NCBI GenBank assembly: GCA_001786765.1
Contig: MFTH01000010.1
Span: forward strand, 34,105 to 98,104
Direction of reading: 5' to 3'
DNA: 64,000 nucleotides
From: Candidatus Nomurabacteria bacterium RIFCSPHIGHO2_01_FULL_37_25
Lineage (GTDB): Bacteria; Patescibacteriota; Minisyncoccia; Phycocordibacterales; UBA9973
Shown here: positions 1 to 64,000 of the stretch, piece after piece
How positions within the stretch are numbered: position 1 is the first letter of the stretch
Layout: the number at the start of each line of letters is the position of its first letter
Notes under the pieces: generated by a model
The model's database searches: none
What the model saw: only the letters and a program-made list of their open reading frames with translations
Told to the model about the DNA's origin: nothing
Made by a program: the position numbers and the translations under genes

Positions 1-188
1 ATGAAACACAATCTATTGATCAATTCTCTTATGGAGTTTCAGATCGAGGAGCATCTATCAGAATTCCAATTGCGTCAGTTCAAAATGGGTGGAAAGGTTG
101 GCTGGAAGACCGAAGACCGAATTCTGCCGCTGACCCTTATAAAGTTGCCGCTAGGATAATTAAAACAGTAAAAACTGTAAAACTATAA
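1..188 (+). CDS. Glutamine synthetase, C-terminal fragment (type II-like); 5' partial at window edge
   Basis: Frame 3 translates to ...FSYGVSDRGASIRIP...GWKGWLEDRRPNSAADPY..., ending at TAA 186-188; this matches the conserved C-terminal motifs of GSII-type glutamine synthetases. Confidence 0.5.
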   Translation, partial: ETQSIDQFSYGVSDRGASIRIPIASVQNGWKGWLEDRRPNSAADPYKVAARIIKTVKTVKL

Positions 189-332
189 ATTTGCAAAAAA
201 ATTATCTTTTGTGTAATCCCATTAGATACTCTAATAAAAAATTTATATAATATTTTCCCCTATATTTTACTTTTATTTATATCTCTGATACATTCTTTGA
301 TGAGTATCTAACGGGACAGATACTTAATTTTT

Positions 333-2618
333 ATGAAATTACTTATCGTTGAATCACCATCAAAAGCAAAAACAATTGAAAAATATTTAGAAAATATTTC
401 TACCTCAAGAGCGGACAGATTTACTGTGCGCGCATCTGTGGGACATATTCGCGATCTGCCAAAATCAAATAAAACAGCGATAGATATAGAAGCCGGTTTC
501 GTTCCACATTACGAAATTTCTAAGGGTAAAGAAAAAATTATCCACGAATTGCAAGAGTTAGCCGAAAAATCAAAAGAGATAATACTCGCGACTGATCCTG
601 ACCGTGAAGGAGAAGCTATCGCTTGGCATATAGAGACACTTTTGAAAAAAGATAAAAAAATAAATGCGCCAATACAAAGAGTGGCTTTTTATGAAATAAC
701 TAAAGAAGCGATAGAAGAAGCGCTCAAACACCCGCGCAAGATTGATACTAATTTACGCAAAGCTCAAGAAGCGCGTCGAGTATTGGACCGGCTCGTGGGA
801 TATGATCTCTCTGGTCTCATTTGGAAAAAAGTGCGATACGGACTTTCGGCCGGTCGTGTTCAATCTCCCGCATTGCGTATAATAATGGAACGCGAGCGTG
901 AAATTCGCGCATTTATTCCGGAGAAATTTTGGAGAATTCTCGGACTTTTTGAAACCGAAAAAGGCGAAAAGATTACTTTAGAATGCAGTGAAGAACCTCG
1001 CGATCAAAAATTAGTTGAAAAAATATTAGAGATAGGAAAAAAAGAAAGTTGGATAATAAAAGATGTGAAAGAGTCAGAACAAAAACGCTCCCCTCGCGCG
1101 CCTTTTACTACTTCTACATTACAACAAACGGCAAGTTCACGCTTAGGCTACTCTCCTTCACGCACTATGCAAATAGCCCAAAAACTCTACGAAGCTGGAC
1201 ACATAACATATATGCGAACTGACAGCACGAATCTGTCTCTGGTCGCTCAAACACAAATAATTGCATTCATTAAAAATAAATATGGTGAAGAATACGCAGA
1301 GTCAAGAATTTACAAAACTAAATCTAAAAACGCCCAAGAAGCCCACGAAGCAATACGTCCTACACATATAGAAAACCTTACCGCTCTCAGTGAAGACCAA
1401 GACAGATTATACAGATTGATCTGGGAGCGCGCTGTGTCTTCGCAAATGACTGATGCAAAATTATTAAAAACCAAAATTTTGGCAAATGTTAAAGTCGCGG
1501 AAGCTTCCGCAATTCCAGATTTTTATGCTAATGGTTCTCGTTTGCTTTTCCCCGGCTGGCTTGCGGTAGACAAGGATGCGCGGGGCGATGATGTAGAATT
1601 GCCTAAATGCAGTGTTGGAGAAAAATTAAAATTGTTAAACCTTATAAATGAAGAAAAATTTACTGAACCATTAGGCAGATACAGTGAAGCAGGATTAATT
1701 AAAGAACTCGAGGCTAGAGGCATAGGCAGACCGTCCACTTATGCGTCTATTATGAAAACAATTGAAGAGCGAGGTTATGTTAATAAAGAAGGAAAAACAT
1801 TGTTTCCCACAGATGTCGGTGAAGTTGTGTCGGATTTCTTGGAGAAACACTTTATGAATTATATCTCTGACAGCTTTACGGCTGAAATGGAGGATAAACT
1901 CGACGAAATATCAGAAGGTCAGCGTGAATACGAAAAAACGCTCAAAGATTTTTACGGACCATTTCTTAAAGACATAAAATTAAAAGAAAAACTAGAGAAA
2001 GCTACAAATCTAGGTGAGGCGCCAGAGAATATAAAATGTCCAAAGTGTGGAGAGAAAATGATTATAAAACTTTCTCGCGGAGGTAAATTTTATTCTTGTT
2101 CAAAATATCCAGACTGTGATGGAGCTCTGATGCTAGATGGCACAGAATTACAAGGTTCCAAAGAAACTGGAGAATTATGTCCTAAATGCGGTGTTGATGA
2201 AAAAGATTTGCCCCGCGAAGCTTCAGCGAAATGGGGCGGAAAACTCGTTATCAAAGAACGACGCGACGGCACTGGCACTTTTATCTCTTGTTCTCGCTAT
2301 CCAAAATGTAAATTTATAAAAAGCGATGAAGCTGACGAAATGAAAAAAAGGACGGGTGTGATGTGTCCTATCTGCAAAACTGACCTGCCTGCCGGTAGGC
2401 AGGGAGATATGAGTGAACGCCGTGGGAGATTTGGTATTTTTTATTCTTGTTCAAATTATCCTGAATGTAAATTCGCAATCAAAGCCAAACCGACAGGCGC
2501 AATATGCAAAGAGTGCGGAAGCCTGATGATGCAAGGCACAAAAACTATTCCCGAACGTTGTTCAAACAAGGCTTGCAAAATGCACAACCCTCATAAAATA
2601 ACAAAAATTGAAAAATAG
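333..2618 (+). CDS. topA: DNA topoisomerase I with four C-terminal C4 zinc-ribbon repeats
   Basis: Toprim N-terminus (LLIVESPSKAKTIEKYL), active-site region, repeated CPxC...SCSxYPxC ribbons; ends with TAG. Confidence 0.95.
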   Translation: MKLLIVESPSKAKTIEKYLENISTSRADRFTVRASVGHIRDLPKSNKTAIDIEAGFVPHYEISKGKEKIIHELQELAEKSKEIILATDPDREGEAIAWHIETLLKKDKKINAPIQRVAFYEITKEAIEEALKHPRKIDTNLRKAQEARRVLDRLVGYDLSGLIWKKVRYGLSAGRVQSPALRIIMEREREIRAFIPEKFWRILGLFETEKGEKITLECSEEPRDQKLVEKILEIGKKESWIIKDVKESEQKRSPRAPFTTSTLQQTASSRLGYSPSRTMQIAQKLYEAGHITYMRTDSTNLSLVAQTQIIAFIKNKYGEEYAESRIYKTKSKNAQEAHEAIRPTHIENLTALSEDQDRLYRLIWERAVSSQMTDAKLLKTKILANVKVAEASAIPDFYANGSRLLFPGWLAVDKDARGDDVELPKCSVGEKLKLLNLINEEKFTEPLGRYSEAGLIKELEARGIGRPSTYASIMKTIEERGYVNKEGKTLFPTDVGEVVSDFLEKHFMNYISDSFTAEMEDKLDEISEGQREYEKTLKDFYGPFLKDIKLKEKLEKATNLGEAPENIKCPKCGEKMIIKLSRGGKFYSCSKYPDCDGALMLDGTELQGSKETGELCPKCGVDEKDLPREASAKWGGKLVIKERRDGTGTFISCSRYPKCKFIKSDEADEMKKRTGVMCPICKTDLPAGRQGDMSERRGRFGIFYSCSNYPECKFAIKAKPTGAICKECGSLMMQGTKTIPERCSNKACKMHNPHKITKIEK

Positions 2619-2650
2619 ACAGTGTATAAATTTAGATATATAATTCTCTT

Positions 2651-4126
2651 ATGAAAAATGCATATGACGTCGGAGAAATACTAAAATTGATGGGAAAAAT
2701 AAATAAGAAAGAAGAAGAACTTATAATAAAAGCTTATAGGTTTGCGCAGCGCGCGCATGAAGGTCAAAAAAGATTAAGCGGAGAACCTCATTTCACTCAC
2801 CCTTTTGAAACAGCCAAAACTTTAGCTTCACTGGGTATGGACGCGGAAACAATCTCGGCCGGATTAATGCATGATGTTCTGGAAGATACTAAGACAGGAG
2901 AAGAAGAAATGAGAAAAGAATTTGGAGAAAATATAGTTTTTCTAGTAAATGGCGTGACAAAACTTGGAACTTTGAAATATAGAGGACACGAAAGACATGT
3001 GGAAAGTTTGAGGAAATTCTTTGTGGCGATGGCAAATGATCTACGCACAGTTATCATAAAGTTTGCCGACAGACTGCATAATTTAAAAACTTTGGAATTT
3101 TTAAGAGAAGATAAAAGACGTAGGATTGCCATAGAATCAATCGAAGTGTATGCGCCACTGGCTAACCGTCTAGGTATGGGAAAATTTAAAGGCGAACTGG
3201 AAGACGCCGCTTTTCCGTTTGCTTTTCCAGAAGAATATAAACAAACCGAAGAAATAATAAAAGAAAAAAAAGATTTATATGAAAAAAACTTAGACGAAAT
3301 ACAGAAAAAGCTTCGAAAAGAATTGAATAAAAACAAAATCAAAGTGGTGGAAATAAATTATAGAATGAAACATAAGTACAGCTTATGGAAAAAACTCTTA
3401 AAGCGCGAAATGGATATAGAAAAAGTATATGACCTGATCGCTTTGCGGGTGGTAGTAGAAAGCATAGAAGAATGTTATAGAGTGTTAGGAATAATACATT
3501 CCCTTTGGAATCCATTACCCGGCAGGATAAAAGACTACATCGCGGTGCCAAAACACAATGGCTACCGCTCCATTCACACCACTATTTTCACCGGTTCGGG
3601 CGGAATCGCAGAAATTCAAATACGAACAAAAGAAATGCATGCCGAAGCGGCTTATGGTATCGCGGCTCATTTCGCCTACAAAGAACAAGGAAATAAAAAA
3701 GTGGAAAATGATAAATCAAAATTCAAATGGATAGAAGAATTAAAAAATTTGAATTACTCTCCGGATGAACCAAAAAAATTCATTGAGCATTTAAAGATGG
3801 ATTTTTTTAATGATCGCATTTTCGTTTTTACACCCAAGGGGGATGTAATAGATATGCCAGAGGATTCGTGTTCGCTTGATTTTGCTTATTTGATACATTC
3901 GGATATCGGAGAACATACCTTTGGCGCAAAAGTCAACGGCAAAATGGTTCAGCTTTTTACAAAATTAAAAAACGGAGACATTGTGGAAATAATAACTAAA
4001 AAAGATTCCAGACCGTCCAGAAAGTGGTTAGAATTCGTAAAAACTTCTGTCGCTAAAAAACATATAAGATCATATCTGGAAAAAAACACCTTACTTGCTA
4101 GGCTTAAATCTTTCGGTCGTTCTTAA
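2651..4126 (+). CDS. rel: Small bifunctional (p)ppGpp synthetase/hydrolase (RelA/SpoT homolog; HD + synthetase + TGS, no ACT domain)
   Basis: HD motif HDVLEDT, synthetase motifs (YRSIHTTI), TGS-like C-terminus. Confidence 0.88.
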   Translation: MKNAYDVGEILKLMGKINKKEEELIIKAYRFAQRAHEGQKRLSGEPHFTHPFETAKTLASLGMDAETISAGLMHDVLEDTKTGEEEMRKEFGENIVFLVNGVTKLGTLKYRGHERHVESLRKFFVAMANDLRTVIIKFADRLHNLKTLEFLREDKRRRIAIESIEVYAPLANRLGMGKFKGELEDAAFPFAFPEEYKQTEEIIKEKKDLYEKNLDEIQKKLRKELNKNKIKVVEINYRMKHKYSLWKKLLKREMDIEKVYDLIALRVVVESIEECYRVLGIIHSLWNPLPGRIKDYIAVPKHNGYRSIHTTIFTGSGGIAEIQIRTKEMHAEAAYGIAAHFAYKEQGNKKVENDKSKFKWIEELKNLNYSPDEPKKFIEHLKMDFFNDRIFVFTPKGDVIDMPEDSCSLDFAYLIHSDIGEHTFGAKVNGKMVQLFTKLKNGDIVEIITKKDSRPSRKWLEFVKTSVAKKHIRSYLEKNTLLARLKSFGRS

Positions 4127-5142
4127 ACGCTAAAATTAGAAATATTATATAAATCACTATCATCCCCGCCTGCCAATTGGCGGGCAGGTTTTTTAATTTC
4201 TTCTTTTGATCTATCATCGATCGGCGTATCTTCAATTTCTATATCAGATTTGTTTTTATTGATGTAGTTTTGAAGCATTTCCGCTTGCGCCGGCAAGATG
4301 TTTGATTTATTTTCACTGTTTGATTTATTTATCAAACTCAAAATAGTCCGCAGGTCTTCTATGGAAAAATAATCTATCTTGATTTGTCCGCCTAATTCTT
4401 TTCTGTCAATATGCACGCGGGTGCCTAATTTTTCTTGAAATTCTTCTTCGAGTTCAGTTATTTCTGGATCTGGCATAAACTCTTTCTTGCGTACTCGGTC
4501 ATAAGCTATTTTCCTTGCTAGTCTTTCCGCTTCACGCACGGTAATTTTTTTATATACAATTTCTTTAAATAATACTAACTGCTCTTCTCCATGATCGGCT
4601 AACATTAGTAATGGTCGTGTATGACCTTCGGTAATTTTACCTTCAGACAAACCGGCTATTATTTCTTCGGGTAAAGTTAAAATACGCAAAGAGTTAGACA
4701 CATATTCCCTACTCCTGCCCATTTTTTTTGCAATCTCATTATGAGTAAATTTAAATTCATTAGCTAATCGAAAAAAAGCGCGAGCGCGATCAACAGCATT
4801 CAAATCTTCACGTTGCAAGTTTTCAATAATGGCGAGTTCAAGCTTCATAATAGCAGTGTCCCCAGCTCGGATTATAACTGGCACTTGCGAGACTCCAGCC
4901 AAAATAGCCGCGCGCAATCTGCGTTCACCTGCTATGAGCTCATATTCAGTAACTAGTCCACCTCCATCTTTTTCCACTTCCATGCGAGAAACTGTCAACG
5001 GCTGGAGCACTCCGTATTGTTTTATGGAATCAGATAAATCTTGCAGACGCATTTCATCAAAATCCCGTCTTGGTTGATATGGGTTGGGTTTTATTTTATC
5101 GGTGTCAATCCAGAAAATTGAATTTGAATATAAATTAGACAT
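4123..5142 (-). CDS. parB: ParB/Spo0J-like partition protein
   Basis: ParB box LIAGERRLRAA, HTH region, C-terminal extension. Confidence 0.82.
   Translation of the reverse strand: MSNLYSNSIFWIDTDKIKPNPYQPRRDFDEMRLQDLSDSIKQYGVLQPLTVSRMEVEKDGGGLVTEYELIAGERRLRAAILAGVSQVPVIIRAGDTAIMKLELAIIENLQREDLNAVDRARAFFRLANEFKFTHNEIAKKMGRSREYVSNSLRILTLPEEIIAGLSEGKITEGHTRPLLMLADHGEEQLVLFKEIVYKKITVREAERLARKIAYDRVRKKEFMPDPEITELEEEFQEKLGTRVHIDRKELGGQIKIDYFSIEDLRTILSLINKSNSENKSNILPAQAEMLQNYINKNKSDIEIEDTPIDDRSKEEIKKPARQLAGGDDSDLYNISNFSV
4164..4194. terminator. GC hairpin (CCGCCTGCC..GGCGGGCAGG) plus T-run between convergent rel and parB
   Basis: Stem-loop followed by TTTTTT; bidirectional position. Confidence 0.6.
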
Positions 5143-5215
5143 AAAGTCATTCTAACACATAAAGAATTTTTTAAAATTGATTTTTAAGTATTTTTGTGTA
5201 AAATGTGTGGATACT

Positions 5216-5302
5216 GCCCAGGTGGCGGAATTGGTAGACGCGATAGACTCAAAATCTATTGATGGCAACATCATGAGAGTTCGATTCTCTCCCTGGGCAC
5301 CA
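5216..5302 (+). tRNA. tRNA-Leu(CAA), long variable arm, CCA encoded
   Basis: Acceptor GCCCAGG/CCTGGGC, anticodon loop CTCAAAA, T-loop GTTCGATTC; preceded by TTGATT-17-TAAAAT promoter. Confidence 0.85.
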
Positions 5303-5437
5303 GAAAGGAAAAATTATGTTATACTAAATATAGTCACCAAAACCGCAAAAGAACCCGGAGAAAAACACTCGGCTCGCCTGCCCGCCTCTGGAGGGAACCA
5401 TATTTTGAATTTTGGGGGAAGAAAATTTTTTAATCAT

Positions 5438-6259
5438 ATGAATTCAAAAAAGATAATATTGATTATAGTTTCCTTAGTTCTTGTAGCTGGAGTTGGTTTT
5501 TATTTTTATGGCTTACCACCTATAAAATACTGGACTAAAAATCCGACCAACTTTGAAGAATGCAAAGAAGCTACACGAGGATTTATCATAAAAACATTAC
5601 CGGCCCAATGCGAGTTTCGAGGACAGAATTTTGTGGACCAATCGCAATAGACTCCACCAGTAACAACAAATAATCCTCCAGTAACCACGACAGAGAATCC
5701 TTCTCTATCAGCAGATAAAAAGAGTGTCGTTGCAGATGGTAAGGTTTTGTTAGCCATTGATAATGATACAATTTTTAATTGGTTCAAAACCGAAAGCCAG
5801 TTATGTGATGGATACAATCTAACCAGCAATCCTGATCGCAAGATGTTTTGTGAAAACAAAACATCTTTCAAGAACCAAACTAAATTTGCCTCAGTTGTTG
5901 TTTCTCCTGATAAAATGAAAATTGGTTTTACCATAGAAAGCGATACGTTGTCTCCTGATAAAGTTGTTGGCATTTTTTTACGCTCTACCAATAAAGTTAA
6001 TATTCTGACCAATTACTATCTCGGAAATGAATTTATTAGTTTTTCTCCGAGTGGTGCCAACTTTGTTTATCAAAGTGGCTGTTTTGAGGGAATATGCGGA
6101 CTGTTTGTCAAAAATTCCGAAACCTTTGCTATCAAAGCTAGTTTGAATAATCCCGAGTTTGCCGATTACAGAAGTCAGAATGCCATTTTTGTAAGATGGA
6201 TTTCAGACAATCAAGTTGAATATAAACTTGGGACAGAATTAAAACAAGAGTCGTTTTAA
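5438..6259 (+). pseudogene. Secreted membrane-anchored protein with PT-rich linker, interrupted by an in-frame TAG at 5648-5650 (N-terminal part 5438-5650, remainder 5651-6259 in the same frame)
   Basis: ATG 5438, TM anchor, in-frame amber stop, then TPPVTTNNPPVTTTENPS linker and a globular domain with no internal ATG before 5747. Confidence 0.4.
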
Positions 6260-6451
6260 TTCTGAATTTTAGTCGCCAAAGAAAAACTTGCCCGTCCGCC
6301 GAAGTTTTAACGAAGGCGGGAAATTGTCACTCGCCTCGCTAGCGCTATGGCGAAGCGGGTCGGTGCGGCTCCCCACCTGCGCCGAAATGCGTTCGGACTA
6401 ATTCAAGACTCTAAGTCGAAATTAATTATTAACTTTGCTATAATTAAACAT

Positions 6452-7051
6452 ATGAATCAAAAAGGATTTGTGAATATTGTTTTGATTGTGGTAATTGTAA
6501 CCGTTACCGCTATTGGTGGGTATTTTGCTTTTGTTAAAAAGTTGAGACCAATTGCTCAACAACCAACACAAACTCCTATTCAAACACCTACAGTATCTCC
6601 AACGTCTCCCCAGACCAAACCTGTCACTACCACAGTTCAAAATCCGGTAGTTAATAAATGGAAAACTTTCCAAAACAGCCGTTTTGCTTTTCAATTTGAA
6701 TATCCAACAGAATGGAGCGTGTTGGATAAGCTGGACGACCCATACGGTGTTAATTTTTGGTTGACGGAAAAGAATTCTGCTGCCGTAATCATGGATGTAG
6801 AAAGTGGGATAAATTTGTCGGTTATGGGGGTTTCTTATTGTGGCGCATACCCACAAGATAAAAGATGTGAATCTTTGAAAACTGAAAGCGATGGCTATGT
6901 AACCATTGACTGGAACGTAAGCGGAGGAGCCAACGCTATGTTTAGCTCGCAGAACGATACTTATGGGGTGAGTTTTACTTTGCATAAAATAAATTCTGAT
7001 ACAAAAGCTATTTTCAAAAAAGTTCTTTCGACTTTTAAATTCTTAAAATAA
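6452..7051 (+). CDS. Hypothetical secreted protein with prepilin-like N-terminus (QKGF...hydrophobic) and PT-rich linker
   Basis: MNQKGFVNIVLIVVIV... then QQPTQTPIQTPTVSPTSPQTKP linker; same architecture as the upstream gene; ORF-track start 6347 is probably too early. Confidence 0.5.
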   Translation: MNQKGFVNIVLIVVIVTVTAIGGYFAFVKKLRPIAQQPTQTPIQTPTVSPTSPQTKPVTTTVQNPVVNKWKTFQNSRFAFQFEYPTEWSVLDKLDDPYGVNFWLTEKNSAAVIMDVESGINLSVMGVSYCGAYPQDKRCESLKTESDGYVTIDWNVSGGANAMFSSQNDTYGVSFTLHKINSDTKAIFKKVLSTFKFLK

Positions 7052-7198
7052 TTTGCCGTCAAACCTGCCTGCCGGTAGGCAGGGAAAAACTTAAAATAAA
7101 GTAGCAAAAAAAAAACAGCAAATCCTGTAAAAAAGTTATCCCCACCAGTTGAATAATGATAAGTTGCATTATCTCGTATATGAGATATACTATTTGGT

Positions 7199-8716
7199 AT
7201 GCAAACACAAACAGAACAGCAAAAAATAGGCTATTTTATTAAAGAATTACGCGAACATCGCGGGATGACACAAAAGCAATTCGCCAAAATGTTAAACACT
7301 TCCCAAAGCTCAATTCCCCGAATGGAAAAAGGTGAGCAGAATTTCACGACAGAATTACTTTTAAAAATAAGCAATGTTTTAGACCACCAGATAGTTTCTA
7401 TAAATGATTCTATTGATTTCAAAGTTAATGGAGGAAAAAAATTAAATGGAACTATTAAAACAAATTTTTCAAAAAACGGTTCTGTCGGACTTTTGTGCGC
7501 TTCTCTTCTAAATAGTGGCAAAACGACACTCCATGGTATTGCCCGGATTGAAGAAGTTTATAGAGTAATTGAAATTCTAGAGAGTATCGGAGTGACAGTC
7601 AAATGGATTAATCAAAACACTTTGACAGTCATACCTCCAAAGAAATTTAATTTAGAAAATATTAATATTGACTCAGCAATAAAAACACGTTCAGTTGTTA
7701 TGCTAATAGGACCACTCATTCATAAGTTGTCTTCTTTTTCTCTTCCACATCCCCATGGTTGCAATCTAGGCAAACGCACAATTGCGGCGCATATATTTGC
7801 ATTAGAAAAACTTGGGGTAAAAATAAAAACTACCGCAAAAAATTATGAGATAACTAAAGGGAAACTCAAAAGAGGAGAAATAGTGATGTATGAATCCGGA
7901 GACACTGCTTGTGAAAACGTTTTGACAGCTTCTGCCCTTATTCCGGGTACTACAAAAATAAATTTCACCAGCGCAAACTACATGGTGCAAGAAGTATGTT
8001 TTTTTCTTGAGGTGTTAGGAGTAAAAATTGACGGAATTGGCGCCTCGAGTTTAACTGTTCATGGAATAGCTCATATAAATAAAGATGTTGAATATTGGAA
8101 CAGTGAAGACCCGATCGAATCCATGATGTTCATTTCCGCCGCAATCGGGACTGATTCACATATAACCATCACCCGCGCTCCTATAGATTTTTTGTCTCTA
8201 GAAATAGAAAAATTAAAGAGAATGAATTTGAAATATAAAATTTCAAAAATTTATCATTCTTATAATGGTCGTACTAAACTCGCTGATATAGAAATCTTTC
8301 CAAGTAAATTAAAAGCCTTAAATGACAAGCTTCATTCCAACCCTTACCCGGGAATAAATATAGACAACCTGCCATTTTTTGTGCCGATTGCCATAAAGGC
8401 CAAAGGTCAAACGATGATTCACGATTGGGTTTATGAAAATAGAGCAATATATCTGACAGAATTAAATCGTTTAGGCGCTGATATCACTCTGGCTGACCCT
8501 CATCGTCTATATATAAATGGCGGAACACCACTGAAAGGAGCTCAGGTCGTCTGTCCCCCAGCTTTGCGTCCATCAATGGTGATTCTTATTTCAATGCTAG
8601 GAGCTAGCGGAACTTCAATCCTGCGAAATGTTTATATGATAAATCGTGGTTATGAAGAAATTGCAGAGAGGCTGAATTCTATCGGCGCAGATATTAAAAT
8701 AATTAAAGGGAATTAA
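7199..8716 (+). CDS. murA: UDP-N-acetylglucosamine 1-carboxyvinyltransferase with N-terminal XRE-type HTH domain fused
   Basis: N-terminal HTH_3 (GMTQKQFAKMLNTSQSSIPRMEKG), then full MurA (active-site Cys in HPHGCNLGKR, C-terminal RGYEEIAERLNSIGADIKIIKG). Confidence 0.8.
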   Translation: MQTQTEQQKIGYFIKELREHRGMTQKQFAKMLNTSQSSIPRMEKGEQNFTTELLLKISNVLDHQIVSINDSIDFKVNGGKKLNGTIKTNFSKNGSVGLLCASLLNSGKTTLHGIARIEEVYRVIEILESIGVTVKWINQNTLTVIPPKKFNLENINIDSAIKTRSVVMLIGPLIHKLSSFSLPHPHGCNLGKRTIAAHIFALEKLGVKIKTTAKNYEITKGKLKRGEIVMYESGDTACENVLTASALIPGTTKINFTSANYMVQEVCFFLEVLGVKIDGIGASSLTVHGIAHINKDVEYWNSEDPIESMMFISAAIGTDSHITITRAPIDFLSLEIEKLKRMNLKYKISKIYHSYNGRTKLADIEIFPSKLKALNDKLHSNPYPGINIDNLPFFVPIAIKAKGQTMIHDWVYENRAIYLTELNRLGADITLADPHRLYINGGTPLKGAQVVCPPALRPSMVILISMLGASGTSILRNVYMINRGYEEIAERLNSIGADIKIIKGN

Positions 8717-9645
8717 TGCACCTTTTGAAAAATAACTTTTTGCGGGGTTTCGAGCCGGGCGGGGCGAGAATTATAGTTATCTTGGGCCAAACTGCCACAG
8801 GGAAAAGTGACTTGGCGGTAAAAATTGCCAAAAAAATAGGCGGAGAAATAATTTCAGCTGATTCAAGACAAGTTTATAAAGGACTCGATATTGGCACTGG
8901 TAAAATTACAGAAAAAGAAATGCAGACCATACCGCATTATCTGCTGGATGTTGCAAATCCCAAAAAACAATTTACTGTAGCGCAATATAAAATCCTGGCA
9001 GATAAAAAGATAAAAGAAGTAATTGATAGAGATAAAATACCGATACTTTGCGGTGGTACAGGATTTTATATTGATGCGGTAACAAAAGGTATGATTTTTC
9101 CAAAAGTTCCACCAAATAAAAAATTAAGAAAAGACTTGGAACAAAAAACAGCTGAGACTCTTTTTAATATCCTGAAAAAATTAGATAAAGATAGGGCAAA
9201 AAGTATAGATTCTAAAAACAAAGTCCGGTTGATAAGAGCAATTGAGATAGCTAAAGCTTTAGGTGAAGTCCCTAAAATTACGGAGGCAACGCCTCCGTAT
9301 AAATTTATAAAAATAGGGTTAAAAGTTCCAGAGAAAACTCTAAAAAGAAAAATAAGAATCAGACTACGCAAGCGCATACGAAGTGGTATGGCGATAGAGC
9401 TTTACAATCTTCGTAAAGCTGGAGTGCCGTGGAAAAGATTCATTGAATTAGGTTTCGATCAAAAGTATATTGCATTATTTTTGCAAGGGAAAATATCTAA
9501 TAAAGAAATGCTAGAAAAACTTTTTAAAAGTAATTGGCAATACGCAAAACGCCAGATGACTTGGTTCAAACGCGACAAAGAAATTAAATGGTTCTCCCCT
9601 GTTTCTTACAAAAAAATAAAAATCTATATAGAAAATAAACTTTAA
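8716..9645 (+). CDS. miaA: tRNA dimethylallyltransferase
   Basis: P-loop GQTATGKS, ADSRQVYKGLDIGTGK, HYLLDV motifs. Confidence 0.9.
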   Translation: MHLLKNNFLRGFEPGGARIIVILGQTATGKSDLAVKIAKKIGGEIISADSRQVYKGLDIGTGKITEKEMQTIPHYLLDVANPKKQFTVAQYKILADKKIKEVIDRDKIPILCGGTGFYIDAVTKGMIFPKVPPNKKLRKDLEQKTAETLFNILKKLDKDRAKSIDSKNKVRLIRAIEIAKALGEVPKITEATPPYKFIKIGLKVPEKTLKRKIRIRLRKRIRSGMAIELYNLRKAGVPWKRFIELGFDQKYIALFLQGKISNKEMLEKLFKSNWQYAKRQMTWFKRDKEIKWFSPVSYKKIKIYIENKL

Positions 9646-10241
9646 GATTTTCTTTCTTTTTTCTCTTTTATAGTTTCGTAAACAATAGGTAAAACTGAAA
9701 CTAAAACAATCAATATAACAACATACGAAAGATAATCTTTAATCTGTGGAAATATTTGGCCCAAAAAATATCCTAAAAGAGTAACACTTGTTGACCATAA
9801 AAAAGAACTTATTAAACTATATTTGATAAACAAACTATATTTCATATGCGCAATTCCCGCCACTATGGGTACGAATGTTCGCGCTATTGGCACAAAACGA
9901 GAAAATATTACAGTAAACTTTCCGTGTTTGTCAAAAAAATTATGTGTTTTATTTATGTGTTCTTCTTTTAGAATTTTTCTAAAAAAATAAAACTGGTTTA
10001 GTTTTTTTAAATTAATACCTATTTCATACCCCATTATTCCACCAAGAAAAGTACTAATAAATATAAGAGGAATTAAAAAATAAATTTTTAATTCAAAAGC
10101 GTAAGCCAAAAGCCCCGCAGTAAAAAGCAAACTATCCCCGGGTAAAGCAAAAAATATCCCAGATTCTAAAAAAACAATGATAAAAATTCCTAGATATCCG
10201 TAGGTGGTAATAAGATATGGAATGTTGAAAAGTTGAGTCAT
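9642..10241 (-). CDS. DedA/VTT-family membrane protein
   Basis: Polytopic membrane protein with DedA-like LPGDSLLFTAG motif. Confidence 0.75.
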   Translation of the reverse strand: MTQLFNIPYLITTYGYLGIFIIVFLESGIFFALPGDSLLFTAGLLAYAFELKIYFLIPLIFISTFLGGIMGYEIGINLKKLNQFYFFRKILKEEHINKTHNFFDKHGKFTVIFSRFVPIARTFVPIVAGIAHMKYSLFIKYSLISSFLWSTSVTLLGYFLGQIFPQIKDYLSYVVILIVLVSVLPIVYETIKEKKERKS

Positions 10242-10352
10242 AAAATAATTTCAAATCCTGGAATGGAACACTATACAAAACATTGTTCTTAGGTGAAATA
10301 ATATTTTTCGGGACTTTAATATTGTAAATTAATTTAATAAATCAGCCGAGAA

Positions 10353-10571
10353 TTATAAATCATCGACCTTCAAACCGGTATGTTTTGCTATGCGCGATAA
10401 CATTTTTGAACCAAGTTCATCGTTGTTGTTAAAAGCCCAAATATAATTCGCATAGCCCACTTTTTCGAGTACCATGTGCGACGAACTTTTATGCCTTTTT
10501 ATTTCCCAGCCAATTTTAATCAGAGCTCTAAAGACTTTGCCTGCTTTACTGCTTGGCCACTTATTATTCAT
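10353..10571 (-). CDS. hicA: HicA-family toxin (mRNA interferase)
   Basis: ~70 aa, GW..R..SHMVLEK...H.G pattern of the YcfA/HicA family; 4-nt overlap with upstream hicB. Confidence 0.7.
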   Translation of the reverse strand: MNNKWPSSKAGKVFRALIKIGWEIKRHKSSSHMVLEKVGYANYIWAFNNNDELGSKMLSRIAKHTGLKVDDL

Positions 10572-10792
10572 GACAAAGAGAAAGCAATATTAGAAAATCC
10601 AAAAACTTTATTACTTGTGTTTTCTTCTATTTCTTCCGCAATGATTCGAAACGTAAGCGCTTCCACATTTGCTTGAGCCTGTTCTTGAGTATCACCATAT
10701 GCAAGCACGCCCGGAATTTCGATAACTTCAGCAATCCACCTGCCATCTGTTTCTTGTTCTGTTTCTATTGTATATTTACGTTCGTTTAACAT
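10568..10792 (-). CDS. hicB: HicB-family antitoxin (UPF0150)
   Basis: YTIETEQETDGRWIAEVIEIPGVLAYGDTQEQA, typical HicB N-terminal domain. Confidence 0.7.
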   Translation of the reverse strand: MLNERKYTIETEQETDGRWIAEVIEIPGVLAYGDTQEQAQANVEALTFRIIAEEIEENTSNKVFGFSNIAFSLS

Positions 10793-10844
10793 AGGTATAT
10801 TTTAATATAGAAAAATTATTATTGCAAGCAACTTTTTTAATATG

Positions 10845-10915
10845 CGGGCGATGAGAGAATTGAACTCCCGACGTCGGTTTTGGAGACCGAAGTTATACCA
10901 CTTAACTAATCGCCC
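10845..10915 (-). tRNA. tRNA-Trp(CCA), CCA not fully encoded
   Basis: Reverse complement GGGCGAT...TCGGTCTCCAAAACCGA...GGGAGTTCAATTCTCTCATCGCCCG; anticodon CCA. Confidence 0.85.
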
Positions 10916-10984
10916 TTATTTTGAAAACCAAACAATAAAGAACGACCAAAGCCGTCTCTAGTATAACAGAAAAGTGAGCAAAAT

Positions 10985-11143
10985 CTACTTTTTGGCCTCT
11001 TTATGCTTAGTTTGTTTACGGCACCAATTGCAGTATTTTTTGAGCTCGATTTTTTTAGTAACGAGTTTCTTGTTTTTACTAGACCAGTAATTTATTCGTT
11101 TACAAGTCTCACAGGCAAGTTTTATAAGTCTATCTTGTGACAT
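10985..11143 (-). CDS. rpmG: 50S ribosomal protein L33
   Basis: 52 aa MSQDRLIKLACETCKRINYWSSKNKKLVTKKIELKKYCNWCRKQTKHKEAKK; classic rpmG/tRNA-Trp neighbourhood; below the ORF-track length cutoff. Confidence 0.8.
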   Translation of the reverse strand: MSQDRLIKLACETCKRINYWSSKNKKLVTKKIELKKYCNWCRKQTKHKEAKK

Positions 11144-11178
11144 AGATAGATATTAGTATAAAATTTTACTAAAAGCAA

Positions 11179-12321
11179 CTACTTAATGACCCTCGGCAGT
11201 AGCGAACTAATGCGAGTAGTTATCTCATAATTTATGGTGTCTAATTTGTTTGCTATTTCTTCTGCTGTAATTTCTTCCTTATTTTGGCATCCTAAAATTA
11301 CCACTTCATCTTCAATTTTTACATTAACCAAATGACTTATATCAACTGTGAACATATTCATTGATACTCTTCCAATAATTTCACATCTAGCGCCTTTTAT
11401 TAAAACTTCCCCCTTATTTGAAAGACCACGATCTACCCCGTCAGCATAACCTTGTGGAATTATAGCTATTTTTGTTGTTTTTTTTGTTTTATAAGTCAAT
11501 CCATATCCGATAGTGTTTCCTTTCGGTAAAATTTTAATTTGCGCGATTTTTGTTTTCCAAGACATTATCGGTTTTAAATTAAATTCAGAATTTTTATATG
11601 TAGATTTCAAGTATTCTGATGGCCACATACCATAAATAGAAAGACCGAGTCTCACAATAGAATTAATTCCTGTATTTTTTTCGTAAATTAAAGTACCAGA
11701 ACTTGCAGATATATGCGTCTCTAGATTTTTGAATCCATATGCATACGCAAGGCTTAAAGCTTTTTTATATTCGTTAATTTGCTTTTGCGCATGAGTAAAA
11801 TTGGCAGTGTCTTCGATGTTTGCAAAATGCGCGTATATGCCAGAAAATTTTATATATTTACTTTTTTTTATCTCTCGAAATAGTTCCGGTAAATCACACA
11901 ATAAAAACCCTTCCCGCCCCAGATACGCGTCAAATGGAATATGGATTTCTTGTCTTGTTTTAAGTTTTTGCGCTGTTTTGTTCAACTCTCTTAATTGTTC
12001 AATTGAAAAAATAGCCAATGTGCATCCTAGTTTCATTATCTCGATTAGATCTGTCTTTTGCACATACCCAAAAAGCAAAACTGATCTTTTGCTTACTTTA
12101 CGTAATAATTTTAATTCTTCGAGACTGTTTACAAAAAAGTAATCTACATATGGCTCAAGAATTTTGGCGACCTCATTCTGCCCATGACCATAAGCATTGC
12201 CTTTTATAACCACAGAAATTTTAGTTCCTTTTTTTATTAAATTCCTAAAATGCTTAACATTATGAATCAAATTTTTTTTAGAAATTTCAATATAAGAAAG
12301 TGGTAATTTTTTCTTTAACAT
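11179..12321 (-). CDS. alr: Alanine racemase
   Basis: PLP-lysine motif VVIKGNAYGHG, two-domain Alr architecture. Confidence 0.88.
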   Translation of the reverse strand: MLKKKLPLSYIEISKKNLIHNVKHFRNLIKKGTKISVVIKGNAYGHGQNEVAKILEPYVDYFFVNSLEELKLLRKVSKRSVLLFGYVQKTDLIEIMKLGCTLAIFSIEQLRELNKTAQKLKTRQEIHIPFDAYLGREGFLLCDLPELFREIKKSKYIKFSGIYAHFANIEDTANFTHAQKQINEYKKALSLAYAYGFKNLETHISASSGTLIYEKNTGINSIVRLGLSIYGMWPSEYLKSTYKNSEFNLKPIMSWKTKIAQIKILPKGNTIGYGLTYKTKKTTKIAIIPQGYADGVDRGLSNKGEVLIKGARCEIIGRVSMNMFTVDISHLVNVKIEDEVVILGCQNKEEITAEEIANKLDTINYEITTRISSLLPRVIK

Positions 12322-12334
12322 ATTGGTATGATAT

Positions 12335-14752
12335 TTAATATCCTTTATTTTTTATCAAAAGCTCTAAAAATTCTTTTGGAAATATTGGTTTTTTTTCAGC
12401 TAATGCTTGATGATATAAAACCGTTGAAGGAGTAAGCCCCGGTAGAGTATTAATTTCAATTATTATAATATTGCCTGTTTTAATATGAACAAAGATGTCT
12501 ATTCTCGCATAACTCTTAACACCGACTCTCTCAGCAACCATTTCAATCAAACTTTTAACCTTATTTAAATTCTTTTCTGAAATAATTTCTTTAGGTGGTG
12601 GAGTAATGTTCACACCAGTACCTCCTTGAAATTTTTCTTCTACGCTTAATATCGTGTCTTCAGCAATGGTAATGGACGGTGAAAATGATCTGATTTTACC
12701 GTTCTCTTCAAAAACTCCAACTGTCATTTCCACATATCCGCTTTTAGGAATGTGTTTGATTTTGCCCCCATGCACTTTTAATTTATCCGTCTCAATAAAT
12801 GATTCAAAAATAATGTCTTGCACTTTTCCTTCAGGCATATCAATACTATTGATCTGATTTGTGAAAGTGTGTGGCTTGGCCACTTTAACTTTGTTTTTTA
12901 TTAAAGAAATATAAGTAGCCAAATCTTTTTTATTAAAAAGTCTAACCACGCCGGCTGAACAACCATCGCCCCTAGGTTTGCCAATAATCGTTTTTGTGCC
13001 AAATCTCTTTATAAGCATGTTCCAATGTGACTCTATGAGAGTATCATCCATATTGTTCGGAACATCATTTATCTTAAAAAGGGCATGCGAAGCAATGCTC
13101 ACATGTTCAATTTCTTCACTTTCTATTTTTTCATTTATCGCCCATTTATCCATACACAAATGAGAAGTAACGCTATCAGGTCCGTTGAAGATAACTTTTT
13201 TATCTTCTAAAATTTTCTGGATAGTGCCATCTTCACCTATCCCCCCATGTAAAGCTAAGAAAATAAATTTATGCTTTGTTATGACTTCATCCAAAGAATA
13301 TTTTTTAGGTATAAAAAAATCTTCAGTGGTGTCGGATTTTTCTAAACATAATTTTATTTTTATTTTTTCAATAAGATAAGAAAGCCTCTTAACATTTTTT
13401 TTCGCATTTTTAGCATTTTGAATTATTTCCTCAACAGTGTGATTGAGAATGTATGAGTAAGGAAGCTCCCAGACTTCTTTTTTTGGACCCAATAAATAAG
13501 GATAAGGTTTATAAATAAAAGAGCTACGTAATTTAAGCCAGACATTTGTGCCACTCATCAGTGAGACTTGCCTTTCGGCTGTTTCTCCGCCAAAAAGCAC
13601 TGCTAAAGGCTTGCGTTTTTTAGTAATAAAAATATTCTCGACAGATGTTTTAATTTTTCGACGTATAAACGCATTGTTCACAATATAGCGAAAAATATCT
13701 TGATGTGAAAAGCCAATTCTAGAGGATTGCTGAAACAAGAAACTATTCTGCTCCATACCAGAAATAGGATTAAAATCAGAAAACCAAATATTCCCGTCCG
13801 GCATTAAAAAACCATCAAAACGCGCGAAATCCCGCATACCAAAAACAGAAAATAATTGTTCTGCTTCAATTTGAATTTTTTCAATAATTTCGTTGCTAAA
13901 TCTCGGGGGACAATGATAAGTAACTTGATTGGTCGGCAGATATTTTTTACGAAAATCAAAAAATTGATTTTGATCATACTTCATTTCTACCTCTGAAGGT
14001 ATAAGAGCAACAGGCCTATTAAATTTGTTTTGTAATATAATTACGGTAAATTCTTTTCCATCAACAAAAGGCTCTATCACTACGCGAGTGTCTATACGCT
14101 TACTAAATAAACTTAAAGTCGCCTCAACTGCGTCTTTAATGTTCTCCACAGAGAAAACACCAATACTAGACCCACCAGAAGCTGGTTTTACTATTGCGCG
14201 ATTTATTTTTTCTTTTTTCCAGAATTTATTTACCTTGTTGATAATTTCTTTTTTAGTATCAGTAATTTTTATAACAATAGAATTCGGAGCATAAAAATGA
14301 AGTGAACGAAGATATTCATTTGCTTTATATTTATCAAAAGATATTTTGCAACTTTTTGATGAAGATCCGATAAATTGAATCCGATGTTTTTCTAAAAAAC
14401 TTTGAATCTCTCCGTCTTCACCAAATGATCCGTGAATACAAGGGAAAACAATATCAACACTTTTTAAAATACGAACAAGCGCTGATTCTTTTAGTTTGGA
14501 TTTATTGTCCAACTTAAAATCAAAATCGCTTGGAGTATTGGAATACAATTGAGCAATGGATATTTTATAAGGCTTTTTATGTTCATTGAAATAAATTGGA
14601 ACAATTGTCACATTTTGACTTCCCAGGTGATCTAAGACACTTCGAGCAGAGTTCATAGATATACCCCTCTCTAGCGATGGCCCACCACATAATACAGCTA
14701 CAGAAACTTTTTCATCTTTATTTTTTATGGATTTTTTATACATTTTTTGCAA
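12335..14752 (-). CDS. ddl: Tandem D-alanine--D-alanine ligase fusion (two complete Ddl/ATP-grasp modules in one 805-aa protein)
   Basis: Two Ddl N-domains (VAVLCGGPSLERGIS...; LAVLFGGETAERQVS...) and two HG.FGEDG motifs; adjacent to alr. Confidence 0.75.
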   Translation of the reverse strand: MQKMYKKSIKNKDEKVSVAVLCGGPSLERGISMNSARSVLDHLGSQNVTIVPIYFNEHKKPYKISIAQLYSNTPSDFDFKLDNKSKLKESALVRILKSVDIVFPCIHGSFGEDGEIQSFLEKHRIQFIGSSSKSCKISFDKYKANEYLRSLHFYAPNSIVIKITDTKKEIINKVNKFWKKEKINRAIVKPASGGSSIGVFSVENIKDAVEATLSLFSKRIDTRVVIEPFVDGKEFTVIILQNKFNRPVALIPSEVEMKYDQNQFFDFRKKYLPTNQVTYHCPPRFSNEIIEKIQIEAEQLFSVFGMRDFARFDGFLMPDGNIWFSDFNPISGMEQNSFLFQQSSRIGFSHQDIFRYIVNNAFIRRKIKTSVENIFITKKRKPLAVLFGGETAERQVSLMSGTNVWLKLRSSFIYKPYPYLLGPKKEVWELPYSYILNHTVEEIIQNAKNAKKNVKRLSYLIEKIKIKLCLEKSDTTEDFFIPKKYSLDEVITKHKFIFLALHGGIGEDGTIQKILEDKKVIFNGPDSVTSHLCMDKWAINEKIESEEIEHVSIASHALFKINDVPNNMDDTLIESHWNMLIKRFGTKTIIGKPRGDGCSAGVVRLFNKKDLATYISLIKNKVKVAKPHTFTNQINSIDMPEGKVQDIIFESFIETDKLKVHGGKIKHIPKSGYVEMTVGVFEENGKIRSFSPSITIAEDTILSVEEKFQGGTGVNITPPPKEIISEKNLNKVKSLIEMVAERVGVKSYARIDIFVHIKTGNIIIIEINTLPGLTPSTVLYHQALAEKKPIFPKEFLELLIKNKGY

Positions 14753-14855
14753 AAAATTATTTTTAATACACCCTTTAATATAAAGGAAAAAATAAAAAAG
14801 TCAAAAAATAATGTGGATAACTTAATTTTTTTGCAAAAAAATAAGTAGAAAGTTT

Positions 14856-15578
14856 TTAAACATTTATTATTGCACTTTGAAGATCTCTAGGAACTTTAGT
14901 TAGATTCTTATAGCCATTTTTTGTAATTAAAATCATGTCTTCAATTCGCACTCCGCCGAAACCTTTTAAATATATTCCGGGTTCAACAGTCACCACACAA
15001 CCCGCTGGAAGAATATCTTCACTTTTTGGTTTTAAATTTGGCCATTCGTGAATGACGGTGCCTACCCCATGACCAAGACCGTGTTTAAAATTATTTTTAA
15101 ATTTTTTAGCCAAAAATTCTCTTGCTATTTTATCTATCACTTTTGCTCTTCTTTCCCCTTTTTGTATTTTCTTGATGGCTCTATTTTGGGCTTCTAACAC
15201 TGCTAAATATATTTTCTTTTGTTTAGCATTAGGTTCGCCAAAAAAATATGTACGGGTCATGTCGGAACAATAATGATTTACAGTTGTGCCAATATCAAAC
15301 ATTATTATGTCGCCTTTTTTTAACTTAGTTTTATTAGGTTCGTTATGAATGTTTGCTGTATTTTTACCAAAAGCAACTATAGGAGGGAAAGATAATACCG
15401 GCGCGCCTAACTTTATAAATCTTTTTGTTATAAATTCTGCTATCGCTGATTCTGTAACATTGATCTTTAATTTTCCTAAAGCTTCTCTTAGCACTCTCTC
15501 GCTGATTCTTTGCGCTCTAACTATGTTCGCCAGTTCCCTTTTACTTTTTACTGCCCTGACTTCCTGAATCAATTTCAT
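14856..15578 (-). CDS. map: Methionine aminopeptidase type I
   Basis: M24 motifs FDIGTTVNHYCSDMTRTYF, HGLGHGVG. Confidence 0.88.
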   Translation of the reverse strand: MKLIQEVRAVKSKRELANIVRAQRISERVLREALGKLKINVTESAIAEFITKRFIKLGAPVLSFPPIVAFGKNTANIHNEPNKTKLKKGDIIMFDIGTTVNHYCSDMTRTYFFGEPNAKQKKIYLAVLEAQNRAIKKIQKGERRAKVIDKIAREFLAKKFKNNFKHGLGHGVGTVIHEWPNLKPKSEDILPAGCVVTVEPGIYLKGFGGVRIEDMILITKNGYKNLTKVPRDLQSAIINV

Positions 15579-15641
15579 TTTTTATATTTTACTTACAACT
15601 CTGCGATAGCAGAGATATAAGTATTAAGGGTATATTAAATA

Positions 15642-16757
15642 TTAAAACAATTTAGTTACATCGTAATAAGTGATAATCAGCATCAAAAGTATTAAAATAC
15701 TAAAACCAATCATATTGATAGCATTGACTACCTTTGGATTAATGCGCGAACCTTTTATTTTTTCAATCAATAAAAAGAAAAGTCGCCCGCCATCTAACGC
15801 CGGGAAAGGAAGCAGATTTATAATTGCAAGATTAACAGAAATAAGCGCCATAAAAGACAGGAGATAAACAAAGCCGAATTCATAAGCATTGCCTACTATA
15901 CCCACTATGCCCACAGGACCTGTAACTGACGCAAAGCTACCTTTGCCGTATAATCCATCTACAACAAGCGTATAAAGTCCCAAAACTGTATCTTTAACCA
16001 CAAACAAAGTGAGACGCATTCCTTCTTTAAAAGCTGAAAAAATAGGTAATTTTGCTATTCCAATCATATCCATAGATATGCCTATTCTAATTTCTCCATC
16101 GATAGAATCTTTATGTGGTATTACTTTTGTAATATGAACATTTTTGTCTTTTCCTCGCAGATATCCTATTTCAATTTCTTCTTCTGGATGCAAAGTTATA
16201 AAAGATTTCAAAGTATTGGGATTAATATTATCCAAACCTGTCTGTCCATAGAGAGCAACTGGAGTTTTTACTGAAATTATTTTATCTCCTGACTTAAGAA
16301 GAGCTTTATCCGCAGGAGAATCAACCATAACAGAAACGACTGTCAAATTCACATCGTCTAGCTTATAACCTAACGGTTCACTGCCGACAGACGTCGGAAA
16401 TCCAGACATAAAACCAATAGAAAATAAAATCCAGGCCAATATAAAATTCGCAAATACTCCAGCAAATAAAACTATGGCTTGTTTCCATTTTGCTTTATTA
16501 ACAAAACTTCTTTCCTTGTCAGGACCACTTGTGTTTTCATCATCCGGATTTTCACCAAAAATTTTCACAAATCCGCCAAGCGGTAAAAGATTGAAAGTAT
16601 ATTCTGTCTCTCCATATTTGCGACCAAATAATTTCGGTGGAAAACCAAAACCAAATTCATCAACTCTAATATCAAACTTCTTCGCAGTAAAAAAATGTCC
16701 AAACTCGTGAACTACGACTAACACTAAAAGAATAATCAAAAAAATTAAAATATTCAT
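15642..16757 (-). CDS. rseP: RIP metalloprotease RseP (site-2 protease, M50)
   Basis: HEFGHF zinc motif, PDZ region, LAIINLLPFPALDGG. Confidence 0.85.
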   Translation of the reverse strand: MNILIFLIILLVLVVVHEFGHFFTAKKFDIRVDEFGFGFPPKLFGRKYGETEYTFNLLPLGGFVKIFGENPDDENTSGPDKERSFVNKAKWKQAIVLFAGVFANFILAWILFSIGFMSGFPTSVGSEPLGYKLDDVNLTVVSVMVDSPADKALLKSGDKIISVKTPVALYGQTGLDNINPNTLKSFITLHPEEEIEIGYLRGKDKNVHITKVIPHKDSIDGEIRIGISMDMIGIAKLPIFSAFKEGMRLTLFVVKDTVLGLYTLVVDGLYGKGSFASVTGPVGIVGIVGNAYEFGFVYLLSFMALISVNLAIINLLPFPALDGGRLFFLLIEKIKGSRINPKVVNAINMIGFSILILLMLIITYYDVTKLF

Positions 16758-16814
16758 CCTGTTAAAAATTCACTAATAAATAATATTTTATTGCGATATG
16801 TATTTTCCATGTTT

Positions 16815-17366
16815 TTATCCCATTACTTCCTTTTGTTTTTTCTCAAAACTTGCTTCTAAATTTCTGTTTATTTCATCAACAATCTTTTGTAATTCTTCTT
16901 TTGCTTTGAACTTTTCATCTTCTGTTAATTTTCCTTCTTTTTGTTTTGCCTGAATATCTTCCCAAATACGCTCGCGCTCGCGACGCGCTGTAATCCTCTC
17001 TCCCTCTAATTTTTCTTTTAAGACTTTTACTAGAGTCTGTCTCGTTTCCGTAGTTAACTGTGGAAAAATAACCCTAAGACCTAAATCATCAGTAGCAACT
17101 GAAAGACCTAAGTTAGCGCCAACTATAGCTTTTTCTATGTCTTTAATTTGACTTTTATCCCACGGCGCAATACGTAAAGTCTTCGGGTCTTCAATGGAGA
17201 TGTTGGCTATATTATTTAACGGAACATGCGAACCATACGATAAAACATTCACTCCATCAAGCACCATAGGCGACGCTCGTCCGATGTTTAATTGACTGTA
17301 TTCTTTGCCCAAAAATTCCTCTACTTTTTTTAATTCTATTTTAAAATTTGAAAAATTATATTGCAT
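16815..17366 (-). CDS. frr: Ribosome recycling factor
   Basis: Full-length RRF homology. Confidence 0.93.
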   Translation of the reverse strand: MQYNFSNFKIELKKVEEFLGKEYSQLNIGRASPMVLDGVNVLSYGSHVPLNNIANISIEDPKTLRIAPWDKSQIKDIEKAIVGANLGLSVATDDLGLRVIFPQLTTETRQTLVKVLKEKLEGERITARRERERIWEDIQAKQKEGKLTEDEKFKAKEELQKIVDEINRNLEASFEKKQKEVMG

Positions 17367-17378
17367 ATTTTTATTGTA

Positions 17379-18158
17379 TCACAAATTAGGAACTATTAAC
17401 GCCACAGATTCCATCAAAGTCTTAACGGAACTTCCGGGCATACGGAGAAATTCTCTAACTTTGAAAAAATGTTGCAAGCAAATTTGTAAAGAATTTTGAA
17501 CAATGTGGGTCCCGCTCGGTACTCCGAGAAGGGTCAAGCCGGAAAAATTCTTTACAAATTTGCTATGCAAAACAGCTTCTAATATATTTAAAAATTTTAG
17601 AGCTTTTGAACGAGTAGAATCTAAAGCAACAATTTCGTTGCCCTCCGCATCTTGCTCTTCTGTTTCGATTAATAATTCTTTAATAAAATCTATTCTTTTC
17701 TGTAAAGGCATACTGATAAATTTCTCTGCCTCTTGCCTTTCCATAGCTAGGTCTTCCATAGCTAGGTCTTGCCTAGCTGGAATTACGTAAAATCTAGAAA
17801 CAAGAGTCTTTAAGAGAGAATTAGCATCCGGCGCAACTAGAAAAAAATGCGTATTTTCTATTGGCTCCTCAAACATTTTCAGTAAAACATTTTGCGCATC
17901 TAAAGAAAAACTATTGACACAAATAACGAATATCTTTTTCTCGGAAGTAAAACTTTTATCCGTTGACATCGCGCGCAAATTAAATGCTTCATCTATTTTA
18001 AAATTATCAATTGTAATCTGACAAAAATCAGGGTTACCGGAAATTTTAATATTTAAATCTCTGCAGAATTTCAGTATTTCCGGCACAATGTTGTTTTTGT
18101 CCCCTTCAATAAGATAGGCGTGGTGTAAATTGTCTTTGTCTAAATGTTCTTTTATCAT
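17379..18158 (-). CDS. holB: DNA polymerase III delta-prime-like subunit (short)
   Basis: HAYLIEG motif and AAA-like N-domain; contains an in-frame DLAME-DLAME 15-bp tandem duplication. Confidence 0.65.
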   Translation of the reverse strand: MIKEHLDKDNLHHAYLIEGDKNNIVPEILKFCRDLNIKISGNPDFCQITIDNFKIDEAFNLRAMSTDKSFTSEKKIFVICVNSFSLDAQNVLLKMFEEPIENTHFFLVAPDANSLLKTLVSRFYVIPARQDLAMEDLAMERQEAEKFISMPLQKRIDFIKELLIETEEQDAEGNEIVALDSTRSKALKFLNILEAVLHSKFVKNFSGLTLLGVPSGTHIVQNSLQICLQHFFKVREFLRMPGSSVKTLMESVALIVPNL

Positions 18159-18188
18159 ACTGTTTATAAAATTGAAAACAATTTATTT

Positions 18189-19202
18189 CTACCTTTTATT
18201 TAAGAATGTTTTTTTGTACACATCCAAATGTTCGAGCGCTATGCCTGTGCCCTTAACTACGCAAAAAAGCGGATCCTCAGCCAAAGTCGCTTTCACCCCT
18301 ATTTTTTGATAAACCAAGTCAGTAATATTCCGCAAGAGAGATGACCCTCCAGTCATTATAATCCCTTGATCTATAATGTCCGATGCAAGTTCTGGCGGAG
18401 TTTCTTGCAACACATCTTTGATTGCTTTTATTATTTGTTTTAATTCTCCGTCTATCGCGCGCACTATTTCATTAGTTCCCACTCGCGCAGATCTAGGCAA
18501 CCCTTGAATGAAATCTCTGCCTTTTATGGTTACACTAAGTTCTTCCTCTAAAATTACAGCCGCGCCGATTTTTATTTTTACTTCTTCTGCTGTTCTGTCG
18601 CCTACTATTAAATTAAAAGTTTTTTTGATGTAATCAGCTATCGCTTGATCTATTTTATTCCCAGCGCATTTAACAGATGTAGAAGACACAATTCCACCGA
18701 GAGAGATAACTGCCACATCAGTTGTGCCCCCACCTATATCGACAACCATATGACCTTTTGATTCATAAATCGGAATACCAGCGCCAATGGCCGCCAATAT
18801 CGGCTCTTTTACCACATAAGCATTCTTTGCGCCTGCGCGTATTGTCGCTTCTATGACTGCTCTCCTTTCAGTAGAAGTAATACCGGCTGGAACCGAAACC
18901 ATCACATCCGGTTTTAAAAAATTAAACTGCCCCATCGCTTTATTTATAAAATAATACAACATCGCTTCTGTCACACGATAATCCGCAATGACGCCATCTT
19001 TCATCGGACAATAGACGATAATGGATTCTGGCGTTTTGCCAATCATGTCTTTAGCTTCAAAGCCAATAGCTAAAATCTTATTATCTTGTTCCGAAACTGC
19101 CACCACAGAAGGTTCATTTAAAACGATTCCCTTGCCGGGCAAAAGCACCAGAGTATTGGCTGTTCCTAAATCTATGCCTAATTTTTTTGTAAAAATACTC
19201 AT
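18189..19202 (-). CDS. mreB: Rod shape-determining protein MreB
   Basis: Actin-fold motifs GIDLGTANTLV, DIGGGTTD. Confidence 0.95.
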   Translation of the reverse strand: MSIFTKKLGIDLGTANTLVLLPGKGIVLNEPSVVAVSEQDNKILAIGFEAKDMIGKTPESIIVYCPMKDGVIADYRVTEAMLYYFINKAMGQFNFLKPDVMVSVPAGITSTERRAVIEATIRAGAKNAYVVKEPILAAIGAGIPIYESKGHMVVDIGGGTTDVAVISLGGIVSSTSVKCAGNKIDQAIADYIKKTFNLIVGDRTAEEVKIKIGAAVILEEELSVTIKGRDFIQGLPRSARVGTNEIVRAIDGELKQIIKAIKDVLQETPPELASDIIDQGIIMTGGSSLLRNITDLVYQKIGVKATLAEDPLFCVVKGTGIALEHLDVYKKTFLNKR

Positions 19203-19284
19203 CCCGTTAGAAGCAAGCCGCAGTCAAAAAACCACGACTAAACTCAATCATAGCTATTAAATTGCGACCACAGCTTCTAACGGG
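19203..19284 (-). promoter_or_regulatory. 5' leader inverted repeat CCCGTTAGAAG...CTTCTAACGGG enclosing ~60 nt, 3' arm abutting the mreB ATG
   Basis: 11-bp perfect inverted repeat; member of a family of five (see findings). Confidence 0.5.
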
Positions 19285-19326
19285 ACTCATAAAAGTAATA
19301 TATCATATATATGTTAAAATAAAAGT

Positions 19327-19662
19327 ATGAATGATGAAGAGAAAAATGACGCAAAAGATGGACTCGAAAATCCTTTCAAAGGATACTTGGCAAATTTGCA
19401 AAAACATAAATCTGCTATCAACCCAGTTCACGAGATCGTGAACTGCTACTACAAAATGAACGGATGGGAAAAAATGCCGAAAGAATTTTATACAGGAAGA
19501 TACGCTTACAACAAGCTAGCAAGTGAAGCTAAAAAATTATATGAAGCATGCAATGAAGTTTTAGATGACTGTATTTGGGCTTTAGATAAAATGAAGTATT
19601 TGGCAGAAAAAGGAAAATTCGACTGGTCTATCATTACCTGCTTGAAACATAAGTTGAAATAG
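19327..19662 (+). CDS. Hypothetical protein
   Basis: ORF with coding-like composition; no recognisable motif. Confidence 0.35.
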   Translation: MNDEEKNDAKDGLENPFKGYLANLQKHKSAINPVHEIVNCYYKMNGWEKMPKEFYTGRYAYNKLASEAKKLYEACNEVLDDCIWALDKMKYLAEKGKFDWSIITCLKHKLK

Positions 19663-19712
19663 TTTGCGAATTTTTTTATGTGTGTTATAGTCCTAATGAA
19701 AGGAGAGTAGAT

Positions 19713-19907
19713 ATGCAACATTATTTGTACATACTCTATGATGGGGGAAACCCCCGGGTGGTTTTCTTTGAGGGAGAAAAAAACGTAATTCTAGCTCGGC
19801 AACGAGCCGAGCGAGAATACGGAGAAGGAGGGAGGTTGTTCGTGGAGCTGGAGAAAGAGGAACAACCTCCAGCAACTGATGAAGAAATGATGGAGGAGCA
19901 TTATTAA
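19713..19907 (+). CDS. Hypothetical small acidic protein (GC-richer)
   Basis: ORF followed by a strong nested terminator; ATG at 19713 is the likely start. Confidence 0.3.
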   Translation: MQHYLYILYDGGNPRVVFFEGEKNVILARQRAEREYGEGGRLFVELEKEEQPPATDEEMMEEHY

Positions 19908-19918
19908 TACTCAAACAC

Positions 19919-19970
19919 ACCCGCCCGGGTGGGAGAGAACCTTCTCCCAACGGAGCGGGTTTTCTTTTTG
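19919..19970 (+). terminator. Rho-independent terminator (nested GC stem ACCCGC...GCGGGT plus TTTTCTTTTT)
   Basis: Inner hairpin TGGGAGAGAACCTTCTCCCA, outer stem, T-run. Confidence 0.65.
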
Positions 19971-20025
19971 TACTACGAAACATAAATTGAGATAACTTCT
20001 TAAGATTTCCGCATATGCAGAAATC

Positions 20026-20817
20026 TCACGAAACAATCACCGTAAACTCCCCTTTTTGTTTAACAGGGTTTTGAATTAAGTAATCTAAAATTTCTTTCGG
20101 CGTACCGGTTTTCAATTCTTCATAAATTTTTGTCAGTTCACGGGCGATACAGACTTTTTTATTGGGGCAAAATTTAGTGAGTGATTCTAAAGTTTTTAAA
20201 ATTCGATGTGGAGATTCGTAAAATACCATTGTTCTTTTTGATTCGGCAATTTCCTTAAATAAAGTTTCTCTGCCTTTTTTATGCGGTAAAAATCCTAAAA
20301 AAGTAAATTCGTGTGTCGGCAATCCAGAAGCAGAAAGCGCAGTGATAACAGCACTTGGTCCTGGTATAGGAATCACATCTACGACTATGTTAACATTCTC
20401 TGCGATAGCAGAGTTTGTTAAAAAGTTAAATTTTTCTCTAAACCCTTTAGAAGAAGGGTGAAGCGATTCAGCTTTGTTGAATTTAGCTTTTATCTCTGAG
20501 ACAAGCATAGCGCCAGGGTCTGATATCGTGGGAGTGCCAGCGTCAGAAACCAATGCCAAATTTTTCCCCCCTTCCAATAACTCAAAAATCTTTGCTAATT
20601 TACTGTTTTGTCTAGAGTTTTTCCCGGCAACATCGTCAGACGGATAGCTCATCGTTGGCGTATTAATATTGTATTTTTCTAAAATTTTTTTCGTCTGTCG
20701 CGTATCCTCACACAATATCAGATCAACACTTTTTAGTGTTTCAATCGCTCGGAGTGTGATATCCTGCAAATTCCCTATCGGCGTGGCAATAACATAAAAT
20801 TTAGACATTTTGATCAA
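20026..20817 (-). CDS. rsmI: 16S rRNA 2'-O-methyltransferase RsmI (tetrapyrrole-methylase family)
   Basis: YVIATPIGNLQDITLRAIETLKSVDLILCEDTR N-terminus. Confidence 0.85.
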   Translation of the reverse strand: MIKMSKFYVIATPIGNLQDITLRAIETLKSVDLILCEDTRQTKKILEKYNINTPTMSYPSDDVAGKNSRQNSKLAKIFELLEGGKNLALVSDAGTPTISDPGAMLVSEIKAKFNKAESLHPSSKGFREKFNFLTNSAIAENVNIVVDVIPIPGPSAVITALSASGLPTHEFTFLGFLPHKKGRETLFKEIAESKRTMVFYESPHRILKTLESLTKFCPNKKVCIARELTKIYEELKTGTPKEILDYLIQNPVKQKGEFTVIVS

Positions 20818-21071
20818 TTATACACATCATGGTCTCCTATAGCCAACAAAACTATTTCTTTTTTAGATTCATATTCAAATACAATACGTATTTTATAATT
20901 TACAGAAAAACTCCATTTATCTTTCATCGGTCCATGAAGTTTGTGAATTTTTAATACTGTCTGATCAGTAGAATTTTTAAAAATATCAATCTTAGATAAT
21001 ACTTCATCAAAAAGACTTTGCTCTAATTTATTAATTTGCTTAATAAACGAAGGCTTGAAAGATACTTGCAT
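20814..21071 (-). CDS. RelE/ParE-family type II toxin
   Basis: 85 aa, KIHKLHGPMKDKWSFSVNYKIRIVFEY...IGDHDVY pattern. Confidence 0.7.
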   Translation of the reverse strand: MQVSFKPSFIKQINKLEQSLFDEVLSKIDIFKNSTDQTVLKIHKLHGPMKDKWSFSVNYKIRIVFEYESKKEIVLLAIGDHDVYN

Positions 21072-21078
21072 AACATTA

Positions 21079-21288
21079 TTATTTAAATTTTTTCACTAAA
21101 TCCTTTAAATCCCCACGAAGAGTTGACTCTCGTTCAGCGCGAAGAACAGCGGCGACTGCTTCTTCTTCTGTAAGACGCTCTAAAGCTTTGCGCATAACTG
21201 CGGCTCTATTATTCGCGACACCAGACTTTACTAAATAATCCAAAGATAATTCTAATTTTGAATTCAAAGGCACAGATATTGTTGACAT
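21079..21288 (-). CDS. Ribbon-helix-helix (CopG/ParD-like) antitoxin
   Basis: 69 aa, ISVPL beta-strand plus helices; directly upstream of the RelE-like gene. Confidence 0.6.
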   Translation of the reverse strand: MSTISVPLNSKLELSLDYLVKSGVANNRAAVMRKALERLTEEEAVAAVLRAERESTLRGDLKDLVKKFK

Positions 21289-21379
21289 ATGATTATATAA
21301 TATTAACTTATAATACTATTATATAGTATAGTTTGATTATGAAATAGTCAAGTTAATCAGTACACTTTCATTCATATCT

Positions 21380-21871
21380 TTATCTCCTATATTTTCTAGC
21401 GCGCCATTTATCAGCGATTTTTACACGAGTAAGTGATCGCTCGAGTTCCGCTTCAAAATGTTCAAAATCTACATGTTCTTTATTCTGCATAGCCACCTTC
21501 ATCTCTTCTGCTCGAGTTTTTGCTTTTTCTATTTTCTCGTCTGAAATTTCAAATACATGTTCTGCAAAATCAGCCAAAATAGCCACTTCTGTCACATAAT
21601 CTAAACTTTTCCCCGACGCTTCTGGTCGGGGTTCCGACCCTTCTAGGCATCGGGATTTTATTTCCACAAAACCACCAGAAACTGCCATTGGTATATTCTC
21701 GCCTTTTGAGATTCCCACCACATCTCCCGAAGCAAGACCCACAATAAGAGGTATGTGCCCCGGCAAAACAGAGATTTCACCCTCCGTAGTGGGTATAACA
21801 ACTTCATCCACCATCTCTTCTAACACAAGACGTTCTGGGGTAACTATTTTTAATTTTAATTGTTTTGCCAT
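21380..21871 (-). CDS. atpC: ATP synthase F1 epsilon subunit (probable start MAKQLKLKIV; ORF track extends to 21949); carries a 17-aa in-frame insertion encoded by a GC-rich double hairpin
   Basis: Epsilon beta-sandwich and C-terminal helices; inserted SRCLEGSEPRPEASGKS segment encoded by 21611-21655. Confidence 0.85.
   Translation of the reverse strand: MAKQLKLKIVTPERLVLEEMVDEVVIPTTEGEISVLPGHIPLIVGLASGDVVGISKGENIPMAVSGGFVEIKSRCLEGSEPRPEASGKSLDYVTEVAILADFAEHVFEISDEKIEKAKTRAEEMKVAMQNKEHVDFEHFEAELERSLTRVKIADKWRARKYRR
21611..21655. repeat. GC-rich double-hairpin palindromic element (family P2), in-frame inside atpC
   Basis: CCCCGACgcttctgGTCGGGG plus a second CCGAC..TCGGG hairpin; ~60% GC in an AT-rich gene; copies at 47574-47618 and 36083-36122. 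Confidence 0.7.
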
Positions 21872-21997
21872 ATGTTTTTTGAAAATAAAATAGTTCTTTA
21901 GAAAAGCCTTGCGCAGGCTGTCGAGCCGAGCAGTTCGCTGGCGTAGCAACGCCAGATAGATTGCTTTTATAAAGAATCTATTTTATTTTCAAAGAAA

Positions 21998-23377
<1,380 letters not shown>

Positions 23378-23401
23378 TTATAATAAATTATTGTGTTCAT
23401 A

Positions 23402-24298
23402 TCAGCTAACTGATGCCATTCCAGCGCTAATTTCTGATATTTCCCGCGTAATATTCGACTGACGGGCTTTGTTAAACACTAAAGTTAAATCATCTATCAT
23501 TTCTCCACTTGCCTCTGATGCGTTTTTCATAGCTATCATTCTACTAGACTGTTCGGAAGCGTTTGATTCAAGAAACATTTGGTATATCTGCATTCTGGTT
23601 AATTTCTCCGCTAAACTTTCGATTAATTTTTCTTTATCTCCCTCAAATAAATAATCAATCTTAGTATTTTTTGCGAGATCTTCTTCTTTGTCCAAGGATT
23701 CAATTAGGTTTTTTAAATCTGTTTTATGAACGGGCAATATTTGTTTCAAATTTGGTTTTTGGGTCAAAGCAGAAATAAAATCCGTATAAGCAACTAAAAC
23801 TTTGTCATAATTTTCTTTTTTGTATTCATCAATCACCATTTTCGAAACAGGTAGAATACTAGAGAGAGTTATATCATCTGCCAAGTCAGTAAAACTCGCG
23901 ACAATGTTCCTGCCTAAACGACGCATGCCGACATCTCCCTTTTTCCCGATTGAAAGAATGTCTATATTAATATTTTTATTCTCTGACTTCAATAATAAAA
24001 TAGCTTTCTTGATGACTTGCGCATTATAGACTCCACACAAACCCCTGTTTGAGGTTATCAACACTAGTAAAACATTTTTTATTTTTCGTTCTGTAAAAAG
24101 CGGGTGAGCTAACTCTTCTAAATTTTTAGCAATAGAAGTTAAAATCTCCCAAGAATATTCGGCATATAGTCGGCTAGCCAAAGCGCTAGAAACTGCGCGC
24201 TTCATCTTTGAAGCCGCCACCAACTCCATCGCCTTGGTGATTTTTTTTGTATTTTTGATACTCTTTATTCTTCTTTTTATTTCCTTTGTGCCTGCCAT
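23402..24298 (-). CDS. atpG: ATP synthase F1 gamma subunit
   Basis: Gamma-subunit homology. Confidence 0.9.
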   Translation of the reverse strand: MAGTKEIKRRIKSIKNTKKITKAMELVAASKMKRAVSSALASRLYAEYSWEILTSIAKNLEELAHPLFTERKIKNVLLVLITSNRGLCGVYNAQVIKKAILLLKSENKNINIDILSIGKKGDVGMRRLGRNIVASFTDLADDITLSSILPVSKMVIDEYKKENYDKVLVAYTDFISALTQKPNLKQILPVHKTDLKNLIESLDKEEDLAKNTKIDYLFEGDKEKLIESLAEKLTRMQIYQMFLESNASEQSSRMIAMKNASEASGEMIDDLTLVFNKARQSNITREISEISAGMASVS

Positions 24299-24302
24299 AA
24301 AA

Positions 24303-25823
24303 TTATATAAAAGATTTTTTGAAATCTGCTATCACTTTTTTTAACTCTTCTTCTCCTTTTTCACTCCACATTTTCTGTTCTTTTATTTCTTTATAAAAGT
24401 TCTTGGCATTAGCTTCGCTATAATCTATCAATCCAGCCTCAAAAGTTTTAATTTTTTCTACTGGAACATCATCCATAAAACCTTTAGTCAAAGCATAAAA
24501 CACCACAATCTGATGCTCCATTTTCATTGGAGAATATTGAGATTGTTTTAATATTTCTATTGATCTTTTTCCCCTTTCGAGTTGGCGTTTTGTAGATTCA
24601 TCTAAATCAGAACCGAATTGCGCAAAAGCTTCAAGCTCTCGATACTGCGCAAGGTCTAGTTTCAAAGTTCCAGCCACTTTTTTCATAGCTTTTATTTGCG
24701 CATTTGAGCCGACACGAGACACAGAACTTCCGACATTGACCGCCGGACGAATACCTTTATAAAATAAATCAGTTTCTAAGAAAATCTGTCCATCAGTGAT
24801 AGAAATCACATTTGTCGGAATATAAGCTGTAATGTCTCCCGCTTGGGTTTCAATAATTGGAAATGCGGTGATTGACCCTCCGCCATATTTTTCATTTCTT
24901 CGACAAGCGCGTTCAAGCAAACGAGAATGTAAATAAAAAACATCTCCCGGATAAGCTTCACGCCCCGGCGGACGACGAAGAAGCAGAGAAATTTCACGAT
25001 AAGCTACCGCATGTTTTGAAAGGTCATCATAAATAATTAACACATCTTTGCCTTGATCCATAAAATATTCCGCAATTGAAACTCCGGTATACGGAGCAAT
25101 ATAAGAAAAAGCGGCTGATTCAGAAGCGCCAGCTGACACGATGACCGTATAGGCCATCGCTCCGCCTTCTTCTAAACGGACTTGGAGTTTTCTAAGTTTA
25201 GAATCTTTTTGACCGATTGAAACATAAACACAAATCATATTTTGACCTTTTTGATTTAAAATCGCATCGATTACAAGCGCAGTTTTCCCAGTCTGACGAT
25301 CGCCAATGATAAGTTCACGCTGACCACGACCGACGGGAATAATAGCGTCAATGGCTTTAATCCCAGTCGCGACAGGCTCACTCACGCTTTGTCTGGTTAT
25401 AACCCCGGGCGCAACTTTTTCAATCGGATAAGCCGAAGGTCCTGAGTTTTTCGAAGGATTATCTGCTTTTATAATTCCCTTGCCATCAATCGGGGTACCG
25501 ATAGCGTTCACCACTCTACCTATGATAGAATCAGAAACCGGAACTTCAAGAATTCTGCCAGTTGCTTTGACTTGATCGCCTTCTTTTATTTTTGAATAAT
25601 CTCCTAATATGATAACTCCCACGGAGTCTTCTTCAAGATTCAACACCACACCCACTTCAGCATTCGGAAAAGTAACCATTTCAGAAGATTTAACATCAGA
25701 AAGACCAGAAATTTTGGCAATACCGTCAAAAACCTCAATCACATTGCCGACTTTTTCTACTTTGAGAATAGATTTGAAGTTTTCAATTTCCTTTTTTAAG
25801 TTTTCTACAATGTGATTATTCAT
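24303..25823 (-). CDS. atpA: ATP synthase F1 alpha subunit
   Basis: Walker A GDRQTGKT and full homology. Confidence 0.97.
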
Positions 25824-26229
25824 ATTCAGTTTTTAAATGTTCTTGTAATTTATAAATTTTATTTTTAAGAGTCAAGTCGATTAATTCATTGTTCACTTCC
25901 ATATTGAATCCTCCTAATAATTTATCGTCGAGGTATTCTAAAAAAATAAATTCTTTGTCTCCGTAACGCTTTTTTAATATTTTTTCCAAATGGTCTTTAT
26001 GGTCATGACTTAATTTATATTTGCTCCAAATTTTTACTTCCACAACACCATTTGCATGATTGACTATATTATTCAAACTCTGAAGTATGTTTTTACTTTT
26101 AGACAACATCCTGCGACGAAATAAAAAATTCACAACATTTTTTATAACGGTGTGTTGTTCTGTGGTATGTTTATCCTTCACCGCCAAATATATGGCGCGA
26201 GCTATGTTATTGTTTGAAACAGTAGCCAT
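25816..26229 (-). CDS. atpH: ATP synthase delta (OSCP) subunit, short
   Basis: Operon position between atpF and atpA; OSCP-like helical protein. Confidence 0.7.
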
Positions 26230-26231
26230 AA

Positions 26232-26723
26232 TTATAAATCTTTTAATTCTTGCAATACTTTTTCATCGAAATTCTTGTCGTTTTTGGCGCCCAGTAATTT
26301 TTCCGTAGCCAACATAACCAAAGACACAATTTCATTTTTAGCTCCTTCGACTAATGCTTTTTTGTCAATTTCCATTTGCTCAATTCTCTTTTTTGTCCAC
26401 TGCTCATTATCCATTTTTATTCTATCCAGATTTTTTGCTCTCAATTGTTCTAAATCTTTTTGAAGTTCTTTTTGGGCGTCTATGCTTATTTGTCTTAATT
26501 TTATTGTATTCTTGTCATATTCTAGAGTAGCTTTTTGCAACAACTCGTTAGATTTTTTTGCATCGCTAAGACCCATTTCTATCTTTTCTCCCCGCTCTTT
26601 CATAAGTTTACCAAGAGGCTTGAGCGCGTAAAAATACAAAACAACAAAAACAACTCCGAAATTAATCGCCTGAGTTATAATTATTTTCCAATCTATGTGA
26701 AATGTGGAAATAATTGATTCCAT
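26232..26723 (-). CDS. atpF: ATP synthase Fo b subunit
   Basis: N-terminal TM then long charged helix. Confidence 0.85.
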   Translation of the reverse strand: MESIISTFHIDWKIIITQAINFGVVFVVLYFYALKPLGKLMKERGEKIEMGLSDAKKSNELLQKATLEYDKNTIKLRQISIDAQKELQKDLEQLRAKNLDRIKMDNEQWTKKRIEQMEIDKKALVEGAKNEIVSLVMLATEKLLGAKNDKNFDEKVLQELKDL

Positions 26724-26733
26724 TTCACTTTTA

Positions 26734-26973
<240 letters not shown>

Positions 26974-27046
26974 TTAAATAATAATATTTTTTTCCAACAA
27001 AGACGAGCAAACGCCTTTGGAGGAAACTTCGACTAATAATTTATAA

Positions 27047-27892
27047 CTAAACTGAAACTAATTGTTTTTCGTGATGTTCGGCATCATGCTCATCATGGTC
27101 TGTAGCTGAAATCGTAAAATAAACAACTAGCAACATTGAGAATATGAGCGCTTGAATCACTCCCACAAGTATTTCCAAAAAAAGAAAAGGTATCGGAATG
27201 ACATATGCCACGAGGGCTGCCATAGATGCCAATAAAACTTCCCCGGCAAATACATTGCCAAAAAGACGAAAAGAGAGTGAAGCGATTTTGGCAAATTCAC
27301 CGATAATCTCTAACAAGCCAACAAAGAACGTGACTGGAGCTGTAACAATCACCATTTTATCTCTTTTTATTTTGGTAAATATTTCTCCAAGCACCTTTAG
27401 ATTAACATATTTGTTAAAAGTTTTCCAGATGCCAATCGAAAAAATGCCAAAGAGGTTCGCTCCCACCACCGCCATCACCGCAAGCGCGATTGTTGTGTTC
27501 ATGTCCGCTGTGCCTCCGCGAAGAAATGGAATAAAAGAAAGTCCGTGTTCCCCTTCTTCTATAAGTCCAAAACCGCCAAGTGGAAGTATCCCGAGCCAAT
27601 TATTAATAAGAATAAAAAAGAAAACCGAAATAGCAATGGGGAAAATTTTCATAGAAAGCGCACGGCTATTTGTCACTTGGTCACACAGTGACAAAGCGCC
27701 ATCCACAATAATTTCAAAAATACTTTGTAATTTGTTGGGAATTTCTTTTAGTTGAATTCGTAAGACAAATGCTAAAATTATAATAATCCCCACAACTATC
27801 CAAGAAGAAAAGAGCGCGTTAGTGACAGTAAAATTTCCAAAGTGAAATATCGGTTCCGCAAATAATGTAATTTCGTGAGATATTTTTTCCAT
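27047..27892 (-). CDS. atpB: ATP synthase Fo a subunit
   Basis: Polytopic membrane protein with conserved Arg region (FRLFGNVFAGE). Confidence 0.9.
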   Translation of the reverse strand: MEKISHEITLFAEPIFHFGNFTVTNALFSSWIVVGIIIILAFVLRIQLKEIPNKLQSIFEIIVDGALSLCDQVTNSRALSMKIFPIAISVFFFILINNWLGILPLGGFGLIEEGEHGLSFIPFLRGGTADMNTTIALAVMAVVGANLFGIFSIGIWKTFNKYVNLKVLGEIFTKIKRDKMVIVTAPVTFFVGLLEIIGEFAKIASLSFRLFGNVFAGEVLLASMAALVAYVIPIPFLFLEILVGVIQALIFSMLLVVYFTISATDHDEHDAEHHEKQLVSV

Positions 27893-27895
27893 AAA

Positions 27896-28144
27896 TTATT
27901 TTTCCTTATTTAAATCTTTTAATTCTTTAACATATTTTCGGATAACTCGCACAATGCCAAAACATGAAAACAAAAAACCAAACAGAGCCAGAACGAGGAA
28001 TATGACCGGCTTCGTCCCGTAATGTTTGTCTAACATCTTACCAAATATTAGAGCTAAAACAATAGGAAATGCGATCCATGTAGAAACTTGAGTAAATAAA
28101 AAAACAGCTGGTTGCCAATATCTTTTATTTTTATTTTCTTCCAT
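27896..28144 (-). CDS. AtpZ/AtpI-like small membrane protein preceding the atp operon
   Basis: 82 aa, two TM helices, position upstream of atpB. Confidence 0.45.
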   Translation of the reverse strand: MEENKNKRYWQPAVFLFTQVSTWIAFPIVLALIFGKMLDKHYGTKPVIFLVLALFGFLFSCFGIVRVIRKYVKELKDLNKEK

Positions 28145-28149
28145 GTGAA

Positions 28150-28365
28150 CTAATTATACACTTTGCACAAACTTTTTTCGAGGGGAATTGGTCTAGTTTT
28201 TAAGTAGTGAAAATAATCCTTATCACTCTTGAAAGTATTTTCGCCGTGTATTATGAATAGTTGTGTTTTCTTTTTCATAAATCTAATATATCTATCTTGG
28301 AACGGCTTAACTTCTAATTTTTTCTTTCCATCTTTCATTATATTCTGCTCGTGTTTCTGATTCAT
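28150..28365 (-). CDS. Hypothetical small protein (possibly a gene fragment)
   Basis: 71-aa ORF, no clear domain. Confidence 0.25.
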   Translation of the reverse strand: MNQKHEQNIMKDGKKKLEVKPFQDRYIRFMKKKTQLFIIHGENTFKSDKDYFHYLKTRPIPLEKSLCKVYN

Positions 28366-28370
28366 TCATA

Positions 28371-29336
28371 TTATTTCAGCATCTGTGTTATCAAAGAAAC
28401 CATCAAATCTTTTTTGTTGGGATTACTCTCAGCAATTAGAAGTGTGAGTGCTGTAAGCGCATTTGGATTTATTTTTCTTATGGTTTTTATTCTCGTCTTC
28501 TTTAGAAACCAAATAAAAGCAAAAGCGCCAGAGCGTTTGTTGCCATCTATAAACGGATGATTTTTTACCATAAAATACAGCAAATGCGCCGCCTTTTCTT
28601 CAATGGTTTTATAAACTGGATTTCCGTCAAATGCTTGCATTACATTACCAACTATCCCTTCAACGCTCCCCTTCTTTCTTTCTTGAGCAAAAATATCTGT
28701 CATGTCGCCAGTTTTCATTAATTCTTTGCGTAAATTCAAAATTCCATTCATCAATTCTTCACCATTCAACTTGATTGATTTTTTATTCACACCAATCGGG
28801 CTTAAAGTCTCTTTATCGTACGCATCAAGCGATACCCAAGTACTAGAAAATTCTTTAATTAATTCAATCACTGCTTTTGGGTCAAGTGTAATATGCTCTG
28901 GTAATAACATTTGAATATCACCCACCGACTTCATAAAGGCATCATAATTATTCCCAATTTGTTTGCGATTTATTGTATAACCTTTAACAATATGTTCACG
29001 AATAATTTTCGTAGCCCATTTACGAAATTCCATTGCGCGTTTTGAATTAGTTCTGTAACCAACGGCTAGGATAATATCAAGAGAATAAACATTCACTGGT
29101 TTATCTGAATTTGTAATGTGCATTTTTTGCACATTGCTTTTTCCATCAATTTCCCGATCTTTGAGAATGTTCTTTATATGTTTTGTAACAACGGAACGAT
29201 CGGTTTGAAAAGCTTTAGCAATTTGAGCTTGTGTGGCCCAAATTGTCTCTTTCTTAAAATCCCCCCGAAGTTCTATAGCTCCGTTTTTTGCTTGATAAAT
29301 TACAATATTATTTTGTATAATTTTCTTCTTCATCAC
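28371..29336 (-). CDS. RhuM-family virulence protein with C-terminal Fic/DOC domain
   Basis: RhuM N-domain (TQAQIAKAFQTDRSVVTKHIKNIL), Fic motif HPFIDGNKRSGAFAFIWFL. Confidence 0.75.
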   Translation of the reverse strand: MMKKKIIQNNIVIYQAKNGAIELRGDFKKETIWATQAQIAKAFQTDRSVVTKHIKNILKDREIDGKSNVQKMHITNSDKPVNVYSLDIILAVGYRTNSKRAMEFRKWATKIIREHIVKGYTINRKQIGNNYDAFMKSVGDIQMLLPEHITLDPKAVIELIKEFSSTWVSLDAYDKETLSPIGVNKKSIKLNGEELMNGILNLRKELMKTGDMTDIFAQERKKGSVEGIVGNVMQAFDGNPVYKTIEEKAAHLLYFMVKNHPFIDGNKRSGAFAFIWFLKKTRIKTIRKINPNALTALTLLIAESNPNKKDLMVSLITQMLK

Positions 29337-29549
29337 ATAATTTTTACCACATTAAATCATTACTGTAAATGCTTCATCTGGTGCATTCAACCACTATAAA
29401 ATCAAGAATTATGTGTGTAAAATCCATAGTTTTGTTGGGTGATGTTATCTTAACCTTTACGCGAAATTATTTCAAATAAGGTGAAGTGTTTTCTTCAGGG
29501 ATTGGTTTTTGGGCTGTATTTTGGTCATTGGGTATATTTTATATATTAT

Positions 29550-30398
29550 CTATTCACAAAACACCACTTCTTCTACGGGAATTTCTAATTGCTCCGCAAA
29601 CCAAGCTCTTGCCGTTTCCTGATCACCCAATGCATCAACCAATTTATTTTCAAGCGCAAGTGCGCCGGGCATTGAAGAACCATCAGCAAGTTTCGCAACT
29701 TGCTCAACTGGTAAATTTCTATTTTCCGCGACTTCTTTTATAAATTGCTCGTGATAGATTTTTAAATCGCGTTCAATCAAATCTCGCTCCGCAGGTGTAA
29801 GTGGCTTATCAGGATTTCCATAATCTTTAAATTTTGCGGATGCAAGCGAAACATATTGCAACCCTTCTTTAGTATTTTTGGCAGTATTTTCTAAATAAGA
29901 CAGGGTGATGCCGATACTTCCCACATCAGAAAGAGGAGAAGCGATTATTTTTTCAGCGCCTGTGGCTAAGAGATACGCGCCCGAAGTTCCCATTTCCCGT
30001 ATAAGAGCTACAACTGGTAATGAAGAATTTTTGAATCCATTTGCAATAATTTCTGAAGCAACTGGCGAACCACCACTAGAATCAATGCGAGCTAAAACAC
30101 CTAGGACATTCGGATCACTTTCAGCCCATCGAAGTGTATCCAGTGTATCGTCAGGATTCGTTGAAGGGGGCATTTCGTTTCCACTTCCGTCCTCATAAAC
30201 TCCAGCATAAGGGACAATATCTCCAGTTATTGGAATTACAGCAATGTTGCAAGAACCATCACTTATCATTGTGCTTGCGTTATATCCACTCCATTCGTCA
30301 TGCCATGAACCAAATATTCGAAGTCCAACAGCAAATACGACAATTATCGCTAAAGCCCATAGCGTAATTATTTTTAGTTGTGGCTTAATTGTTTCCAT
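29550..30398 (-). CDS. sppA: Signal peptide peptidase SppA (S49, 36K type)
   Basis: N-terminal TM, S49 catalytic-serine region (IASPLSDVGSIGI). Confidence 0.8.
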   Translation of the reverse strand: METIKPQLKIITLWALAIIVVFAVGLRIFGSWHDEWSGYNASTMISDGSCNIAVIPITGDIVPYAGVYEDGSGNEMPPSTNPDDTLDTLRWAESDPNVLGVLARIDSSGGSPVASEIIANGFKNSSLPVVALIREMGTSGAYLLATGAEKIIASPLSDVGSIGITLSYLENTAKNTKEGLQYVSLASAKFKDYGNPDKPLTPAERDLIERDLKIYHEQFIKEVAENRNLPVEQVAKLADGSSMPGALALENKLVDALGDQETARAWFAEQLEIPVEEVVFCE

Positions 30399-30705
30399 AA
30401 GGTTAATTTTAGCATTTTTAATGCTTACATAAAAGTTTGATTTAAAAAAGATACAATTTCTCTATATCATTATTTTTTCTTTCTGATATACTTTAGAAGT
30501 ACTTTTATGCTTTCTAAAACATCATTAATTTCTAAATTTTCAAAATTATTACTCACCATAGAATTTTTAGTGGCAATTTGCTTGACATTGCACCTGTGGG
30601 AAACTTTGACTTTTGAATTAAATTTTGTTAGTATTTAGGTAAGCAAGTAATTCCCCGAACGTGAGGCTCCGTATGGTTCCTCTATATAGCGTTCGGGGAT
30701 TTGCT

Positions 30706-31356
30706 TTATCCAAAAAGTGGATTTTCCTCAACAATATCAGATTTAATAATATTGTAATAACTCTCATCTCCATGTTCATATTTCCTAAATATCGCCCACG
30801 ACAACATATCAACAACCTGTAAGGCCTTTTCTTGTGTTGTAGATTTTATTTCAATATCTATATCAATTTTGTGATTATTTTTTGTCTGACTTTTTAGGTA
30901 AGTAGTGAAATTTTGATTCAAAAACTTGTTTGTCTCTCGTCGTGAAGCAATCAGAGAAATTTTCTCGTCAGTGGGAATAAGTTTTTTAGTATAAACACGA
31001 TCTAAAAGAATATTTGTGACATAATTATATAAAACCTGTTTCTCATCTTGTAGTTTTGTATATACTTTTTTCTTATTCAAATATATAACTAGAACATTTG
31101 ACATGTTTTTCTCTCTAAATAAATTCAGCAATTTTTGTCTTGTCTTTGGAGTTTCCTTGAAAGCATGCAAGACCCCGTTATGATTTTTGACTTCAGTTTT
31201 TGAAAAACCTTTAAAAATCTTTTTTACAATTCTTTCGATTAAAACCTTCTCTTTTACAAATAAAAAAGTGATAATAAAATATTTTGAAGTTTTTTTCTTC
31301 TTAAAATTAAAACCAAGATCCCCGCTTTCGTCTAGGAATATATACGCCATTGTCAA
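30706..31356 (-). CDS. DUF3800-family protein
   Basis: N-terminal IFLDESGDLGF motif characteristic of DUF3800. Confidence 0.6.
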   Translation of the reverse strand: MTMAYIFLDESGDLGFNFKKKKTSKYFIITFLFVKEKVLIERIVKKIFKGFSKTEVKNHNGVLHAFKETPKTRQKLLNLFREKNMSNVLVIYLNKKKVYTKLQDEKQVLYNYVTNILLDRVYTKKLIPTDEKISLIASRRETNKFLNQNFTTYLKSQTKNNHKIDIDIEIKSTTQEKALQVVDMLSWAIFRKYEHGDESYYNIIKSDIVEENPLFG

Positions 31357-31376
31357 ATATTTCTTGAAACTCTTTT

Positions 31377-31943
31377 TTAACTACCTATTTTTATTGATAA
31401 TATTTTTTCAAAAAAACTAATAATGGAATAAGTCATTAAACCAACAAAAAAATTTATAGATGGTAAGAGGTGGTAAAATAATATAGACTTAGGTTCAGAT
31501 ATATTTTCATTAAAAATTACAAATATCAACAACGATGAAAATAATATAAATATTGAATAAGAAAAATAGGCTAATTCTATGTCTTTCCCAGATTTTTCCT
31601 TAAAACCACTTGAAATAAAAATAAAATTACGAACAAGTAAACCAAGTAATCCTGTTGCTAAACTTAATACAAACCAGCCAATTAAGGTAAAATCAATAAT
31701 GAAATTCCAGGGACATAAAATAACTAATGCAAATAAAAATAAAGCGATAATTATACTAACTAACCATTTCGAAACTTTGTCACGCTCGGGCTTATAATCT
31801 TTTTTCTTATCCCAATTTTCGCACTGTTCTTTTATAAACTTCTTTATAGACTTTTCTTCGCCTTCAATTTCAATGATATTTTTGTTTTTATCTATCTTAA
31901 TTTTGGTCATATGTGTGCATAAATTTCTTTTAATATTTAACAA
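31377..31943 (-). CDS. Hypothetical 4-TM membrane protein
   Basis: Charged N-terminal region then four hydrophobic helices; co-operonic with the flanking genes. Confidence 0.45.
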   Translation of the reverse strand: MLNIKRNLCTHMTKIKIDKNKNIIEIEGEEKSIKKFIKEQCENWDKKKDYKPERDKVSKWLVSIIIALFLFALVILCPWNFIIDFTLIGWFVLSLATGLLGLLVRNFIFISSGFKEKSGKDIELAYFSYSIFILFSSLLIFVIFNENISEPKSILFYHLLPSINFFVGLMTYSIISFFEKILSIKIGS

Positions 31944-31949
31944 ACAATT

Positions 31950-34418
31950 CTATTTCAGCAGTTCGTATTCAAACAATTTTGGCTGGATTTTTGTTTCATA
32001 ATATTTATTAAGTTTTGTTTTTAAAGCTAATAGTTTTGTATTTAGTTGAGGATGATCATAAATTATTATTTCATTTTCATCTTTATGGTTAGTATTGAGC
32101 TCATTGTCTATTTGATATGTTCCATAAGTGTATTTGAAATTGTAATTTTTGATTTTCTTAGCCTCACTTAACACTTCCTTGAATGAAGCTAAAAGTTCTT
32201 TTTCTGATTCTAAAAGTTTAAATGATTTCAATTTTTCCGTGGCAACCGTTTTACCATCAAAACATAATTCATTTCGATAAAATCTGCCATCGGAACCATC
32301 GAATGATCTGCACTTATTGAAATAAGATAGACACGTATAAATTAAACAGGATTTTAGAAAATCCTTATCATACGTATAAGCACTGCCACCATCAGATGTC
32401 TTGAAAATGGTACCTTTCTCCCACCAACGACTACCTGAATCATATTTACCAGCCGCAAAAAGTGGTAACTTTTCTAAATAATTACCGGTATGTATATAAA
32501 AACCATGACCATCATACAATCCGCAACGAACCATTGTTGTTGCCAGTCTAGGATGATCAAACCCGAACTCTCTTGAAACTAAATAACCGAGTATGGATTT
32601 ATTGAAGATTGGTTTAATCGAGGCCTTAGTATACTGCTTTTGTGTTTCTCTCCCATCTAACTCAAGTAGAACTCCGACATCATCACTGTTTGTTGCTTCA
32701 TATTTATCATATAATTTACTAATAAGATTATGCGCTTTTTTTACTTTAACCTTATGTAGAGGTGAGATATTCAAAACATTGGTATTTGAGGTACCTTGTA
32801 TATCTATATCGTAAGCCATTAATATAAGTTCTTCCTTTTTCTCATCTAAGTTTTGCCATAAAATACAACTGATTGCCGATGGACCAGCATGAAAATGTAC
32901 ACGATTAAACAAGAATCCATCAATAAATTTATGATCTCCGAGACTAAGCGATTTCCAGTACTTGATAGGACTAAACAATATAAAATAATCATCTGTTTTA
33001 TTTAGATAATATTTATAAGCACTTGAAATAAAAAGATTGGATAAGTCATTTAGTGCTGGTCCTTTTAACTCTCCTCGCAATTGTTCTTTTACATAACTCG
33101 TATAACCCTTAGTTGCATTGGTATGGCTATTGCTTGCAGTATCACGAAATGGTGGATTTTCTAATAAAATAATATTAATTTTTTTATCTTTTACAAAATT
33201 ATTCAACTCAAAAATAGAGTTAATATACTCCTTACTCATTTTTATTTTTCCTTTGCCGAGTATAAATTGCTCACTCAGTGCATCACCCCCATTAACTAAG
33301 GCCTCCTTACCAGAAATTTCACCTGGAGGCGGAATAATCATTTTTACTTTGTTGCCGATGCGTTCATTTAAAACAACCCATTCTTTCAATTCATAGGTGT
33401 TAACAATGGCGTGAGATAATTCATTGTCAAAAATATAATCTCTGATTTTAGTTTTTGTTGGAAATTTTTCAAGGTATTTAAGAGTTATTTGATTAACATC
33501 ATCAAGTTTTAATCTTTTTAGTATGTGGGGGATAAAGTTTGCTTTTTCTGAAATATATTTTTCAATAAACTCATCTGATAAATATTTTTGCAATTCACCA
33601 ATAGTAATATCATTTACCTGTTTATCAGTTAAGAATTCCAAAAGATTGCCGGTTCCAGCGCAACGATCAAGAATAATATAATCATTACTTTTCGGAATCT
33701 GAGCAATAGCTTTACGCACAAGCTCAATGGCTTTTTTGCAGTAGCTAGGAGGCGTATAAAAAGCACCGAGCTCCTTGCGGTGCATCTTATCATTTAGAAG
33801 ATCCATTATATATTTAAAGTCTTTTTCTTCTCCTTTCCATGGATAAATGAACCTTTTAAAATATTTTGGCTCACGAAATTCTTCAAATAATTTAATCTTA
33901 GTGGCTTTAGGATTTTCAGAATAAAAACGATTGGACCAACCGACAACGTCATAGATATCGATAGTCACTTTAGTAAAATTGTTTGTTTGCACTAATTCAA
34001 TGATGCGTTGAATTCCGACTGGTTTATCGTATTTAATAACCTCCGGTTTTATTATTGTACTAAACTTATCATTGCCCTTACTAGCAGCGCCGATAAAAGG
34101 AGGACAGTTAATATATTTATTGGCAAAATCTTGAGACTTAAAGAGGTAGGCAATTTCTTGATTCAGATCTACTAATAAAATGTTTGCAGGAATACTAACA
34201 CCCTTGACACGCATATGGTTTAGATATTTTAGCGCTTGAAAAAGGGTGGTATTGATATTATTTATGTTAAGTTTAAATTCAAATATATTTCCATTATAGA
34301 TACCGTCAGTATTGTTGCTAAGTTCGGTATCTGTAATACCAAATTTACCAAAAAATTCAATTTGCCCTTCGCGCTCAGATAGAAAATTATTTACAGATTT
34401 AAATGTTTTTTTTATCAT
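31950..34418 (-). CDS. MmeI-like type IIG restriction-modification enzyme (N-terminal PD-(D/E)xK-like D-x8-EFK, gamma-class N6-adenine methyltransferase core, C-terminal TRD-like region)
   Basis: Motif X GAFYTP, motif I DRCAGTGNLL, motif IV LLENPPF; N-terminal DGIYNGNIFEFK resembles the MmeI D-x9-ExK nuclease motif. Confidence 0.65.
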   Translation of the reverse strand: MIKKTFKSVNNFLSEREGQIEFFGKFGITDTELSNNTDGIYNGNIFEFKLNINNINTTLFQALKYLNHMRVKGVSIPANILLVDLNQEIAYLFKSQDFANKYINCPPFIGAASKGNDKFSTIIKPEVIKYDKPVGIQRIIELVQTNNFTKVTIDIYDVVGWSNRFYSENPKATKIKLFEEFREPKYFKRFIYPWKGEEKDFKYIMDLLNDKMHRKELGAFYTPPSYCKKAIELVRKAIAQIPKSNDYIILDRCAGTGNLLEFLTDKQVNDITIGELQKYLSDEFIEKYISEKANFIPHILKRLKLDDVNQITLKYLEKFPTKTKIRDYIFDNELSHAIVNTYELKEWVVLNERIGNKVKMIIPPPGEISGKEALVNGGDALSEQFILGKGKIKMSKEYINSIFELNNFVKDKKINIILLENPPFRDTASNSHTNATKGYTSYVKEQLRGELKGPALNDLSNLFISSAYKYYLNKTDDYFILFSPIKYWKSLSLGDHKFIDGFLFNRVHFHAGPSAISCILWQNLDEKKEELILMAYDIDIQGTSNTNVLNISPLHKVKVKKAHNLISKLYDKYEATNSDDVGVLLELDGRETQKQYTKASIKPIFNKSILGYLVSREFGFDHPRLATTMVRCGLYDGHGFYIHTGNYLEKLPLFAAGKYDSGSRWWEKGTIFKTSDGGSAYTYDKDFLKSCLIYTCLSYFNKCRSFDGSDGRFYRNELCFDGKTVATEKLKSFKLLESEKELLASFKEVLSEAKKIKNYNFKYTYGTYQIDNELNTNHKDENEIIIYDHPQLNTKLLALKTKLNKYYETKIQPKLFEYELLK

Positions 34419-34524
34419 AAATTTATTTCAAAAGTTCATCCGCAGAAACCCCTAACGCTTTTGCTAATCTCATAAAAAAACGGATTCGTTTCATATTTTA
34501 CCCTAGTTTTTGATTCGTTCATAA

Positions 34525-35676
34525 TTATTTTTCGGCGCCACTAAACAAGCTAACATATTCATCATAAATATATGATTGACCATATTTCTTATCTTTATCT
34601 TTTGGAGTAAGAATCCCTATTTTTATAAATCTATCAATAACAGTCTGTGCTCCTGCGCGAGTAAACCCTGTCCATTTTTGAACGACAGTATTGTTTACGA
34701 TCGGTTGTCCGTAAAGTTTAGGTAAAACTTTAATGGCGCTTTCTGATGCTCGCTTACCCAATGTCTGTACTTTTCCCATATCCTGTTGGCGTAGCATGGT
34801 GATTTTGCCAACAATATCAATCGCCTCATTAGCAATCTCAATAACTCCATCAAGAAAAAAATCCACCCAATCAGACACAACCCCATGATGATAACCAAAA
34901 AGCTTCTCGTAATAGAGTTGCTGATGTTTCTTGAAGTAAGATGATAAGAAAAGTACCGGCTTCTCAAGAAATTTTTCTTTCCATAAATAGAAAGTGATGA
35001 GCATGCGACCCGTCCTGCCATTTCCATCAAGAAAAGGGTGGATTGTCTCAAATTGCGCGTGCAAAAGACCCGCCTTGATAACGGTCAAGGTCCCATCTTC
35101 ATCGTGCATATAATTCTCAAGATCGGTAAGCGCTTTATGCATCGCATCTACCGGAGGCGGTACAAATCGCGCGTTGTCGGGCCGAGTTCCTCCAATCCAG
35201 TTTTGAGTTTTACGAAACTCGCCAGGATCAGAAAAGTGAGTAGCTCTGGCTTTGTGCATCAATTTTTCGTGAAGTTCTCGGATGAACCGCAGAGTTAAGG
35301 GAAAGTCATCCGCCACTATGCGCTTCATTCCATAATTTAAAGCCTTAATGTAATGCAAAATATCATCAACATCTTCAGGAATGTTTGTATTGATTTTGAC
35401 TTCCGCCTCAATGGCATCAATCATCGTCGCCATAGTGCCCTCGATTTGGCTTGACGAGGCGGCGTCTTTGCGTAAGTACATAAGCAAGAAAAAATCAGCG
35501 TCAGGCAAAAGCTTGGTGATGCCATCTAATTTGCCAAGGAGCCGTGTTGCTTCGTTGTTTTTCTTAAGAATTTTTGAATCAAAATCAAAATTCTCTTTTG
35601 GCGGAAAAGGATTAGGAATAAAGGCTTTAAATCCTTCTTTTTGCTCTTTATTTATGCCAATTTGTATTGATTTCAT
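34525..35676 (-). CDS. Fic-family protein (AMPylator-type)
   Basis: HPFLDGNGRTGRMLITFYLW Fic motif, Fic_N region, C-terminal wHTH. Confidence 0.85.
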   Translation of the reverse strand: MKSIQIGINKEQKEGFKAFIPNPFPPKENFDFDSKILKKNNEATRLLGKLDGITKLLPDADFFLLMYLRKDAASSSQIEGTMATMIDAIEAEVKINTNIPEDVDDILHYIKALNYGMKRIVADDFPLTLRFIRELHEKLMHKARATHFSDPGEFRKTQNWIGGTRPDNARFVPPPVDAMHKALTDLENYMHDEDGTLTVIKAGLLHAQFETIHPFLDGNGRTGRMLITFYLWKEKFLEKPVLFLSSYFKKHQQLYYEKLFGYHHGVVSDWVDFFLDGVIEIANEAIDIVGKITMLRQQDMGKVQTLGKRASESAIKVLPKLYGQPIVNNTVVQKWTGFTRAGAQTVIDRFIKIGILTPKDKDKKYGQSYIYDEYVSLFSGAEK

Positions 35677-35712
35677 AAGGTTTGTTTCTATCTTTTTTAT
35701 AATGTATACAAC

Positions 35713-35860
35713 TTTGAATTACGAAACTCGTCGAAGGCATGTCTTTTTTAGGGGGTTTCGAGGCTGTCGAGCCGAGAACTTCAGGATTTTTTAAGCTTAA
35801 AAAAATCCGTACCCTAGAAAAAGACATGCCTAGAAAGAGTTTTGTAATTCATGATATACA
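35713..35860. mobile_element. MITE-like element copy 1 (~148 bp, 17-bp TIRs TTTGAATTACGAAACT / AGTTT[TC]GTAATTC[AA])
   Basis: TIRs flank a core with GGCTGTCGAGCCGAG and the perfect palindrome GGATTTTTTAAGCTTAAAAAAATCC. Confidence 0.75.
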
Positions 35861-35979
35861 AAGTATAGCAGTTTGTATCTTTTTGGTCAAGAGATGTATA
35901 CAAACCTACGATTCCCCACTAAACGCCTTATTCATCGTGAATTACCTCATTTTTCACTCGTTCCCTCTGAAGTTTCGAT

Positions 35980-36054
35980 TGGTGAGCGTGGATGGAATCG
36001 GACCATCGGCCTCTGTCTTATCAGGACAGCGTTCTACCACTGAACTACACGCTC
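35980..36054 (-). tRNA. tRNA-Ile(GAT) with atypical T-loop (TCCGATT), CCA encoded
   Basis: Reverse complement GAGCGTGTAGTTCAGTGGTAGAACGCTGTCCTGATAAGACAGAGGCCGATGGTCCGATTCCATCCACGCTCACCA; canonical cloverleaf but C at the usually invariant U55. Confidence 0.65.
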
Positions 36055-36082
36055 ATACTTAAATTTTAAAATGACACTGAAA

Positions 36083-36122
36083 GCCGACGATTCTGTCGGC
36101 TCCCCGACCAAATGCGTCGGGG
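36083..36122. repeat. Intergenic copy of the GC-rich double-hairpin element (family P2)
   Basis: GCCGACgattctGTCGGC and CCCCGACcaaatgcGTCGGGG. Confidence 0.65.
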
Positions 36123-36147
36123 CTACACGCTCAAAACTTGTGAATTA

Positions 36148-36300
36148 CGAAACTCGTCGAAGGCATGTCTTTTTTAGGGGGTTTCGAGGCTGTCGAGCCG
36201 AGAACTTCAGGATTTTTCAACCTGCCTGCCGGCAGGCAGGGCTTCGAAAAATCCGTATCCTAGAAAAAGACATGCCTAGAAAGAGTTTCGTAATTCAAAG
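36148..36300. mobile_element. MITE-like element copy 2 with nested CCTGCCTGCCGGCAGGCAGGG palindrome replacing the central AAGCTT hairpin
   Basis: Same TIRs and core as copy 1; 36221-36241 carries the P1 palindrome. Confidence 0.75.
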
Positions 36301-36335
36301 TCAAAACATAAACAAATATAACATAAACAAAACAA

Positions 36336-36365
36336 AAAACCACCCAAGGTGGTTTTTTGTTTAAT
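36336..36365. terminator. Bidirectional rho-independent terminator (AACCACCCAAGGTGGTT flanked by A and T runs)
   Basis: Perfect hairpin with poly-T on both strands, downstream of the RRM gene. Confidence 0.7.
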
Positions 36366-36404
36366 CTTTTGTCTAAATATAAACCCACGCTAAGCGTGAT
36401 AAGT

Positions 36405-36725
36405 TTAGTATTCTCGGCGTCCACCTCCTCCCCCATAACCTCCTCGGTCATTGCCTCCACTTCTTGGTGGTCGAGCTTCCATAGGGCGAGCTTCATTGAC
36501 AGTAAGTTTACGTCCTTCGAATTCTTGGTCATTAAACATAGAGATAGCTTTTGTTGCTTCATCCTGTGTTGCCATTTCTACGAATCCAAAACCTTTTGAA
36601 CGACCAGACATCTTGTCCATAATAATCACAGCAGATACAACTGATCCTGCTTGCGCGAAGAGCTCTTTCAGAGCGTCTTCTTGAGTGCTGTAAGGGAGTC
36701 CCCCTACATATAGCTTTGTAGCCAT
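36405..36725 (-). CDS. RRM-domain RNA-binding protein with Gly/Arg-rich tail
   Basis: RNP-2 LYVGGL, RNP-1 KGFGFVEM, C-terminal RGGYGGGGG. Confidence 0.85.
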   Translation of the reverse strand: MATKLYVGGLPYSTQEDALKELFAQAGSVVSAVIIMDKMSGRSKGFGFVEMATQDEATKAISMFNDQEFEGRKLTVNEARPMEARPPRSGGNDRGGYGGGGGRREY

Positions 36726-36972
36726 ATTGTTACTTCTTCCTTTTTTACGAAAAAGGACAAAAAACTACTTAATAAAACGTAGAAACTCTTTCGCTTAAGT
36801 GAGAAACTACCTAGATAGTGTAATATAAAATAAATTAAAACGCAAACAATTTACTAACTTTCTATTTCTCATCTTAAAGAACTTTTACACAACTAGCGAG
36901 TACATTAAAAAAAGTTATTTTTTTGTTTTTGTTTCTTTTTTCATACGACTAAAACTAAGCAGAAATTCTGGT

Positions 36973-37449
36973 TCATTCTTTCATGCAAACATCCCTACAA
37001 ACTTTTACACCGTCCTCATTGGCGCAAGACAAACATTCAGAGGAAAGTTTACAGTTGTAAGTAACCTCTGTGGGTTTATAGCCCTTTAACATATTAATTG
37101 TAATATCTTCTGCTGGATATTCATATTGTTGCGCAGTAATATACCCGGCCTTTTTTGACATCAAATTGGCAGAACTCCCAACCCTGTATAAAATCTGAAA
37201 ATAACCTAAAGAATCTGTGTGTACGCTATTCACATACATTTTATCCCACACAATGTTGCCATTTTGGAAACCCCAACCAACTTGGTTTACAGAAACTTCT
37301 GCATTATTTATAACTTCGTTAGTCCCACAATCGCGTACATAGCCACTAATAACTTTCTCGCGACGAGTGTAAATAAAAAATACTGTAATAACCAAGATAA
37401 GAATTAATCCTAGAAACAATCTTGTTTTTGAAGTAAATAGTAAATTCAT
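36973..37449 (-). CDS. Hypothetical membrane-anchored Cys-rich secreted protein
   Basis: N-terminal TM, eight Cys in the C-terminal part. Confidence 0.4.
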   Translation of the reverse strand: MNLLFTSKTRLFLGLILILVITVFFIYTRREKVISGYVRDCGTNEVINNAEVSVNQVGWGFQNGNIVWDKMYVNSVHTDSLGYFQILYRVGSSANLMSKKAGYITAQQYEYPAEDITINMLKGYKPTEVTYNCKLSSECLSCANEDGVKVCRDVCMKE

Positions 37450-37461
37450 AAGAATGTAATT

Positions 37462-37535
37462 GACTCAATAAATTTCTGAATTACTTTGAATTATATCACA
37501 CCCATCTATAAGGGATACTAAAAGATAAAGTGGAT
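37462..37535. promoter_or_regulatory. Repeated promoter/5'UTR cassette, copy A (GACTCAATAAATTTCTGAATTACTTTGAATTATA..CACAC..ATAAGGGATACTAAAAGATAAAGTG)
   Basis: ~75-bp near-identical copy at 38860-38934, partial copy at 38090-38127; contains TTGAAT..TATAAG promoter-like hexamers. Confidence 0.5.
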
Positions 37536-37538
37536 AAA

Positions 37539-37829
37539 TTATTTCAGATTTATTTCAAGCTTCTCTACCCGCACAGTTAGATTATCTATTTTTCTATCAT
37601 AAGCTACATGGTCAGTATACAAAGTGGAAATATTGTCTCTGAAAGATTTACTATCTTCGTGTACCGCTTTAATTTCTTTCAACACTACTTGCAATACATC
37701 TCCTTGAGTTTTTTGTGTTTTCAAGTCTGCTTTTGTAGCCATCTTATTTTCTAACCTCTCAAAACTATTATTCATTATAATAACTAGTTTATCGATGGTC
37801 ATCTTTTTAGTTTTTGTTTCTTTTTTCAT
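37539..37829 (-). CDS. Hypothetical coiled-coil protein
   Basis: 96-aa ORF, heptad-like pattern; its 5' end and upstream region are partly duplicated at 36925-36951. Confidence 0.35.
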   Translation of the reverse strand: MKKETKTKKMTIDKLVIIMNNSFERLENKMATKADLKTQKTQGDVLQVVLKEIKAVHEDSKSFRDNISTLYTDHVAYDRKIDNLTVRVEKLEINLK

Positions 37830-38207
37830 ACTCCTGAATCATACTAAACACTATTTTTTATGCAAACTATGGATTACTCTTCCTTCTTCTCTACTTGATG
37901 ACTTAGAAAAGGAATAACGTGCATCTTGAGACGCACGTCATTAAAAACTACCACCGTAGAGTCCTGAAAAAGAATATTACGGCGAGATAAAAAACGACAC
38001 TAAAAACCACAATACCTAGAATTTCCATCACAAAAAACCCCTTTCTTCTGGATGTACTGTGTTGTTTTTTTGTTACATCCGCCGGTTAATATATCACAAA
38101 GATACTAAAAGATAAAGTGGATTACTCAATGTCTTTCGTAATATGCTCGATATTTTATACTCCGCTAAGCCATATCTTATTTTGATTTTTTGTAAATCTG
38201 ATCATGA

Positions 38208-38831
38208 TTACTTAGTAAATTTAAAGGTTTTAGCTATCTGGCGGGCCACATTTATTCTTTCCTCCCCATCTTTAGAAGGAAAGGTGCCAAAACTATAACC
38301 CGTGTTATCCTTTACAAAGATTGTCGAAATACTAATATTCTGAAATCTATCCGTTACAACTATTTCTTTTGCTGGCAGTCCAGAAAAGATACTTTCTTTC
38401 CAATTTAAACTGGCATCATATTTATTTTTTAGAAACTCTTGTAAATTTGTCTGATCAGGATAAACACTTAAGCCTATATGAAACTTATATGTTGGCTCAC
38501 TTGATGGACGAAGAGTAACAATAGTAGATCTAACACCATAATTGTCATTATCTTCTAGCCAATCATCCGGATACTTAAACTCAAACCCATACTTTTCATT
38601 GCGATAGGTTTTCCAATTTACGGTTTCATCTTTAATAGGATCAATAAGTAGTAATGTTTCACCACTTTTCTTCTCAACCACATCATCTGATACTTGAACA
38701 TTATCCCCTATTGGTACTTGAGTACCTTTGCCCCCATTTAGAAAAAAACCCATCTTCAAAACTCCCACACCTAAAATGGCTACAATGCCGACTACGACGA
38801 GTATGCCGATAAAGCCAAATCCTTTTTGCAT
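38208..38831 (-). CDS. Hypothetical secreted protein with prepilin-like N-terminus
   Basis: MQKGFGFIGILVVVGIVAILG resembles a class III (type IV pilin) signal but lacks Glu5. Confidence 0.45.
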   Translation of the reverse strand: MQKGFGFIGILVVVGIVAILGVGVLKMGFFLNGGKGTQVPIGDNVQVSDDVVEKKSGETLLLIDPIKDETVNWKTYRNEKYGFEFKYPDDWLEDNDNYGVRSTIVTLRPSSEPTYKFHIGLSVYPDQTNLQEFLKNKYDASLNWKESIFSGLPAKEIVVTDRFQNISISTIFVKDNTGYSFGTFPSKDGEERINVARQIAKTFKFTK

Positions 38832-38859
38832 AAAATAAAAAATAATTTGTTAATAATAC

Positions 38860-38934
38860 GACTCAATAAATTTCTGAATTACTTTGAATTATACCACACA
38901 CATCCATAAGGGATACTAAAAGATAAAGTGTATT
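38860..38934. promoter_or_regulatory. Repeated promoter/5'UTR cassette, copy B
   Basis: See 37462-37535. Confidence 0.5.
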
Positions 38935-39913
38935 ACTCGTCTTCCCCCACTAATCCAGAATCAAGTGTGGCAATGATCTCCCCCATGTCGCCTTCCATGA
39001 TTTTTGGCAAATTGTGCCAAGATTTTTTGATACGATGATCGGTCACACGATCTTGTGGAAAGTTATAGGTGCGAATTTTCTCTGATCTATCGCCAGTGCC
39101 TATTTGGTCTTTACGCTCTCCCGCATACTTTTTTGCTTCTTTTTCTTCTTCTAACTGCTGTAATTTCGCAGATAAAATTTGCATCGCTTTTTCACGATTT
39201 GCGAGCTGACTTCTTTGATTACTTGAACGCACATCAATGCCAGTAGGCTTATGAATTAACCGCACAGCTGTTTCAACTTTGTTCACATTTTGTCCGCCTT
39301 TTCCTCCTGAGCGAGAATATTCCATTTCCAGATCAGCCGGATTAATTTCAAAATTTACTTTTTTTCTAATTGGAAGCACCGCCACCGACGCAGTGGAAGT
39401 ATGCACTCGGCCATTTTTCTCCGTCGCAGGTATTCTCTGCACTCGATGCACGCCTTGCTCATAACGCATTTTTTTATACACATTGTTATTTTTGTCTTTG
39501 CCTTTAATTTCAAAACTCGCTTCTTTATAACCACTCAAGTCGCTTTTGGATTCATAATTTGTTTTCCATTCCCAATTTTCCATTTCAGAAAATTTTTCAT
39601 ACATATGCGCTAACTCCCAAGCAAATAAAGAGGCTTCATCTCCACCGGCTCCAGCTCTCACCTCAAGCACTATTTCATTTGAAAAATCTTCCTTTGCTTC
39701 TTCTTCTTTATCTTTATCTAAAATTTCTTGTATTTGTTTTTCTACTCCTTCTTTTTCCTCCTGAATTGATTTCAGTTCGGCTGCCGCCATTTCATGCAAA
39801 GTTTCATCACTTGCCAACATTTCTCGCACTTCAGATTCTTGACGTTCTAAACGCTGAAGCGACTCCGCAAGATAACTCGTACGGTGGTCTTTTTTTAATT
39901 CTTCAATATTCAT
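38933..39913 (-). CDS. prfA: Peptide chain release factor 1
   Basis: GGQ motif, PAT tripeptide (RF1 type). Confidence 0.93.
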
Positions 39914-40132
39914 TTATTTTTTTATTTTCGCAGTTGCGGCGCTACGTTTTTTAAATCTTTCCACACGTCCAGCGGTGTCTATGATTTTTTCATTACCAGT
40001 ATAAAAAGGGTGGCATTGACTACAAATTTCTATTTTTATTTCAGGCATAGTTGAACCAACTTCAAAAACCGCTCCGCAGGCGCAAGTGGCTTTAGTCTTT
40101 ATATCATATTTAGGGTGTATGTCTTTTTTCAT
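39914..40132 (-). CDS. rpmE: 50S ribosomal protein L31
   Basis: [10 protein letters not shown]-terminus, CxxC zinc motifs. Confidence 0.9.
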
Positions 40133-40252
40133 CCCGTTAGAGATAGGAAACCTTTGGATTTCCGTACATAAAATTATTTTTTATAAACCGAATCAACCAT
40201 TATTATTAAATATTTCTCCTTGACCCCATTAAACTAATTGATCTTTAACGGG
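40133..40252 (-). promoter_or_regulatory. 5' leader inverted repeat (CCCGTTAAAGA...TCTCTAACGGG-ATG) of rpmE
   Basis: 11-bp arms (one mismatch) enclosing ~100 nt; 3' arm abuts the start codon. Confidence 0.45.
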
Positions 40253-40281
40253 ATTCATTATCTAGAGAGATTATCATGATT

Positions 40282-41637
40282 TTAGTTGGAAAGCAAATCA
40301 ATGTTCGCTTGAATATTTTCTTTTAATTTTTTAACACTTCGACTATAACTGCAGGAAGAGCCCCCAGAACCATAATATTTACAAGCTGCTTTATTCTGCG
40401 CGCTCTGACTTGCGCCTACAGCTCCAAGATCAGTAAGATACATACTAGAAGCCATAAAAGCGTCTTCTGGAGACCATGGATTCGGATAATGTTTTAGAAT
40501 ATCTTGCAAACGATCAATAAATAACTTCCATGTAGAAGGTATAAATTGGGCTGGCCCCATGGCTCCACCCCACCCCACAACCCCGGCAATCGGACAAGAA
40601 ACTGCTGTTTGGAAAGCATTTAATTTAAGCTCTGTCGTGATTTCTAAAAATGGCCCTACATCACGAGTGGGTTTCATCACATTTGAAAATGGTGTTCCTG
40701 TATTTTTCCCTACACCTGCTCCTGTTTCAGTATTTGTCAAATAACATTGTCCAACATTTGCGCCAAGATTGCTCTCTTGAGTAAGAATTGCGAGCAAGAA
40801 AGCAGGGTCAATGCCTAGACTTGCTTTTGCAACATTGGCATATGAAAGCGCTGTACCGAAATCAATTTTTTGTGAAATACCAGCCAAATTAAAGAGGGCG
40901 CTACGAATTTTGTCAGCTTGGATTTTTTTCTGCGTCGCCAGTTTCTGATATTCCATTTCTTTATTTTTAGAAATAGCTAAAAGTTGTTTTTTTTGAGCTT
41001 CAGACTTAGCGACGGTTTTTTGCGTGCTCTCTAATTCTTCTTTTGCGTCAGTTTCAGCGTCTTGTTTTTTTTCTAAATCTTGTTTAACAACTTCATTTTG
41101 AGTTTTGATGCCTCTGATAATATCCACTGAATCTTTAACCGCTTGTTTAATGGAAGCGTAAGATTCTAAATCACCATAAAAATCCGAAATATCTTCATTG
41201 GATAAAATCAAATGCACTAGATTTTCTTCGCCAAATTCATTAGTTTTGCGTAAAAGTTGAGCGAGCGACTCATGTTCGCGCTCTATTTTATTTGTTAGTG
41301 ATTTAATGGTGCTTACCCTCTCCGCAATATTTACTTTTAATTGAGCGATGATGAGCGCTCGCGCTTTTATTTTTGTTTTGAGAGCATTAATCTGGCTAGT
41401 CAAATAATCCACATCCCCTTTGATAGTACCGGTTTGCTTTTGCTGTTCTTTTTGTTTATTTAATAAATCTGCAAGTTGAGCTTCAATCTGTGTAAGTTCA
41501 CTGCGACAATAATCTTTTTCAGACTGAGTAGAAGATGTTTTTAAAGTTAAACAATCAAAAACGGCTCCCGCTTTATATATGGATATGCTTAAAAAAAGGA
41601 AAAAAATAAAAATAAAAACCATGGTTCTTTTCACCAT
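40282..41637 (-). CDS. Secreted coiled-coil protein with C-terminal lytic-transglycosylase-like domain
   Basis: Signal/TM, long coiled coil, C-terminal AILTQESNLG...GAMGPAQFIPSTW resembles SLT-type catalytic regions. Confidence 0.5.
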   Translation of the reverse strand: MVKRTMVFIFIFFLFLSISIYKAGAVFDCLTLKTSSTQSEKDYCRSELTQIEAQLADLLNKQKEQQKQTGTIKGDVDYLTSQINALKTKIKARALIIAQLKVNIAERVSTIKSLTNKIEREHESLAQLLRKTNEFGEENLVHLILSNEDISDFYGDLESYASIKQAVKDSVDIIRGIKTQNEVVKQDLEKKQDAETDAKEELESTQKTVAKSEAQKKQLLAISKNKEMEYQKLATQKKIQADKIRSALFNLAGISQKIDFGTALSYANVAKASLGIDPAFLLAILTQESNLGANVGQCYLTNTETGAGVGKNTGTPFSNVMKPTRDVGPFLEITTELKLNAFQTAVSCPIAGVVGWGGAMGPAQFIPSTWKLFIDRLQDILKHYPNPWSPEDAFMASSMYLTDLGAVGASQSAQNKAACKYYGSGGSSCSYSRSVKKLKENIQANIDLLSN

Positions 41638-41663
41638 AGTCTTTATTATAGCATAAAATTATA

Positions 41664-42344
41664 TTATTTTTTTTCTGTCTTTTCTTCTTTGGTTGATGTA
41701 GCGACAGCTTCTGCGTCTTCAGCTCCTTTCTCTTCTTTTTTGCCCTTCTTTTCAACCTCAATGGCAGATAAATCAACCGATGCGGTAACTTCTTTTTCTT
41801 CTACTTGCGCAATAATAGAAGCGACAACTTCAGCGCCGGAAGTGACAGCCACAACACCGTCCGGCAATTTTATATCGGAAACTAAAATATTATTTTCAAG
41901 ACTTTTAAGCGAAGAAATATCGACTGTTAAATTATGCGGCAAGTCTTTCGGTAATGCTTCTATCTCAATCTCATGAAGCACTTTAACGAGATTCCCAATT
42001 CCACTTTTAACAGCGCCGGCTATGCCTTCAAAAACAAGTGGCGCTTTAATGCGTATCTTCTTTTTCATATCTATAGCCAAAAAATCTACATGTATCGGCT
42101 CGTCTGTCACTGGGTCAACTTGAACTTCATGAATAAGCGCGTCTACATCGCCATTTGCAGTTGAGATTTTGATAGCAGAAGACTCCCCCGCATCTCGCCA
42201 GATTTTTTTAAATTCAATATTCGATAGCGTTACAGAAGTGGTAGTTTCTCCCGCGCCATAAAACACAGCTGGAATTTTCCCGGATTTTCTTAAAAAACTT
42301 AATTTAACATCTTTGTCTCTCTTGTCAGCTTTGATTATAAACAT
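41664..42344 (-). CDS. rplY: 50S ribosomal protein L25 (Ctc form) with K/E-rich tail
   Basis: L25/Ctc N-domain homology. Confidence 0.85.
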   Translation of the reverse strand: MFIIKADKRDKDVKLSFLRKSGKIPAVFYGAGETTTSVTLSNIEFKKIWRDAGESSAIKISTANGDVDALIHEVQVDPVTDEPIHVDFLAIDMKKKIRIKAPLVFEGIAGAVKSGIGNLVKVLHEIEIEALPKDLPHNLTVDISSLKSLENNILVSDIKLPDGVVAVTSGAEVVASIIAQVEEKEVTASVDLSAIEVEKKGKKEEKGAEDAEAVATSTKEEKTEKK

Positions 42345-42438
42345 AAAAATAGTATACAGAAAAAAAAGAAAAAAGCAACTTTATACGCTTAATAAATAAC
42401 TTTTATTTTAATTCTTATGTTATATTAATTAAGCTTGT

Positions 42439-42515
42439 CCCGTTAGAGATAACGGAATTAATGCTATGTTATATAATTAACTCACAAAAAAATATTTATG
42501 AAAATCTCTAACGGG
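42439..42515 (+). promoter_or_regulatory. 5' leader inverted repeat (CCCGTTAGAGAT...ATCTCTAACGGG-ATG) of rnr
   Basis: 12-bp perfect inverted repeat enclosing ~55 nt; 3' arm ends at the rnr ATG. Confidence 0.5.
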
Positions 42516-44564
42516 ATGAAAAAAAACCAAATAAAAAGACTCGAGGGTATCATGTCTATTTCCTCAAAAGGCGTTGGATATGTAAAAGTTCCAGAATTGA
42601 AAGAAGATATAGAAATTGATTCAAAATACTTGAATACTGCTATGCATGGAGATACTGTGGAAATCATTTTACATCCTAAAGAAAAAAGTCGCTCCGCTTA
42701 TGCCAAAGGCTACGGCGAGAGAAAACAAACAGCCGAAGTATCAAAAATAATTTCTCGTATTAAAACTTGTTTTGCCGGGGTTTTAGAATCGGAACCCTCT
42801 AAGTTTGGAACAAAAAATAATATTTATTTTTTGAAACCAGACGATACGAAAATGTACACAGATATTTTGATACCTGAAAGAGCGTTGCACGAAGCGAAAG
42901 CGGGGCAAAAAGTTTTTGTGGAAATAGTTTCATGGGAAAATGCAAACAAAGCGCCAGAGGGAAAAGTAATTAAAATTTTAGGTCAACCCGGAGATAATGA
43001 TACAGAAATGCATGCAATCGCCATGGAAAAAGGTTTTGATAGCGAATTTCCAAGAAAAGTGAAAGATGAGGCTAAAAATATCTCCGCCCACAATAAACAC
43101 GCGTCAGACAAAAAAGAAAATGATTATGCGGAACGACGCGATTTTAGAAAAATCTTAACTTTCACTATTGACCCAATAGACGCAAAAGACTTTGATGATG
43201 CAATTTCTTTCCAAGAATTAAAAAATAGCGAATACGAAATAGGTATTCATATCGCTGACGTTTCGCATTATGTAAAAGTCGGTAGCGCTCTTGATGATGA
43301 AGCGCGCCAGCGTGGAACTTCGGTGTATTTAGTAGATAGAACAATACCCATGCTCCCAGAAGAACTATCAAACGATTTATGCAGTTTAGTGCCAAATAAA
43401 GACAGACTCACAATGAGCGCAGTTTTTATAATAGACAAAAATGCCAAAATAAAAAGTGAGTGGTATGGACGCACTGTGATACATTCTCAAAAAAGATTTA
43501 CTTATGAAGAGGCTGGCGAGACAATCAAAAAAGCTAATGCTCCGCTCCATAAAGAATTATCAATCTTAAACAATCTGGCAAAAAAATTAACTTTAGATCG
43601 ATTTGCGCAGGGAGCAATATCTCTAGACCAAGAAGAAGTAAAATTTGTATTAGATCCTAAAGGAGTACCGATAAAAGTGGTGGTGAAAGAGCGTGGTGAT
43701 TCAAATAAGTTAATTGAGGAATTTATGCTTTTAGCTAATAAAAAAGTGGCTGAAGTATTATCTCCAAAATTATTTCAAGAGCGTCCTGATAAAAAAGCGG
43801 AAAAAGAAAATAGCGTATCTCTTTATCGCATACACGATTTACCCAGTAAAGAAAAAATGGCGGATTTGGCTTTTTTCTTACAAAGCTTGGGACACAAAGT
43901 AACTCTCCGAGATGGAATTATCCCCAGTTATGAGATAAATAATCTTCTGAAAAAATTAGCGGGGAAAAATGAAGAAAATACTGTGCAACGAGCAGTAGTG
44001 AGGTCTATGGCTAAAGCAATTTATTCCACTAAAAATATAGGACATTATGGGCTCGCATTTCCTTATTATACTCATTTTACTTCTCCAATTAGAAGATACC
44101 CAGACATTGTGGTGCATAGATTGCTCAATGATTATCTTGCAAAGAAAAAAGTTGGAAAAACCTCGCCCGACTCCCCCGTAAATATATGGCCAAAAGAAAA
44201 ATTGCTTGAATATGAAAAAATTGCCAGAATTTCATCCGAACAAGAAAAGCGCGCTTCTGACGCCGAAAGAATTTCAATAAAATACAAACAGGTTGAATAT
44301 ATGAGCAAACGTCTTGGAGAAAGTTTTGTGGGAGTGATAAGTGGCATAACAGAATGGGGTATTTATGTGGAAGAGATAGAAACCAAATGTGAAGGATTAG
44401 CGCGAGTGCGAGATATGAAAGACGACTTTTACATTTTTAATGAAAAAAAACTTGAATTGACTGGACAAAAAAACAAAAATAAATACCGTTTGGGTGATCG
44501 TGTTAAAATAAAAGTAAAGGGAGTTGATTTAGAAAGAAAAACAATAGACTATGTTTTGATATGA
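42516..44564 (+). CDS. rnr: Ribonuclease R (cold-shock, RNB and S1 domains)
   Basis: RNB catalytic motifs, C-terminal S1; ORF track begins at 42498, the second ATG at 42516 is more likely. Confidence 0.88.
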   Translation: MKKNQIKRLEGIMSISSKGVGYVKVPELKEDIEIDSKYLNTAMHGDTVEIILHPKEKSRSAYAKGYGERKQTAEVSKIISRIKTCFAGVLESEPSKFGTKNNIYFLKPDDTKMYTDILIPERALHEAKAGQKVFVEIVSWENANKAPEGKVIKILGQPGDNDTEMHAIAMEKGFDSEFPRKVKDEAKNISAHNKHASDKKENDYAERRDFRKILTFTIDPIDAKDFDDAISFQELKNSEYEIGIHIADVSHYVKVGSALDDEARQRGTSVYLVDRTIPMLPEELSNDLCSLVPNKDRLTMSAVFIIDKNAKIKSEWYGRTVIHSQKRFTYEEAGETIKKANAPLHKELSILNNLAKKLTLDRFAQGAISLDQEEVKFVLDPKGVPIKVVVKERGDSNKLIEEFMLLANKKVAEVLSPKLFQERPDKKAEKENSVSLYRIHDLPSKEKMADLAFFLQSLGHKVTLRDGIIPSYEINNLLKKLAGKNEENTVQRAVVRSMAKAIYSTKNIGHYGLAFPYYTHFTSPIRRYPDIVVHRLLNDYLAKKKVGKTSPDSPVNIWPKEKLLEYEKIARISSEQEKRASDAERISIKYKQVEYMSKRLGESFVGVISGITEWGIYVEEIETKCEGLARVRDMKDDFYIFNEKKLELTGQKNKNKYRLGDRVKIKVKGVDLERKTIDYVLI

Positions 44565-46504
44565 AACAAAATCTAAATCAAAAAACTTTACAGATAATTA
44601 AATTATTTTTTTGGACGCTATTTCCTATCATCTTAGGTGTTTTTCTTGTTTCACTTGTAATAATCATTTTTAATAAAATTAATTATGCGAAAATACAGGA
44701 AACAGGAAACAACACAGCAATAGCCATACAATCTCTAACTCCAGAAGAAATAAAAGAAGAAAAACCCAGATATTTCTATTTAAATAATGCTAGTGAAGAG
44801 CCTAAGGTCGGAGCCATTGCGTACTTGGTCGGAGACTTGAATACAGGCGAAGTAATACTGTCAAAAAATCAGAATCAGAAATTTCCAATCGCTTCTGTTT
44901 CTAAACTTATGACTGCATTGGTTACAAGAGAGATAACAAATCAAAATGATGTTGCGCAAGTAAGCAAAAAAGCTTTAGCCACAAAGGGCACAAATGGCAA
45001 TCTCCGGGTAGGAGAAAAAATAAAAACTACAGATTTATTATATCCCCTTCTTTTAGAATCAAGCAACGATGCCGCAGAAGTGCTCGCAGAACATTTTGGA
45101 CGAGACATTTTTATAAAAAAAATGAACCAACAATCTGAAATATTAAAAATGTCAGAAACATTCTATAAAGACCCGAGCGGGCTGTCAGAGAAAAATCAAT
45201 CAACCGTTTCAGATATATTTAAGTTAGTTGGATACTTGAATCAGCAAAAGAAAGATTTATTAGAGATAACAACAAAGCGAAGTTATTCAAATAAAAAACA
45301 CAGCTGGTCAAATATCAACCAATTCATACAAAAAGACGGATATTTTGGCGGCAAAAGCGGATATACAGACCCCGCTAAACAAACTGTCGTTTCTCTTTTC
45401 AATCTACCCCTTGGCCAAACGGGCTATCGCCCTATCGCTATCACTTTATTGCAAAGCGCTGATCGACAGAGGGACGTGGAAACTATTTTAAAATATTTAA
45501 ATAAAAATATATATTATGGAGGATCAGCCGATGCGAATACAAACTGGGTGGAAGAAAGGGTTGGTATGCCAAATATTAAAGACTTGGATTTCGTAACACT
45601 AGCTTTCGGGGGTGATATAATGCTTGATCGCGGAGTAAAAAATTCAGTCAGAAAAAATTTCAACAATGATTACTCTAAACTTTTTGAAAAACCAGATTTG
45701 GTTAACTTATTAAAAAAAGTTGACATTATCTTTGCTAATCTGGAAGGCGCAGCCTCAGATAAAGGCGCGGATTTAAAAAATTTATATTCTTTCAGGATGG
45801 ATCCGACGGTTGTCCCAGCTTTAAAAAATGCAGGTATGAGTATCTTGTCAGTAGCTAATAATCATATCGGGGACTTCGGTCGTATTGCTTTTATTGACAC
45901 ACTTGGGCTCTTAAAAGAAAATGAAATACTTTACACCGGAGGAGGAATAGATAAAACAGAAGCCGAAAAGCCTGTGATTATTGAAAAATACGGAATAAAA
46001 ATTGGATTTCTTGGTTTCTCAGACAAAGGACCGGACTACATGATAGCGGATAAAGAAAAAGCGGGCATACTTCTTGCAAATGATCCAAACTTTGATGAAA
46101 TAATAAAAAATGCTAGCGAACAAGTTGACTACCTGGTTGTCTCATTTCACTTTGGCGAAGAATATCAAACAAAACACAATGAAAGACAGAAATATCTGGC
46201 TCATAAAGCCGTGGACAATGGCGCAAAAATAATAATAGGACACCACCCGCATGTTATACAAGACACAGAAATTTATAAAAATAGTTTCATCATTTATTCA
46301 CTCGGAAATTTTATTTTTGATCAAACATTCAGCGCTGAAACCATGGAAGGTATGCTCCTTAATATTAAATTATGGAGAGACAGAAATATGACAGTTAGAA
46401 AAGACATACTAAAATTAAATAAAACTTTCCAACCGGATAAAATCATCAAAGGCAAAGAGGAAAAGATAAAATTTGAAGATACAAAAATACAAGAAAGATT
46501 ATGA
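44561..46504 (+). CDS. Fusion of D-alanyl-D-alanine carboxypeptidase (S11) with CapA/PgsA-type metallophosphatase domain
   Basis: SxxK motif (ASVSKLMTALV) in the N-half; CapA-like GGDIMLDRGV, HHPH motifs in the C-half. Confidence 0.7.
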   Translation: MKQNLNQKTLQIIKLFFWTLFPIILGVFLVSLVIIIFNKINYAKIQETGNNTAIAIQSLTPEEIKEEKPRYFYLNNASEEPKVGAIAYLVGDLNTGEVILSKNQNQKFPIASVSKLMTALVTREITNQNDVAQVSKKALATKGTNGNLRVGEKIKTTDLLYPLLLESSNDAAEVLAEHFGRDIFIKKMNQQSEILKMSETFYKDPSGLSEKNQSTVSDIFKLVGYLNQQKKDLLEITTKRSYSNKKHSWSNINQFIQKDGYFGGKSGYTDPAKQTVVSLFNLPLGQTGYRPIAITLLQSADRQRDVETILKYLNKNIYYGGSADANTNWVEERVGMPNIKDLDFVTLAFGGDIMLDRGVKNSVRKNFNNDYSKLFEKPDLVNLLKKVDIIFANLEGAASDKGADLKNLYSFRMDPTVVPALKNAGMSILSVANNHIGDFGRIAFIDTLGLLKENEILYTGGGIDKTEAEKPVIIEKYGIKIGFLGFSDKGPDYMIADKEKAGILLANDPNFDEIIKNASEQVDYLVVSFHFGEEYQTKHNERQKYLAHKAVDNGAKIIIGHHPHVIQDTEIYKNSFIIYSLGNFIFDQTFSAETMEGMLLNIKLWRDRNMTVRKDILKLNKTFQPDKIIKGKEEKIKFEDTKIQERL

Positions 46505-46536
46505 GTAGACTCTGTATATGATAAAATTACTCATCT

Positions 46537-46570
46537 GTCTAAGATTTCCGCATATGCGGAAATCTTAGAC
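46537..46570. repeat. 34-bp perfect palindrome GTCTAAGATTTCCGCATATGCGGAAATCTTAGAC (family P3) between convergent genes
   Basis: Perfect dyad; related copies at 20003-20026 and 52081-52106 with half-site 51429-51447. Confidence 0.8.
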
Positions 46571-46572
46571 TC

Positions 46573-47181
46573 TTAGACATGGTATCCGGCTTTTGTAAGC
46601 AATTCTTTTAATAAGTGTATCGGCATACCAACGATACTTTCTTCGTTACCCTCAATTTTTTTAACATAGGGTCTTAAAATGGGATGCTGAACACCAAAAC
46701 CACCAGCTCGACCAAGCGGATCTCCAATTTTTATAAAATTTTCAATTACAGACTCTGAAAATGGATTCCAAAAAACTTGCGCCTTAGCAACACCCTCATA
46801 ATATACTCCTGTGGCAGTGTTAAAGATAACAATGGCTGTTACCCCTTCCGGAGCCACGCCTGCGCTATATTCTCTCAGAAATTTACGCGCTTCTTCTTCC
46901 GACTCCGGTTTTTCCCTCAGTTTTCCATTACACACTGCAACAGCATCAGAAGTAATAAGAAGGGCTGGCTCGTTAATTTTTGATATAAGAACATTCGCCT
47001 TAGCCCTCGCTAGCAAAAGCGGTCTTTTATATGGATCATTCTCTATGATTTCTTTTTCATCTAACTCAGGAATTAAAACTTCAAAAACATAACCCGCTTT
47101 TTCCATGAGATCCTTTCTATATTTAGAAGATGAGCCAAGAATTAATTTCATAAAATTATTTCGCAATTTGTGTAGCTTCAT
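46573..47181 (-). CDS. maf: Maf-like nucleoside triphosphate pyrophosphatase
   Basis: Maf-family homology (LILGSSSKYRKDLM...). Confidence 0.82.
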   Translation of the reverse strand: MKLHKLRNNFMKLILGSSSKYRKDLMEKAGYVFEVLIPELDEKEIIENDPYKRPLLLARAKANVLISKINEPALLITSDAVAVCNGKLREKPESEEEARKFLREYSAGVAPEGVTAIVIFNTATGVYYEGVAKAQVFWNPFSESVIENFIKIGDPLGRAGGFGVQHPILRPYVKKIEGNEESIVGMPIHLLKELLTKAGYHV

Positions 47182-49339
47182 TAAATTTTACAGAGAGAAG
47201 TTTAGAGGCTCCATTTGCGCCTATTGTGACTCCATAAAGCACTCCAGCGCGAGACATCGTCTCGCGGTTGTGAGTAACGACAATAAGCTGTGAATGTTTA
47301 GAGAGTTTCTCTAACATATCACCGTATTTGCGCGAATTTGCTTCGTCAAGCGCGGCATCGGTTTCATCCAATACCAAAAACGGTGGCGGATTTACTTGAG
47401 ACATAGCGAAGAGAAGGGCTATAGATGTGAGCGACCTCTCTCCGCCTGAGAGCGCATGAAGCTCTTTGACTTTTTTGTGAGGAAGCTTCACATTTATTTC
47501 TATTCCCTGTTCGAGCACGGATTCTTCTTCATCAATAAAGTCTTCCTCTAATTCTATATCTTCATAATTTTTTCCCGACGCTTGCGGTCGGGACCCCGAC
47601 TCCTCTGGGCGTCGGGACTTTTTATTTTCAACAACAATAGCAAGAGAACCTGTACCCCCATCGAACATTAGAGAAAAGAATTCTTGAAATTCCACATTTA
47701 TCTTTTTGATACCCTCTTTAAACTCTACATCAATTTTCTCTTTCAATTCTGCTATAAGCTTTTGTAATGATTCAACGCTTTTTGTTAAATCTTCTAATTC
47801 TTTTGCTAAAAATTGGTCCCGTTCTGAGACTTCTTTAAATTCTTTCAAAACCTCTGCTCCACTACCAACACCGGTATCTTCTAATTTTATTTTTAGGCGT
47901 TCAATTTTTTTCTTTAGTTCTTCTTGAGTAATTTCTTCTGCATTACCCTTTTTAATTTCATAATCTTTATAAGACAAAACAAGAGCTCCAATGAGCGCGA
48001 CGCCTTCTTTGATCTCATTATGAAAAGCTTCTGTCCGATTTTTTAAATTTCCCTCTTTGATAATTACCAACTCTAAAGCCGAAGACAGCTCCTGATGCTT
48101 AACTTTGAATTTAAATTTTTCTTTTTCAAGATCACGCAAAGATTCTATTTCTTTGTTTATCTCTTGCTTTAATGCTTCTATTTGCGCATTTAATTCTTTT
48201 TCTTTATTTTCTATATCTCGCGCCTCCTCTAGAAGACTAGACTGCGAAACTTTTAATTCTATTAGTTCTTTCTCGTTATTCTCTTTATTTTCTATTTGTT
48301 CTTTATTTATTTCTCCTAATTCTTTTCCGCATGTTGGACATCTGCCTAAGAGACCTCCGAGTTTTACTCTATTATTTTTCGCTTCTATCATTCCTTCTAT
48401 TCTGCCGAGCTTGCGTTCTATCTCATTCTTTAGCACTCTAATTCCACTCATTTTTTTCTCAACAATTTTTAATTCTTCAATTTTCTTATTCCCCTTAATA
48501 GAATTGCCGACTTCAATATCATGAATCTTGGGAGTTATCTGTTTTAGTTCATCGTTAATTTTATTTCTTTCGACTAACAAGCCAGATAATTCTAAATCTA
48601 AATAAATACTTTCTTTCTTGAAATATTCTCTATAGAAAGTCGAGAGCTCAATCTGCATTTCTTTCACTTTCTCAAGCTTCTCTACTTGTTTCTTCAAAAA
48701 ATTAAAATGCGGGGCGTTTTCTCTTCGTAACATTACTACTTCTTTCATATTATTAGATGTTCGTTCCAACTTGCGCTCGGATTCTTTTATTTTATATTGA
48801 TATATCTTAAGCCCGAGCGCATCTTCCACCATTTCTTTTCTATCTTTTGGACTCGCATTTAAAATCCTATCCGCTTCGCCTTGCGAAATAATATGATGCC
48901 CAGAGGAGCCGATGTTTACAGAAGCTAAAAGATTATGAACATCTTTTAACCTTACTTCTTCTCCATTTAGAATATATTTATTTAATCCGTCAGAATGCAC
49001 CTCGCGAGAAATAATGATGGTGTCATAATTTAGATTTATATTTTCCCCCGTATCATTTTCAAGTTTAAAAATTTTATCGGAATTATTGAAATATATCGCG
49101 ACATTTGCTCTGGAGCCTTTAGACAAGCTTTTTGACCCTTTGAAAATAAGATCAAGTCCCGACTTTCCACGCATTGACTTCATTGATTGTTCACCTAAGA
49201 CATAACGAAGAGCCTCCACTACATTAGATTTTCCAGAACCATTGGGACCGACGATGCAAACAATAGGACTCTCAAATTCCAAAACAGTTTTTTGAGCAAA
49301 AGATTTAAAACCATTTATTTCAAGAGTTTTGAGCCTCAT
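47156..49339 (-). CDS. smc: Short SMC-type ATPase (727 aa) with CxxC (CPTCG) at the coiled-coil apex in place of a canonical hinge; contains an in-frame GC-rich element insertion
   Basis: SMC N-head (FKSF, GPNGSGKSN), C-head LSGGERSLTSIALLFA...LDETDAALD...LYGVT; CPTCG near residue 335 of 727; inserted SRRPEESGSRPQASGK encoded at 47574-47618. Confidence 0.75.
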   Translation of the reverse strand: MRLKTLEINGFKSFAQKTVLEFESPIVCIVGPNGSGKSNVVEALRYVLGEQSMKSMRGKSGLDLIFKGSKSLSKGSRANVAIYFNNSDKIFKLENDTGENINLNYDTIIISREVHSDGLNKYILNGEEVRLKDVHNLLASVNIGSSGHHIISQGEADRILNASPKDRKEMVEDALGLKIYQYKIKESERKLERTSNNMKEVVMLRRENAPHFNFLKKQVEKLEKVKEMQIELSTFYREYFKKESIYLDLELSGLLVERNKINDELKQITPKIHDIEVGNSIKGNKKIEELKIVEKKMSGIRVLKNEIERKLGRIEGMIEAKNNRVKLGGLLGRCPTCGKELGEINKEQIENKENNEKELIELKVSQSSLLEEARDIENKEKELNAQIEALKQEINKEIESLRDLEKEKFKFKVKHQELSSALELVIIKEGNLKNRTEAFHNEIKEGVALIGALVLSYKDYEIKKGNAEEITQEELKKKIERLKIKLEDTGVGSGAEVLKEFKEVSERDQFLAKELEDLTKSVESLQKLIAELKEKIDVEFKEGIKKINVEFQEFFSLMFDGGTGSLAIVVENKKSRRPEESGSRPQASGKNYEDIELEEDFIDEEESVLEQGIEINVKLPHKKVKELHALSGGERSLTSIALLFAMSQVNPPPFLVLDETDAALDEANSRKYGDMLEKLSKHSQLIVVTHNRETMSRAGVLYGVTIGANGASKLLSVKFNEATQIAK
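47574..47618. repeat. GC-rich double-hairpin palindromic element (family P2), in-frame inside smc
   Basis: CCCGACgcttgcgGTCGGG and CCCCGACtcctctgggcGTCGGG. Confidence 0.7.
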
Positions 49340-49354
49340 ATTCTGTATTTTCTA

Positions 49355-50050
49355 TTAATCCATCCAATTTTTGACTTTTAATGCCATTTCAGCGGCTTTT
49401 TGTTCCGCTTCCTGTTTTGATTTACCACGACCTTCAGCTATCAAATTAGACCCAAAAAAAATACCGACTGTAAAATGTTTATCATGGTCTGGACCTGATT
49501 CACTGAGAACTCTGTACGCTGGCGTAAGGTTTATAAATTCCTGCGCTTTTTCCTGCACTAGAGATTTTGCATCACGCCAAAGTTTCTTTGCCACTATTTC
49601 TTCTGTTTTAGGTAAAAGAGATTCGCGTACAAATTTATCTACTGCCTTTATTCCTTGATCCAGATATAAAGCCCCGATATACGCTTCATATGTATTTGCT
49701 AAAATATATTGCCTTGCTTTGCCATTGTCCTTTTTCTCACCCTTGGATAAAAGCAGATAATCATTCATGCCCATAACTGTCGCAACCTCAGAAATAATGA
49801 CAGCGTTGACCAAAGCTGAACGCAAAGCGGTCAATTCCCCTTCTGTGCAATTTGGATATTTTTTGTAAAGAAAATCAGTTACGATAAGTTCCAGCACAGC
49901 ATCACCCAAGAATTCTAAACGCTCATTGTGTGACAGCTTGGTTGATGCATTCTCATTTATGTAAGAACGATGTATAAAAGCCTGCTCTAACAAACTCTTA
50001 TTTTTAAAAATTATCTTAGTTTTTTTCTCAAAATTTGAAAACTGAATCAT
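49355..50050 (-). CDS. rnc: Ribonuclease III
   Basis: ERLEFLGDAVLEL signature plus dsRBD. Confidence 0.92.
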   Translation of the reverse strand: MIQFSNFEKKTKIIFKNKSLLEQAFIHRSYINENASTKLSHNERLEFLGDAVLELIVTDFLYKKYPNCTEGELTALRSALVNAVIISEVATVMGMNDYLLLSKGEKKDNGKARQYILANTYEAYIGALYLDQGIKAVDKFVRESLLPKTEEIVAKKLWRDAKSLVQEKAQEFINLTPAYRVLSESGPDHDKHFTVGIFFGSNLIAEGRGKSKQEAEQKAAEMALKVKNWMD

Positions 50051-50061
50051 ATTTTTTATTT

Positions 50062-51072
50062 TTATTTTTTAAGCTTATCAACTTTTTTTTCATTCCCCTT
50101 TAATATATGAACTGCTTTTGCAATAAGCGGAATAATATCATTATAAATACGAAGCTCCGGCACTTCTGTCATCTCAAACCACCTAGCGCCATCAAGTCCA
50201 CCAGACTTTTCTAGCTCCAATTCTTTATACTCGCTATATGCCAAAAAGTAAACAACCTTCTTCAGACTTTTACCACGCTCTGGATGTGTCGCCACATATT
50301 CATTCCTTCCAAGTTCTTCTTTTATTACAATATCCAACCCAATTTCCTTTTTAATCGTTTTTATCGTGGCTTCTTTTATATCTTGATATTCTTCAGCTTT
50401 GCCTTTAGAAAGAGTCCAGTAGCCAAAGACGTCGTGCACAAATGCAAATAAAATAGTATTATCGGTTCCTGATTCTGAACTATTATATGAACCAGTAGGC
50501 TTTTTCGCATATACTAATGCGCCCACTAGATTCTCAACTGGCAATTGAGTAACATCTATTACTTCTTTCTGCTTTTTAGATTCAACATCATTTATATTTT
50601 TTTGATATGTTTTTTTATGTCCTTTGTCGGGCTCGCCTATTTCTTTGTAAACTGCGCCGAGCACACCATTTACAAATTTACCAGAATTTTCCCCGCCGAA
50701 AGTTTTAGCTAATTCTATAGCTTCATTGATTGCCACTTTCGGAGGCACCTGGGACCTATCACCAAACAAAAGTTCAGTTAACCCAATTCGTAGGATATTT
50801 CTATCAACAATAGAGATTTTATCTACCGGCCAGTCTGGCGCAGCCTTTTCCATAATCTCATCAATTATCACTCGCTTTTTTAAAATTTTATCGATTAAAG
50901 AAAATACAAAGGGATCTTCCTCAATCCCAGGAGCAAATTCTTTTAAATTTCTATTTAATGCCGTCTTTATATAGTCGTCAACAAAACTATCCCCTTTTTT
51001 TTCTATAGGTAAGAAATCCCACTCAAAAAGCGTTTGAAGCACTATTGATCTTGAAAGGTGCCTATTTGCCAT
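50062..51072 (-). CDS. nusB: NusB-like N-terminal domain fused to C-terminal NUDIX hydrolase
   Basis: NusB motifs (VDRNILRIGLTELLF, KFVNGVLGAV), then NUDIX box GKAEEYQDIKEATIKTIKKEIGL. Confidence 0.75.
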   Translation of the reverse strand: MANRHLSRSIVLQTLFEWDFLPIEKKGDSFVDDYIKTALNRNLKEFAPGIEEDPFVFSLIDKILKKRVIIDEIMEKAAPDWPVDKISIVDRNILRIGLTELLFGDRSQVPPKVAINEAIELAKTFGGENSGKFVNGVLGAVYKEIGEPDKGHKKTYQKNINDVESKKQKEVIDVTQLPVENLVGALVYAKKPTGSYNSSESGTDNTILFAFVHDVFGYWTLSKGKAEEYQDIKEATIKTIKKEIGLDIVIKEELGRNEYVATHPERGKSLKKVVYFLAYSEYKELELEKSGGLDGARWFEMTEVPELRIYNDIIPLIAKAVHILKGNEKKVDKLKK

Positions 51073-51094
51073 AAATTAATGAACAAAATGAGAT

Positions 51095-51319
51095 TTATTT
51101 TTCTGCTTGTTTTGCCTTTTCTTTCTTTTGTTTCTTTTCTGCTTTTTTGACTAAATCTAAAACTTTCTTTCCTCGATAAAAACCACAAGACGGACACACT
51201 ACGTGACGTCTTTTCAAAGCTTTGCAATTTTCACATTTGGAAAAACTTGTACTAGCTAAAGCGTGGTGAGAACGCCTATTTCCTGTATGCGATTTTGTGC
51301 TCCTCATTCGTACTACCAT
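51095..51319 (-). CDS. rpmF: 50S ribosomal protein L32
   Basis: MVVRMRSTKSHTGNRRSHHAL plus CxxC. Confidence 0.85.
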   Translation of the reverse strand: MVVRMRSTKSHTGNRRSHHALASTSFSKCENCKALKRRHVVCPSCGFYRGKKVLDLVKKAEKKQKKEKAKQAEK

Positions 51320-51459
51320 AATATTTATATCCTAACATATTAGAAGCGAAATGCAATTTTTTTTCAATTTTCTATAAGTTTATGATTGCCAGAAAGTAAA
51401 CGTCTTCTTATTTTTTCCCAACTTTTACGCATATGCTAGAATCTTATGAAAAAGATAAA

Positions 51460-52080
51460 TTAAAATAAATGAAAATTTTTCTTTAACTTTTCTTCTCTTA
51501 AGAAGTTTTCTACAGTCAAAACCTCCACATATTTCCCCACTCCAAAGAAATCAGCAATAAAGATTATTTCGTCTTCACAAGGATAAGGATAAATCCAAGC
51601 GGATTTTTGAAATTGGAAAAAATTTAATTCTTTCAAATGATACCGTAATGCTTCTCTACCTTTTGTAAATCTCATCGGAATATCAAACATAACTAATCTC
51701 CATTTGCTATCCCATCTTTTTGGCTTGTTAATCTTCATCAGCTCAATATCGAAAGCTCTGAGTCTCGTATTTCCTTTTTTAGTAATTTTTACTATAGTTT
51801 TTCCGTTCTTGTCAGCGACATATTCTATGAGTTTTTGACGTCTAATATTATCAATAGCGCTTTGTATTTGTTTTTTAGAATACTTTTTAGATCCTTCAAA
51901 CATCTTAAAACATTGCACTGCATTACCCATAACTCCTGCGCCCAACACCAGCATAGGCATTAAAGATACAGCCAACACACAAAGAGCAACTGTGGAAATT
52001 TTTGCTTCAGTTGTATCAGACTCTAAAAAATCTTTTAATCTCTTTGAATACCCTGCTTTATTATTTTTTCCCATATACAT
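51460..52080 (-). CDS. PaaX-family-like regulator (N-terminal TM segment, wHTH, PaaX_C-like W..W.L..FDIP...LR..L...F.....S.W..P) bracketed by inverted half-palindromes
   Basis: RWDSKWRLVMFDIPMRFTKGREALRYHLKELNFFQFQKSAWIYP matches the PaaX C-terminal pattern; IRs at 51429-51447 and 52081-52099. Confidence 0.45.
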   Translation of the reverse strand: MYMGKNNKAGYSKRLKDFLESDTTEAKISTVALCVLAVSLMPMLVLGAGVMGNAVQCFKMFEGSKKYSKKQIQSAIDNIRRQKLIEYVADKNGKTIVKITKKGNTRLRAFDIELMKINKPKRWDSKWRLVMFDIPMRFTKGREALRYHLKELNFFQFQKSAWIYPYPCEDEIIFIADFFGVGKYVEVLTVENFLREEKLKKNFHLF

Positions 52081-52107
52081 AAGATTCTAGCATATGCGGA
52101 AATCTTA

Positions 52108-52245
52108 GGTAAATAATGCCTCCTTTTTATAGCTCATATGGAGGGCAGGGGCTTGCGCCCCTGCCCTAGAGAGGAAGGGGAAAGTCGATTGAATGGGCTA
52201 GGGGGGTCAGCAACTATTGTTGCTGACCCCCCCCTCCCAAAATAT
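52108..52245 (+). other. GC-rich highly structured element upstream of thrS (two perfect long hairpins inside a GGAGGG/CCCTCC outer stem)
   Basis: GGGCAGGGGCttgcGCCCCTGCCC (10 bp) and GGGGGGTCAGCAACtattGTTGCTGACCCCCC (14 bp). Confidence 0.5.
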
Positions 52246-52264
52246 TATTAACAAAAAATAGATA

Positions 52265-54043
52265 ATGTGTGATATTATAAATAACATAAATTATATGAAC
52301 GAAAATAATAAACTGCAAAATTTAAGACATACTTTAGCCCACTTACTCGCCGCATCTATAAGGGCAATTTATAAAGATTCTCAAAATGCCATTGGTCCGG
52401 CCATAGACGATGGCTTTTATCAGGATTTTGAGTTGGTTGAACCAATTTCCGAAAATGATTTACCAAAAATAGAGAAAAAAATGCGAGAGCTTTTGAAAAA
52501 GTGGAACGCTTTTGAAAAACGAGAAGTAACCCCGCAAGAAGCAAAAAAAGAGTTTGCTTGGAATAAATACAAAGTTGAATTAATTGAAGAATTTGCAAAA
52601 GACGGGAAAAATCTGACTTTCTACACTTGTGGTGATTTTATAGATTTGTGCAAAGGAGGACATTTAGAAAATCCTAGTAAAGAACTTCCGTTTGACGCTT
52701 TCAAACTAGACCGTGTGGCCGGAGCTTACTGGCGTGGAGATGAAAAGAATAAAATGCTTACGCGTATTTATGGTTTAGCCTTTGAAACCAAAGAAGAATT
52801 AGACGCATACATAATGCAAAGAATAGAAGCAGAGAAAAGAGACCACAGAGAGTTGGGCAAAAAATTAGAATTATTCACTTTTGATGAAGAGGTCGGGAAG
52901 GGTCTGCCTATTTGGTTGCCAAAGGGAAATATAATTAAAGAAGAATTAGAAAATTGGGCAAAAGAGACAGAAAAAAAATGGAATTACCAAAGAGTCACGA
53001 CCCCAATAATCACAAAAGAAAATTTGTTTTACACCTCTGGGCATTTGCCTTTATACAAAGAAAGCATGTATGCGCCTATATCTATCGAAGAAGAAAATTA
53101 CTATATAAAACCGATGAATTGTCCTTTTCATCATAAAGTATTTTCTGCCCTTCCCAGAAGTTATAAAGATTTGCCTCTTCGTCTGGCAGAATACGGATGG
53201 TGTCATAGATATGAAGATTCTGGAAGTCTTTTTGGGCTGATGAGAGTGCGTGGAATGCAAATGAATGATGCTCACATATATACAACACAAGAGCAAGCGA
53301 TAAATGAATTTGTGGATGTAATAAGATTGCACGAATATTATTACAAAGTGCTTGATATAGATAAATATGAGATGGAATTGGCTTTGCGAGATCCAAAAAA
53401 AATAGATAAATATCATGGCGAAGAAAAAGATTGGAAAATGGCAGAAGAAATGACAATAAAAGCTATGGAACTCTCAGGAGTGCCGTTTAAGATAGTCCAT
53501 GAAGGAGCCGCCTTTTACGGACCAAAAATGGATTTCCAAATATATTCTTCTATCGGCAGATCTTTCACTGCTTCAACAAATCAATTAGATTTATACATGG
53601 GTAAAAGATTCAAGTTAGAATATACAGACAAAGATGGGTCTAGAAAAACACCATTTATAATACACCGAGCTCCGCTTGGAACCCACGAAAGATTTATTGG
53701 ATTTTTAATAGAACACTTTGGCGGCGCCTTCCCTCTTTGGCTTTCGCCTGTACAGGTCAAGGTCATACCCGTGCGGGAAAATCATAATGAATACGCGAGA
53801 AAAATTTTTGAATCATTAAGAGAAAATAATATCCGCGTAGAACTTGACGAAGGAGACCAAAACCTAGGCACGAAAGTTCGTGACGCTAAAAATAACAAGC
53901 TACCCTACTGGATAGTCGTCGGTGATAAAGAAATTGAAGCGAATAAAATAACTTTAGAATCACGCGATTCCGGTCAGCTTGGGCAAATGAGTCGCGAAGA
54001 ACTCATAAAAAAACTTTTGGAAGAAATAAAGAATAAAAAATAA
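52265..54043 (+). CDS. thrS: Threonyl-tRNA synthetase lacking the N-terminal TGS domain
   Basis: Editing/SAD HxxxH (HTLAHLL), class II motifs, anticodon-binding domain. Confidence 0.9.
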   Translation: MCDIINNINYMNENNKLQNLRHTLAHLLAASIRAIYKDSQNAIGPAIDDGFYQDFELVEPISENDLPKIEKKMRELLKKWNAFEKREVTPQEAKKEFAWNKYKVELIEEFAKDGKNLTFYTCGDFIDLCKGGHLENPSKELPFDAFKLDRVAGAYWRGDEKNKMLTRIYGLAFETKEELDAYIMQRIEAEKRDHRELGKKLELFTFDEEVGKGLPIWLPKGNIIKEELENWAKETEKKWNYQRVTTPIITKENLFYTSGHLPLYKESMYAPISIEEENYYIKPMNCPFHHKVFSALPRSYKDLPLRLAEYGWCHRYEDSGSLFGLMRVRGMQMNDAHIYTTQEQAINEFVDVIRLHEYYYKVLDIDKYEMELALRDPKKIDKYHGEEKDWKMAEEMTIKAMELSGVPFKIVHEGAAFYGPKMDFQIYSSIGRSFTASTNQLDLYMGKRFKLEYTDKDGSRKTPFIIHRAPLGTHERFIGFLIEHFGGAFPLWLSPVQVKVIPVRENHNEYARKIFESLRENNIRVELDEGDQNLGTKVRDAKNNKLPYWIVVGDKEIEANKITLESRDSGQLGQMSREELIKKLLEEIKNKK

Positions 54044-54047
54044 CCTA

Positions 54048-54190
54048 GTTTGAATTACGAAACTCTTACTTGGCATATCTTTTTCTAGGGTACAGATTTT
54101 TTGAAGCTTAAAAAATCTTGAAGTTTGCTCGCCGTCGCTCGCAAAACCCCCTAAAAAAGACATGCCTGCGACAAGTTTCGTAATTCAAAG
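54048..54190. mobile_element. MITE-like element copy 3 (opposite orientation, ~85% identity to copy 1), followed by a degenerate partial copy at ~54205-54275
   Basis: Same 17-bp TIRs TTTGAATTACGAAACT...AGTTTCGTAATTCAAAG and AAGCTT-centred internal hairpin. Confidence 0.75.
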
Positions 54191-54337
54191 TTAATTAGTA
54201 TAAATTCCAAAAAAACTCGTCGCAGGTGTAGTTTTTGGTAGACATTGCGCAGGCTGACGAGCCGAGCATAGCAAATTTTCAGCAGAAAATTATGCGTGTC
54301 TAACAAAAATTATACCGAGAAAGAGTTTTTTTGGAAT

Positions 54338-55249
54338 TTACAAACTTAAAGCCATTTTTGATTTCCAAAAAAAGAAAGCAATTATGAACATTGTCATAAG
54401 CGGAGATAAATATTCTGGAATATGAAAATCAAAACTATGCAATATCATAATAATACCTAGCACCAATATAGAATACATCGCGCCATTTTTTAAATAAACA
54501 TATTTTTTAATTCGTTCTATATTGCTGATGGTGACCTGTCGCACCAATAACGCGCCAAAACCATTTCCAATTAAAATCAAAGGCACAGAGAGAGTAAAAG
54601 CAAAAGCGCCGAGCACTCCGTCAATAGAAAAAGTGGTATCAATTATTTCTAAAAAGAAAAGTTTGCTCAAATCCGAATGCGCGCTACCAAGCAATTTCCT
54701 TTCCTGTTCTTCGGCATTTTGTTTGAAACCATGAGTAATAAAAAATAAACTTGAGCCGACGACAGCTCCAAAGCCCATTATGTTACTCTCTTTGAGCGCA
54801 AACCAAGAAATAATTGCAAGTAAAACAGAAACTACAGCATAAAACCAAACTCCTTTTGACATGAAAAATTTCTCTGTCCTCGGTAAACCAAGCTTTTTAT
54901 CTTCTAGAAACAGCCAATGTAAAAATAAAAACAAAAGAAAAACTCCGCCAGCGACGAGCAAAATTGGCGCGGATTTTTCTATGGATTCCAGAACCACAGG
55001 GTCAGAAGACCAAGCCGCTGAAAAAATCTGCATTGGGCTAAGACTTGTGTTAAAAGCCCAAATTATAGCAAAAGGTAAAAGCCCACGAACTAAAAATACC
55101 GCAATAAACATTCCCCAAGTTAGAAACCACCTCCGAGCGCGAGAGCCCATGGTGGAGAGCACCTCGGCATTTATAATAGCATTATCCACAGACGAAACTG
55201 CTTCAAAAAGCGAGAGACCAATGATAGTAATAAGGGCGGAAAATAGCAT
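54338..55249 (-). CDS. TerC/DUF475-family integral membrane protein
   Basis: SVDNAIINA motif, ~8 TM helices. Confidence 0.65.
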   Translation of the reverse strand: MLFSALITIIGLSLFEAVSSVDNAIINAEVLSTMGSRARRWFLTWGMFIAVFLVRGLLPFAIIWAFNTSLSPMQIFSAAWSSDPVVLESIEKSAPILLVAGGVFLLFLFLHWLFLEDKKLGLPRTEKFFMSKGVWFYAVVSVLLAIISWFALKESNIMGFGAVVGSSLFFITHGFKQNAEEQERKLLGSAHSDLSKLFFLEIIDTTFSIDGVLGAFAFTLSVPLILIGNGFGALLVRQVTISNIERIKKYVYLKNGAMYSILVLGIIMILHSFDFHIPEYLSPLMTMFIIAFFFWKSKMALSL

Positions 55250-55466
55250 TTAAATATTAATATATAAATTTTTTGCCAAGATTTTTATAAAAACTCTTTT
55301 ATTTTTTCCTGAAAAAAAACCTGCATATCGCTCTTTGACTCTTGCTTTTTAATCCATATAATATTTTCATCGTCTAAATCTTCAGGTGATGTTAATTGCT
55401 CACAAAAAAGCGCATTTATCCCAAACTTTTTTTGTTTCTTGATTTAGAGATTCATAATGCATATTA

Positions 55467-55709
55467 TTATGATTTAAACATTATATTTGCTAATTTTATT
55501 GCGGAAGGTCTGATAGCTGAAACAGAGATATTGTTGAGTGTTTTTTGAACTTCAGAAACACCATAAAAAGATTTTATCCATCGCCAATGGTCTAAATCCC
55601 CATACGCAATGGTATTTGTAATAATCGTATTCTTCATCGTTTTTGGATCGCATTTTTCAAAATCATATGACCAAAGAATGGAGCGAAATATTTCGGGTAG
55701 CCTTTTCAT
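55467..55709 (-). CDS. Hypothetical small protein (possible remnant)
   Basis: 80-aa ORF, no motif. Confidence 0.2.
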   Translation of the reverse strand: MKRLPEIFRSILWSYDFEKCDPKTMKNTIITNTIAYGDLDHWRWIKSFYGVSEVQKTLNNISVSAIRPSAIKLANIMFKS

Positions 55710-55747
55710 ACTTGTATATTATAACAACAAATAAGCGGCAAAAATAC

Positions 55748-55952
55748 TTGACTTTTTCATTTTATTGTGCTATACTATAAGGGTAATAAGGTCTTTGAAA
55801 ATATAATATGTTTCGAGTTATTCTTGAGTGGTTCGCCCATCAAGTAGCTAAAGAAATTTAGCTCTTTGCTCGGCGAACGACTCGAAAAATAAATCCATTC
55901 CGACGAAAGTCGGAATACAACATGCGTCTATGAGGCGCAAAGGGAGAAGGAA
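55748..55952 (+). promoter_or_regulatory. Promoter (TTGACT-17-TATACT) plus ~170-nt structured leader, copy 1
   Basis: Near-identical promoter and colinear leader at 57351-57556, with compensatory stem changes. Confidence 0.65.
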
Positions 55953-56672
55953 ATGGAAACCAAGAAAAGACGGCGGAATCCCTGGGGCCCAGTTTTAAAA
56001 AATCCAAAGGCAACACAGGACACTGCAGTTGGGACTGCAGTTCCACCGCCACAGAAGAAACAAAAGATGGTGGAATGGCTGGTGGGGGGGATATTTATTT
56101 TTCTGGTCCTGGTATGCGGATTCTACTTTGAGTTCGCGTACCGAGTCCTGGCTGTAGTTGGGCTCGGGATCACCATGGCTGTACTCATGGTACAGTCTAT
56201 CTTCTCCGAGAAAGAGGTGAGTTTTTGGACCACCTTGGGAAAGGTTGTTGGAAACAACAACTGGATTTACTGGTGGATCTTCTTGTCTGGGATGGCTTGT
56301 CTCCTGATAGGATTTTTCTCAAACAACATTCCGAGAAAAATCTATACGGTGCTTGTCATAATAGACAATCCTGTAAGTCCCGGTAATTGGAGTAAGGCCG
56401 CAGAGAGTCTTACTCTAGAGGACCCTTTTAAAAACAACGACGACAACCCCTTCCTCGCAACAAACGAAGGAACTCAAGGCAGTTCCCTCTTCGCAGGAGA
56501 GGAGGCGAAATGGGGTTTCGCCGGTCTTCAATTCCTCTTGCTGGCTCTGCCAGCAAGGTTCGTCTCTTACTGGGACGAAATGAAGAGGAAGGCGAAAAAA
56601 AAGGAGAAGGGCCAGAGCTGGATTAGCTGGTTCTTCAGCCACGTCCTCTTTGAATTAATCTGGCCTGGGTAG
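55953..56672 (+). CDS. Hypothetical polytopic membrane protein (GC-rich island)
   Basis: GC-rich ORF with SD AAGGGAGAAGGAA before the ATG; several TM helices. Confidence 0.5.
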   Translation: METKKRRRNPWGPVLKNPKATQDTAVGTAVPPPQKKQKMVEWLVGGIFIFLVLVCGFYFEFAYRVLAVVGLGITMAVLMVQSIFSEKEVSFWTTLGKVVGNNNWIYWWIFLSGMACLLIGFFSNNIPRKIYTVLVIIDNPVSPGNWSKAAESLTLEDPFKNNDDNPFLATNEGTQGSSLFAGEEAKWGFAGLQFLLLALPARFVSYWDEMKRKAKKKEKGQSWISWFFSHVLFELIWPG

Positions 56673-56693
56673 GTAATAGAGGAGACCAAAAAT

Positions 56694-57206
56694 ATGCCGA
56701 GAATCTTCATAATGTTGGTGGTGTTGGTGCTTTCAATTTACTCTTTTGGATGCGGGGGGGAGAATAAGTATGAAAAGACCATAAGTTCTGCTGAAAAGCA
56801 GGACAGGGATAGCCCCCCTGCAAATTATGAAGAGGCGCAAAAACGCTTCAACCAAGTAGCCAAGTATCTTGACTACTTGGAGAAGCATCCGGAGAGTTCT
56901 TCCCCAGAACTCACAGCAAGGGCAAAGGCCCTGCTGGATAGCCGTAAAGCGGCGGCTATGGCTAAAGGATGGAATGTCGCCGCCGGAGCGCTAGAGAAGG
57001 TAGTGCAAAAGGCGAAGGAAGTGGCGAAGGAAGTGCTGGGCACCATTGGCGTCACAGACCTACCCAGCGCTGCCAAAAAGGTCGAGGAGGCAAGAGATTG
57101 GGTCCTTAGGGACCCGGAAAGAGAAGAACAGTTCTCCTGCAAGGATATCGACGGTAACCCCGTCGACGTCACGAAGGAAGGTTTTGCCCATCTCTGCGTA
57201 AGGTAG
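56694..57206 (+). CDS. Hypothetical lipoprotein (GC-rich island)
   Basis: Signal peptide with lipobox-like ...YSFGC, helical body. Confidence 0.5.
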   Translation: MPRIFIMLVVLVLSIYSFGCGGENKYEKTISSAEKQDRDSPPANYEEAQKRFNQVAKYLDYLEKHPESSSPELTARAKALLDSRKAAAMAKGWNVAAGALEKVVQKAKEVAKEVLGTIGVTDLPSAAKKVEEARDWVLRDPEREEQFSCKDIDGNPVDVTKEGFAHLCVR

Positions 57207-57264
57207 AAAGGAGGAAAAAACTTACGCAGGTGGGGAGGGTGCGCGACCCTATAACGCGCAAATT

Positions 57265-57298
57265 GGGCGGACTCAGAAATGAGTACCGCCCTTTTTTT
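57265..57298 (+). terminator. Rho-independent terminator
   Basis: GGGCGGactcagaaatgagtaCCGCCC plus TTTTTTT. Confidence 0.75.
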
Positions 57299-57350
57299 AT
57301 TTTAATATTATAAAATAAGGATAAAATAGCTTTTTTGTCAAGATTAAACC

Positions 57351-57556
57351 TTGACTTTTTCATTTTATTGTGCTATACTATAAAGGTAATCAGGTCTTTG
57401 AAAATATAATATGTTCTGAGTCATTCTTGAGCAGTTTGCCTATCAAGTAGCTAAAGAGATTTGGCTCTTTGCTTGGCAAACGAGCTCAAGGAATGGAAAC
57501 TTCTCTGGTGAAAGCCAGAGTACAAATGCGTCATCTTGACGCGAAAGGAGTCCACA
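57351..57556 (+). promoter_or_regulatory. Promoter (TTGACT-17-TATACT) plus ~170-nt structured leader, copy 2
   Basis: See copy 1; the ORF-track ORF 57469-57702 lies inside the leader and is probably not coding. Confidence 0.65.
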
Positions 57557-58654
57557 ATGTGGACATTGATTATTTTATTAGCGGCCAGTTACTGGGCATC
57601 CACTGGGATACCCGGGTGGCCGTTGTCAACATGGCAGACGTCCCTGGTGGCGGGAGCCCTATATGGGCTCTATCGACTGGCGTGCTGGATGCAGTGGATT
57701 GATGGTGGCCATCATACCACCACACCAGTTAGCACCGCCGCCGGACACAGTGGAGGAAGTGGTGGTATGTGGGGAGGGATACCAAAGCTAGGACTTTGGT
57801 ACGTTCTCACAACCGCCCTAATGATGATAGGTACATACATAGTCAACGTGCAAAACGTTGACATGTTTATGTATTTCATAACATTAGGGGGACGGTCGTG
57901 GATTTATCCTTTATCCACAACGGATGCTATCCTCTGGACGTCTACCCTGGCTCTCATGTCAGCGGTCGCCTGGCTAGCAGTGGAGGGGAGATGGCGACCG
58001 GCTGGATGGATATTCGGGATAACCTTTATAACTCTCCTTGTTTTTAGGGAGTTCGGTCCGTTCTTCGAGGCGATCCGGCCGATCCCGAGCTCCGGTCCTG
58101 TCACGCCGGGCATCGGCGAAAGTCAAGAGAGGGCGGACCTGAACGCCGCCCTAGTCAAGCGAGGAGCGCTCCCCGTAGCGGGGGAGGTGGTGGCCAAGTT
58201 TGGGTTCGGGGAGGTAGACCCAAAGGAAGGTTTCCTCCTCGGCCTGGTTTCCCGAGGGTGGGTGTGGTGGATGGGCGCACCCACCTACGACCCCAAGAAG
58301 GGGGCAGTCCTGGGGAGATTGTATCAGTTTTGGGAATGGGCGGCTGGAGAAAGCCCACTCCCATCTCGCGCGCCGGCGGTAGTGTTTTCCCCCACCCCTG
58401 CGCCGGCGGGACCGCTGAGAAGCTGTTCCGTCCCCTGCGAGATGTGGGTGGATTGGGAGGAGGACATCAAAACGGGTGGGCGAGACGTTTTGGTCCTCTT
58501 CCACGGAAAGGAGGAATGGTTCCGCCTTTCCGGAGGGAATGAAAAGGATATCCCCAGGGAGGTTTTCTCCCCCGGCAAGGCAAAGTTTGCTTTGCCGGAC
58601 GACGGCGACGACGCGTCGCCCATAATGGTAAAAATTTTCGCGGCGAAAAAATAA
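57557..58654 (+). CDS. Hypothetical polytopic membrane protein with Pro/Gly-rich C-terminal region (GC-rich island)
   Basis: ATG at 57557 preceded by AAAGGAG; ~8 TM helices; ORF-track start 57536 is a TTG upstream. Confidence 0.5.
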   Translation: MWTLIILLAASYWASTGIPGWPLSTWQTSLVAGALYGLYRLACWMQWIDGGHHTTTPVSTAAGHSGGSGGMWGGIPKLGLWYVLTTALMMIGTYIVNVQNVDMFMYFITLGGRSWIYPLSTTDAILWTSTLALMSAVAWLAVEGRWRPAGWIFGITFITLLVFREFGPFFEAIRPIPSSGPVTPGIGESQERADLNAALVKRGALPVAGEVVAKFGFGEVDPKEGFLLGLVSRGWVWWMGAPTYDPKKGAVLGRLYQFWEWAAGESPLPSRAPAVVFSPTPAPAGPLRSCSVPCEMWVDWEEDIKTGGRDVLVLFHGKEEWFRLSGGNEKDIPREVFSPGKAKFALPDDGDDASPIMVKIFAAKK

Positions 58655-58740
58655 AAATTTTTACCGCGAGCGCCTGACCAGCGCAAACGAGGTCAGAAAG
58701 GAGAAAGGCCACAATCGCGTCTGGCCAACGCACACAAAAG

Positions 58741-58773
58741 GGCGTCTCAACGAGACGCCCTTTTCTATTTTTA
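58741..58773 (+). terminator. Rho-independent terminator
   Basis: GGCGTCTCaacgGAGACGCC plus TTTTCTATTTTT. Confidence 0.8.
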
Positions 58774-58783
58774 CTAAACAGAA

Positions 58784-59107
58784 TTATGGATAATCAGGTA
58801 AATCTACTATCCCTTGTTCAGGATCTATCCCTTCTATGTTTGGGAAGGTGCTCAATATAACTCCAAGAATAGTCCAGACACCCATCATGATAGTCAATCC
58901 GACAACACCCCAAAGCATATGGCTCTTCCCGGTTGTCTTTTTCTCGTCATTACTCTGATTGTTAATGAATTGAAACATACCGAAAAGAAAATACGCCAAC
59001 GCTAAAGCGAAGAGCAACAGAATAAGCGGGTTTATAATTTCTCTATTAACATTCGCTATAAAACTATTCACGCTCGCATAAGCTATCTTTGTTTCAAATA
59101 AATCCAT
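58784..59107 (-). CDS. TrbC/VirB2-like pilin-family small membrane protein (paralog 1, no signal peptide)
   Basis: Two TM helices separated by a short charged loop; shares its core with the four downstream paralogs. Confidence 0.5.
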   Translation of the reverse strand: MDLFETKIAYASVNSFIANVNREIINPLILLLFALALAYFLFGMFQFINNQSNDEKKTTGKSHMLWGVVGLTIMMGVWTILGVILSTFPNIEGIDPEQGIVDLPDYP

Positions 59108-59118
59108 TGATTCTAAAA

Positions 59119-59511
59119 CTAGAAAGGAGTGGTTGGAAAAGTGATAGTTTGAGGATTTGTATCAATTCCAAAAGTGTTTGTTAGAATCTTTACGAGTCCC
59201 CATACGGTAACAATAACAGCCAAGCCAATTATGCCAAATATTATTCTGTCTCGTCCTTTCTTTTTTGCTTCTGCATCATCTCCAATAACATAAGAAATTA
59301 CTCCCCATACAAAGTAAATGACCCCTAAGATAATTATAATAGGAACAATTTGAGTAAAAAGTTGAGCTATCTTACATAAGATAGCTTCAATTGTGCCTGT
59401 ACCCACACTAGCACAATTAGTAGAAGTACCCCCCGTCGTCACCTGCGCCAATGCCATAACAGGCGCTAGACCTAAAACAAAACCCGACAAAACAATTAAT
59501 TTCTTTTTCAT
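59119..59511 (-). CDS. TrbC/VirB2-like pilin-family protein (paralog 2, with signal peptide)
   Basis: Signal peptide, then IIILGVIYFVWGVISYVIGDDAEAKKKGRDRIIFGIIGLAVIVTVWGLV core. Confidence 0.55.
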   Translation of the reverse strand: MKKKLIVLSGFVLGLAPVMALAQVTTGGTSTNCASVGTGTIEAILCKIAQLFTQIVPIIIILGVIYFVWGVISYVIGDDAEAKKKGRDRIIFGIIGLAVIVTVWGLVKILTNTFGIDTNPQTITFPTTPF

Positions 59512-59622
59512 CCCGTTTAGAAATTATGATATCCGTACATTACCTTTAGGTATATAAAGAAACACAATTCTTACTTTTATAATTTCTCCCGTTTTCTAAA
59601 TTTCTAACGGGATTCAAAACGA
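59512..59622 (-). promoter_or_regulatory. 5' leader inverted repeat (CCCGTTAGAAATT...AATTTCTAAACGGG-ATG) of pilin paralog 2
   Basis: 13/14-bp arms enclosing ~80 nt; 3' arm abuts the ATG. Confidence 0.45.
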
Positions 59623-59726
59623 CTTTGATAATAATTAATAATACTTAATAAAGAACTACCATGCTATTGTACCACAAACAGTATCAAAAAAGAAAGCAAG
59701 CCCCGTCTGAATAAAGACGCTGAAAG

Positions 59727-60302
59727 TTATGGGGGTGGTGTCTTAACTTGTGGAATAAAACTAGTGTTAATCCCAAAGGTAGTACCTAGTATTTCAACCA
59801 ACCCCCAAACGGAAACCATCACCGTCAAAGCAATCAACCCCCAAAGCATAAATTGCTTGCCTTTTTGCTTTTTCGCCTCTTCGTCGCTTTTGATAACATA
59901 CTGCACCACACCCCAGACAAACATCACCATCGCTAAAGCGAAAATAAGAGGAATGATAGCGTTGTTAATAATGGTGGTGATATAACACACAAGGTCTTGA
60001 AATCTCGGATAGGGACCAAGAGTTTGGCAAGTGTCTATGGGCTCAAAGACGGGCCCAGTTGCATTTGTAAGCCCGAAAGTTTCAGCAATAATGCTTACAA
60101 GTCCCCATACAGACACAATAACAGTCAAGCCAATGATGCCATATATTATTCTATCTCTCCCTTTCTTTTTTGCTTCATCACCGCCCCCTATAACATACTG
60201 CACCACGCCCCAGACAAAATAGACCACTCCTAAAGCAACCAAAACAGGAATGATTGAACTAAGAATATTATACGCCTCAAATATTAAATCCTCTATGGTC
60301 AT
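59727..60302 (-). CDS. Tandem-duplicated TrbC/VirB2-like pilin-family protein (two complete core modules in one ORF)
   Basis: Two copies of ...LGVVYFVWGVVQYVIGGGDEAKKKGRDRIIYGIIGLTVIVSVWGLV... / ...LAMVMFVWGVVQYVIKSDEEAKKQKGKQFMLWGLIALTVMVSVWGLV... Confidence 0.55.
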   Translation of the reverse strand: MTIEDLIFEAYNILSSIIPVLVALGVVYFVWGVVQYVIGGGDEAKKKGRDRIIYGIIGLTVIVSVWGLVSIIAETFGLTNATGPVFEPIDTCQTLGPYPRFQDLVCYITTIINNAIIPLIFALAMVMFVWGVVQYVIKSDEEAKKQKGKQFMLWGLIALTVMVSVWGLVEILGTTFGINTSFIPQVKTPPP

Positions 60303-60320
60303 GATTTTAATTCTTAAATT

Positions 60321-60731
60321 TTACGGTCCAAGCTCGGTAACGGTAGCTGATATGAGTTCTGCGATAGCCCACGACCCTAAGAGTATCGCCGCGCCGATCA
60401 AAGTATATAAGAGAGCGTTTTTAGCTTTAGTTAATTTTTCTGAATTGCCCATCGCTGATACAAAAAGAAAACCGCAATAAATGACAGCCAGAGCGACAAT
60501 GGGAATGCCTATTTTTAGCACACCTTCTAAAAGAACCTTGATAAATTCCTGAATGGTATTTGTGCTTATTGGGTTGCAAATTTTATCTTTACAAAGGTCA
60601 GAAGGAGTAGTACCCTGAATAGGTTCAGGAGAAGTAGTCTCTGCAAAAGAAAGAGCTGGCGCCGTAATCAAAAAAGCCATTAAAATTATTCGAAATAAAT
60701 TTTTAGTCAGATTTTTCTTAAAAAAATTCAT
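60321..60731 (-). CDS. TrbC/VirB2-like pilin-family protein (paralog 4; likely start MNFFKKNL)
   Basis: Signal peptide, core IPIVALAVIYCGFLFVSAMGNSEKLTKAKNALLYTLIGAAILLGSWAIAELI. Confidence 0.5.
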   Translation of the reverse strand: MNFFKKNLTKNLFRIILMAFLITAPALSFAETTSPEPIQGTTPSDLCKDKICNPISTNTIQEFIKVLLEGVLKIGIPIVALAVIYCGFLFVSAMGNSEKLTKAKNALLYTLIGAAILLGSWAIAELISATVTELGP

Positions 60732-60759
60732 ATTTAGATTACTTATATTATACATCATT

Positions 60760-61170
60760 TCAAAAAAATCTATCAATATCCTTATAACCTAAAATTGATA
60801 GTAAGGTTTTAACAATAAGCCAAGCGGCGGCGGCAAGGACAAGCCCGATAACGGCATTAGTAAAAATATTCTTTGCTTTTCCCCTAGCTTCTGTACTACC
60901 GCCAGAAGTTACGAGTTTAAAACCAGCGTAAAAGAACATTATGGCGGCGATAGGTATAGCCATATAGAAAAGAATAAAATCAATAATATTGTTTATAAGC
61001 TTCATAAAAGCGGTGAAATTGCATGGCTCCGCAATTGTTCCACTATCATCTGGAGTATTATTGCAAGGAACCAACCCTTTTAATGGATCAAAAGCGGCAA
61101 AAGAAATAACAGGCGCCACAAGCATTAAAAACACAGCGAGGGAAATAAAAAATTTTGTTGTTTTTGTCAT
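60760..61170 (-). CDS. TrbC/VirB2-like pilin-family protein (paralog 5)
   Basis: Signal peptide, core IPIAAIMFFYAGFKLVTSGGSTEARGKAKNIFTNAVIGLVLAAAAWLIV. Confidence 0.5.
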   Translation of the reverse strand: MTKTTKFFISLAVFLMLVAPVISFAAFDPLKGLVPCNNTPDDSGTIAEPCNFTAFMKLINNIIDFILFYMAIPIAAIMFFYAGFKLVTSGGSTEARGKAKNIFTNAVIGLVLAAAAWLIVKTLLSILGYKDIDRFF

Positions 61171-61217
61171 ATGATTTTATGAAATCATTTTATACAATCG
61201 TCCATTAAAGCGCTACA

Positions 61218-62516
61218 TTATCTTAATAATAACAACCCCAACTTGGAGCTTGCGTCAGAAATCGCATTTTCAACGGTCAGATTATTTGAGAGCACTTTAT
61301 CAATCATATTGCGAAAAATGTTGTCTGTGTCTGCGGGTGACGGGTCAAGCCAGCTCCTCGCATAAAGCGCTGAATCATAAAAAATTGAAGAATAGCTATC
61401 AGTCGGCTTCACCTTGAGTAAATCTCGGCGCGCTGGCGCCGTCCCGGTGGCTAAAGCGAACTTGGAAGCAAAATCCCCGGCAGACAAGAGTCCAGCCGCT
61501 GTAAAAGCAGTGTTGAAGTTCTTCGAAGAAGAGAGTATTGCTATCCCTGTTACATTAGCGCCAGTTAACTTAAAAGTAGAATCTTTTATTTGAGGCATTG
61601 GAGCAACTCCAAAATTTTGATTTGGATTTTTATTTACCAAAGACGCAAGCTCGCTCGCAAATCCAAAATAAAATATTAAATCTTCTCTTGAAAATACATT
61701 ATTAGAATTCGAAAATGACCTATTCCAAGAATATACGTCTTTATTTGGGTCAGCGAAATCCGTATAGAATTTTAAAATTTCGCTAAGATTATATTTTGGA
61801 TTAGCTGAAAGGGCGCTCAAACTAGAATTAAAAATTCCATTTTTCTCCAAAACGATTTTATTTCCTGCCTGCATAAAAAGAGTAGTTAAAATAGTTTTGG
61901 CATTAATAACATTTGAAAAATGTCCAAACGCAATCGCGCTTTTTATTATTTTATTTGAATCATCTTTTTTAGTAAGTTTCAGCGCAAGGCTAGTCAAATC
62001 ATCCCAAAAAGCCGGAGGATACACTACCCCATCCGCATCAAGAAGACTTCGATTATAATACATCATAAGAGGGTCAATAGATAAGGGAAAAGCTAGAACA
62101 CCTTTGGAGGTCAAAAATACTTCCCCTGCGCCGGCAAAATTATTCTTAAATGAAGCAAGTGGATAACTAGCATATGGAATGGAAATAATTCTATCAATAT
62201 AATGAAGGGCTAAATTGTCCGGCAAGAGAAACATATCAGGCCCAGAACCCGATGCTAAAGCTTCAAGTAAATCTTGGTCAAAACTTTCCGCTCTTTTTTG
62301 CGTATATTTCACAATAAAAGTAGGATTAGCTTTATTAAATTCCTCGAGAAGTGGAGACATGATATTGTCACCTACCGTTCCCCATAAGACAACAGTGCCG
62401 AGAACTCCCGGTTTGTTTTGCTCTCCAATTGGTATCGCGCCAGAAAAAACTAAAACACCAAAAATAGCTAAGACGATGAAAACAATTGTTATTATAAGTT
62501 GAAAATTTTCTTTCAT
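61218..62516 (-). CDS. ABC transporter substrate-binding protein (family 1, sugar-type)
   Basis: N-terminal TM/signal, SBP_bac_1-like fold motifs. Confidence 0.75.
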   Translation of the reverse strand: MKENFQLIITIVFIVLAIFGVLVFSGAIPIGEQNKPGVLGTVVLWGTVGDNIMSPLLEEFNKANPTFIVKYTQKRAESFDQDLLEALASGSGPDMFLLPDNLALHYIDRIISIPYASYPLASFKNNFAGAGEVFLTSKGVLAFPLSIDPLMMYYNRSLLDADGVVYPPAFWDDLTSLALKLTKKDDSNKIIKSAIAFGHFSNVINAKTILTTLFMQAGNKIVLEKNGIFNSSLSALSANPKYNLSEILKFYTDFADPNKDVYSWNRSFSNSNNVFSREDLIFYFGFASELASLVNKNPNQNFGVAPMPQIKDSTFKLTGANVTGIAILSSSKNFNTAFTAAGLLSAGDFASKFALATGTAPARRDLLKVKPTDSYSSIFYDSALYARSWLDPSPADTDNIFRNMIDKVLSNNLTVENAISDASSKLGLLLLR

Positions 62517-62634
62517 CCCGTACGAAATAGGACGCGTACGCTTGCACTACAGTTGTCCTTTTTATTATTTATAATATATTTAATCGGTTTCATAATTTTG
62601 TTTACTTTCATGCGTCCGCGATTTCGTTCGGGAT

Positions 62635-63150
62635 TCATTTCTTTATAAATATCATACCATAATGATGCTCGCCGGCGTTAATATCTCTATCAAAAACAAA
62701 ACCTTTTTTTTCAAACATTTCACGAGCTTTATTTTTTGGAATAATGGTTGTTGCATTCATAATTTGAGACTGCGACCAATCAATCAACAATACTCGCCCA
62801 TTTTGTTTTAATATTCTTTTTATTTCTTCGATGAACACCTCTTTGTTTTCCACTTGGAAAAGAACGTTGGAAGCAATAACCGCATCTACGATACTATTAC
62901 CTATTTTTGTTCCTTCAATTTTTTCAACATCACCCCAGAGAATTTCTACATTATTTAAACGGGCTTCTGTTATTTTGTTTTTTATTGTGTTCAAAAAATC
63001 TTTATTTATCTCAACAGCATAGACTTTTCCTTGAGGTACCATCGCCCCCGCGGCGACAGAGTAAAAACCAGTTCCTGCGCCCAAATCCGCCACAATGTTA
63101 TTTTCCTTTAGTCCAAAAGCTTTTAAATTTTTTATTGGATCGGTGAACAT
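62635..63150 (-). CDS. Class I SAM-dependent methyltransferase
   Basis: Motif I DLGAGTGFYS, small Rossmann MTase. Confidence 0.75.
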   Translation of the reverse strand: MFTDPIKNLKAFGLKENNIVADLGAGTGFYSVAAGAMVPQGKVYAVEINKDFLNTIKNKITEARLNNVEILWGDVEKIEGTKIGNSIVDAVIASNVLFQVENKEVFIEEIKRILKQNGRVLLIDWSQSQIMNATTIIPKNKAREMFEKKGFVFDRDINAGEHHYGMIFIKK

Positions 63151-63212
63151 CTATACATTATAGTATTAAAAAACTTAATTTGCATTGAAGTTATTAACAA
63201 AAAACCTTGATG

Positions 63213-63880
63213 TCAAAGAGACACTTTGACATAATACAGTGAATGAGTAATAGAGATTATAAAAAATTTAATATTGGATCAATAGCTCACATTTACAACA
63301 GAGGAAATAACAAGGAAAAAATATTTTTTGATGATCAAGATTACAGAGCTTTTCTTTTTAGACTTGCTTTAGTTTTAGGATTTGACCAAAAAGAATTACA
63401 AAACGAAAACTTGTTAAGTATGCCTTATTCCAGAATACGAATTGAATTTAAAGGAAAAAATAAATTCAAAATACATGCTTTTTGTCTTATGCCAAATCAT
63501 TTTCATTTATTAATTGAGCAAGTTGGAGATACCTCAATTTCAAAATTAATTTCAAAAGTCTGTTCAAGTTATTCTAAATATATAAATAAAAAATATAAAC
63601 GTGTTGGACATACTTTTCAAGATTGTTTTAAAGCTGTAATTATTGAGAATAATCCTCAACTAATGTGGGTTTCGTCTTATATCCACATGAATGCAGTAAA
63701 AGATGGTTTGGTAAAACACCCTTCTGAATATTTATGGAGTAGTTACAACGATTACACTTCCCTCAGAAATTTACCGTTAGTTACAAAAGAATTATTAATA
63801 GAAACTTTTGGCGATGAGAAAAATTTTATAGAACAAACATTGAATTTTAGTGTCAAAGTGTCTCTTTGACACCCTTACCT
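63213..63880 (+). mobile_element. IS200/IS605-type element carrying a RAYT-like Y1 transposase, flanked by complementary hairpins
   Basis: Left hairpin TGTCAAAGagacacTTTGACA (63215-63235); right GTGTCAAAGtgtctcTTTGACAC (63855-63877), the reverse complement of the left. Confidence 0.7.
63243..63869 (+). CDS. tnpA: IS200-like / REP-associated tyrosine transposase (HuH Y1)
   Basis: HuH motif LMPNHFHLL, catalytic Tyr region (WSSYNDY), ~200-aa RAYT-length form. Confidence 0.78.
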   Translation: MSNRDYKKFNIGSIAHIYNRGNNKEKIFFDDQDYRAFLFRLALVLGFDQKELQNENLLSMPYSRIRIEFKGKNKFKIHAFCLMPNHFHLLIEQVGDTSISKLISKVCSSYSKYINKKYKRVGHTFQDCFKAVIIENNPQLMWVSSYIHMNAVKDGLVKHPSEYLWSSYNDYTSLRNLPLVTKELLIETFGDEKNFIEQTLNFSVKVSL

Positions 63881-63898
63881 TTGACATATATGCACTAT

Positions 63899-64000
63899 TT
63901 AAAGCTTTTTGTAAATATCCCAATTCTTGTTTGAATCTCGAATAAATCCATCTATTTGAAAAGATAAAAATTCTAAAGCACCAAAATAAATTCCTCCGTG
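63899..64000 (-). CDS. C-terminal end of an unidentified gene (3' partial at window edge)
   Basis: Open frame ...HGGIYFGALEFLSFQIDGFIRDSNKNWDIYKKL ending at TAA 63899-63901. Confidence 0.25.
   Translation of the reverse strand, partial: HGGIYFGALEFLSFQIDGFIRDSNKNWDIYKKL

Follow-up and report, generated by a model that had tools for sequence, protein, structure and literature searches.

In the best-studied cases RAYTs accompany hundreds of REP copies, so that the gene's own function is hard to tell from repeat mobility. RAYTs are described as low in copy number, vertically inherited and absent from plasmids, and the 16-mers flanking the genes of RAYT group 1 have a low genomic frequency of ~12 (PMC5581495). 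Subclass 2.1 carries the signature NH[YF]H, FQ, Y[IV]HLNP with a serine pair in the proximal tail, and no REP-like hairpins were found beside its genes; IS200 TnpA (subclass 1.1) consists of the core only (~150 aa, Y---Q) (PMC6006769). The terminal repeats of TIRtrons may self-complement, overlap the gene ends and form small families arranged as dimers, and many of them contain the motif GGGGWSAS (PMC3733652). The Patescibacteria terms Parcubacteria and Nomurabacteria do not occur in Quentin et al. 2018 (PMC6006769), and no paper tying RAYTs to Patescibacteria was found in the literature searched.

Here we analyse a stretch of 64,000 nt from Candidatus Nomurabacteria bacterium RIFCSPHIGHO2_01_FULL_37_25 (contig MFTH01000010.1, positions 34,105-98,104, forward strand), referred to as the window. 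It holds what is probably a domesticated REP-associated-type Y1 HUH endonuclease gene with two cognate hairpins, that is, a REPtron/TIRtron-like unit; the gene-plus-hairpin arrangement is of a known kind and the lineage is new. The features of the locus are:

63207..63235, + strand: promoter-like site TTGATG-17 nt-CATAAT, from a consensus scan
63210..63232, + strand: 5′ hairpin, putatively cognate, A-TGTCAAAG-AGACA-CTTTGACA-T, with 8 conserved pairs, a closing A-T pair and a 5-nt loop
63243..63869, + strand: Y1 HUH gene, RAYT/TIRYT-like, 208 aa, from the ORF call, profiles, alignment and predicted fold
63850..63872, + strand: 3′ hairpin, putatively cognate, G-TGTCAAAG-TGTCT-CTTTGACA-C, with the loop inverted relative to the 5′ copy
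63879..63888, + strand: extra half-site CTTTGACATA, which repeats the 3′ arm a third time 7 nt past the 3′ hairpin

The Y1 HUH protein among known systems

The 208-aa protein matches Pfam Y1_Tnp (PF01797) with 51.5 bits against a cut-off of 23. Its HUH motif (H86-F87-H88, codons at nt 63498-63506) lies within MPNHFHLL and Tyr146 (codon at nt 63678-63680) is the tyrosine of YIHMNAVK, and both are invariant in an alignment of 36 sequences from two paralogous families, A (that of the window gene) and B. In the sequence alignment with E. coli TnpA_REP (4er8), Tyr146 pairs with the first tyrosine of YIYINPVK there, which is chain residue 115 when counted along the alignment and which we take to be the catalytic residue. 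The window motif reads YIHMNA (Y---N), and YIH(M/L)NP is found in about two thirds of the aligned family-A orthologues and in nearly all aligned family-B proteins. The best-scoring NCBIfam family is REP_Tyr_transpos (NF047646; 68.2 bits, under the equivalog cut-off of 80), and transpos_IS200 (NF033573) scores 22.5 bits, under its equivalog cut-off of 55. Among solved structures the best match is 4er8, a complex of TnpA_REP with a REP hairpin, whether judged by sequence (E 0.004) or by predicted fold (Foldseek E 6e-7, TMt 0.73 versus 0.55-0.64 for IS200/IS608/ISDra2). The AlphaFold2 model (pLDDT 77.8, pTM 0.78) has an HUH/RRM-like fold, with Y1 transposases making up six of the top seven Foldseek PDB matches and most of the top 30, the remainder of which are Thg1-type enzymes with lower TM-scores. 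By sequence and predicted fold the window protein is nearer to E. coli TnpA_REP, a RAYT, than to IS200 TnpA, in agreement with the preliminary description, which had read it as a RAYT-like enzyme with the HuH motif and a C-terminal tyrosine region and not as the short IS200 form. The start given there (63213) has to be corrected, as it falls inside the 5′ hairpin and the ORF begins at 63243. Residues 168-208 give no Pfam match and no DnaA_C or HTH domain is detected in them; the model places three short helices in this tail at low confidence (pLDDT 39-68). PADLOC returned no defence-system match for families A and B.

With E. coli TnpA_REP (the REPtron; Bertels group 2, Quentin subclass 2.2) the window unit shares the Y1 HUH fold with one catalytic tyrosine, a single-copy chromosomal gene bracketed by hairpin copies (presumably recognized by the protein here), and inverted hairpin doublets, which in this case occur in related genomes. 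The two differ in that identity is ~16% over the structural alignment, W94-Q95 of TnpA_REP is F-Q in the window protein, and the latter is ~40 residues longer at its C-terminus. The window hairpin is short and perfect, with an 8-9 bp stem and no bulge, and lacks the GTAG guide tetranucleotide, and E. coli REPs number in the hundreds whereas copies here amount to a handful, mostly intragenic. Like RAYTs in general (PMC5581495) the window family is low in copy number, vertically inherited and almost absent from plasmids, and its flanking repeat resembles that of RAYT group 1 in its low genomic frequency. In contrast, the REPs of RAYT class 2 are extragenic and number tens to hundreds, against 1-9 exact copies per related genome that lie mostly within ORFs.

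By inspection only, the protein agrees with Quentin subclass 2.1 in NHFH, FQ (residues 124-125), YIHMN(A/P) and WSSY, the second listed variant of that signature, and it extends past the core domain as do TIRYT, subclass 2.1 and RAYT group 1 proteins. The window gene is flanked by terminal repeats as in TIRtrons (PMC3733652), although most orthologues have them as direct repeats and not, like the window, as inverted ones; GGGGWSAS is not present in the window repeats. Hairpins are the rule beside the Patescibacteria genes, unlike subclass 2.1 (PMC6006769), and the distal C-terminal HTH of TIRYT and subclass 2.1 proteins (DnaA_C, HTH_23, HTH_28-like) was not detected by Pfam in the window protein. 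Subclass 2.4 (Bertels group 4), with REPs in frame inside its own gene, is approached by distant Patescibacteria relatives with internal hairpins, and NH[IFV]H fits, but the window gene has no internal hairpin, FQ in place of WQ, YIHMN in place of YIxNNP, and a hairpin without the GT[AG]G 'double foot' REP. The IS200, IS608 and ISDra2 TnpA proteins (subclass 1.1) share the superfamily, the fold, hairpins at both gene ends and presumably single-stranded DNA chemistry, whereas the window gene encodes Y---N and 208 aa with a C-terminal extension, has no tnpB, and is neither multicopy nor mobile.

The flanking hairpins and their conservation

The 5′ hairpin (TGTCAAAGAGACACTTTGACA, 63211-63231) and the 3′ hairpin (TGTCAAAGTGTCTCTTTGACA, 63851-63871) are exact reverse complements of each other (21/21 complementary), as the preliminary description had noted, and shuffling the window 100 times never produced such a match. 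With palindromic arms, only the 5-nt loop tells the two copies apart (AGACA versus TGTCT). As single-stranded DNA each adopts a stem of 9 bp capped by the 5-nt loop (-7.9 and -8.6 kcal/mol for the 5′ and 3′ copies; z = -6.0 and -5.2). Among the family-A loci read, the 3′ loop is mostly in the direct orientation (AGACA), the others having ACGGT, GCGGG or further variants, so that conservation does not extend to the inverted arrangement. Rfam returned nothing for 62500-64000 at E up to 1 and three tRNAs only for the whole window, so that no known RNA family explains the hairpins. No conserved 5′ tetranucleotide of the GT[AG]G type, for which the preliminary description had proposed to look, is found beside the hairpin in the sequence around 86 copies and around 33 copies that border a gene. 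This absence and the REP_Tyr_transpos score below its cut-off (68.2 against 80) both speak against a REPtron-like reading.

The 5′ hairpin occupies the 17-nt spacer of the promoter-like site, and the ATG follows 7 nt past the -10-like box in a leaderless-type arrangement. Of the 13 family-A genes read, 11 keep CTTG(A/C)-hairpin-TAAT upstream, with the start codon 6-8 nt past TAAT, and a hairpin followed directly by TATAAT or TATACT also occurs in family B and several metagenomic relatives. From this sequence pattern we infer that TTGATG-hairpin-CATAAT works as a promoter. A mini-ORF running from the 5′ hairpin to just before the main ATG (MSKRHFDIIQ) was discarded, since its ATG is replaced by CTG in 6 of the 13 family-A loci read. 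At the other end, the 3′ hairpin encodes the final residues S-V-K-V-S-L and the stop codon TGA (63867-63869), and family-A orthologues terminate in VK-x-x-L followed by a stop, with variable loops. Both hairpins were scored terminator-like in a scan, the 3′ one with a weak T-rich tail in the window; in orthologues no T-run follows the 3′ hairpin, which is therefore not a canonical intrinsic terminator.

Family-A orthologues are 70-83% identical, with dN/dS of 0.04-0.12 and dS of at least 1. Among the family-A loci with enough flank, synteny is the same in four independent genomes (L001, L003, L078 and L079), where solute-binding-protein and methyltransferase genes are followed by the Y1 gene and then gyrA; the window's downstream convergent ORF, of which only 33 codons lie inside the window, matches neither gyrA nor the isochorismatase of L003. 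There is one family-A gene copy per fetched locus, no tnpB partner stands beside it in the loci examined, and clusters of the protein at 90% identity mostly have one to a few members on few contigs. Plasmid records contain just 17 distant protein matches (≤33.5% identity) and phage records one, and no copy of the 21-mer was found in viral contigs. The window gene is thus not an active insertion sequence; it is vertically inherited, single-copy and under strong purifying selection.

The 5′ hairpin is identical in 12 of 13 family-A loci at a coding dS of at least 1, where synonymous sites are saturated, and all family-A loci read have the hairpin on both sides of the Y1 gene, two of the 3′ copies being degenerate. 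In L078 both ends have changed jointly to TGTCAAGGA-cag-TCCTTGACA, and in more distant orthologues one stem pair covaries (A-T in 23, G-C in 10, unpaired in 0). The hairpin sequence is thus far more constrained than expected under neutrality, and it changes together with the protein family. The compensatory stem change fits a double-stranded operator of a dimeric protein equally well as a single-stranded hairpin. The preliminary description had taken the hairpins as the boundary of an element: they do bracket the gene, and on the evidence of these sequences they are probably more than a boundary, namely the cognate repeat of the enzyme itself.

The paralogous family B is 32-37% identical to family A and occupies a locus of its own (dnaB-recR / Y1 / rplU). 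Its hairpin, CATAGGA-NNN-TCCTATG, is present at both ends in four of the five loci read; in the fifth (L053), where the upstream flank is masked, the variant ATAGGG-taa-CCCTAT stands downstream. Across 658 kb the family-B hairpin turned up nowhere but at its gene, which also counts against a REPtron-like reading. Among metagenomic relatives, 57 of 70 have at least 12 nt common to both flanks, compared with 1 of 300 mismatched pairs, and in 37 of the 70 a perfect-stem hairpin of the same core is resolved at both ends, the hairpin differing between subfamilies. Several Y1 subfamilies have extra hairpin copies nearby or within their own gene, and in distant Patescibacteria relatives (L098, L103, L114, L121, L139, L142, L144 and L155) copies of the own hairpin lie in frame inside the Y1 gene.

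Palindromes away from the gene

Exact copies of the 21-mer number 86 in 34 species-representative genomes, with 1-9 per genome, against a chance expectation of ~0.3 for the whole collection by our own estimate. Nearly all 34 genomes are labelled as Patescibacteria-group lineages, and two have generic labels only. Inverted doublets are found with spacers of 4-37 nt; as a doublet the unit measures 46-95 nt. The 598-kb contig JBAZKU010000001 contains the two flanking copies only, and the 64-kb window likewise has no further copy of the hairpin; copy numbers this small relative to classical REPs count against a REPtron-like reading, as does the finding that several genomes with dispersed copies, their assemblies being incomplete metagenome bins, gave no family-A locus among the fetched loci.

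The dispersed copies lie mostly within ORFs and mostly in frame, with a preferred reading frame that yields xSK(RH/CL)FDx at 16 independent sites and CQRDTLT at 2. They form peptide segments within variable loops, and the genes that host them include essential ones (YchF and genes read as ThrRS, MiaA and Dus). Some copies occupy orthologous sites in several species and are therefore old. The presence of intragenic copies varies between related genomes, and the YchF copy of L047 is unique among 120 close homologues and was therefore gained recently. In at least two cases an intragenic copy stands in place of a native stretch of almost the same length and does not add 21 nt, an outcome that simple IS608-like insertion does not predict and that speaks against the REPtron-like reading. 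Microhomology as the source of these same-length replacements was set aside, nucleotide comparison at the YchF and ThrRS sites giving unconvincing matches of 5-6 nt only.

Rickettsia palindromic elements are palindromic repeats of ~100-150 bp that lie in frame in protein-coding genes, and no enzyme is known to be dedicated to them. The copies described here are similar in that palindromes persist in the genes of small, gene-dense genomes as in-frame segments in variable loops, but the unit is 21 nt (doublet 46-95 nt) and is associated with a Y1 gene. Short in-frame palindromes in essential genes are relevant to the annotation and protein alignments of Patescibacteria.

The window contains 20 short-range inverted repeats in 64 kb and no additional copy of the flanking hairpin, which does not bear out the richness in REP-like palindromes claimed in the preliminary description. 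Nor does the proposal made there, that the Y1 enzyme or paralogues of it could mobilise the palindrome families P1-P3 and the MITE, agree with the loci compared: the Y1 genes examined have their own lineage-specific hairpins, and none of the window palindromes (46537-46570 and its relatives, the ~160-nt MITE-like repeat, 17477-17564, 30645-30706 and 52194-52239) is found beside a Y1 gene in 159 loci. A lone match to the MITE-TIR inside the Y1 gene of L142, with one mismatch, is a chance match. The outer arms TGTCTAAG/CTTAGACA of the palindrome at 46536-46579 resemble the hairpin arms, a likeness that we regard as coincidence because other copies of that palindrome family lack them.

Proposed mechanism and alternative explanations

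By analogy with TnpA_REP and IS608 TnpA, the protein would recognize the hairpin once it has folded on single-stranded DNA that replication forks or transcription expose. Tyr146 would attack a phosphodiester near the hairpin foot while the HUH histidines hold a metal ion, giving a covalent 5′-phosphotyrosine intermediate that could be re-ligated. In some related genomes such activity may have seeded a few extra 21-mers, as singletons or inverted doublets, most of them tolerated in frame inside genes. The 3′ hairpin with its stop codon would represent the other edge of the ancestral element. Because the 5′ hairpin fills the promoter-like spacer, the protein would also be able to set its own expression by binding there; binding, cleavage and autoregulation are all predictions.

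Patescibacteria genomes are among the smallest of bacteria. The units found across them comprise two conserved paralogues with a separate hairpin for each, and dispersed copies are absent from some genomes. They offer a stripped-down system of one enzyme, two cis sites and a handful of trans sites in which binding, cleavage, autoregulation and spread could be told apart, and they bear on the question of what RAYTs do for their hosts.

An explanation to which we assign a rather low probability is that the hairpins are now purely cis-regulatory or structural, serving as a promoter operator and as a barrier or terminator between convergent genes, with the Y1 protein performing a host function without DNA movement and the dispersed copies being old relics. 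The flanking hairpins are kept without dispersed exact copies in the window, in JBAZKU01 and in all of family B, the 5′ copy is embedded in a promoter-like site in families A and B and several other relatives, the scan scored both hairpins as terminator-like, and the age of the copies at orthologous sites agrees with this explanation. The HUH motif and tyrosine are nevertheless invariant under strong purifying selection, which a pure DNA binder would not need. The variation of intragenic copies between related genomes, with a recent gain in YchF of L047, and the orthologues that lack a T-run after the 3′ hairpin also argue against it.

A second explanation, similarly improbable in our estimate, is that the Patescibacteria Y1 HUH enzymes are housekeeping hairpin-processing proteins and not repeat mobilisers, the hairpin acting as operator within a leaderless-type promoter and as reading-frame end, and the 21-nt same-length patches in coding sequences arising as a by-product. 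It rests on genomes of ~0.6 Mb keeping two paralogues under strong purifying selection, each with its own hairpin, one beside gyrA and the other beside dnaB-recR, both of which persist without a dispersed repeat population. If true, spread by same-length patches would be a mode not described for RAYTs or IS200/IS605.

Less probable still is that the Y1 enzyme did not produce the dispersed 21-mers, these being sites for another factor or sequences accumulated by mutation and biased recombination in the manner of DNA uptake sequences, with adjacency to the gene incidental. The two same-length replacements, the strong frame preference at 16 and 2 sites, and the copy-bearing genomes that gave no family-A locus would all be accommodated. 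DNA uptake sequences, however, reach far more copies per genome than the 1-9 seen here, the gene has the hairpin on either side in all family-A loci read (even if two 3′ copies are degenerate), and most other Y1 subfamilies examined have a bracketing hairpin of their own, several with extra copies nearby or inside the gene.

An active insertion sequence of the IS200/IS605 type named in the preliminary description, moving as a single-stranded circle with the subterminal hairpins as its left and right ends, finds support in the minimal IS200-like layout of hairpin, Y1 gene and hairpin within 660 bp and in the Y1_Tnp domain, but is already contradicted, and retains next to no probability, given the fixed syntenic position with unchanged neighbours in every family-A locus with enough flank, purifying selection, a single copy per fetched locus, saturated synonymous sites among orthologues (which are therefore not recent copies of one another), a transpos_IS200 score of 22.5 against a cut-off of 55, Y---N in place of Y---Q, the missing tnpB, and near absence of the family from plasmids and phages.

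Finally, in the REPtron/TIRtron-like unit that we favour, the extra half-site CTTTGACATA downstream of the 3′ hairpin may be left over from a doublet or from an older 3′ arm.

Organization of the Y1 gene and its flanking hairpins

The unit consists of one Y1 HUH gene (the superfamily with a HuH motif and a single catalytic Tyr) with a hairpin at each end:

63207-63235, +: promoter-like site TTGATG-17-CATAAT, the 17-nt spacer of which is filled by the 5' hairpin
63211-63231, +: 5' hairpin, 21-mer TGTCAAAGAGACACTTTGACA, 11 nt upstream of the ATG
63243-63869, +: Y1 HUH gene, 208 aa, sole ORF of the region
63498-63506, +: HUH motif H86-F87-H88
63678-63680, +: Tyr146, in YIHMNAVK
63851-63871, +: 3' hairpin, exact reverse complement of TGTCAAAGAGACACTTTGACA
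63867-63869, +: stop codon TGA, within the 3' hairpin, which also encodes the last residues
63879-63888: extra 3' arm

The preliminary description of the protein as a RAYT-like Y1 enzyme (RAYT, REP-associated tyrosine transposase) with HuH and Tyr stands: both H86-F87-H88 and Tyr146 are present, Pfam Y1_Tnp is matched at 51.5 bits (cut-off 23), and E. coli TnpA_REP (PDB 4er8) is the best match by sequence and fold. The top NCBIfam model is REP_Tyr_transpos, at a score (68.2 bits, under the cut-off of 80) that places the protein outside this narrow equivalog. Among solved structures 4er8 gives the only meaningful match by sequence (E 0.004), and Tyr146 aligns with the first Y of its YIYINPVK (chain residue 115, counted from the alignment), which we take to be the catalytic tyrosine of that enzyme. 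An AlphaFold2 model (input alignment of 36 sequences; pLDDT 77.8, pTM 0.78) retrieves 4er8, which is TnpA_REP bound to a REP hairpin, as the top Foldseek match in the PDB (E 6e-7, TM 0.73 on target), with the IS200, IS608 and ISDra2 transposases ranking behind it (E 2e-4 or worse, TM 0.55-0.64).

The hairpin pair noted previously is likewise confirmed. Shuffled windows give zero matches to it, and the 64-kb window holds no further copy, degenerate ones included. Each flanking copy is predicted to fold as single-stranded DNA, its stem measuring 9 bp and its loop 5 nt, at -7.9 and -8.6 kcal/mol (z of about -6 and -5). The description of the two as mutual reverse complements is true in the window but peculiar to this genome. 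In family A, comprising the window gene and its orthologues at the methyltransferase/gyrA locus, 12 of 13 loci have AGACA as the 5' loop, while the 3' loop is variable (AGACA commonest, TGTCT in the window, ACGGT, GCGGG and others elsewhere), so that the inverted relation is special to the window genome and rests on five bases.

The window ATG starts 7 nt past the -10-like box CATAAT. The arrangement CTTG(A/C)-hairpin-TAAT is kept ahead of 11 of 13 genes read in family A, with the start codon 6-8 nt past TAAT in those 11, and TATAAT or TATACT stands immediately 3' of the 5' hairpin in family B (the paralogue at the dnaB-recR/rplU locus) and several other relatives. The methyltransferase gene, divergent from Y1, has TATAAT 6 nt ahead of its ATG. 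Each of these two window genes (63150-63170 and 63230-63245) has a TATAAT-like box 6-7 nt from its start and is without a Shine-Dalgarno sequence; since both boxes lie so close, leaderless-type starts look normal here, suggesting that the two transcripts may be leaderless. At the other end of the gene, family-A proteins mostly terminate in VK-x-x-L followed by the stop, and in family B the stop TAG also lies within the 3' hairpin.

Conservation of the hairpin and inheritance of the locus

Four lines of evidence (constraint, compensatory change, family B and generality) support the flanking hairpin as the putative cognate element of the Y1 gene. Firstly, the 5' copy is identical to that of the window in 12 of 13 family-A loci, even though the neighbouring coding sequence is saturated at synonymous sites. 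Secondly, in the related locus L078 both ends have changed alike, to TGTCAAGGA-cag-TCCTTGACA, and across 33 aligned flanking copies the stem-pair columns 10/18 are A-T in 23, G-C in 10 and unpaired in none.

Thirdly, family B is a conserved Y1 paralogue (~211 aa, 32-37% identical to family A) in a fixed locus (dnaB, recR, Y1 gene, rplU), and the hairpin CATAGGA-GTT/AAC-TCCTATG brackets the gene at both ends in four of the five loci read. Copies of the form CATAGGA-NNN-TCCTATG, sometimes as doublets, lie at 7047-7085 and 7738-7772 of L018 and in the gene flanks of L075, L076 and L077; for L053 only the downstream copy can be read, as the variant ATAGGG-taa-CCCTAT, its upstream flank being masked. 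Two family-A/family-B protein pairs bear locus tags of one genome, and the longest contigs of two family-B proteins (598,563 and 337,777 nt) equal in size contigs with the family-A hairpin, suggesting that one genome carries both families.

Finally, both flanks were available for 70 metagenomic relatives (32-76% identical), and in 57 of them the 5' flank and the 3' end have at least 12 nt in common (median 18 nt); mismatched pairs reach this in 1 of 300 cases. For 37 of these relatives a perfect-stem hairpin of shared core is resolved at each end, and its sequence varies by Y1 subfamily. Extra copies near, or in frame within, the own Y1 gene occur in several other subfamilies. In-frame copies of the own flanking hairpin are seen in the more distant relatives L142 (1459, 1631, 1900, 2105), L098, L103, L114, L121, L139, L144 and L155; in-frame hairpins inside the own gene are also known from RAYT subclass 2.4 (Quentin et al., PMC6006769).

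The designation IS200/IS605-type, in the sense of a mobile element, is not borne out. By its fixed neighbours, purifying dN/dS and near-absence from plasmids and phages, hallmarks of the sort used to tell domesticated RAYTs from insertion sequences (Bertels et al., PMC5581495), the window gene is not a mobile insertion sequence. Four independent genomes (L001, L003, L078, L079) have in common the order solute-binding protein and methyltransferase (-), Y1 (+), gyrA (-), with an isochorismatase gene interposed in the Y1-gyrA locus of one lineage; in the window the upstream neighbours match these loci and the downstream side runs past the window end. Family-A orthologue pairs have dN/dS of 0.04-0.12 at dS of 1 or more, plasmid records yield 17 matches, all distant (33.5% identity or less), phage records yield one, and NCBIfam transpos_IS200 scores only 22.5 bits (cut-off 55). 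The protein has more than 6,800 homologues, the best 120 of which are 70-83% identical (one at 100%) and nearly all 206-219 aa; every name given among these 120 is of a Patescibacteria lineage (Nomurabacteria, Paceibacterota). Most clusters at 90% identity are small, with between one and a few sequences from few contigs. At L009 (5217-5830; Nomurabacteria RIFCSPLOWO2_12_FULL_40_42) both genes are truncated, family A to 75 aa and the adjoining methyltransferase to 99 aa, through either decay of the locus or faulty assembly, and this genome keeps five exact hairpin copies despite the truncated gene.

Dispersed copies and a possible mechanism

Among 185,579 species, each scanned as one genome, the exact 21-mer occurs in 86 copies on 69 stretches of 34 genomes (1-9 per carrying genome), the chance expectation being ~0.3 by our estimate (596 Gb x two strands / 4^21). 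Nearly all carriers are labelled as Patescibacteria-group lineages, two having generic labels only. REPIN-like inverted doublets, their copies 4-37 nt apart, are found at seven loci and in L020 flank the Y1 gene itself, and a 598-kb contig (JBAZKU010000001) has two gene-flanking copies only. Most dispersed copies fall inside long ORFs, whose reading frame continues through them, as xSK(RH/CL)FDx at 16 independent sites and CQRDTLT at 2. The host gene YchF is named by source records; MiaA-, ThrRS-, LeuRS- and Dus-like ORFs and a translational GTPase were read from surrounding peptide sequences. At orthologous sites the hairpin loop differs between species, being found in both orientations or as another sequence (L016/L064/L037; L058/L062), and the window orthologues of three hosts (MiaA, 8767-9597; ThrRS, near 53780; ORF 17382-18161) are without it. 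The YchF copy of L047 (2157-2177) is found in no other of 120 close homologues, so the gain of copies is ongoing.

In this YchF copy 8 residues stand in for 9 native ones, and in the ThrRS-like ORF of L048 (6228-6248, against window 53780) 8 are swapped for 8. In both, the copy takes the place of native sequence of almost its own length and is not a 21-nt addition, with no convincing microhomology at either site. Other sites look like net additions, L013 lacking 12 and 24 aa where L023 and L046 carry doublets. The same-length replacements, together with the confinement of the family B hairpin to its gene (none seen away from it in 658 kb of related sequence), do not fit a simple insertion model.

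A conserved Y1 HUH protein, catalytically intact as judged by its residues, is combined with a private, strongly constrained hairpin at both gene ends. By analogy with E. coli TnpA_REP and IS608 TnpA (PMC3479197, PMC6006769), the protein would bind the folded hairpin on single-stranded DNA and Tyr146 would cut and rejoin DNA beside it, an activity that may now and then seed new hairpin copies. The position of the 5' copy within the promoter-like site suggests that protein bound there could also set expression of its own gene. That the hairpin acts solely in regulation keeps appreciable weight, since the compensatory stem change fits a palindromic double-stranded operator as well as a single-stranded hairpin and cannot separate the two.

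Relation to known systems and to other palindromes of the window

The window unit is a real, well-defined REPtron/TIRtron-like unit, of a kind already known, in a lineage where it was not described before; we found no literature linking RAYTs with Patescibacteria. Puzzling points of the unit are its in-frame spread, the same-length replacements, the flipped loops, and its persistence where dispersed repeats are absent. It resembles in its working the REPtron (RAYT with flanking REPs), and the closest description is the TIRtron/TIRYT of Di Nocera et al. (PMC3733652), in which small families of terminal repeats, arranged as dimers, may be self-complementary and may overlap the ends of the gene. 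The signature NHFH, FQ, YIHMN(A/P), WSSY matches the second variant listed for Quentin subclass 2.1, which equals Bertels group 1 and is reported to be without REP-like hairpins (PMC6006769). Classical REPs differ from the mostly intragenic, in-frame dispersed copies; the family-A hairpin lacks the GT[AG]G foot of REPs and does not reach the high extragenic copy number of RAYT-linked repeats.

The genome had been called rich in REP-like palindromes, which we could not confirm, and the suspected tie of the Y1 enzyme to the other window palindromes does not hold up:

30645-30706: hairpin with 17-nt arms (AAGTAATTCCCCGAACG)
35698-35858, 36124-36304 and 54034-54194: three copies of a MITE-like element, ~160 nt, terminal inverted repeats TTGAATTACGAAACTC
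46537-46570: perfect 34-nt palindrome GTCTAAGATTTCCGCATATGCGGAAATCTTAGAC, with two diverged relatives near 20004 and 52083
52194-52239: GC-rich hairpin with 21-nt arms

The MITE-like element, copies 1 and 2 of which bracket a tRNA gene (35983-36054, -), has no link that we found to any Y1 gene, and the 34-nt palindrome is absent from all 159 fetched loci. An 88-nt element (17477-17564), which has a nested hairpin and perfect terminal inverted repeats of 21 nt (AGCAAATTTGTAAAGAATTTT), lies in the conserved ORF 17382-18161 (-; ~260 aa), the reading frame of which continues through it, at the exact site of the 21-nt hairpin in orthologues L016, L064 and L037; palindromic insertions appear to land in this loop repeatedly. 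Between 56001 and 60000, where no rRNA or other Rfam families are detected, G+C is 0.47 versus ~0.35 elsewhere, and this high-G+C region has diverged internal repeats (55747-55880 and 57350-57483 at 90% identity; 59168-60265).
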